A stretch of DNA of 64,000 bases from Saccostrea echinata. Its lineage: Eukaryota. Made by a program: the position numbers and the translations under genes. Shown piece by piece: positions 1 through 64,000 of this stretch. The stretch is from NCBI RefSeq assembly GCF_033153115.1, contig NW_026889759.1, forward strand, positions 10,602,001 through 10,666,000. The letters are read 5' to 3'. A model generated the notes under the pieces. It did no database searches. It worked only from the letters and a program-made list of their open reading frames with translations, and had not been told where the DNA came from. Positions within the stretch are counted from its first letter, which is position 1; every line of letters starts with the position of its first letter.

Positions 1-170
1 TGCTTACACTGAATATTGCTGAAAATTGAAAATAAGCACAGGTATTCTGCAGCAATTCTGCAAACCAAATATCATCTTAAATATTAAGAAAGAATCATTA
101 TCAGTGTTAATCTAAATTACATGTATATCAATGTAATACTGTTCAAAGAGCAGTGTGCTGAATTTTGCAG

Positions 171-3100
171 TGAAAAAGCGCACTGGAACACCAGCTACCA
201 GAAAAAGTAAGAAAGCTCAATCTGCCACTGCTAAACGCCTGTCAGCCCAGCGCGCTGCCGAGAAAAAGGCAAAGGCTGCAAAAGAAGAGGAGGAAAAAGG
301 GACCACTGAGAAAGAGGAACAAGAGGAGGAAAGTCAGAATGATGATGAAAGTCCTGAGAAGGTGGTGAAGGATCCACCAAAACAGGAATCACCCAAAAAG
401 AAAATTATCACCAAGACAAAAGCCAAGGAGTCAGGCAAGACCAAATGTGAGTCACGTAACTTTTTCCTTCATTTACTTCAAAGATTAGCATATCATGTAT
501 GCAGCTCTATTAAGGCTGCCCAAAGTTTGAATGCATTTTAAACAAACCATTACTTGCAAACCCTATCGTACACAAGTAAAGTCAATTTAGTAGAGCATTC
601 TTTCAACTATTTAAGAACATGTTTGTTCTGATCATGTGACAGACAATTATAATTTTACCAATTGTTATACATAAATTCGCTTCAGCACAGGTTATTAAAA
701 TGATTTTTGTTACCAATTTATTGCTACAAATAAATGAAAATATAATTTTACAATGATTTTGCAGTGAAGTCTCCAAAAGTCAACAAATCCCCCAAAAAGA
801 AAATATCTACAGAAAATATCTCGCAAGATGAAGGTAAATTATGGGTTGTTTTTTTTTTATTTTTTAAAGATTTATCCGTAATGGTCCACATATTAAATTG
901 TGCACCTGCATGTTCATTAATTAACATAATTAAATTTTAATATGATATCTGTGTTGCAGAGAATGAGTCAACTGAAGGTGAGAAGACTCAGGAGGAGGGA
1001 GAAACAGAGACCCGCCCCATTCCAGAACCAATGGATGCTCAGGATTATGACACTCGCAGTGAAGCAGGCTCCAGTGATGGAAGTCTGAACAATGAGGAGT
1101 CTGGAGAATCAGGTTTATATTTCATTTTTGAATACAATTTCACTGTCAAGAAATCACTCCCAAGAAAGCAAGATGTGATTATTATTATTGGTTAGATCAT
1201 GGTTTAGTACGACATAAGTGATGAAAAATGATCAGGATAGTTAGGGGTCAAATGTTGTTTATTACAGATTTAGACTTAGAGGGAGAGGATTCGGTGCCAG
1301 AAAAAAAGAAACGCAAGACCAGAGACATATCTCCTATAGAATGGGATAGAAAGAGTGAAGGGAAAAGTGAAGGAGAGGAAGGAGAAGAAGAAGACGGTAA
1401 AAGTGATGATAACAAAAGTGAAAAATCCGAAGACTCTACTGCCAGGAGTGAGTGAACAAGATTTTGTCAGTGTCAAATTATATTGAATTTCAGATCAATA
1501 ATTATTCTAGCATTTTGTAATTTGAAAAAAAAAAATTTCCTTCATAACAGAAATAAGTTCAAGGATGAAGTACATCTATCGTGGAGCAAGATACTTCGTG
1601 ATTAAAAGTAACAACCATGAAAATGTGGCTCTGGCCAAAGCCAAAGGTGTTTGGTCCACACCTCCTCAGAATGAAATCCGATTAAACAATGCCTACAAGG
1701 TCAGTTACCATTGTATATATGTCATGTAATTAGTTACTATTGTATACACATACATGTATCTTGTAATATGAGTTATGGTTAGTTGATACCATTCCATGTT
1801 TGTGTATAAGTGAAAACATTTTTTTTTTCAGAGCTGTGATAATGTGATACTGATATTTTCTGTCAGAGAAAGTGGAAAGTTTCAAGGTAACATGTCATAT
1901 AAAGTGAACTATTAATTAAACTTAAGTACATGTATTTGCAACACTGTTTGAAATGTGACAATTACATGTTGGTGTACCCTGCTAGGTTTTGCCAGAATAG
2001 CTGACGAGTCCACCAAAGACCATCCTCCAATTCGATGGGTGCTGCCTCCTGGTTTGAGTGCAAGAGCTTTAAGTGGCGTTTTTAAACTTGACTGGATCAA
2101 CAGGTAAACCATAACAAAAAATTGAAAATTATCTCCAATTGAATAAAGGGCACTGATTTACAGAATACATGTTTATCTAGATTTAAAAGAAAACAATGTA
2201 ACAATTTTTACTCCTGGTTATCAGGAAGGAGCTTGCCTTTACAAAGACACAACATCTCCATAATGCATGGAATGACAACAAGCCAGTAAAAATTGGAAGA
2301 GATGGGCAGGTAAATTTGATATTTTATGACACACTTCTGTATAAGATGGTCTGTATAATTTGCCATATTTTACAGACGATTGGTCATTGCTGTTACTTGG
2401 TTAATGACTCGTCAAAACAAGAAGTCTTTTAAAAAATCCTTAAGCTGGGCAATTCGAAGTTCAAAATGGAGCAAGTTTCATGTTTATTACTCAGAACTAA
2501 TCAAGTTTCCTTTACAAGTCAAAAGACAGGAAAATCAATGTTATTACGTATTTGATTGTATATGGAAACTAACTATTGAAAATAACTAGGACTAATCGAG
2601 TACCAGTGACTTTGAGAAAAAAGTTTGGTATTAAGTATGATAACTAAAAAGGAAATTTAGATTATTTTAAATATTGCATACTTGCCTTGAATTGTAGGAA
2701 GTGGAACCAAGATGTGGAGAGGCTCTGTGTAAAATGTTTCCGCCCGATGAAAATGTGGATCTTTCATCCATTGCAAGAAAAGCTCGTAAATCATCCCGCA
2801 GTGGAGGAGGACCCCAAGCAATAACGGAGAGAAGAAATCGCGGGGGTTATCGGGGGCGTCCTGAATTCATTAGGTTAGAGACGTTTGGAAAATTGTGTAG
2901 TAAAACTAGTAGGACATTTTAATAGGTACCTAAGATTTAAAAAAAAAAAATTAAAAACTTGCGTTCGGTAAGTATGCAGAGGACAAATGACAGTTGATTT
3001 ATTTTGTTTGAAGATTTTTCAGGTTTAGAGGCCCAGTTTAAAAATCTGGAACAAAATGTGGACTATTTTGTAGCATGGCTATGTGCCTCAATAGCCAACT

Positions 3101-6100
3101 CTTAGTGGCTCTTAGCATGCTAAATGTGACTGCCACTTTAAAAAGTTCTAAAGGACTAACTCCCCATTTTGTGACCCCTCTCTATATCTGGACTAATCCA
3201 CCACAATACTAGCTACATGTATCTCAATGGACTCACCACTTTAGTTCTGTATGGACCAGAGAAATCGGCCATTGTGTTTAAATAAGAAAAAAAAATGTGA
3301 ATGAACATTCTTCTTTGGACTAAATATTTATTGCAGCCATGTGTTCTAAAATTTATGTGTGATATGAACTTTTTCTTTGGACTAAAAATATAATGCAGCC
3401 AGTTGTTGCTTAATATTGTGTGAATGAACTATTCCTATATGGACAATGTTGTAAACGATGTGTTAATGACTGCAGTGATAAGTATGTGAAGATGCTGGCC
3501 GAGCAATGTACGGTATGTTATCTAATCCATTTACTTACATCAAGTCCACCCAACTAAAGAAACCGAATCCAACATAAAAAAAATATCAGTTTGAGTTTTA
3601 TTCCAAAAATACTAATCTGAGTTTAGTAAATATTGTAGCGTGGATAATTTTTCTTAATTGAAGAGTTATGTGACAAATATATGAAAAACATAATGGATTT
3701 GTACATATATAGAAGATGTACTTTTGTAGCAGATTAATTTTTTAAATACATAATTTTAGTATTAAGTAAATGTGTGTCCTTGCTTTTAACAAACATTTCA
3801 GCAGAGCAAAAATTATAGAAGCTAACAGTAGATGCTATGTTTATATTAATTACATTGATTTTCAAATGTACAAAAGTTTCCCAAATAAACACAGTTTGTT
3901 ACATAGCACACTGCAGGGAACAGATATGAATGGTAAATCTTTATTTAAAAAAAAGTTGCATTAAAATGTCATACTTAGCATTTATTTCAATTTACTGATG
4001 GAAAAACAACAGTCTAGACTTTAGCTTTAATATATATTTTTCTAAAGTTGCATAGATATCATAAAATGTAAATCTGTATTCATTCATGTTTTTAATCTCT
4101 TTCTGAAACACAGAATTTTTGCAAAACATTCTTAATATAATCTGACAAGGAATTCACTTATATTCAAGTTTACAAGAAAGGTAAAGTTAAAAACTGTATA
4201 GAATTTAAGGGTTTCTGTGCATTATGAATGACCATGTTCAGATACAAATTCTGATTGGCAGTCGTGTGGGATGAAAGACGTTGGACTTGATGTAAGCAAC
4301 CATTGTAAATTCTTGTACAGCAAAATGTACCTTGTCTTATTGTGATCAAGCACTGAAACAAATATGGTTGTTGTAATGTTGAATATAGGCATAGACCATA
4401 CAGCAGGGAGGACTTCTATGAACAAGATAGAAGAAAGAGAAGTCGTGATGAGATGCAACATGGAAGAGGTAAACTTATTTTGTAAATATAGTTTAAGGCC
4501 AACAATAAAAAAAAATGATTTGTTTGATGTATTCCGACCAACCTTGAAATTCACCTCTACCCCCATCATTTTTTTTCAGTACTTTTATTTTTTCTTTCCA
4601 AAGAAAAACAAATTACATGTATCCACATCATTTTTAAGATTAAGGTTCATATTTCTCAAAGATGCTTTTTAGATTAAAAAGTTTTGACTCATATACATGT
4701 ACATTATTACAGTAATGAAAACATCAATAAATTTTAAGTCTTTGATTTTAATGACAATTATCAGTGTGTCAAAAATTCCAAACACAAAAAAATATAACAA
4801 TACCTACTTACCCACCATAAAAATGTTGAAGTACATCAAACAAAACCTTTTTTAATGATGGCCTTACACAAATAGAAAATTATTCAAACAACACTTTAAA
4901 TATGAGCTCTAGAGTTTCCATCAGATTTAACAAAACCATTTCCTACCCATGATGAAAAATAAAACAGATGTAAAAGGAAACAGGTTTCCATTCTTTTGTT
5001 TTGTAATGTAGTTTAACAATTGATAATTTTAGGTTTCTACAAAGAGAGAAGAATGGACAGGTAAGTTTTGTTTTGGTTTGGTTTTTGGGTTTTTTGTTTT
5101 TTTTTTGGCATTTAAAGAAATTTTCAATGTCAAGAGTCAATTCCATTAAAATGACATGCATTGTAGAGTCCTATAGGATCTTAAGGAGGCTGGGGGGTCA
5201 ATAAATTAACCATCAGATATAACTTAATTTTTTTAGATATGATATCTTAAGCAGTCAACTATCATTTGGCAAACAAAAATTTCATACATTTTAGTTTTAA
5301 AATTTGATCATTTTTGTATATCTTTATATGGAGCTCTTCTTCTATAGGAGATCAATATAGTCTGAAAATGGCCACAACCACCCAGCCCTCTTAATCTACT
5401 TGTACATTTTTGAAATTTTAACTTGTTTTAAACTTGTTTTAAATTTTTCTTCAGATCACCAAGATATGGAGTGAGGAGAGAAACATTTATCAATGGGGTA
5501 AGTATCTTACATTTTTATTGAGTAAAAGTTTATCATTGTCTAACTGTCTTTTACTTAAAATTTTTTATTCATGAATTTTAGTCATACAGTGATTACATCA
5601 GGGAATTCACTCACAGTCGAGCACCCCCACCCCCCATGCCACCATATGGACCACCGGTAAGTGATATGTATATATATCTGTAGATAAGTTTATTTATTAG
5701 TACAGTGTATTAAGCGTACAGTTTGTATTAAGTAACTACCTTACTCTGCATAATAGACGAAAAAGATTTTTAACAGTTTTATTTAGTAATGGATATTAAA
5801 CTTGTTCTAATTACAGCCACCAGGATTTGCCATGGACCCCATGAACCCTTACAGTGGTCACTATGACCAGAGACCAAGAGAATACATGATGGCATCCCAG
5901 GAATACAACATGGCCTCAATCTCCAGATCCAGAGCAGACAAAAGATCTGTAAGTTAACTAATTCCATGTGTATTTATTGCTAATATTTCAAGGCTGTAAT
6001 GACCATTTATTGCTCATCCATTTGGATGTACTTTGTCTGAAGATAGAATTGCTTTTAAAAGACTATTATTAATTTGTTGTTTATTGTAGTATGAGAGGGA

Positions 6101-6215
6101 TGTGGACGATTTCCTCAGAAGGACCACAGAGGGAAGTAGGCGTCGTCGACACAGCAGCGGGGATCGTGATCGCAGCCGAGAGAGGGACCATCATCGACAC
6201 AGAGACCGCAGATAA
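171..6215 (+). CDS. YTHDC1: YTH domain-containing protein 1 (nuclear m6A reader), 5' end outside window
   Basis: GT-AG exons 171-446, 765-833, 960-1112, 1268-1447, 1551-1699, 1832-1886, 1986-2103, 2225-2309, 2698-2873, 4389-4468, 5033-5060, 5455-5497, 5582-5656, 5817-5948, 6090-6215. E/K-rich N-terminus; YTH domain [25 protein letters not shown]...[19 protein letters not shown]...[28 protein letters not shown]; C-terminal [31 protein letters not shown] and an R/D-rich tail typical of YTHDC1. Confidence 0.96.
2912..3445 (+). promoter_or_regulatory. Intronic cluster of GGAC(T/A/C) DRACH motifs (candidate m6A regulatory element)
   Basis: GGACT at 3060, 3153, 3190, 3229, 3317, 3379; GGACA at 2912, 2981, 3441; GGACC at 3253. 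No GTCC (antisense copy) seen in the same interval. Confidence 0.6.
5185..5390. mobile_element. Small TTAA-flanked MITE (Kolobok-like)
   Basis: TTAA at 5181-5184 and 5391-5394; imperfect TIRs GGAGGCTGGG / CCCAGCCCTC; lies in a YTHDC1 intron. Confidence 0.6.
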
Positions 6216-6917
6216 CATCATCACTCGTATCAACTTCATTATTTGTGCAATGTACATCATTTAACATTGATTTTATAGTCATTTATATGTCAGATACTTG
6301 TTTTTTTAATACAAGAACACACAATAGATATGTGGAACACATTTGAAGTTGCCTATTTGCATTGAGCAAGTCTCTTTTTTTTTTTTAATTGTGAAGTGCC
6401 ATACACTGAATTACAGAAATTTGTCAAAGTCCCTGATAGAAGTAAAATATGAAGAGGTTCATAACCACTGCTTAAGTTGTTCAGTATTACCGAGTGTTTC
6501 ATTAAGTACATATAAATCTGTAAAATGTTTTGAGGAGTATTGTACTCATTAGTACATACATATACAATGTAAATATAGAGCTTTCTTTATGCAACTTTAT
6601 GCATACTTAAAAATCATACAAATTTACAAAATAAGGCGTATTTACATTTTTGTATTGTTGTCTTTTCTGTACAGAATGATTGGTTTCATATTCATCATCA
6701 TTTTGATTCATTTTTTACACATTAATTTGCTGTCATGTTCACTGTTTAAGCCTGTGGTTTGATGTTGGCAATATCTGTGGAATCATTTGGGGCAAAGAGA
6801 GTATTTTGAGTAAGAATTTGGTTGTGTGTATTTGTGTGACATCTATTTCACTGAGAGAGTTGATAACAATGTGAGGGTAAGGCGTACTTCATCTGCATTA
6901 TACATTAGATAAACTGT

Positions 6918-6923
6918 AATAAA
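6918..6923 (+). promoter_or_regulatory. Probable polyadenylation signal of YTHDC1
   Basis: AATAAA about 700 nt after the stop, a second one near 6954, followed by T/GT-rich sequence. Confidence 0.4.
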
Positions 6924-8424
6924 GAATGTAAATCTATCTGAATTTATTTGTGAAATAAATAAATTAACTCTTTTTCTGTTTCTGTTATTCATTTAAAGGT
7001 AGAATACTGTGGAATCATTTTAATTTGTGGGAGTCAGTGTTTGTGGGCAATCAAAATCTTGCTGATTTGTTGTAATATATGTTTCATTAGTTAATTATCA
7101 AATTGTAAATACATGAAGATGTTGCCTTAAACATGGAGTTCTGCTATCTCCTTCTGTTCCATAATTTGCAAGACGACCAAGTGTAAACAATGTAAGGAGA
7201 ATTGGAAATATTTCATTATGGATATACATGGACATCATTTGCCAGTTGTACTTCTGTATGGCCTTCATTGCTAAGCATTGGTCTCATTCAAGGAAGTAGT
7301 AGCTGTCCATATGGTACAAAATATTAACTCAATAGCAATTGTCAAGATTAGGGCAAATTACAAACCAGTAAAACATTTCTTTTCTTCAACAATTTATTGT
7401 TTTGCATATTTTTTAATTATATACAAGGTGCTAGCCAAGATGTCATGGATTACCAGGGTATTTCAAAAGAGGTTTCATTGACTATTGTTATGTAAATATA
7501 TATATGTAACACAGTCAAAATCTAACTTCTCAATTTGAACACAATATCATGACTGTTCTTTAGTGCAAGCTAAAGTTATACAAAATATTTAGTTAAACAC
7601 GGGAAAAGGCTAGCTCAGAAAATGCAAAAACATTTATCCTCTAAATTGATAATATTGCATCACAGCACAGAGTATAAGCTTTTAAGTAGCACCATGAGAC
7701 TATTTCTTGAAGTCGGAAATGCCGGAGTGGGAGAAGTAAATGCTACACTAATTTAACTAAAAATATAATGCCTCATATCCTTCTTGGTACAAAGAAACGA
7801 ATAACAAATATATACAAAATACATCTCATGTAAAATTAAAAAGACATATTAATGATTATCAAAAAATAATACTATGATACAATTAACTGATTTTAAAATA
7901 TTAACACAATTACAAAAATTCAATTTAATAATGCATGTAATTCAATTGAATATACATTCAAAACTCATCATCTCAAACTCAATAGGGCTGAGGAAAAAAT
8001 TGAGATATCTGAGGATTCAAGATATCCAAGGGAAAATACTTACAGAATAAGTGTTTGGGACTTACAAATCACTTCAACATATCCATTGTATTCAAGATGT
8101 CAGTGTTCAAGATACTGATGTTCAACTGAATTTTCATTTACATGTACATATGAAATGCAACATAATGCTGTTTACAAATAAAATGATTTTAATCACAAGC
8201 ATAAACAAGTTCCCATAATCACTTAAATACCTTGGGAGTACAGAAAATGAGGTTGATTTCTTTTATAAATAATGAAAGATTGTGACATGGTGTACATTTC
8301 AAACAATGAAATACACATGGAGTGATATATCAACCTTGGTAACAAGCATAACTTCAGTGCATGCTGTTAATTAAAGAAATTTATAAGAAGCACATGATTC
8401 TGTCACACCTATGAAAATTTTGAA

Positions 8425-9889
8425 ATTAACATTAAAGGCCCAGGGGCCTTAACCAAAATCTGAGTATAATACATGTACTGTAAAGGATCCATGGAATGGT
8501 AAATAATTATATAATAACACGAAACAACCCAAAACTCAAAAGCAAGAGAAAAAGGCCAGTGCAATCTACACTTTATCACAATAGTGTTTTTAGCACAAAA
8601 CACAATATTCAGAGAGAACAACCAGCACAATCCCTTTACCATATCTTGGTCTTTGAATATTTAATTAATTTTTTATTCATTTATTATTTTACAAGTCACC
8701 TGACTACTAAAAACTTTGAAAGTACTTTTAATATATGGATTATACATAACAAATTCTTGTAAAATTTTTTTTATTAAAATTACCATTACATGTAGTGAAT
8801 AACAATGGGGGAATAACTTCTCTTATTCCAATATATTATCATAATAGAGGACCACCCTAACACCAGAACCCTTGTCTCAGGGACCATGAATTTCACAATT
8901 CTGGAAGCACTCTTTCTCATCAAAACCATGCACTAAGTTTGCTAAATACTCAAGTGCAGAGAAGATTTTCAAAGAATTAAATGCATTTTCACTGTATGAT
9001 TATTAAGCATTCTGTCTTAACTCCAGAACCCCGACCCAGGGTCCATGAATTTCACAATTTTGAAAGTTATGATGGGCACCCTTGCCCATCATAACTATGC
9101 ACTTAGTATGTTTGCTTAATACACATGAGCAGAGAAGGAGATGTTCAAAGAATTAATGCATTTTGACTATATGATCAAAGAAGTCCTGCCCTAAATGCCA
9201 AAACCATAGACGCAGGGGCCATGAATTTCACAATTCTGGAAAAGGCACCCTTGCTTATCATCACAATGAACTCTGTTTGTCTGCCAAAAACCGAGAAGCA
9301 AAGAAGAAGATATTTAAAGAATTAATGCATTTTTCATTATATGACCAATAAAGTCCATCCTAACATCAGAATTCCTGATCCAGTGACCACAGATTTCATA
9401 ATTTTGGAGAAGGCACTCTTGCTCATCATATCTATGCACGTAGTTTGTCAGCTTAATATACATTTACTGGGGTAGAGGAGAAGATTTTTATGCACTTTCT
9501 CTATATGAACTATAGAAACCCACCCTAACACCAGAATCCCTGACCCTGGGGCCATGAATTTGAATTTTATAATTTTAGTAGAGGGCTCAATGCTTATTAC
9601 AATCATGCCAACAGTTTGAGTGCTTGATATCCAGAAGTAAAGAAAATTTTTGAAGTTTGCAATAATTTTTATGGTTTTAGCCCCACCCCTAAGGCCCAGG
9701 GATGGGGGGAATAAGGGACCATGAAATTCATAAATTTTGTTCCCCTTCACCCATAGTTGTTATATGCCAAAATTGGTTCGATGGTTCCAGAGAAAAAGCT
9801 GGAAATGTTCGAATGTTAATGCACAACACATGACAACGGACAAAAACAGCTAGAAATAGGTCACCTGAATGACTCAGATGACCTAAAAA
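8425..9889 (-). mobile_element. Helentron/HINE-like non-autonomous element with degenerate ~170-bp internal repeats
   Basis: GGCCCAGGGGCC hairpin at one end and AGGTCACCTGAATGACTCAGATGACCTAAAAA at the other; repeated CCCTAACACCAGAACC...CCATGAATTTCACAATT...CTTGCTCATCATAAC units. Same family recurs at 22.9-25.0 kb. Confidence 0.7.
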
Positions 9890-10688
9890 TATGAAAAAAA
9901 AAGATGTTTGGCAAGGGATTTGAACCAGGGTGATGCCACTCTCATAATTGTGTTTACAGATATGGTGTAATAGGAACAGTTATTCAAGTCACTTTCATTT
10001 TTGCACCTAGGACAAACCTGCTCTCATCTAAATCTTGGCTAATCTTTCGAAAAATCAGCAGGCCTACCCTGAATAAAACAAATTGATAAAAATATCACTG
10101 AAAAATGCGTCCTATTCTGCCAAAAACTAATGCCCTCTTATATTTTTGGGTCAATACATCGAAATAAACATTTGGCACCTAGAAAAACTTGAGTATAAAG
10201 ATGGGAAACCAATGGATTAACTCAAAATTTTAAGTAACTCTTTAATGTCAATTTTTCCAGATTTTCAGTGTCTATGGGCCCTACAAAATAATTTCTCCAA
10301 AAGACATCCAGTTAAAATTTAATAACATTCTCTCTTTTTGAATTTGTTTCTGTAGGTAATTTTATTATATCAAACCATTGCAAAGGTTAGTAATTGTATT
10401 CCCAAACTTATTATGGTACAACATTTTGTCATTTTCTTATATAAATTGAGTGTACTTTGTTTTTCCTTACCAAACATGCTTATAAACTTTTTGCAGTTAA
10501 GATATGCTGCATGCATCTTCAGGTGAAAACACCAACTAAAAATTCACACATTATTGAATATGGTATCAATAAACTTTATAATTCCCATTTACACAACCTC
10601 TAATGATCTCTAGGTCACACATATGATATATATGTAAAGTTATATGTAAAGTTATAGAAGCTAGCACTACTTGTGTTAATAGCTTACA

Positions 10689-12252
10689 CTAAGCAGTCTG
10701 CAGTTTGTCTGTCATCTGTGATAAGAAAAAGACAGCAGTGTTATGGGCAGAAAATGAAAGTTATAAAATCAATACATGTCTGGCAGATTATAAAATATAA
10801 TGATTTAATTTTCCAAAATAAAATGTGAACTACATGATAAATTCTTTATATGTCATGTTAAAATAAAATATACTACATAAATTTGTTATCAATAGGGATA
10901 ATACATTGCTAAACAACACCAAAAGCACCTTGCTGTAAAACATGCCTACTGCAAGTAAAATACATGTATGTAAAAGTGGGTAAAATAAGTATATTAATTA
11001 ATAAAATATAAAATAGTACAACACTTTTTGATAGATGGTGTCACTAACATGAATGTGAGTATACTGTTTGGTCAGTTTATTGTGTCACTTATGTCATACA
11101 ATATCAATGTTGTTTAATTTGTCTATCTGGAATTCAAAAGAACATTTTTTTGGAAGAGATCACAATATCCCATGCATACATGAATCTCAGATTCAAAGAA
11201 AGACAATTTTAATTTCTATTAAAACCAACATGATCAATATTGGTATCAAAAAAAATCAACAATGATTCATAACAAAAAAAATTTCAAAGACGATATAGTT
11301 GGTATTGGGAAGACAATTGTATTGTGTTTAGAGCTGGGTTTGGGGCTCCAGCTGTTTGTCTGTCTTATTTACCTCCCCATTCTGTGCCCTGTAGCTCTCT
11401 TCCTTTCGCTTGAATGCAAATCGGGCAAAAATCATCAGAAGTAGCATTTCCACAATTAAAAGGAAGTAGTTAGACCCTGTAAAAGACAAACATAAATATG
11501 ATTCAGTATCTTCAGAATTTAATTTCCTTACAAAATCTGAAACAATGAAGAATAGTTTCATAATGTTCGGTGAATATAATTTCAGTGGAGTTTAAAATAA
11601 CCCAAAATAAATGCCAAAAAGAGGGAATCATTGCCCTATGTAATCAATCATTCTATGATTTTTTAAAAGACTTACTGTATGCTCTGACTGTAGAGTTCAG
11701 TATTCTGACACACTCTGGAATGTTGTACTTGGCCAGAATCTGGAAGACAAAGCCTTGAATGTTGACCACCACAATGGTCAACTGAAGGGCTGCAAATTTC
11801 TTGCCAATGTTATAGTCCTGAAGACGATCTTTAAGGGCTCTAAATGTGACCATCATGGCCCACATAGCAACCAGACTGGACACAGCACCAATCAAATTCA
11901 GGTACAAAGAGGCAGCAGTTGGACTCATCTACAAGTACCATGCATACTGTGTAATTATATAGTCATATAAAATATAATACGTTGAAAACATATGAATACA
12001 AATAATTTAAACAAAATGACTGCACAATACATAATGTAACATTAGAATTAAGACTCGGACCCCATTTAAAATATTTTATGGATTTGTATGTAATAATTAT
12101 AGTATTATGACCTTATTTGCAAAATTTTTAATTCACAAATACTCCGTATTAATCTTTACCATATCCTTGAAATTTATTTCTCCCATTTATTGCTTTCATT
12201 GCCCAGGGGGGGGGGGGGGTTAATATCTGTGCTTTTTAGCTCACCTGAGCCA

Positions 12253-12294
<42 letters not shown>

Positions 12295-12307
12295 TGTCGT
12301 CGTCGTC

Positions 12308-12340
<33 letters not shown>

Positions 12341-12376
12341 TTCAAGAACCACTGGGCCAAATTCAACCAAACTTGC

Positions 12377-12434
<58 letters not shown>

Positions 12435-13448
12435 CTTTCAAGGGGAGATAATTAGGAATTAGTGAAAAAATAATGGCATCATTCAAAAATCTTCTTCTCA
12501 AGAACCACTGGGCCAGGAAAGATGAAACTTAAGTGGAAACATCCTCAGGTAGTGTAGATTCAAGTTTGTTCAAATCATGACCCCCGGGGGTAGGGTGGGG
12601 CCACAATGGGGGATCCAAGTTTTACATAGAAATATATAGGAAAATATCTTTAAAAATCTTCTTCTTAAGAACAGCAAAGCCATGATTGGTCATATTTTTA
12701 TGGAAGCATTTTCAGGTAGTGTAGATTCAAGTTTGTTCAAATCATGACCCCTGGGGGTAGGGTGGGGCCACAATGGGGGATCCAAGTTTTACATAGAAAT
12801 ATATAGGAAAATATCTTTAAAAATCTTCTTCTTAAGAACAGCAAAGCCATGATTGGTCATATTTTTATGGAAGCATCCTCAGGTAGTGTAGATTCAAGTT
12901 TGTTCAAATCATGACCCCCGGGGGTAGGGTGGGGCCACAATGGGGGATCAAAGTTTTACATAGAAATATATAGGAAAATATCTTTAAAAATCTTCTTCTT
13001 AAGAACAGTAAAGCCAAGATTGGTCATATTTTTTTTGGAAGCATCCTCAGGTAGTGTAGATTCAAGTTTGTTCAAATCATTACCCCGGGAATAGGTTGGG
13101 GCCAGAATGGGTGATCAAAGTTTACAGAGGAATATATAAGAAAAAGTCTTTTTCTCAAGAATAGAAAAGCCATGATTAGTAAAATTGATATGGAGGCATC
13201 TTTGAGTAGTGTAGAATGAAATTTGTTCAAATGAGGGCCCCCGGGGGTAGGGTGGGGCCACAATGGGGGATCAACTTTTTACAAATGAATATATGGGAAA
13301 AAAATCTGCTGCTCAAGAACAACAAAGCCATTTGTTATATTGACATGAAAGCATCATCAGGTAGTTTAAAATTCAACACCCCCCCCCCCCCCTCCCTGTA
13401 AACTTTTCAATACTGTACTGTTTTTTGCTTTAATTCCTAGCCAATGTG

Positions 13449-13483
<35 letters not shown>

Positions 13484-16400
13484 GTCTTTTTTTCAATGTG
13501 TTTACTTGTTATTGTTGTTTCTTTTTTTTTTTTTGGGGGGGGGGGGGGGTCCAATTTTCAAGATACTGAAGTCTATTATAAGAGTTTAACTTTATTTCTC
13601 AATTTACCTGGAAGTTTTCTTGGGTATAACAGTATAACACAGGGTTGTCCCTAAGGCCCAGGGGCTAGGGAATTCCTCATCTATAATGATGTGATCCCCT
13701 GGTTATTCTGGTATTCTCCCTCAACCCCTATTAGAGGAGGAACCCCAGACTCCCTTCTACATTTTTAATGTCCTCTACTACATGTATTTCAATTCTTAGG
13801 TACAACCCTGATAACACAACTACTTCTGGTTGAATTTCAAATGCATTTTCATAACTTACATCCTCTCCCAAAATGTAGCGTTCATCAGCCCACAGAATTA
13901 TTGCTAAAACTGTTATGACTGGTCGAATTATGGCTGCCTGCAAGGTCATCAGGTTCACTTTCCTTAGGTTGCTCCTGTATTTAATTATATTCACAAATAA
14001 TCACACATAATTCATGCACATTGATATAAATATCATACAGTACTTAGTGTGAATTATGCTGGAATTGCTTCTATTGAGAATTCACTGATTTTATATAATA
14101 TTTATTCTATTTCATCTTTATTTCTTATCTCCCCTGGATATAATTTTTTTTTCTGACCTGGTTACTTTCTGCTTGTATACCCCTGGACAACAACAGCAGC
14201 AGCAGCAGGGTGGAGTTCTGAAGGACATCTGTTCCCCCTCCATCTCCTTACACACAGCCTTAAACCCTCCCATGTAGTCCACTACCATTCTCACAAACAT
14301 CACAATACACAGAGCCATGTACCTACAACAGGGGCCCACAACAGGGGTTCAGATAGACTTAACAATCAAACTCAGCTAAGCTAGCTCACATTTCATTCAT
14401 GTATCAAATGTTAGCTACATAATGTTTGTGGTCCATTATGTACATGCAAAGATTATCAATGTCTGAGTGTTATGTTAACTACACATGTGAACTAAAAATG
14501 GCTACACTGAATCAGCTGAACCACCCACATGAAATCATTCCTGTGTAGAAAGGTTAAAACGGTACTTACCAATACAAATTTACAATGTAGTTGAATATGA
14601 ACATGCTCATGCACAATAAAACATCTACCCCATCACCAATTAGTTTGAGGTGAATTCACTGATTGTGATTGATTACCAATAATAACATGAAGATGGTGTA
14701 TATATCTAATACAAGGTTACCATCTATATCTAACACAAGGTTAAAATCATCTTGTTAGCTGTTTTTGTGATGCAAAGTAATATATGGTATAACACTCATG
14801 AGTGTGAGTGACATACTCAAAACTAATATAAGCAGGAATATGTGGCTATGGTCAATATCTGGTCAGTAGTTTCATACCACACTCTACTTGCTAGCCTAGG
14901 GAGTTTTGAAATTACTGCCAGGTATCATGAAGCTTCTGGGTAAATATGCAACTAACTATACATGTACTGTATTTGAAAATTATTTGCAAACGATAGAAAG
15001 AAATTTAGTAGCTAAAGTATAATTTTTTTTAGAATTTCTATAAAGTAACACCTGCAATTAGAGTTAAGATAAGCAAAGCTTGCAAAGCAGCCTATTTTTG
15101 GTTGTAGATTGGCGTTCAATGTTGCACTCTATAATATCTTTACATATAAATATACTGTTAGTATTAATTATTTTGAATAATTGACTTTTGAAATCATAAT
15201 TTTAAACAAACACTTCTCTGAATATTGTAAGCTTGTTTGTAGGAAATAAAATTAATGACATCATTTTGAAATACTTTTAAATTTTAAACTTTTGAAACTT
15301 GATTAATATATTTTGTTTAAAATTCATCTGTATGTACAAGAAAGTTCTGCTAAATATTAAAATTAAACCAATCATTCCCTGACAAACTTACATAGCAATC
15401 ATAAGCTCTGCAATCATTGTTGTACGTGGCAATACAAGTGACAGCATACAAGCACAAGAGACCAACTGAAAAGTATTCAATACAACAAAGTCACAAAGGT
15501 CTCTACAATGGATGAATCAACATTCAGGCTCTAATACTGTTGTAAATATAGGTACTTTATGTTTAAACACCCATCAACAGAATGGATTTATGCATTTGTA
15601 CAGTAAAAACAGTTTAATCCAACACCTGTGCAATCCGTTTCAATGTGAATTCTGACCTTTTCTTTTACTATTTTCCATGTTCTTTACACTGTGCAGTCCA
15701 ATACCCCATCTATTCAGAGTATTCCACCACAAAATTTGTGTTCCACTGCATGTTGGTTAAGACTGTTTTTACAATACACAAATGCATAGTTGTTTTTCCA
15801 GAAACTAGTGCAAGCAAACAAAGCTATAGATAGATCAGCTTGTATATGCCTATATAATTATTCTCCAAAAAGGAAAGCATTCCTTACCGGGTAGAGTCCC
15901 AACATGATGAGAGTTTTGTGTTTGTTGATTTTTATTCCTTCTAGATGGTTATGACCATGAATAAAGTGGAATGTCTCAAAGTACAGGATCACTGTTGTTA
16001 TACATACAACTGCTGCAGTGATGGTTAGACCTAAAATGGCAGGCTGCCTCTCCAACTCTGTAGAAATAATTTTTAACTCTGTGAACATTGAAACAGCCTA
16101 GTCACATTTCAATCACCAAACCACTGTAAAGTTACAGAAAATTATTCATTCTAAAATTAATAAAGGCATTACAGTGGATTATCAACTGTCCTATTTATGA
16201 GTATCTCAAAAGCTAATCATGCTAAAGGTTAAATTCCAATATCCATTCAAACATGTTTTCCATCTATTTGATATGGGCCATGCTAAACTGTATGCTTAAT
16301 ATTTGGATAAATGTCTATAAATTGTCACTGACAATAATAAAGAGCTAGGTTCACTTTATGCATAAAATAGCCCTGTCCATTAACTAACATCCTATGTCCT

Positions 16401-17865
16401 ATTCCAATCATCAATATGAAATAGAGACTTGGTGCTTTTATTTCCTATAATAAAGTTTCCTTTGAGAGTAAAGATATTATAAAATGAGCTGTGTGAAATT
16501 GCAATGTTCTTGCATTTTGCTGAAAACATGTATATTTGCATACCTTCAGCAAAGAACAAAAATAAGAGCACACCCCTCAATCCAAAAAAATAAATATGTT
16601 TTATAATCTTCAGAAACAGTTCTATCATTATATACCTGCACATTTTGGATTTGTGGCTGTGCTGGATACAAAATACTGAAAAATAGCTTAAATTTTTTAC
16701 CAATTCTGAAGGAATTTGGGTATAATGATGCAATTCATGACATCATAATGCATTGGCTAGTGAGAAAATTAGATACGCAGTCACCAAGGGTTCAAGTGAT
16801 AGTTGATGCATTGTCAACTAAAATTGAGCAGTTCTGATCAGGGCCAAAAAAGGCCTTAGGTGAAGCTTACTCTTTGTGCAGTCATACAAAACATGGATTT
16901 TTGTTTGCAGTCATTTAATTTTGTAATAATACATGAGCCTTGTCAGATAGAAATCAACCTTATCATATGTAATGTCATAATGAGAAAGAAATGAATAAGA
17001 ATGGTTTTCACTTTAAGGAATGTTTTAGACATCATCAAATGCTGTTCATAGACATTTTTTTCATATTCACCATGATAGATTAAATCCCTTATGGTGTTCC
17101 TTCATAGTTCATACTCAACAACATATCAAAGAAGCCAAGGTGGTACTGAATTAATTTAATATCATAAACTTGTACTGAATTTTTAATAATTGAATGTGTT
17201 CTGTTTTTGTTGAATTTCCATTTCTCATTATTACTTTTTTCCAAAGGTCGTGCATTTAGCCATAAGAAATGAAATAGTTATAAACTAAACAACTAGTTTT
17301 GATCAGAATAACATGATAGAATGTCTGATGAAATAAATTTAAATTACAATTTAAATATTAAACTTCATAAACAAAAAGAAAAAGATTTGAGGTACTCCGA
17401 ATGAAAAATACAGAGATGTTCCAGAAAGATACAACAAAGGGTGAGATAAAGGGTGTATAATACAGGGTGCATGCCTGTGTTCATATCAGGGATGCAAAAA
17501 TCCTGCATTATATAACAAATATATAATAAATGTGTTACAGTGTATATCTAAATATTTATATTTCTGACTGTTCGTGAGCTAAATAAGCCCTATAAAATCA
17601 CAAAAAGATAAATCTTATCTAGTATAAGGCTTTTGATATAAGTGCAATGGCCCCGCTTGAACTTAAGAAATGCAATTTATCTTTTCAATGAGTTTTGGAC
17701 ATTCACCTCAAGAAATACATGCAGCCATGGCTGGCATGAATAATATAGTCACCATTTATACGTACCTCCTCCTTCTTATACTACCTTACCTAAAAACAAA
17801 GCAGATGACACAGGAAAGTCTTTGTGGACACAATCCAGTTCTTGTATAAGACTGCTGTTATTCAT
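10689..17865 (-). CDS. SLC51A: Organic solute transporter alpha-like (OST-alpha / Solute_trans_a family)
   Basis: Exons 17865-17790, 16057-15888, ~15466-15393, ~14322-14158, ~13975-13859, ~11928-11676, then 11476-11328 (stop), or 11476-11373 spliced to 10715-10689 (stop). Multi-TM protein with LGLYP, LVLPR, RTPPCCCCCCCP poly-Cys loop, LQAAIIRP, KFAALQL, LLIVEM motifs. Confidence 0.88.
12233..13482 (+). mobile_element. Helentron/HINE-type element carrying ~167-bp satellite monomers (resembles oyster Cg170/HindIII satellite)
   Basis: 5' TTTTTAGCTCACCTGAGCCAAAGGCTCAAGTGAGC subterminal IR, (GTC)n microsatellite, monomers with CAGGTAGTGTAGATTCAAGTTTGTTCAAATCA at ~12546, 12712, 12879, 13047; 3' CAGGTGAGCGATGTGGCCCATGGGCCTCTTGTT hairpin. 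Confidence 0.88.
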
Positions 17866-18059
17866 GGCTGGTGATAAATCTGCAATGACAACAGTAATTC
17901 TCAGACCAAAGATATATTTTGTTATGGAATGAAGACCTTGCTGAGGTGGACAAAATAGCTCAATCATTGAAATGACACAAACTTAACTTTCGCAAAAAAG
18001 TGTTAGATGACGTTCTCAAATATGATTTTCATGTATTATTATATATAATAATAAGCAAT

Positions 18060-18220
18060 TGCATACCTTGTAAACAACGACACAGACACTACTCTGTGAG
18101 TCTGTCTACTCAGACTACTCGGTCTACTATCAACAGAAAGCTCTGGGCTATAAACTGGTTCTTTATGTAAGCGGAAAACGTAATAGGGAACCAGTTAAAT
18201 AACTGGGGGTAAACAATATG
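18060..18220. promoter_or_regulatory. Probable bidirectional promoter between the OST-alpha 5'UTR exon (-) and the SVWC-ShKT gene (+)
   Basis: Minus-strand donor (AG|GTATG, forward CATACCT ~18062-18068) and plus-strand ATG at 18218 in an AATATGGCGGC (YY1-like) context are ~150 bp apart; locally higher CpG. Confidence 0.45.
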
Positions 18221-21159
18221 GCGGCAAGCGGGGGCCAATTGCAACTTTTTTGTGGCGTTTCTGTTGCCCTTTTATTCTTTTTCCTTCTTCATTGTGATTT
18301 TATCTGCACTTCAAAACCAACGATTGCTATAAAACAATCCATGCCTCTTACATCAGGTATAAACCAGCTGTAAATTGACCGTTTAATACCGAATGTTTAT
18401 AATCACTATATGCACTATGTTATGAATATGAGTGCTGTGGTGCGTGTACGTGCTGCTATGTTTTTTATTGTACCTACACATTGGCAGCAATTTCATATTG
18501 TTTGTGTATTTCATATAAAATAGTATATGATATATCGTATTATTCTTTTAGGATGGCTGGTAGGAGAAATTTCTTAATCTAAACTCTTTCATCCACCCAC
18601 AGGACCGGGCTCGTCTTGGTCTGCATATTTGTCTATTTTTAGACCACCCCATCACTATAAAATATAGTGTATGGGTGGTTAAAAAATGGGAAAACAGATA
18701 AACAGATGAGGCCATGTGGTACACCCTTACAGATAGAACGTTCTATCATTAAAATGATATTGTTCTACGGACCTGAGACACATATTATTCAGACTACCAC
18801 CCTTATCTTTTCAGCCCATTCATTGTCCCGAAGTTTCATATTTTTACAAATAATTAATTCATTTTTTTTGTCTCCTTCAACCCCCTCCACACACACACTT
18901 CCGTGGGTAACCCAGCCATGTGTTTACTTAAGGGTATTCTATAGGGATAGGTATCGGCAAAAATTTCGTATCGTGATATATCACGATTTTTTCCCAAAAA
19001 TATCACGATAAATCGTGATATTTTTACACACAATTTTTACTACAATTTCAAATGAATTTCCATAACATTTCTTTAAAATATGCTATAAAAACATAACTTT
19101 ACTCTTTAAATTTTCATTTATTTAATAAAAAGCATATTTTGATGGTGTTGTTTAACTGTTTTCAACCTTTTTTACACTATTTATAATTGTCATTCAATAG
19201 TTTGAACAAATAAATGATTAATTTCCGGAATTTATAGATATGTACCAAATACCGGTATTTTAGTCTCCGTATCACGCAGTGAAAATTGTGATATACCAGT
19301 ATACTGATAAAATTGCGCATCCCTAGTATTCTATGTATTATAATCAGAACTATCAGGGAAATTGATGTACTATTCTCTTTTTTGTAGATTGTACTGATAA
19401 CAATGGTGCAGTTGTTGGTCATGAAGCAACATGGCCTACCTCAACTGGTTCCTGTGATAAGAATAAATGTTGGCATGGAACACTGAAGAAATTTGTTATA
19501 AAATACAGGTATATTTTATGAAACAAATGTACTTTCTCTGGAAGGAAATAATAAGACATAGATTCTCTGATTCAATATTATATAAGGTTCAGTGGCCATT
19601 TCAATATAAAACAATACCTATATTTTTTAAATTTCAGTTGCCCCTCCCTGAAGACCGGAGAAAATCCAGATAGTGACAATTGTTTTGAAACATCCAATTC
19701 AGCTTTAAGTTTCCCAGACTGCTGTCCAACACTTAGTTGTAATTCCTCTGTACCATTGACAACTCTGGCTCCAACAGGTGAAGATACACTTTGGTTCATT
19801 CAAAAATTTATCACTAGGAGCATTCATTCTGAATTATTGTTATGTTTAATTCACCTGAGCATAGGCTTACTGAGCTTTTGTGATTGACAATTGTCAGGCT
19901 GTATGTTTGTAAATTTTTATTGCTTTGGTCTTTTTTTCCAAAAGTGCAGAACCAATTTCAACCAAACTTGCCACAAACCATCATAGGATGAGGGGGGATT
20001 TAAGATTATTCCAATAGGGGCACAACTATTTGCAATAACAGATAAAAAAATAAATAAGGGAAATTGGATGGGTTGTTTAAAAATCTTTTCAAGAATCACT
20101 GTGCCAGAAAAGACTAAATGTATGTGACTGCGTCTTCCATGAGTGTAGATTCAAGTTTGTACAAATCAGTGCAAGCATCTTCATGCAATTTAGATCCATG
20201 TTCATGATCCATGCTTGTTCAAATAATGACCTCAAGGGACTGAATAAAGTTGGTGTCAAGCTTATATATATAATGTACATGAAAAATTGTTAAAATCATG
20301 AACTTCAATTTGGAAACAACTATAAGAGGCCTTTTTTATCTAATATGCAAATATTCATTCATCAGGAAGAGTATGGTGACCTAGGTGAGCACTGTGGGCC
20401 ATGGGTCATTTGTTTTATTTGCCTTTCCTTGACTCTTCCAGTATTTCTGTATTCTGTAGACAAAGTTTATCAATTTACAGTAAAACACACTTATAGCTAA
20501 CATGGTTATAATGAATTGATGCTTACAGTGAAGTGATTTTCATTCTCAGTGACTTTAAAATACATTTTAAACTTACCGGATATAACAAATTACGTTTATA
20601 ACAAAGCAAAATTGTCTGTCCCTGACACTTTATTATAAGCATGTTTTACTGTATACTCAGTAATGTTTGCAATGAGTTATAAGAACTTGATTATTATTTT
20701 ATTGATTTTTAACAGCTTGTTATGATCTGAGCTCAGATTTTGCCTGCAGTGTGTGGTCAAACATGACCAGTGGGTGTCGCAATGGAACCGATGGTTATGG
20801 AGACCGGATATACAACTACACAACCATCTTCTGTAGGAAAACCTGCGGGTTAGTTTCAGCTATTGTCTAAGTAATTACTGAAACATCTTCTTGAATAGTT
20901 ACAGAGTTATTTTGTTTTATTGAGCATCATGAATTAGTTGAATTATTAGATGTAAGGTACAATTTTCTATAAAGAAATGGATCATGATGCCTCAACACAG
21001 AGGAAAATGCCACATTATTAAAATGCTTATTCATAAAAGCAAAGAGATATTTTTCATAAAGTAATTTAATTTGAAATGTTTTACTTTTAAACTTTCTTCT
21101 TTTTTGTTCTTGTCTATCATACAAGTTAATTTTAGAGGATTTTTTTCAGATTTTGTTAG
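18218..21159 (+). CDS. Secreted 180-aa protein: signal peptide + single-domain von Willebrand factor C (SVWC) + ShKT domain
   Basis: Phase-consistent exons 18218-18356, 19388-19508, 19638-19777, 20716-20848, 21150-21159 (543 nt). 8-Cys DCTDNNG..HEATW...SCDKNKCWHG...SCP...NCF...SFPDCCPTLSC; linker NSSVPLTTLAPT; 6-Cys CYD.....C..W.....C...FCRKTCGFC-stop. Confidence 0.85.
18942..19325. mobile_element. hAT-type MITE
   Basis: TAGGGAT...ATCCCTA termini; perfect 8-bp TSD GTATTCTA (18934-18941 / 19326-19333); subterminal ATCGTGATA-like motifs. Confidence 0.85.
19848..20414 (+). mobile_element. Decayed HINE/Cg170-like element
   Basis: TTCACCTGAGCATAGGCTTACTGAGC start, GTGTAGATTCAAGTTTG core and AGGTGAGCACTGTGGGCCATGGGTC end; homologous to 12233-13482. 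Confidence 0.7.
20477..20652. mobile_element. TA-flanked CAGT-terminus MITE (Tc1/mariner-like)
   Basis: TACAGTAAAACACACTTATA ... TATAAGCATGTTTTACTGTA inverted termini. Confidence 0.6.
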
Positions 21160-21544
21160 ATAGTTGAACCCATCAAGTGAAGATTATGCATTCCGTCCAG
21201 GAGAATTTGCAATCAGAACATTTTTGTTTTATCTATGTGCATATAGTACCTCTCTTTTTTAACATATTCTCCTCAAAAGATTTTTTTTGTAATTGATTGT
21301 ACTATTGTATTTCAATATTTGTAATTCCACTTGGAGCTTCTCTATGTTAGAGTATCAACATTTGAAATGTTTTGCTTACACATACCAAAGTATTTTCAAA
21401 GCATATATTTTATATTTATATACCATTAACAGTAAATGTTTATGTCAATGAATGTACAATTTTTTTATCCTTTAGTAACGTGATTGTTTATTAGAAAAGC
21501 ATTGAGTTTTTTGTGTGTGTGTGTGAAAGTTGTTATCTGTATTC

Positions 21545-22068
21545 AAAGGACAAGGTACGTTAGCGGTCAAATTTGGCCCCTTTTTTGATATAAAAATCAA
21601 AACACAGTTGAGATTGTGATAGTTTACAGTTCAGAACTCTAAATGACAAAATAATCCCAAAGAAGGACATTTTACTGAATATCCTCAATTCTGATTGAAT
21701 TTTGTTAAATTTTAGATACTTTTCACTTTGTGAAACATAGAGCAAAAACTTGCCTATCTGTGATTTTTATACAGAAGATGCATCTGATACTAGTATATGA
21801 AATATATAAATATGGTAGATAGGCAAGCATGTGCTCTATGTTTTCTGACAAAAAGTGTTCTTTAAAATTGAAAAATTTGTATAAAAATGAGAAAATTCCA
21901 AAATTGACATATTTTGTGACCATTGTGCATCCCATAAACTAGAATTAATGTTCATTTTGTAACAGGGATGACAACAGGTACATGTATTTTGATTATGAAC
22001 TATTGCATCATTCTTAGAGACACTCCAAACCTGGGGCCAAGAAGGGGTCTTAGCCTATCTTGTCCTTC
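21545..22068. mobile_element. Decayed Kolobok-like non-autonomous element
   Basis: AAGGACAAG ... CTTGTCCTT inverted termini with degenerate TTAA-like flanks. Confidence 0.4.
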
Positions 22069-22121
22069 AAATTATTTATAATACTTATTTTATTTCAGTC
22101 TGTGATTTTACTTATTATTTT

Positions 22122-22258
22122 TACTGTATACAGGGAAATTTTGTCCCTCTTTTATTTTCGCCCTTGTCACAAGTAGGATAATTTGAAATGGGGCAAAGTT
22201 GTTTCCAAGTGTGACAGGGCAGAAATTACATGGGGCAAAAACCACCCTGTATACAGTA
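22122..22258. mobile_element. TACTGTATACAGGG MITE (second copy ~37702-37910)
   Basis: Inverted termini TACTGTATACAGGG / CCCTGTATACAGTA; related internal sequence in both copies. Confidence 0.6.
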
Positions 22259-22869
22259 TTGCTTAATATTGTTTTGATATTACTGTTTTGGGGCAGGTCC
22301 CACTTTTCAGATCAGGATTTTTTTTTTTGTTGCAAAGAAATAAAAGTATAAATTATCTAAATACAGAACTGTTTTTTTTTTACCTTTTGCATAAAACTAT
22401 TGAAAATAGTTTAATTTTTAAAGAAGGCTGTTTACTTATACATTTCATTGAATGGACAAATCAAAAAATAGAATGAAACCAAGGAGCCTAAATCAGATAT
22501 GAGTAATGTGTCCATACTACTTTTAACTATATACATGTATTATGTTGTTTATATTGGTCTCAGGGAAATCCTCTCTAGATGAGTTTGTTGTACTTTATTT
22601 CTCAAACTTGGTCAAGTCATGATCGAGGCGGATACTGATTTCACCTTTATTCCATTTTAAGGGAATAAAACAAAAAACTTAGCATTTAATGGCATACTTT
22701 TGTATATACACTCATAGTGTTCACGTAAAATCAGGAATAGTATGTTACCGTCCCTGTGAGTGGTTCTGAAGAAGATTAAATTGTAGTCTTTGACTCAGGT
22801 GAACTATCAACATAACACATAAAAACGCTATAACACTGGCTTCTCTTTGTCTTTGAATAACATTTAATG

Positions 22870-24980
22870 TAAAAATAAAAGTATTTTTGTTTCATTTTTT
22901 TTATTTATTTACAAGTCGACATGAGTACTTAACCATTAAAAACTATGAAAGTACTTTTTAGATCATGCAATAAAATCTTCTATGATTCTTTTATTCGATT
23001 GACCTATCAATAGTTCAATTATATCGATTACATTACTTATAGTGATTATTTATCATAGGTGAATAACGAAGGGAAATAACTTTTCTCAGAGTAGAGTACA
23101 AATTAACAGAGCACTGACCAGCACTAAAACCCTCAACCTAGTCGTCCAGAATTTCACAAATCTAATTAAAACATTCTTGCTCATTACAATTTTGTGAAGA
23201 TTAGATGATTTTCAAAGAATTTCAATAAATTCATTCTATGATCAATACAACCCTACCCCTGACCCAAGAGCAACGAATTTCTGATTTTGGAAGAGGCACC
23301 TTGCTCATTTTAATCATGCATTTAGTTTCTTTGCTCAATAACCAGGAGCAGAGAAGATTTTTCTCAGAATTCAATTAATGCATTTTCACTCTATGATCAA
23401 TAGAGCCCCACCTAAACACCAGAACCCCTGACCCAGGGGCAGTGAATTTCACAATTTTGAAAAAGCACCTTGCTCATCATAACCATGCACTCTGTTTGTC
23501 TGCTGAATACCCAGGGGCAGAGAATAATGCATTTTTACTCTATGAACCAATTGAGCCTTGGGGCCTAACTGCAGAACTGTAGCTCTGCAAAACAAGAGGC
23601 CCAAGGGCCTTAACGGTCACTTGAGTATAATACAACAATTTATAGGAATTCATAGATGTATAAAATAAACCCATATATACAGCTTTGTTTCCCAAATGCG
23701 AGAGAAATAGGATGATCAGGATCAACTAAATACTTAGGCTTGTACTCACGAGTTCTACTTGCCCCCATTTATCACTATCACCAAGCAGACTATTAACAAA
23801 ACAATAGTGCTTCAATACTATATTTAACTTCATATTTTTATCTCTCACATTGGCCTCTCTTGGTCTTTAAAGAACATTTAATGAGATGAATAATTTTTGT
23901 CTCATTTTTATTTATCTATTATCTACAAGTCTTCCTGATCATTAAAACAATGAATGTACTTTTTTTTATTATACAATGAAAGTTCTTGCATAATTTTCTT
24001 ATTCTATTAATCTATCAATTATTTACATTGATTAATTATCAAAGGTGAATGGCAAAGGGGAATAACTTATTTCAGTAGAATGCAAATTAATAGAGCCCTG
24101 GCTGGTACCAGAACACTTGACAAAATGGTCCAGAATATCAAAAATCTGGTAAAAATACCCTTGCTCATTAAAACTTTTACTCTGCCTCCGAGATGCCCGG
24201 GAACAAAGAAGATTTTCAAAGAAATAATACATTTTCAATATAGATACAGACCCTAACACCAGAACCCATGAACCGGGGTCATGAAATTCACGGAGAGGTA
24301 CTCTCACTCATCATAACTATGCATTAATTTGAAGATTTTCAAAGAATTAACACATTTTCCCTATATTATCAATAGAGCCCCCAACCCCGACCCCCTCCCG
24401 GAACAACCAGAATCTCTGACCCTGGGGCTGCAAGTTTTAAAATTTATGGAAGAAGCACCCTTGCTCATCATAACTATGTACTTTGTTTCTCTGCTCAATA
24501 CCCAGAAGCAGACAAGATTATTTAATAGAATTGGTGCATTTTTATTATATTATCAATAGAGCCCCACCATTACACCAGAAGATCTTACCAGAGGTCACGA
24601 AACTGGAAGAAGCACCCTTGTTAATCATAACTATACACTTAGTTTATTTGCTTTATAAGTAGGAACTGAGAAGAATATTTTCAAAGAAATTCTGCATTTT
24701 CACTGTATAATCAATAGAGCCCCTCCCCCTTTCCCAGAACTCCCGACCCTGGGGCCATGAATTTCACAATTTTGGGAGAGCCATCCTTGCTTATCAGAGC
24801 CATGCACTTAGTTTGTTTACAATTTTTCAATTTGAGTTGGAGTTACATTTCAAACTTCTTTGTTTTAAAGTGATTATAAAAATCAGTTATTTGAAATAAT
24901 ATTATAAAAAAGACGGGGAAGTAATAAATTGAACAGGCGCGTTACTATATCCCCTCCAACTCTGTTGCGAGGGGATAAAA
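22870..24980 (-). mobile_element. Two adjacent HINE-like copies with degenerate ~170-bp repeats
   Basis: Same units as 8425-9889; second copy begins AACAAGAGGCCCAAGGGCCTTAACGGTCAC (~23591); array ends with the ATCCCCTC...GAGGGGAT hairpin (~24949-24976). Confidence 0.65.
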
Positions 24981-26038
24981 ATACTGATAATTTCCCGATT
25001 TGAACCATTACTGGTGTTGTTATTAAATTTCGTGGGTATCAAATTTCGTGCTATTCCACCGATCGAGACAACTTACCTCACCCTACTCTACAATTACTAA
25101 ACTTCGTAGTTCCATGATCACTTAATTTCATGATCTAGCTTAACCATGAAAAGATTAGTGTTTAACGAAAAAAATCTTTCTGTTCAACTGAATTACATTG
25201 TAATTGGTACCTATATCAGAGATCAAATTTAAACAATTGGAGAAGATAAGGAAGGGGAAAAAATGCATGCGCATTTGAAATGACCGTAGCTTTTTCAACG
25301 GTTAAATGTCAGCTGCATGGACACACACTAGCATTATTTTCGAAACAGTTGAACATTATAAATTACAATTGTTACTTGTAAGCTTATATTATCTGGGACA
25401 AGAAAAATTTTCCCTTTCCGAAGTTTGACAACGATGAATGATAACACAACAATTTAAACACTCTCACTAAACAGTGACCACGTGGATGAAGTTCACACCT
25501 AGGCTTATCTGTGATCCAGCGATAAATGTTTGACTGCTGTGTTAATTGATATTGACCCTTTAATTTGTGTTTGTCATTCATTATATGCCAATTTACTATT
25601 ATTAAACATTATGTCACTTTTTAAAAAATCCAGGAAGTTATTAAAAATATGCATTTTATTTGATGATGCAACTGAGTAAATGATCAAAACACGTTTGTTA
25701 ACTTCATAAGTGTAATACAAGATGAAAAAAAAATCCTGCATGCATTTCCACACCCGAAAAAGTGAACTTTTATTACGCGACAATAAAGCAGTATCAAGCA
25801 ATAAACATTATTTGAAGTAATTATCAATTTCTTCAACCTGATTAATGAGATGTATTAGATATTATGCAGTTAATACTCTGTAATTATCGTGATTCAAATA
25901 TTAATATTTTGTAATCTCTAGTTTTAAGAGCTGGCAAACAGAAGATTTGCACAAAAAGACAAGAAAAATGTCACATTGCAAAGGAAGTTGAATGTCTAGC
26001 AAAGACCTCATGGACTTGTCTACATTGTTTTGTGAGTT

Positions 26039-29000
26039 TCAGCCATTCTTACATTTGTTTTGGTCCGTCTTTAGATACTGATCGAACTCAGTACTGTCAA
26101 TCTCGGACACGTCCCTTAGCTCTTGAGATGATAATACGTAGTCGTTTAGCTGAGGAGGCTGGGTTTTTGGCTCGGTTTCCTGAACCCCCGACAACACAGT
26201 TCCAGCTTCTGACCAGTAGGTCAAACATTGTTCGTCTGAGTACATGCGAACTTCTGCCTGAGCGTCTTGAGACCCCATAGGGAAGACAAAGCCTTGAAAA
26301 TTGTTCTGATAGGGCGGAGTGTCCGGAAACCCAAGACAAATCGTGGATGGTTGTATGCTTGTGTGGTCAAATCCGGACCCCACTTGCTCTGCAGCATAGT
26401 TGATTTGAGAAATCAAAAAGGGCGGTGCGTCTCTTTGTGACACTTCAGGACTTGCAGGTGGCGTTAAGTTGGTAGATTTTGACACACATTCAATTTCCAC
26501 TTGTTTGCTTACATGTATATTAGACAAAGACAGATCGTCTAGAGAACCCCTGAACTTGGTCTTTTTCCGGCGCGGACGATACTTGTAGTTTGGATATTTT
26601 TTCATGTGTAGCTCCCGTAATTTGTCAGCTTGTTCGTTGTAGTATTTCTTTTGTGATGGACTTAGAGATCGCCATTTCTGACCTACAAAGTAAACCAACC
26701 TATATATGTTTATGTTAGTAATCTGAATTGTAATAATATTATGAGGTTTGTTACGTTATGAAAGTATTTACCTAAGTTACGCAATTAACACAGAAATGTG
26801 CAAGATGAAAAATATAGCTGTGTTTCACATTAAGCAAAACATACAAACATTTATAGTTGCTTTAACAGAAAGAAAAAAAGACGTAAGAAATATTGCATTT
26901 GACTAGGTGGATTAAGGATTTTTCACTTATAAGCAGTAGTGCGCCGATTAATCGATTGAATCGATTTCCTAGTCGAAATGACACCGATTATAGACAATCG
27001 ATTATAATTTTGATAACCGATTAATCAACATAATAGTTAAAAGCAAATTATTCCTGTGATTTCTATGATTCAAGGTTCTTTGCATGCAAGCACATAGCAA
27101 CGAGTTTAAAAAGGGGGGGGTGCAACCTCCCCAAAAAATATGACAAGCCCCCCCCCCCCAAAAAAAAAACAACAGCAACAACAATCAGTTCAAAAATGAA
27201 AAAATGGGAGGGGGGACTCCCATTAATCTGACAAGCAAAAAAAATAACAAATAAATAAATAAAAAAAAAAATAAATGTCCAAACTCGAGAATCCTATTTC
27301 GTGGGAGGGGGTCCTTACTTTTGGATACTTTTTTGCAAAGTTGCCCCCTCCCCCCTGTTTAAACATCATGTCGACAAACATTGTAAATTAAGTGATACTT
27401 CAGATTTAAACCCATTCACTTACAGATGTAAATTTTACATGTATACAAATTTTACTCTTGGTCTGTAAACGTAATTTTTCAACTCTTGTGTAAATGTAAT
27501 TTTTCACAGACACTCTCAAACTGTATGTATATCAGTACGAAGTTTGCAATTTCAAAGCTTTCTAATCGCTCTTCACCGCAGTGTTTCTCCCATGCACAAA
27601 ATAGAATGTTGCCATTTCTTGTTTAAATGCAACTTAAAATAATTATTGGACTTTTAAATAATACAACAGATGGTCACTGTTCTCTCTTATGTAAAAAGAG
27701 GCATTTTTTAATGAAATCGATGATGCTCTATTTTCTAGACAATTTCAATATTACTATCCTCGTGAAAATTTTGCTACGCGTTTGCATGACTGAAAATTAA
27801 TACACCAGGAGTTAATTTACTCATATGTAAAAGTTAATTTGCACCTAGATGTAAATTAGATTGCACCTAGATTATGGGGACAGTGCAGAATAAACACCTG
27901 TGTCATCACCTATGGAAACTTATCAATGTCTGATTTCTCAGGCATGTTTCATGGTTTCCTTTATTTCATCATGTCTACTGAGAAATTCCTATAAACGATT
28001 TTAGTCATCGTATCTATAAATAGAGTTTTAACTGGTTAATCCGTAGGAACGTCTTGCAGTTAACCGATTAGCAATTAATTNNNNNNNNNNNNNNNNNNNN
28101 NNNNNNNNNNNNNNNNNNNNNNNNNNNNNNNNNNNNNNNNNNNNNNNNNNNNNNNNNNNNNNNNNNNNNNNNNNNNNNNNNNNNNNNNNNNNNNNNNNNN
28201 NNNNNNNNNNNNNTTGATGCTACACGTAACTAAACTTTTTATTATATATCAGCATATTACCATATATGAGGCAAATTAAAATAATGACGCAAATTTTAAC
28301 CACCTCACACAAAAAACACAAAAACACCATGTAAATATCTAAAGCCTCTGAACATATTATATATATAACAGGATTCACTCAGAGGGAAAAAAAAATCAAA
28401 AATTTCAATGTTTAGAAAGAACGCCACAACGACAAAGTGTATTGCAATGTATTGCCATTATAAATATTGTTGCAGGTAGATCTTTACTGATTAAAATTTA
28501 TTACATCTACTCGTAACTATGTTCATAAAAGCTCTTTTTCTATGATGTAATCATGTATACTTTTACTATCGTGAAGAAAACATTTTATTGCTTTAATTTT
28601 AATTAGTAACTAATTTGTAATTTTCAGTGTATTTCTGAATAATACAACAAATTCAATCTAAGAGGAAAGACGTAGATATTATAAAAAAGTATTGAACATT
28701 AAGAAAAAATAGATTTGAAACCGGTCTACATGGAGATGTCTACTTGACACATACATGTATATTGCTGTACCGCATCAAAAACAAAAATAAAAGATAACAG
28801 AATTTACTACAAACTCAGAGAAGAATTTAAACTCTGCCTCCCAATTAGAAAATGATCAGACATCTGAAATAGTCTGTTTTTCAATGATTACCTTTCTTCC
28901 TGTATGATTTAGAACTCATGCAGCCACTTACCCAGCATTTTACTGAGATCAGCATTGTGAACTTCGGGGTTTTCCGCAGCCAATTTCTTCCTCTCCGTTT

Positions 29001-29163
29001 TTGCCCAGACCATAAAGGCGTTCATTGGGCGTCGTATGCGCTCTTCCCCCCGCGCGCTCTGGGGCGCGCTTGGCAAGTAAAGGGGGTATGGGCAAGGAGT
29101 TGCCCTCGAATGGAAAAAATCCGTAATTGGTGGTAACTTAGTAGTATCATTGGTGTCATCCAT
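26039..29163 (-). CDS. SoxF-group (Sox7/17/18-like) HMG-box transcription factor, 291 aa
   Basis: Exons 29163-28932 and 26682-26039. HMG box [37 protein letters not shown]|QKW...[12 protein letters not shown] with the SoxF-type intron at KMLG; [13 protein letters not shown] and C-terminal [11 protein letters not shown] motif. Confidence 0.9.
28081..28213. other. Assembly gap (133 N) in the SoxF intron
   Basis: Run of n. Confidence 0.99.
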
Positions 29164-30529
29164 ATTTTTTAAAACTCCTTCACAGACAAGAGTATGTTAA
29201 GCAAATTGAAACAGGATGAAAGTTTTTTTGTATTTATAAACACTTCGATATTGTGTATGTCACTTAAAATAGATCAGGGAGTTAGACACTTCTGAGCGAA
29301 AATGTGTCAATCAAATTGCTATCTTATCACAAAATCAATGGCAAAGGGCAGTAAAAGTGAAACATATGACTGCACCATCATACCCGGCAAAACCACAGAG
29401 ATACAAAATCCAATTTGGTCGTTTGAACCGATCTTATCTACGTTAAAAAATTTACCTAATGACGCATAGCAATCGCATCTTATTTTTCTAAATGATGCTC
29501 TAGCAGTATCTTTACATGCATATTCCATGCACGTCGATCTGAATGCTTTGTTTTCCGTGTTATTTTAATATAAAGGAGTTTAACAAACTAAATAGATTAA
29601 ACTCTTCCAATAAAAGGGGGGGGGGGTACTTGAATTCGATGCACCTTGGAGCACTTGACAGGATTCGGGGTATGGATATGCCCTAAGAAACATTGTGCCC
29701 CACCCTTGTCATATATATACAACTATTTACCAGTATGCATTGTAATGGTAAAATAGTACATTAACATTGATTTCATTTTTATTTTAATTATATGAGCGTT
29801 TAGTTTTTTATGAATGTATTCTAGCATTATTGATTATAGCCCCTTTAAGTTAATAAGGACTTAAATATTAACAAACTTTATCGTATTATATGATTTCCAG
29901 TCTTAACACAGGAGTTCAGACTGGGGGGTGGGGGGGTCAGGCTTCTAAAATTAACATCATTTTTCAAAAGGGGGGGGGGTATATGTACACATTTGCATTT
30001 TTCTTCTAATGCCATGCATGCACATGTATTTTACCTCCTTTAATGTTTGTTATAAATACGAATGCATATTTCTGTCTAACTTTCTTAATTAATATATCTG
30101 AGGTACTTGAAATTCAAACAAATAGATTTCAACTTCTCGCTATGTTAATTCCAATATGCAGCGAAAAGGCATCTCCGGTACACTACAAAAATAAACAGGA
30201 AACAAAAACGAATGGTAGAAAAAACAATGATTTCATAACCATTGACCCTGAAGTGGTATAGAATACCAAGCCTTGTTAAAGAAGAATGCAAAAGTTGAAA
30301 GACATCGCGTTTCATTGGAGAGCATATGTGTTGGCTCATACACTGTGGAAAAAACAACAGTTGATTATTATTGACAGACTTCTGGTATATATAGCAAGGC
30401 ATTCAAAGTAGCTGTATGATGAGCCTGGAAAAGTGAAAACAAATGTAATAACCACGGCACGCTTATATTGTCATGCAGGGAACTGAATAGGATAAATTAT
30501 ATTACTATCTACAGTGGAGATCCAATTTC

Positions 30530-30613
30530 TGCACGTGCGCGCGCCGTGTTGTTTCAGTAGCCACCGTGTGGGTGCCACTCTTGTTGGATATTTTTTTTCC
30601 CTTACAGGTAAGT
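30530..30613 (+). promoter_or_regulatory. Probable non-coding first exon and donor of the opine dehydrogenase gene
   Basis: CpG-rich stretch with CACGTG ending in CAG|GTAAGT (donor 30608); matching acceptor TTTTCCAG at 32969, 11 nt before ATG 32981. Confidence 0.5.
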
Positions 30614-31599
30614 GACCAGTATATTTTGATTATGTAGTAGCATATAATGAGTTGAGCCAAAAGGACTAATCTGACCAATACGAATTGTTTCCTTTAAGAG
30701 TTTTAAAGATTATAGTTTTCTTGGAAGTAATACATGCTTCCTTGGCAGCTTGAGAAAAAATGTAGAGAAATTTACAATCATTCTTAAAATTGGAATTAAT
30801 CTAGAAATTTTATACCTTCTAGAGACCAAATTAGAAATGACATTGAAGCGAGAATTTCGTCACAACTGACAGACAACCAATCTCTTGCTTTCTTATAGCT
30901 ATATTTCTGTCATTATAGCCTCCTACAGTATCTGAGTTGCAATTAGCGTTTTGTAGATCTTATATTTGACGTCAGAGCAGTTGACGTATAATCAAATTAG
31001 AATGAGAAAATTGGGAGAAGCATTTTTCATTGCTTGGCATCTGCTGATGCCATGCAAAACGTTTGCATCAACATTCCTATTATATGATGGAAATGTCTGT
31101 TCTTTTATAAACATATATACTAGCTTTCAGAAGTGGCCAGCCTTTGACTGTAATAAATGTATACATATACTGACTAACGTACTTATTGAACTATCTTTGA
31201 GGGGGTGCCACCAAAGGCCTCAGACATCCTTAAACTTCGTGATTGTTACAAAAATACAATGCTTTAGACACATTATTGCTTTGTTTCTGAAGTAAGTGGT
31301 TGCCAACTTCGGCTTCAAAATATCTGCGCCAGTAATCTTACATTGTGATTTGAAAGAAATATAAAAAACAATGTACAAGCTCGGGCAAAGATGGGGGTGA
31401 TTATAGAAATGTTTATACTCAGTTTGTTCACTTCGAACAACGGGAAAGGATACAAGTGTTTTACACTTCATTTCTGTACACGGGTTGCTATTTCTTTATT
31501 GCTAAAGGCTAATTTCAAATGAAAAGAAGCAAATTTAGAGAATTGTGGTCTCCCGCTTTAAGTCTTATTGGTTTGGGTGCAATGATTTTTGGCATATTG

Positions 31600-32700
31600 T
31601 ACCTGTCTTTGAAACAAAGGTAAAACTTCAAGTTCAGGTTAAGGAGTATAAGAATCAAAAAGTACATTTGAACGGTCTAGTCGCAAGTAATTCACATATG
31701 AAATATAAAAGTCCTGTCTCTTCAGGTGCAAAAACTACGACCAAGGTTAAAATTTTGAAAATAAGGTCAAAATTCAAGGTCAAGGTCACAAGGTAGCAAA
31801 AAATCATAGTACATTTGGCAAGGTCTTGTTCCAGGCAACGCACGTGTAGATTATGAAAGCCTGGTGTAAAAACTATGGCCAAGGTTAGAGGTTTTGAAAA
31901 GTTCAAACTTCAAGGTCATATAAAAGTGAAGAATAAATAACTTTACTCGTCATCCTTCGTGGATTTACTTTTATATGACCTTGAAGTTTGAAGTTAATAG
32001 GGTTTAACTAGTCTCAATAAAATAAAGTTGCATTTACATTTTTAGGAGTAACCGGGTACTCGATCGGAAAATCGTCAGAGTAACCGATTATCAAATATTG
32101 GCCGATTTGACATTCCTAAAAATTATAAATTATAGGTTTTATCTGAGGTAGTACACAAGTAAATTATGAAAACTCTCTTCAGTTGCAAAAGTTACGGTCA
32201 AGGGTAAATTTTTTGAAAAGTAGGTCTCGCAGCAAAGTCATGTTATGAGGTAAAAAACTCATTGTACACTCGGAAAGGTCTTGTCACAGGTATTCAGGTA
32301 ATGCACGTGTAAAATATGAAAGCCTTGTCTCTTCGGTGCAAAATATACGGTCAAGATTAAAATATTTGAAAAGAACTTCAAACTTCAAGGTGAAGGTCAT
32401 AATTTCAAAAATCAAAGTATACTGGGAAAGCCCCATCTTCACTCATTCAAAAGTTTTGACCAATGTTACAGTTTTTTTTTTTTTGTGACAAACAAAAATT
32501 CAAAAGTGGGTCAAACTTTCAGGTCAAGAGGTCAAAAATCATAAAATACTTTGAAATCTCTTGTCATAGGTAATGCTCATGTAAAACATGAACGTCCCAT
32601 CTTCTCTCATTCAAAGTTTATGACCAAGGCTCAAGTTTTTGTGACAGAGAGATGAAATGAAATTCAATGTTCCCACGCTTTCCCCAAGGCAGGGGACAAT
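31600..32700. repeat. Degenerate ~140-bp AAGGTCAAGGTCA repeat array (Helentron/CvA-like element)
   Basis: Recurrent CAAACTTCAAGGTCA / GGTCTTGTCAC / ATGAAAGCC units; terminal CCC...GGGGACAA hairpin; a hAT-like fragment is nested at ~32043-32118. Confidence 0.6.
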
Positions 32701-32980
32701 TAATGTTCAAATGCATGCTAGATGCTACTGATATTTGTTTAAATTTTTAACATCGTTTTCAATTTCTCTCATATTTTTTTTCAACTCGGATCAACAAAAT
32801 ACTTTGTAATGGTTCATGGGATGTTTTCCCTCCAACTTTGTTATTTTTTGTTATTTAAATTTATTAATATTTTATTCTACATGGACAGCCGCTATGAAGA
32901 AGGAAACGTATTATCGTGGTTAAGAACTGTTCCACAAGTAGAAACTTATCAATCTCTTGTTTTTCCAGATTTACGGAATC

Positions 32981-34198
32981 ATGCCTTCTGGACCGTTAAA
33001 GATATGTGTCTGTGGAGGTGGGAGCAACGCTCACCTTGTGGCTGCCTTCTCTGCTTCAAATCCTGACGCAGAAACACGCATTCTGGACCTAAACGAAGAA
33101 GAGGCCAAAAAATGGGAAAATCTCATCGACAAGAAAGAGATGGTTTTAAGCATTAACGAAGACAATGGAACTAAGAGAGAAGTGAAGGCTAAACCAAGAC
33201 TGGTGACGAGTAATCCAAAGGAAGCCCTCAACGGATGTGACCTCATCATCCTTACAACGTCAGCGATGGACCATGGTAAATATCTACAAGCAATAGAACC
33301 ATTTGCAAGCAAGAACACCGTCATCGTGGGACTACCGGGTAAACCTGGATTCGAATACTTATGTTACAATATATTAGGCAGCAAAGCTGATCTGTGTACT
33401 TTCTTGTCTTTTGAAGAACCGTCATGGTCATCTAAAATTGTAGAATTCGGAAATCACGTAGAAGCTCTCAGTGCGATGCAGGTTTTGGTTGGCTCAATTG
33501 TTCGCGGAAGAGGCATTTGCAGACGACCACCTCTTATGTGCCTACAAATGATACATGGTAGTAAGCCGCTATTTCGTCCATCCAAACATTTTCTAGAGGT
33601 TACACTAATGCCCAATACGTTCTTTTGTCCAGTAATTATTTACGGACAATGGGGAAAATGGGATGGGAAACCGGTCTCCGAAACACCACTCTTTTATCAT
33701 GGAATGAGCAAAGAAACTGCTGAAATATTAAATACATGCAGCCAAGAATGTTTGGATGTGGCGCGAGCAATTACAACATCTGAGAAGGTCAGAGTTGACT
33801 TGACTGGTGTTCAAGATTTGTATCAGTGGTGCATTGAAAGATTCAAGGGAGACATTAGCAACAATGCCGATTTGTACACTACTATCACCACCAATAAGCA
33901 ATTTGCTGACGTCAGGCACACAATGAAAGAAGTAGACGGTGGTCTAGTGCCGGACTTTGGACGTCTGGTTGAGGACTTAGAAGCAGGGTTAGTGGTCATC
34001 AAGGGGATTGCACTTCTAATGGAAGTTCCTACTCCCAAAACAGATGAACTGATCGGGTGGTGCCAGGAAAAAGTTGGCAAAGAGTATTTAGTGAATGGAG
34101 AATTAACAGGAAATGACGTGGCAACATCTAGATGCCCTCAAAGATTTGGACTTTGTACAATAGAGGCATTAGTGAATGGAAAAATTGAGGAACACTAA
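32981..34198 (+). CDS. Opine (octopine/tauropine-type) dehydrogenase family protein, 405 aa, intronless CDS
   Basis: Rossmann motif ICVCGGGSNAH; VGLPG.PGFE, FEE.SW, PVIIYGQW.KWDGKP....PLFY, VPDFG.R.VED...GLVVIKGIA, G.DV..SRCPQRFG, all typical of molluscan octopine/opine dehydrogenases. Confidence 0.9.
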   Translation: MPSGPLKICVCGGGSNAHLVAAFSASNPDAETRILDLNEEEAKKWENLIDKKEMVLSINEDNGTKREVKAKPRLVTSNPKEALNGCDLIILTTSAMDHGKYLQAIEPFASKNTVIVGLPGKPGFEYLCYNILGSKADLCTFLSFEEPSWSSKIVEFGNHVEALSAMQVLVGSIVRGRGICRRPPLMCLQMIHGSKPLFRPSKHFLEVTLMPNTFFCPVIIYGQWGKWDGKPVSETPLFYHGMSKETAEILNTCSQECLDVARAITTSEKVRVDLTGVQDLYQWCIERFKGDISNNADLYTTITTNKQFADVRHTMKEVDGGLVPDFGRLVEDLEAGLVVIKGIALLMEVPTPKTDELIGWCQEKVGKEYLVNGELTGNDVATSRCPQRFGLCTIEALVNGKIEEH

Positions 34199-34704
34199 CT
34201 TAAAGAATTATTAAAAAAAAAACGAATATTTAGATATTTTTGTACATCATTCCATTAATCAAAACCTTAACCTGAAATATATTTTTGAAAACAGGCAGGT
34301 CTGTGTGACCTGTGGACATAAACTGTAACAACTTATACAGTAATAAGTACTTTCATGTAAATTTCATCTGCATCTGTCTAGATCAGCACCTGTTACTGGT
34401 TGATGTTAAGCAGAAATGTTACAGTATTCACGAGTAAAGATAATCATTGATAACTACTAATCCTTACAATCTTGGTTGTATAACTGAACATACTTCGCAC
34501 AGGTTCCCAGTTTAGGAATCGTAGATAGAACGGCAAGCGACCTTGGGATGTACATTATCATCAAGGTAATCAAAGATGTGAGCGAAGAAACATTGTACAA
34601 GTATATTATATAATACACCAACTGTTTCTCGGTACTTATACAGGTTATCTGTCGGCAAAAATGTTCATCTTTTTCGTGCATACTAGTAATCATTTCCCAT
34701 CTTC

Positions 34705-36078
34705 ATTCTACCGCCTTTCTGCAAAAGAAGTGGGAAGGGGGGTATGCATACAGGAATCACCTTGTCGTCTGTCTAGCTGTCCGTATGTCCATGCAAATAT
34801 GTCCGGGCTCTAACTTTGTAGTGGGGAATTATTGGAAGCCCATACTTTGTACAATAATTGATTATGACCTGAGGGTTTGTTACAACTTTGACCCAAGGTA
34901 ATTCCTGCAAGTTCAAGGTCACTAGCAGATAAAGTGTAAAATTCTTGTCCAGCTAGGTTATAATTTGGTAATAGAGAATCATTGAAAGCTCAGTCTAAGT
35001 AAAAAGATTGTAACATGAGAATGTGTCCTGATCTTGCACCAAGGTTATTTCGGCAGAGGGTACCGGTGTGTCAGACGTTTAGCCAAGGTCATTCTGGCAA
35101 GTTTAAGGTCACTGGCATTAGGTCTAAAACTCTTGTTCGGGCTATAACTTTGTAATGAAGAATCATTAGAAGCTCATACTTGGTACACAGATTGTTTATG
35201 ACCTGAGGGTGTGTCATAACCTTGACCCAAGGTCATTGTGACAAGTTTAAGGTCAAAGACAGAGAAATGTAAAATTCTTGTCTGGGCTATAACTTTGTAA
35301 TGGAGATTCATTAGAAGCTCCATCCTAACAACGTCGGGGGTCCTGAGTCAACACATCCTTACAACGTCGGGGGTCCTGAGTCAACACATCCTTACAACGT
35401 CGGGGGTTCTGAGTCAACACATCCTTACAACGTCAGGGATCCTGAGTCAACACATTGCCGTTGGACCCCTGACAAATTTCATTCGATATCTTGCGGGCTG
35501 ATTGCAGCAACGTCTTTCTGGAAAATAACAAATCTTAATTGTTTTTCTTATCTCTCAACCAATCACACTAAGCCTTTCGGTGATAAACAATGCATAACAC
35601 GTGCAGTTTAGGTCTCAACTCATTCCTTTCTGTTTACATTATCTGTCTACTTCAAGTTGATTGGTGCTTCTCAATGGGAGAAGCAAGCCCAAATAACCGA
35701 ATGAAATTAGTCAGGGGTCCAATGGCAACGTGTTGACTCACGACCCCTGACGTTGTGAGGATGTAGAAGCTCATACTTGGTACAAAGATTTTGTATGACC
35801 TGAGGGTGTGTCATAACCTTGACCCAAGGTCATTGTGACAAGTTTAAGGTCAATGGCAGAACAATTGTAAAATTCATGACAGGTCTATAATTATCTAAGT
35901 GAGAAACATTGGATGTCTATATTTCACCGAAAGATTACTTATGACCAGAGGAAGTGTCACTTTTATAACCAAAGTCATTTTGTCAAGTTCAAGGTCACTT
36001 TCAAAATATTACAAATAGGCACTTTTAAAAAAAATGCAGCGGGGGTTTATTTTGTGAGCTCGCTTACAGTAGCTCTAG
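34705..36078 (+). mobile_element. HINE/CvA-like element with ~135-bp internal repeats, interrupted by a MITE
   Basis: GTCTGTC-type microsatellite near the 5' end, repeated TATGACCTGAGGGTGTGTCATAACCTTGACCCAAGGTCATT units, 3' GTGAGCTCGCTTACAGTAGCTCTAGT. A related copy lies in opposite orientation at ~41921-42410. Confidence 0.7.
35321..35763. mobile_element. MITE with ~66-bp TIRs and 9-bp TSD (Mutator-like); left end tandemly repeated
   Basis: TSD TAGAAGCTC at 35312-35320 and 35764-35772; TIRs 35420-35485 and 35698-35763; 33-bp terminal unit at 35321, 35354, 35387, 35420. Confidence 0.85.
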
Positions 36079-38529
36079 TGTAAACGGTGATGTGAAAATT
36101 GAACATTGTATATCACTTTCAAAATCAAAAAACAAGGCTTAAATGGTAATAAAAACTCGGAATAAGGTTCAGATGTGGATACTTGGACCATGCGTGATTG
36201 CGGTAAAATATCAAAGATGTTTGAAACAAACTTCGTTGTCATTTGAATTAAAAAAAAAAATAATATTGGATTTTTGACACTATCCCTGAAGTCCATGTTT
36301 GAATGGTTTGCAATTTAGAGATTCTACTGGGTATCTTCCTACCGCTACTATGATGGATCTTTTTATTTTCTTGACTTGTCTTGACACGTCTCTATACATC
36401 ATAGTTTGTAAATGACATCATACTTCAACATTATCAATCACAGATAGAATAAATAAAGATCTTACAACCCCCCCCCCCCCCCCCCCCATCCCTTTGTCAT
36501 CAAAGAATTTTTGGGCATACAAAGTTTTTTTTAAAGAAAGTATCGGTATAAAAGTTTTAATTTAATTTTGAAAATAAGTTTTTCCAACTTATTCCGAGTG
36601 CCGGGATAAAGTGTAAGTGCAGATACTAGAGTTTATTTTATTTCAATGTGGAAAACTTCAGAAAAACGGTCAAAAATCCTGTGTATTAAACCATCGAAAA
36701 GAAAGATGCACATTATATTTTCTGATATAATTGAATTTACCATTGTAAAGCCAAAAGACTTCCGTAATATTTTTTGCACAAAATTGAGAGTTTGTAGGAA
36801 GTTTGATTACAGTTTTACATCATTGACTTGCAGGACAACCTATACCTCCTCTGAAAGTTTTTAAACCTTAAATGTAAAGGCAGTGAACAAAATTAATACA
36901 GAAAATGATTTAAAGAAAAATTTATTAATATTAACAACAAAGACAATGTATGCAAATCTTTTTTATACTTGCAACAAAATATTGATCATTATATCAATTC
37001 ATAAATATATATCTATAATACACAACTTGTTTAAACTATAAAGAAAAGAAGTGCACCAATAATGACTATATGTAAAGTTTCTGATCACAATAGTTAAAGA
37101 ATGTAAATAAACCTACATGAACAGCACAGTGAAAGACATATTCTATACTCAAAACAGCAGCCCTACATTCTAGTTTTTGTCAGTGAGTGATCGTGTTCAT
37201 TTAACAGATCTAGGATAAATAATGCAGTGTTCTTTTCTTCAGCACCATGAAAATTGAAAATACAATGTATATTCCCGACAATGACTAATATCCAAATTGT
37301 ATGATAGTGTATTTCAGTAGTAATGTATAATTTTGATAAATACAATGTAATTTATATTCAAATATTTTATGTTTTGTTCATAACTTTACAGAAAAGGCTA
37401 GAGCAAAAAATGCAAAATAAGATCAATACAACAGTTATTCAATTAAAAAAAAATTGAGGTAAAATTGAACCCATCAGCATGAAAAATGGATAATAAATAG
37501 ATGTTCATTGTTGAAATCAAATGTATGTACCGAGAAAATGAACGCTATGAATCCCTCTTGAGAATGAAAATATGGAAGGACTTGGATGCGGAATACATAA
37601 ACTTATGTGACTTTGGGCCCTTTGTATATTGCACATATCAAAATCAATTGCATTAGTCAGTCCACACATCACAGTTCTTGGGGTAAATGTGGGTTAACCA
37701 ATACTGTATACAGGGATATTTTAGCCCTATGTTATTTTCACCATTTCACACTTGCAAACAATTTTGCCCCATTTTAAATTTGCCGAGAATTTAGTTTCGT
37801 TTAAGAGATACTGCTGTTTTCTTTGAATTCCCCGTTTTAAATTTGCCAACTTGGGACGAGGGCAAAGGGGTCAAAAAAAAAATGAGGGTGAACATTTCCC
37901 TGTATACAGTGTAACATCTATAATTGGTTAACCTACAACAACCATGGTGGGAGAATTGATTGTGACTTCACTATGTCAAAATATCATTATTAAAAGAGAA
38001 TTGACTATGACATTCTTACATCAAAATATCACAAGGCAAAGTAAGCCAATCAGTGTGGACAAGACATGGATAAAATATCAACTCAAGTCAATGTGGGCCA
38101 GCCTCTGGATTACAATGCACATACATGTATCTATCTCAAATCTGACAGAGAAATATAGTTAAAGAAACAAAAATGGTAAGTATCCTAAAGATATACTGAT
38201 CCGAAGAACCTTTACATTAAGAAACTTGTTTTTGAATGAACATGCTGTAAGAATTTGATAAAATTCTGAAAACTTATCCATAGTAGTATAACTAAACAAA
38301 AAGTATTGCAACTTATTCCTCCACTGGTTGAAAAACTTCATGGACTAGAAAAAAGTTACATGTATTATAAAATAATTTCTAAATTCATTACAATGTATGT
38401 CACATTATTTTGAAAAGGTAATTAAAATATCTACAGTAATACATACAGATTGAAAAAAAATATCTACCACTAAAGGACACAATCACTCGTTTCAGTAATA
38501 AATTTTCAACCCATAGTATAATAAAGAAA

Positions 38530-64000: not shown

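Follow-up and report, generated by a model that had tools for sequence, protein, structure and literature searches.

The oyster Saccostrea echinata probably possesses the counterpart of the switch at intron 11 of mouse Ythdc1: in its YTHDC1 gene the intron behind the exon that closes the YTH domain is selectively retained, and a likely methylated cluster of GGAC words at the start of this intron likely slows the TAG|GTTAG donor. The intron lies at the orthologous position, is retained in RNA, brings in a stop after the YTH domain, has a GGAC excess on one strand, begins with a conserved donor and contains a distal G|GTATGT. The link to methylation in the oyster is drawn by analogy with mouse. 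The gene lies in a window of 64 kb, the whole stretch of DNA that was analysed; its spliced translation from 1551 onward matches P0001, labelled Saccostrea echinata YTHDC1, and the region is single-copy, no second copy being found in the genome.

Assembled RNA contigs of four runs (22 listed) were placed on 1500-5060 only: X1, X2 and X3, which are of the same species (two samples, RNA type presumed), and X11, a close relative (confirmed RNA). A metagenome scan supplied 48 YTHDC1 loci (L numbers), 12 of which include the end of exon 11 and an apparent intron. The features of the region are as follows.

2698..2873, + strand: exon closing the YTH domain, equivalent to mouse exon 11; translation matches P0001, junction 2309^2698 in four of four runs
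2871..2886, + strand: productive donor TAG|GTTAGAGACGTTT, T at +3, deeply conserved; 2873^4389 in three of four runs, TAG|GTTAG in 8 of 12 animal loci, vertebrate read-through R|LETF, R|LEMF, R|LEIF
2874..4388, + strand: selectively retained 1515-nt intron, by boundary match the orthologue of mouse Ythdc1 intron 11; unbroken contig in X1, X2 and X3
2912..3444, + strand: ten GGAC(A/C/T) words on the sense strand, predicted m6A sites; 10 versus 0.9 expected, 0 antisense
2920..2922, + strand: first in-frame stop (TAA) whether the intron is retained or either distal donor is used; lineage-specific, absent from Magallana and Crassostrea-like read-through ORFs
2968..2973, + strand: internal consensus donor GTAAGT, possible decoy; no junction in four runs, V-S-M in oyster ORFs fits conservation, GGTAAGT in the intron of L003, L023 and L036
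3015..3022, + strand: internal acceptor-like TTTTTCAG; no junction in four runs, F-S-G retained in read-through ORFs of other oysters
3039..3041, + strand: TAA reached only via 2873^3023; computed frame, junction absent from RNA contigs
3296..3430, + strand: 62-nt tandem duplication with GGACT at 3317 and 3379; a third, diverged copy with GGACA at 3441
3510..3519, + strand: distal donor ACG|GTATGTT directly 3' of the GGAC cluster; G|GTATGT in six of eight full orthologous introns versus 0.65 expected, ACGGTATGTT in oyster, L011, L037 and L038, junction absent from contigs
4138..4388, + strand: conserved 3' intron block and acceptor GTTGAATATAG; aligns in relative X11, L023 ends GTTGAAATATAG, read-in ORF P0036 in 16 contigs
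4389..4468, + strand: next exon, equivalent to mouse exon 12; spliced translation and RNA contigs

The splice sites and stops lie where the earlier note had placed them: TAG|GTTAGA at 2874, TCG|GTAAGT from 2968 (a 94-nt extension), ACG|GTATGT from 3513, TTTTTCAG ending at 3022, and TAA at 2920-2922 and 3039-3041. By a plain count of U1 matches the productive donor scores 6 of 9, no weaker than several other YTHDC1 donors; what distinguishes it is conservation, not weakness. Retention, or use of the donor at 2968, adds a tail of 16 residues before TAA 2920-2922, and the YTH domain is already complete upstream of the exon 11 boundary; the truncation just past the YTH domain that had been expected of retention is thus borne out. 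This stop stands 590 nt ahead of a junction at 3512 and 45 nt ahead of one at 2967, with further junctions behind. Inclusion of 3023-3512 as a cassette would bring in TAA 3039-3041, 471 nt before 3512 and hence more than 50 nt before a junction. On its + strand the entire window has a single GGTATGT, the one at 3513; a lone GGTAAGT appears in an intron of such size in 8% of shuffles, so it is not rare.

Long-range pairing was also surveyed. Among 19 inverted pairs in this AT-rich region the best joins 3531-3548, starting 18 nt past the 3513 donor, with 4282-4299 (18 nt, 94% complementary); the second arm, within the conserved 3' block, holds the sole downstream GGACT of the intron (4283). Judged from complementarity, such pairing could loop out the poorly conserved middle of the intron. 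Words resembling polyadenylation signals occur at 3884 (AATAAA), 2950 and 3960 (both ATTAAA), and no contig end indicative of intronic polyadenylation was found at any of the three. An intronic small RNA as the reason for conservation was rejected, since comparison with Rfam gave no match to a known snoRNA or miRNA in the oyster locus and one sub-threshold match (E 0.93) across five loci.

The principal visible output of the locus is retention of the whole intron. In three of three same-species runs a single unbroken contig from about 2845 to about 4415 spans it entirely, with upstream introns removed, and 2873^4389 is the sole GT-AG junction across the 1515 nt in the contigs of X1, X2 and X3; this junction is not listed for the relative X11. 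Each of the four runs shows splicing of four upstream introns, with a depth of zero over 2333-2689, which indicates that the X1-X3 material is RNA. Contig depths in the three same-species runs (23.8, 20 and 44.6 for the intron versus 66, 16.8 and 161 plus 73 for the junction) are no gauge of the level of retention. Two short contigs of X3 cross the intron-exon border at 4360-4415 with depths of 44.8 and 98.6, together exceeding the intron contig (44.6); they may reflect 3' bias or an unassembled form with the end of the intron only.

The junctions by which the earlier note proposed to check its outputs divide accordingly: 2873^4389 is present in three of four runs, but 2967^4389, 2873^3023 and 3512^4389 number zero among the assembled contigs of all four, and in these runs neither 2967 nor 3512 is the start of any contig joint, and 3023 is the end of none. 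Because assembled contigs, as opposed to raw reads, lose rare and NMD-degraded RNAs, the alternative junctions are missing only among assembled forms.

The GGAC cluster stands out at several scales. The segment 2874-3512 holds ten GGAC(A/C/T) words where 2000 dinucleotide shuffles average 0.9 (maximum 6), has none on the minus strand, and is the GGAC-richest 640-nt stretch of the 64 kb; the 13 other YTHDC1 introns in the window (2784 nt in total, some boundaries off by 1 nt) hold one GGAC. Two to three of the words belong to the 62-nt tandem duplication. Six of the seven GGACT copies of the intron fall within 3023-3512, as had been claimed. Generic DRACH is barely enriched (21 versus 15.9, P=0.044; whole intron, P=0.25) and was set aside as a weak signal; GGAC carries the signal. 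One GGACT occurs in the preceding intron, at 2589, where RNA depth is zero. By analogy with mouse, the cluster is likely methylated in the oyster.

Judged by sequence, the intron at 2874-4388 is the orthologue of mouse Ythdc1 intron 11. It follows the exon that ends the YTH domain and is in phase 2, as in mouse, a gene of 17 exons according to the accessible text of Kasowitz 2018 (PMC5991768). Translated, the mouse intron 11 primers of Koertel et al. read PSRREP and PEFHQRP, one on either side of DVGR|RRP, and mouse DVGR|RRP aligns with oyster EFIR|HRP. Of 13 short vertebrate-type proteins, ten read through as R|LETF, R|LEMF or R|LEIF, two are spliced and one is garbled; the read-through starts at DVGR| and its forms include one named frog protein and one named fish protein. 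The oyster read-through is R|LETF, matching vertebrate R|LETF. Divergent vertebrate-like YTHDC1 proteins (P0219, P0294) read through as R|LAN at the same boundary.

The sections of Wei et al. 2021 that are accessible (PMC8327914) report heavy m6A on mouse Ythdc1 exon 11 and intron 11 and a fall in use of a minor donor from 20% to 0.07% upon METTL3 loss; their published coordinates place that donor 1358 nt into the 2433-nt intron. Knockout of Mettl3 lowers retention of intron 11 in mouse, as given in the available part of Koertel et al. (10.1101/2020.12.20.423675). A minor donor at +1358 agrees with an exon that begins as usual and ends at the 3513 donor, and with neither 2968 nor a 3023-3512 cassette. 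By this analogy 3513 would be the best oyster analogue of the mouse minor 5' splice site. The poison cassette exon proposed earlier finds no backing here, neither inclusion junction appearing in the contigs of four runs, from which rare forms are lost, and the location of the mouse minor donor not fitting it.

The productive donor recurs in distant animals. TAG|GTTAG is found in 8 of the 12 loci (L003, L011, L020, L023, L030, L036, L037 and L038) and is absent from four, L016 having TAG|GTCAG and L015, L017 and L041 having other donors; at introns 9 and 10 of these loci the donors vary at +3 to +5. Placement by a tree, from which P0085 and P0287 were omitted, unites L030 with Sanderia and Hydractinia, both named cnidarians (99/98), groups L003 and L023 weakly with Capitella (86/79), and leaves L011, L020 and L037 unplaced, on a long branch within the spiralians; the loci do not represent independent lineages (L011 goes with L038, L023 with L036). 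L011 is a transcript that retains this intron only. The genomic loci L020, L026-L035, L037 and L038 do not have the intron present in the oyster at 1887-1985.

Eight full introns, namely that of the oyster and those of seven loci, were available for counting; the acceptors of the seven were set by eye, six of them being supported by a frame that stays open after splicing and that of L036 by an in-frame Arg-rich peptide. Sense GGAC totals 72 versus 26.9 expected (maximum 40 in 1000 shuffles) and antisense 17 versus 24.9; the excess is not significant individually in two of the eight (L011 and L020), and the remainder of the L011 locus is equally GGAC-rich. G|GTATGT is present in six of eight versus 0.65 expected (maximum 4 in shuffles), missing in L020 and L030, and the longer form ACG|GTATGTT is common to oyster, L011, L037 and L038. 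Of 60 GGAC words, 58 lie upstream of the distal donor, a position significant on its own only in the oyster. The proposed donor at 3513 thus has counterparts in distant animals, but 3512^4389 is absent from the contigs of four runs. Internal GGTAAGT is found in three of the eight full introns and also in the partial L003. L011:1269-2516 and L038:2182-3436 share long near-identical intron blocks around the distal donor, extending beyond the motifs studied.

Read-through ORFs behind spliced upstream exons were found in gastropod-like Logan sequences (P0110, P0115) and in sequences grouping with cnidarians (P0241, P0249); R|L read-through, with inferred boundaries, is also annotated in sea star, horseshoe crab, limpet and dog whelk. 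A cricket isoform (P0211) reads R|Y, P0095 reads R|F and P0096 reads R|C, and the R|L pattern also fails in two truncated proteins, P0087 and P0139. L015 and L017 show no GGAC excess, and L015, L017 and L041 do not have TAG|GTTAG; from these sequences, lineage-specific loss of the switch is possible in L015, L017, L041 and P0211.

The close relative X11 differs from 2967-3609 by 26 substitutions in 643 nt plus 26 gap letters, much as in exons (30 in 584 nt); 4138-4392 also aligns and most of 3610-4137 does not. Predicted proteins of Magallana and Crassostrea-like oysters continue from exon 11 into the intron (...VSMWRT...FEDFSG...VDYFVAW), with upstream exons fully spliced ahead of the read-through in P0002 (Magallana), P0011 (14 contigs), P0016-P0019 and UniRef P0009; short oyster read-through ORFs might derive from DNA. 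P0036 (16 contigs) runs from the 3' end of the intron into spliced downstream exons. The ORFs of other oysters pass uninterrupted through the counterparts of 2968 (V-S-M) and 3022 (F-S-G), the nucleotides being deduced from residues, and both words seem to be kept yet unused. The predicted conservation of the GTAAGT at 2968 in other oysters holds in that V-S-M fits it, but the ORFs run through the site and only three of eight full introns have GGTAAGT.

Two further candidates were discarded. TAA 2920 is not a conserved element, no stop being present at its position in Magallana or Crassostrea-like read-through ORFs. A coding role of the extension was rejected, as the tails differ and the frames shift: their length is 16 residues here, about 70 in Magallana and about 16 in mammal-type ORFs, and their sequences differ too. 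The annotated oyster isoforms P0045, P0046, P0049 and P0004 differ at later exons (insertions after ETFING and DKRS, one exon skipped), which points to further C-terminal alternative splicing in oyster YTHDC1.

It would be possible for 2967^4389, 2873^3023 and the 3023-3512 poison cassette to be the real outputs, removed unseen by NMD. Every one of these forms gives a premature stop, V-S-M and F-S-G are kept across other oysters, internal GGTAAGT occurs also in L003, L023 and L036, and NMD targets are depleted and rare forms lost from contigs. None of the junctions occurs in four runs, however, the ORFs of other oysters continue through both sites, GGTAAGT is found in just three of eight full introns, and the mouse event consists of a far-distal donor and retention with no cassette; we regard this explanation as unlikely. 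The outputs 2967^4389 and 2873^3023 put forward earlier are accordingly not upheld, and the donor at 2968 and the acceptor at 3022 are more likely to be decoys or rarely used sites than real outputs. If decoys, they might bind U1 and U2AF and block excision independently of m6A, with another regulator in control and GGAC serving export or decay of the retained RNA. The oyster intron, longer than 1 kb, retained, and with internal sites that are conserved and form no visible junction, resembles the decoy cases described in the accessible text of PMC6097662, but the mouse counterpart intron responds quickly to METTL3 loss in the parts of the mouse reports available, and the excess of GGAC is confined to one strand and is found again in other lineages. 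As a replacement for the m6A model this is doubtful; the decoy and m6A models can both hold.

That retention serves to make a functional short YTHDC1, with the YTH domain kept and the C-terminal tail lost, appears very improbable. The domain is complete before the boundary and such isoforms are annotated in several species (P0009, P0206, P0213), but tail length and sequence vary (16 residues here, about 70 in Magallana, about 16 in the mammal type) and the stop, far upstream of later junctions, favours decay. Least credible is an absence of any regulation, the pattern then arising from slow splicing or DNA contamination together with chance splice-like words. RNA type is presumed for three of four runs and AT-rich introns carry splice-like words by chance; against this, splicing has removed the upstream introns in every one of the four runs, where depth over 2333-2689 is zero, and the conservation and motif statistics lie above all shuffles. 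This explanation is already largely refuted.

The switch is likely to be real. The regulated switch of the earlier note survives in that m6A-linked unproductive splicing is very likely, given the retained contig, the GGAC excess and the mouse orthology; of the outputs it named, retention is seen, and those through 2968 and 3022 are unsupported. By extension from mouse, METTL3 would methylate the GGAC cluster and the methylated cluster would hold back the TAG|GTTAG donor. High m6A would then reduce the output of YTHDC1, itself an m6A reader, and low m6A would permit productive splicing to full-length YTHDC1. The main predicted output is a retained-intron RNA that would undergo nuclear detention or decay, decay being expected because the stop lies upstream of further junctions; a minor, unstable form from 3513 would carry the whole cluster as an exon extension.

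An origin of the switch before the split of cnidarians and bilaterians is, on balance, favoured. Much more speculative, and in our estimation improbable, is the combined proposal that the switch predates this split and reads METTL3 marks on GGAC together with the METTL16-type mark on U6 snRNA. The productive donor has A at +4 (AG|GUUAG) and the distal donor U (G|GUAUGU), a contrast that suggests added sensitivity to U6 methylation. The accessible text of Parker 2022 (PMC9803359) reports that in plants the pairing of A+4 and U+4 donors shifts when U6 loses m6A, and that an AG exon end, as at the productive donor, dampens this sensitivity.

The mechanism is already known in mouse; such depth of conservation was not found in print. 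In the literature on YTHDC1 autoregulation, intron 11 and oysters or invertebrates, as covered by openly accessible text with most subscription papers outside it, conservation outside mammals was not found stated, and the available parts of the oyster or bilaterian m6A papers PMC10787124 and PMC13629450 do not discuss the intron. Self-limiting splicing of the nuclear m6A reader has so far been documented in mouse cells. If the intron, the donor word, the GGAC cluster and retention are common to molluscs, annelid-like and other spiralians and a sequence that groups with cnidarians, m6A homeostasis by way of this intron would be a circuit ancestral to animals. Invertebrate laboratories would gain a one-PCR readout of nuclear m6A activity, and the disputed effect of intronic m6A on donor choice would gain a natural set of variants.

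Mouse Ythdc1 intron 11 (PMC8327914; 10.1101/2020.12.20.423675) is the closest known system. It shares with the oyster the gene, the position and phase of the intron and the first codons R|LETF, as well as m6A target words that follow the productive donor, retention of the intron in RNA, and a donor or candidate donor deep inside it (+1358 of 2433 nt in mouse; the oyster candidate at +640 of 1515). Methylation and METTL3 dependence are demonstrated in mouse only, the distal junction amounts to about 20% in mouse chromatin RNA whereas it is absent from oyster contigs, and close to its 5' end the oyster intron carries an additional GTAAGT/TTTCAG pair. The correspondence between the mouse minor donor and oyster 3513 is putative and rests on position; the word G|GTATGT was counted in the eight full introns of the oyster and the metagenome loci. 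Decoy-exon retention at SF3B1 intron 4, in the accessible text of Parra et al. 2018 (PMC6097662), likewise concerns a retained intron of more than 1 kb (1515 nt in the oyster) whose internal splice sites are conserved and give few or no visible junctions in normal cells. Unlike SF3B1, the oyster has the GGAC cluster as its hallmark and no junction into the internal sites, and a decoy role is putative; of the two sites of the would-be cryptic exon, 3022 is backed only by F-S-G in oyster ORFs and 3513 is recurrent across introns. The poison exons of SR-type splicing factors, a comparison made in the available sections of Wei 2021 (PMC8327914), are similar in that an RNA-processing gene contains conserved non-coding sequence giving rise to unproductive RNA, whereas the visible output of oyster YTHDC1 is retention of the whole intron rather than a cassette exon.

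What the first reader, a model, noticed from the sequence alone, without database searches (positions are those of the whole stretch)
2912..3445. m6A-motif cluster inside the m6A reader's own intron: candidate YTHDC1 autoregulatory sensor in a mollusc
Seen: ten GGAC(T/A/C) motifs in ~530 bp, six of them GGACT, all on the sense strand with no antisense copy noticed. If GC is roughly one third, well under one GGACT is expected here. Extra GAACW/TGACT DRACH sites are interleaved, and two sites read GGACTAAY, overlapping a STAR/SF1-type ACUAAY. Established: GGACU is the optimal METTL3 substrate and YTHDC1 ligand. Recalled, unverified: mammalian Ythdc1 has an m6A-dependent splicing feedback in the intron after the EIELECG exon, and this intron follows the matching EVEPRCG exon. 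Inference: an ancient bilaterian m6A feedback loop kept in bivalves through motif density rather than alignable sequence.
Basis: partly seen in the sequence, partly recalled or inferred. Interest (0 to 1): 0.85.

Follow-up and report, generated by a model that had tools for sequence, protein, structure and literature searches.

The report
Conserved m6A-motif cluster in YTHDC1 intron
An oyster's gene for the nuclear m6A reader YTHDC1 has a dense one-strand cluster of the best m6A motif (GGAC) just after a weak splice site, in the intron where mouse Ythdc1 is regulated by m6A, and the same intron in other invertebrate groups has the cluster too, which points to a very old feedback loop.

Summary
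There are ten GGAC (six GGACT) on the sense strand in 2912-3445 and none antisense, against about 0.9 expected. This is the highest count in the window.

The gene is the oyster YTHDC1 orthologue; exons E to H of the window match NCBI's Saccostrea echinata protein exactly. The cluster fills the first third of intron 2874-4388 and starts 39 nt after a weak donor (TAG|GTTAGA). A consensus donor (G|GTAAGTAT) lies 94 nt downstream and would give a frameshift and premature stop.

Two mouse papers show that retention and alternative 5' splicing of Ythdc1 intron 11 depend on m6A. Their primers and fish fragments place that intron at the same position.

The decisive test was the same intron in host DNA from metagenomes. 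Sense GGAC is the top or near-top 4-mer in its first 600 nt in two other molluscs, a Capitella-like annelid, a brittle-star-like echinoderm and two unplaced groups. Across one representative per group there are 55 sense and 7 antisense copies. Rotifer-like copies have none. C. gigas transcript contigs read from this exon into the intron.

Verdict: a probable m6A-dependent autoregulatory element, a new invertebrate member of a kind known in mouse.

The parts
2698..2873 (+). Last YTH-domain exon of the YTHDC1 orthologue (EVEPRCG...RGRPEFI, ends in phase 2 inside an Arg codon). It corresponds to mouse exon 11.
   Evidence: tblastn of the C. gigas protein P0002. The window's exons E to H are identical to P0098, NCBI 'YTH domain-containing protein 1-like [Saccostrea echinata]', Pfam PF04146. 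Single copy in the genome.
2871..2879 (+). Productive upstream 5' splice site TAG|GTTAGA. It is weak (T at +3, A at +6) and is conserved as TAG|GT[TC]AG in all lineages examined.
   Evidence: Sequence. Junction PEFIR|HRPYSRE in P0098. Donors of the related loci. 'RL' read-through conserved in at least 90% of fragments in alignment A1.
2874..4388 (+). The regulated intron (1515 nt), at the position of mouse Ythdc1 intron 11.
   Evidence: acceptor AG at 4387-4388, next exon 4389-4468. Position homology.
2920..2922 (+). First in-frame stop (TAA) if the upstream donor is not used, 16 codons into the intron.
   Evidence: ORF 2701..2922; translation.
2965..2975 (+). Consensus downstream 5' splice site TCG|GTAAGTAT (GT at 2968-2969). 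Its use adds 94 nt, which gives a frameshift and a premature stop.
   Evidence: Sequence. The only GTRAGT in the first 900 nt of the intron. The same GTAAGTATG is encoded as 'VSM' in C. gigas and O. edulis read-through fragments. A GGTAAGT occurs in the first 400 nt of the same intron in L023, L024, L026 and L031.
2912..3445 (+). Sense-strand GGAC cluster: ten GGAC, six of them GGACT, at 2912, 2981, 3060, 3153, 3190, 3229, 3253, 3317, 3379 and 3441. These are candidate METTL3/14 methylation and YTHDC1 binding sites.
   Evidence: rank 1 of 256 4-mers; none of 5,000 simulations reached 10. Single copy in the genome. No Rfam family.
2874..3087 (+). Intron segment alignable among Saccostrea, Crassostrea and Ostrea. 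Conserved blocks hold the downstream donor and the GGAC sites at 2981 and 3060; the site at 2912 is probably conserved too.
   Evidence: tblastn of the read-through tails of P0099 (C. gigas) and P0001 (O. edulis-like) on the window.
3153..3203 (+). Two degenerate copies of GGACTAAYYCMCCA 37 nt apart (with a looser third copy at 3229).
   Evidence: the repeat finder family D9. ACTAAY is not conserved in other lineages.
3296..3445 (+). 62-nt tandem repeat, about 2.2-2.5 copies. Each copy carries GAAC plus GGAC and together they supply three of the ten GGAC.
   Evidence: TRF row 3296-3430, period 62, 81% matches. The repeat finder D1.
3479..3519 (+). Two further donor-like sites, TAA|GTATGT (GT 3482-3483) and ACG|GTATGT (GT 3513-3514), just past the cluster. 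Use of either would put the whole cluster into an extended exon. This is speculative.
   Evidence: Sequence only. No RNA evidence.
4389..4468 (+). Next coding exon ((R)[26 protein letters not shown]-), which holds one more GGACT at 4410.

Best explanation
The cluster is the oyster version of the m6A-dependent autoregulatory element described in mouse Ythdc1 intron 11.

Proposed mechanism:
- While the pre-mRNA is made, METTL3/14 methylates the GGAC(U) sites that begin 39 nt downstream of the weak productive donor (TAG|GTTAGA).
- YTHDC1, the product of this gene, prefers GG(m6A)C and binds them.
- Binding disfavours the weak donor.
- The transcript then either uses the consensus donor 94 nt downstream (frameshift and premature stop) or keeps the intron (stop after 16 codons).
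- Those forms make no full-length reader and are expected to be degraded or held in the nucleus.
- High methylation or high reader level therefore lowers reader output.

Shown here:
- the motif cluster and its strand specificity;
- the splice-site architecture;
- identity of the intron position with the mouse and fish intron;
- recurrence of both the GGAC excess and the weak-donor/strong-donor pair in the same intron of distant animals;
- transcripts in a sister genus that read from this exon into the intron;
- the MT-A70 writer family in this genome.

Inferred and not shown: methylation of these sites, binding by YTHDC1, the direction of the splicing effect and the fate of the unproductive RNA in oysters.
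For: Cluster: 10 sense and 0 antisense GGAC against about 0.9 expected, the window maximum, and rank 1 of 256 4-mers.

Gene and intron: the window's exons E to H are identical to the S. echinata YTHDC1 protein P0098, and the intron is 2874-4388.

Mouse precedent, read in the papers:
- m6A peaks lie over exon 11 and intron 11 near the 5' splice site.
- The minor downstream-donor junction is 20-30% in wild type and about 0 without METTL3.
- The alternative part is 'poisonous', and YTHDC1 RNA and protein rise on METTL3 loss (PMC8327914).
- Intron 11 retention is reduced in Mettl3 knock-out and validated by RT-PCR (bioRxiv 10.1101/2020.12.20.423675).

Same intron: the primers translate PSRREP and PEFHQRP. 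Fish fragments end ...RDVGR then read LEMFFGL, like oyster ...PEFIR then LETFGKL.

Same intron in other animals (loci, donors), sense/antisense GGAC in the first 600 nt:
- Mya-like bivalve L023: 8/0.
- Tegillarca-like L024: 6/2.
- Capitella-like L026: 6/2.
- Amphiura-like L059: 5/1.
- Group A, eight representative loci: 8-17 / 0-4.
- Group C, three representative loci: 4-5 / 0-1.
- One representative per group: 55 vs 7, p = 2e-10.
- All sixteen non-rotifer representatives pooled: 149 observed vs 33.1 expected, z = 20, against GTCC 16 vs 20.2.
- Other DRAC cores are not skewed, and T follows GGAC in 30 of 55 cases.

The excess is local: the upstream intron and the stretch 600-1800 nt downstream are mostly at background.

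A downstream GGTAAGT lies within 400 nt in five spiralian lineages.

RNA in C. gigas:
- P0099/P0159 (544 aa, fully spliced upstream, then at least 68 codons of intron) appear on about twenty transcript-length Logan contigs of 2.9-3.8 kb.
- P0080/P0082 retain the 3' end of the same intron with the downstream exons spliced.
- UniRef A0A8W8JNQ0 (548 aa) clusters with these read-through proteins at 90% identity; its C-terminus was not inspected.
- Long proteins of Tegillarca, Sinanodonta, Nucella and Acanthaster (isoform X4) also end in this read-through.

The MT-A70 family is present at several loci of this genome. Oysters have a working m6A pathway with a DRA*C motif (PMC10787124).
Against: - There are no m6A data, no reads and no perturbation for this species or any invertebrate here.
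- Nine of the ten GGAC lie downstream of the +95 donor. In the mouse aggregate, m6A lies between the two donors. The oyster may therefore work through retention, or through a farther donor, rather than the +95 site.
- About half of the sites arose by local duplication.
- Clusters of this density occur elsewhere in the genome without any link to m6A genes (L013, L005).
- The GGACT at about +20 that several phyla share is GGAAA in oysters.
- The echinoderm-like and Capitella-like enrichments are modest (p = 0.02-0.03).
- Groups A and C could not be assigned to a taxon.
- Read-through contigs could partly reflect unspliced nuclear RNA in the libraries.
Confidence: 0.66

Rival explanations
1. The intron is a conserved site of regulated, unproductive splicing, but the GGAC repeats are read as plain sequence by another RNA-binding protein. 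Candidates are an hnRNP A1/A2B1-type protein on UAGG/GGAC, or an SR protein. m6A and YTHDC1 play no part in invertebrates.
For: The weak donor TAG|GTYAG is conserved even in rotifer-like copies that have no GGAC cluster. The splice-site pair alone could therefore carry regulation. No methylation evidence exists for invertebrates here. UAGG at the donor resembles hnRNP A1 sites (my own knowledge).
Against: Only GGAC is skewed, not AGAC, GAAC or the other cores, and it is followed by T. That is the optimal METTL3/14 substrate and the preferred YTHDC1 ligand. The corresponding mouse region is methylated and responds to METTL3 loss.
Confidence: 0.14
2. The sites are methylated, but the effect is not a reader feedback. 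For example, m6A could mark retained-intron RNA for nuclear decay whatever the YTHDC1 level. Or it could tune production of a truncated protein isoform that has its own function.
For: In group A the read-through frame stays open for 107-155 codons in all nine loci, while the other frames hold 1-11 stops. Several annotated proteins end in this read-through. This hints at a translated short isoform in some lineages.
Against: In this oyster the frame closes after 16 codons, and in C. gigas after 68. GGAC falls in all three phases in group A. Mouse data show YTHDC1 protein rising when m6A is lost, and the Ythdc1 knock-out phenocopies the METTL3-dependent alternative 5' splice-site changes transcriptome-wide.
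Confidence: 0.12
3. There is no function. The cluster is a by-product of local tandem duplication in an ordinary intron, noticed because GGAC is a famous motif.
For: The 62-nt tandem repeat and the 37-nt degenerate repeats give about half of the sites. Two other clusters of 8-10 turned up in only 200 kb of background, one of them a minisatellite.
Against: The same excess, on the same strand, in the same intron, next to the same donor, recurs in at least six other lineages whose intron sequences are otherwise unrelated. It is rank 1 of 256 4-mers in most of them, and sense vs antisense is 55 vs 7. The region is single copy.
Confidence: 0.05

Closest known systems
Mouse Ythdc1 exon 11 / intron 11 m6A-dependent alternative 5' splice site and intron retention (Wei et al. 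2021, Genome Res, PMC8327914; miCLIP2 paper, bioRxiv 10.1101/2020.12.20.423675)
   Same: The gene is the same. The intron is the same, after the last YTH exon and split in the same Arg codon. GGAC(U)-rich sequence begins right after the 5' splice site. There is a competing downstream donor, and retention that yields a non-productive form. Abundant read-through transcripts exist in a sister oyster.
   Different: No methylation or perturbation data exist for the oyster. The intron sequence is not alignable to vertebrates beyond the donor and its first ~25 nt. Most oyster sites lie downstream of the nearest alternative donor. Part of the cluster was built by recent tandem duplication.
Unproductive-splicing autoregulation of RNA-binding proteins (SR-protein poison exons, RBM39, SMNDC1)
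   Same: An RNA-binding protein gene carries a conserved alternative splice choice that introduces a premature stop. The protein's own binding motif is clustered at the regulated site.
   Different: The recognised feature would be a modified base, so the loop would also report writer activity. The element is an exon extension or retained intron, not a cassette exon. Conservation is of architecture and motif density more than of sequence.
Drosophila Sxl intronic m6A sites read by Ythdc1 (YT521-B)
   Same: Intronic m6A near a regulated splice site is read by the nuclear YTH protein to change splicing (named in PMC8327914).
   Different: No arthropod copy of this intron could be analysed here. 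Rotifer-like copies lack the cluster.
MAT2A hairpins / METTL16 and C. elegans sams 3' splice-site m6A (SAM-sensing feedback)
   Same: An RNA-methylation mark on a pathway gene's own pre-mRNA controls productive splicing, which gives homeostasis.
   Different: The writer is different (METTL16/METT-10) and so is the motif (UACAGAGAA). Those sites depend on RNA structure and are not a GGAC cluster.

Membership tests
Ythdc1 intron-11-type m6A-dependent autoregulatory element | Lies in the intron that follows the last YTH-domain exon of YTHDC1 (mouse exon 11, ...PSRREPVRDVGR). | tested here: met
   Oyster exon E ends ...RGRPEFI(R) in phase 2. Fish fragments P0070/P0091 end ...REPVPRDVG(R) and read LEMFFGL, against oyster LETFGKL. 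Mouse RT-PCR primers flanking intron 11 translate PSRREP and PEFHQRP.
Ythdc1 intron-11-type m6A-dependent autoregulatory element | Sense-strand DRACH/GGACU sites concentrated close to the 5' splice site. | tested here: met
   10 GGAC at +39 to +568 and 0 antisense. Rank 1 of 256 4-mers. None of 5,000 simulations reached 10.
Ythdc1 intron-11-type m6A-dependent autoregulatory element | Competing downstream 5' splice site and/or intron retention that gives a non-productive transcript. | tested here: inconclusive
   At sequence level it is met: G|GTAAGTAT at +95 (94 nt added, frameshift) and a TAA at +47. RNA evidence comes only from C. gigas contigs (P0099, P0159, P0080). No reads were available for this species.
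Ythdc1 intron-11-type m6A-dependent autoregulatory element | The region is m6A-methylated in nascent RNA. | not testable with these tools
   No MeRIP, miCLIP or direct-RNA data were reachable. The oyster MeRIP-seq paper (PMC10787124) does not discuss this locus in its text.
Ythdc1 intron-11-type m6A-dependent autoregulatory element | The isoform ratio and YTHDC1 level respond to loss of METTL3 or YTHDC1. | not testable with these tools
   Needs an experiment.
Ythdc1 intron-11-type m6A-dependent autoregulatory element | The organism has the METTL3/14 writer. | tested here: met
   PF05063 (MT-A70) matches over the cut-off on three contigs of the genome, two separate places on C10. The literature for C. 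gigas agrees (PMC10787124, PMC13629450).
Conserved cis-regulatory element (purifying selection) | The feature recurs in the same intron of independent lineages. | tested here: met
   GGAC excess in 6 further lineages. The donor TAG|GTYAG is found in all. A downstream GGTAAGT is found in 5 spiralian lineages.
Transposable element or satellite | Multiple copies in the genome. | tested here: not met
   A search of the whole 923-Mb genome with 2880-3520 found only the locus itself. A local 62-nt tandem repeat of about 2.2 copies is present.
STAR/QKI/SF1 response element (ACUAAY) | ACUAAY cores enriched and conserved. | tested here: not met
   Two ACTAAY occur in the region, against 0.28 per 534 nt in the window. 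They are absent from L023, L026, L059 and L031.
Known structured RNA family (Rfam) | Match at the gathering score. | tested here: not met
   0 matches in 1-7000.

The most novel reading that the evidence does not exclude
The module may be an m6A homeostat that predates the split of protostomes and deuterostomes, and possibly Bilateria if group C is cnidarian. The module is a weak TAG|GTYAG donor after the last YTH exon, a consensus donor or retention downstream, and a sense-strand GGAC(U) cluster between and beyond them. It would be kept for more than 550 million years mostly by turnover of motifs rather than by sequence identity, and lost in lineages such as bdelloid-like rotifers. It would be one of the oldest known epitranscriptomic feedback circuits and a ready-made natural reporter of nuclear m6A activity in non-model animals.
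Probability: 0.45. Interest if true: 0.85.

Novelty: new member of a known kind. Interest (0 to 1): 0.68.

Why it matters
The m6A-dependent self-regulation of the nuclear reader has so far been described only in mouse cells. In the library I could search I found no paper that extends it beyond mammals.

The same intron carries the same motif excess and the same weak/strong donor pair in molluscs, annelid-like and echinoderm-like animals. If m6A is confirmed there, coupling of m6A to splicing would be ancestral rather than a vertebrate or fly speciality.

It also gives lophotrochozoan biology a concrete, testable target. Function of m6A in that group is still largely inferred from MeRIP profiles.

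Finally, it offers a simple comparative marker: GGAC observed/expected in this one intron could be set against presence or loss of the writer complex across animals.

Tried and rejected
There is no direct RNA evidence for this species.

Genomic loci of named molluscs (C. gigas, O. edulis, Pecten, Mya and others) could not be fetched. Conservation within oysters rests on read-through peptides used as a proxy for DNA.

The genome background is therefore small.

4. My first gene model joined exon E directly to 5590. It was wrong. tblastn with the C. gigas protein showed three more small exons (4389-4468, ~5032-5061, ~5453-5497), and the intron is 2874-4388.

5. A search for relatives of the 45-aa ORF inside the cluster (3075-3209) found nothing.

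6. Repeat or transposable element: rejected, the region is single copy.

7. Rfam: nothing.

8. STAR/ACUAAY: not conserved.

9. A GGAC cluster in the oyster WTAP gene was not seen in the 6.4 kb around the two Wtap-domain exons. The intron that matters in mouse may lie outside the sampled DNA, so this is inconclusive.

10. Loci left out of the comparison:
- cDNA-type loci: L025, 29, 51, 52, 61, 75, 80, 84, 86, 98, 100-102;
- L030, which has no intron DNA;
- L045-48 and the termite-gut loci L066-73, where I could not place a GT donor;
- L072;
- the second YTH paralogue loci: L060, 74, 76-79, 82, 83, 85, 87, 92, 94, 96, 99.

11. I first called the 'RSDVTLY' group insects. Its best named hit is a bdelloid rotifer.

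12. Groups A and C could not be named with the last protein search. From memory of the contig-name series I suspect gutless oligochaetes and corals. This is unverified.

Exons were searched singly by reference, and the joined step is left out.

14. The N run at 28081-28213 was left alone.

Full report
**Observation.** The stretch 2912-3445 (534 nt, GC 0.34) holds ten GGAC on the + strand and none on the - strand. Six are GGACT and two read GGACTAAY.
- Base composition predicts 0.89 GGAC and 0.30 GGACT.
- A first-order Markov model of the intron gave a mean of 0.72 and never more than 7 in 20,000 trials. A model of the first 600 nt alone reached 10 in none of 5,000 trials.
- This is the highest count of any 534-nt window on either strand of the 64-kb window.

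Three things temper the count:
- Sites 3317, 3379 and 3441 sit in a 62-nt tandem repeat. Sites 3153 and 3190 (loosely also 3229) are degenerate copies 37-39 nt apart. About five or six origins are independent.
- DRACH sites other than GGAC are at background.
- In 200 kb taken from other contigs of the same genome I found one more cluster of ten (L013, a degenerate minisatellite with GGACTAACCCTAAT-like units) and one of eight.

Density alone would therefore not make this special.

**What the locus is.** The region is single copy in the 923-Mb genome, and so is the exon before it.
- A search with that exon found full-length YTHDC1 proteins.
- The window's exons E to H are identical to NCBI's 'YTH domain-containing protein 1-like [Saccostrea echinata]' (P0098, Pfam YTH). 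The closest others are Crassostrea and Ostrea. The window is from a rock oyster or a very near relative.
- tblastn of the C. gigas protein corrected my first gene model. The exon EVEPRCG...RGRPEFI is 2698-2873 and ends in phase 2 inside an Arg codon. The next exon is 4389-4468, followed by small exons near 5032, 5453, 5583, 5817 and 6090.
- The intron is 2874-4388, and the cluster is its first third.

The joined step is left out.

**Splice-site architecture.**
- The productive donor is TAG|GTTAGA, with T at +3 and A at +6, which is a poor match to the consensus.
- Reading on, the frame stops at 2920-2922.
- The only GTRAGT in the first 900 nt is TCG|GTAAGTAT at +95 (GT at 2968-2969), a perfect U1 match. 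Using it adds 94 nt and shifts the frame.
- One GGAC lies between the two donors (+39). One lies 13 nt after the second donor, and eight more run to +568.
- Two further donor-like GTATGT sites lie just past the cluster (3482, 3513). No RNA evidence supports them.

**The mammalian precedent is real, and it is the same intron.** Wei et al. 2021 (PMC8327914) report:
- heavy m6A across mouse Ythdc1 exon 11 and intron 11, close to the 5' splice site;
- a minor junction from a downstream donor that is 20-30% in wild type and about zero without METTL3;
- 'poisonous' alternative parts;
- higher Ythdc1 RNA and protein after acute METTL3 loss;
- transcriptome-wide phenocopy of the METTL3-dependent alternative 5' splice-site changes in the Ythdc1 knock-out.

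The miCLIP2 study (bioRxiv 10.1101/2020.12.20.423675) shows that intron 11 retention falls in Mettl3 knock-out, confirmed by RT-PCR. Its shared primer in the upstream exon translates PSRREP and its downstream-exon primer translates PEFHQRP. This places intron 11 after ...REPVRDVGR. Cyprinid genomic fragments (P0070, P0091; one cluster member is from Cirrhinus mrigala) carry EIEP[ED]CGTQLC...REPVPRDVGR and then read LEMFFGL. The oyster reads LETFGKL after ...PEFIR. The intron position, its phase and its first ~25 nt therefore correspond.

**The decisive test: the same intron in other animals.** I therefore scanned the metagenome contigs with an alignment of the exon. That returned 80 loci of host DNA. 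I labelled them by the closest named protein:
- L023: Mya-like bivalve, 95%.
- L024: Tegillarca-like mollusc, 84%.
- L026: Capitella-like annelid, 74%.
- L059: Amphiura-like brittle star, 79%.
- A 'RSDVTLY' group: closest to a bdelloid rotifer.
- Groups A (L031-44, 49, 53, 63) and C (L088-97): could not be named.

In every genomic locus where I could place it, the donor is TAG|GT[TC]AG.

Counts of GGAC in the first 600 nt of the intron were taken over a length fixed by the oyster cluster, not tuned on the other loci:

| Lineage | Sense / antisense |
|---|---|
| Oyster (window) | 10/0 |
| L023 | 8/0 |
| L024 | 6/2 |
| L026 | 6/2 |
| L059 | 5/1 |
| Group A (eight representative loci) | 8-17 / 0-4 |
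| Group C (three representative loci) | 4-5 / 0-1 |
| Rotifer-like | 0-1 / 0 |

Further results from the same loci:
- Against a Markov-1 expectation, GGAC ranks first of all 256 4-mers in the oyster, L023, L024, six of eight group A representatives and one group C locus. It is in the top seven in every non-rotifer lineage.
- Pooled over the sixteen non-rotifer representatives it is 149 observed vs 33.1 expected (z = 20). The reverse complement is 16 vs 20.2.
- With one representative per group, sense vs antisense is 55 vs 7 (p = 2e-10). AGAC, GAAC, AAAC, TGAC and TAAC show no skew. T follows GGAC in 30 of 55 cases.
- Per-lineage simulation p-values run from none of 5,000 simulations reaching the count (oyster, L031) to 0.03 (L059).
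- The excess is local. The upstream intron and the stretch 600-1800 nt downstream are near background in most lineages. Exceptions are L023 (also 9/0 upstream) and L024/L026 (the cluster continues to about 1.2-1.8 kb).
- A GGACT about 20 nt into the intron is shared by L023, L026, L059 and group A. It explains the recurrent 'GL' in read-through peptides, including fish. Oysters have GGAAA there.
- A GGTAAGT lies within the first 400 nt of the intron, sense only, in the oyster (+95), L023 (+122), L024 (+273), L026 (+373) and L031 (+101).

**RNA evidence in a sister genus.** In C. gigas:
- P0099 and P0159 (544 aa) carry all upstream exons spliced and then read at least 68 codons into this intron. 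With their 544-546-aa relatives (P0164-P0167) they come from about twenty transcript-length Logan contigs of 2.9-3.8 kb.
- P0080 and P0082 (182 aa; 17 contigs) carry the 3' end of the same intron followed by correctly spliced downstream exons.
- UniRef A0A8W8JNQ0 (548 aa) clusters with the read-through proteins at 90% identity; I did not inspect its C-terminus.

Long proteins of Tegillarca, Sinanodonta, Nucella and Acanthaster (isoform X4), and Logan transcripts of a gastropod-like species, also end in this read-through.

The C. gigas and O. edulis-like tails align to the window over 2863-3087. Conserved blocks hold the +95 donor and the GGAC at 2981 and 3060.

**Interpretation.** The simplest account is that this is the oyster member of the mouse intron-11 element. 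GGAC(U) sites next to a deliberately weak donor are methylated on nascent RNA. The weak donor loses to the strong downstream donor or to retention. The product is non-productive. Reader output therefore falls when methylation or reader is high.

- Shown: motifs, strand, position, architecture, conservation, a read-through isoform in a sister genus, and presence of the MT-A70 family in this genome.
- Inferred: methylation, binding, direction of the effect and RNA fate.
- Supporting knowledge: GG(m6A)C preference of the YTHDC1 YTH domain (Xu et al. 2014, cited from my own knowledge) and a working oyster m6A pathway (PMC10787124, PMC13629450).

Main weak points:
- Nine of the ten sites lie beyond the +95 donor. 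In oysters retention, or a farther donor, may therefore be the regulated outcome.
- Part of the cluster is recent duplication.
- No invertebrate m6A data were reachable.

**Rivals.**
- The same regulated intron, with GGAC read unmodified by another protein, cannot be excluded. It fits the motif specificity and the mouse data less well.
- A role in making a short protein isoform is suggested by group A. There the read-through frame stays open for 107-155 codons in all nine loci, while the other frames hold 1-11 stops. In this oyster the frame closes after 16 codons.
- Chance or duplication without function is hard to hold after the cross-lineage result.

**Novelty.** The kind is known in mouse. 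I found no paper that reports it outside mammals or notes the conserved donor. I file it as a new member of a known kind. The wider claim of an ancient module is given as the novel case.

**Not done.** There are no reads, no named mollusc genomic loci and only 200 kb of genome background. Groups A and C are unnamed. WTAP was checked only around two exons.

Noticed in passing
window 2871-2879; L023-L097 donors: The donor of this intron is TAG|GT[TC]AG (non-consensus pyrimidine at +3) in every lineage seen: molluscs, annelid-like, echinoderm-like, rotifer-like and group C. By peptide read-through it is also so in fish. It is conserved even where the GGAC cluster is absent, so a weak donor seems to be under selection in its own right.
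   Followed up: partly
L031, L033, L037, L041, L042, L044, L049, L053, L063 (group A), first ~450 nt of the intron: The frame that continues from the exon stays open for 107-155 codons in all nine loci, while the other two frames hold 1-11 stops. Peptide blocks are conserved between loci (for example ...IPQRTFLPSWT). This may be a translated alternative C-terminus of YTHDC1 in that lineage.
   Followed up: partly
L023, 600 nt upstream of the exon: In the Mya-like bivalve the intron before the exon also has 9 sense and 0 antisense GGAC, so the exon is flanked by clusters on both sides.
   Followed up: no
L054, L058, L062, L064, L065, L071 and proteins P0050, P0056, P0067, P0069: Rotifer-like copies share a ~100-nt conserved start of the intron (read-through ...RSDVTLYLIIIRLTNLAIIFSTN.IQYRTFK.GVG) with no GGAC at all. 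This is a different conserved element at the same place.
   Followed up: no
L013:4474-5010 (- strand), G000:C13 near 5.0 Mb: A degenerate minisatellite with units like GCAAGGACTAACCCTAAT carries ten GGAC on one strand. Its unit resembles the GGACTAAYYC units at window 3153-3203. No alignment between the two was attempted.
   Followed up: partly
L060, L074, L076-79, L082, L083, L085, L087, L092, L094, L096, L099: The metagenomes that hold group A also hold a second YTH gene (IEPVVGEALCRLFPVD...RGLNPH...) with a different exon end. This looks like a paralogue of YTHDC1 in those hosts.
   Followed up: no
window 4410: The next coding exon (4389-4468) holds one more GGACT, 22 nt after its acceptor.
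   Followed up: no
G000:C10:11422673-11423228: An MT-A70 (METTL3/14 family) gene lies about 0.8 Mb downstream of YTHDC1 on the same contig. This is probably coincidence.
   Followed up: no
   Followed up: no
window 18218-21159 and 33326-33990: Earlier notes of the scan on this window describe an SVWC-ShKT secreted protein and an opine dehydrogenase with altered active site. Neither was examined here.
   Followed up: no
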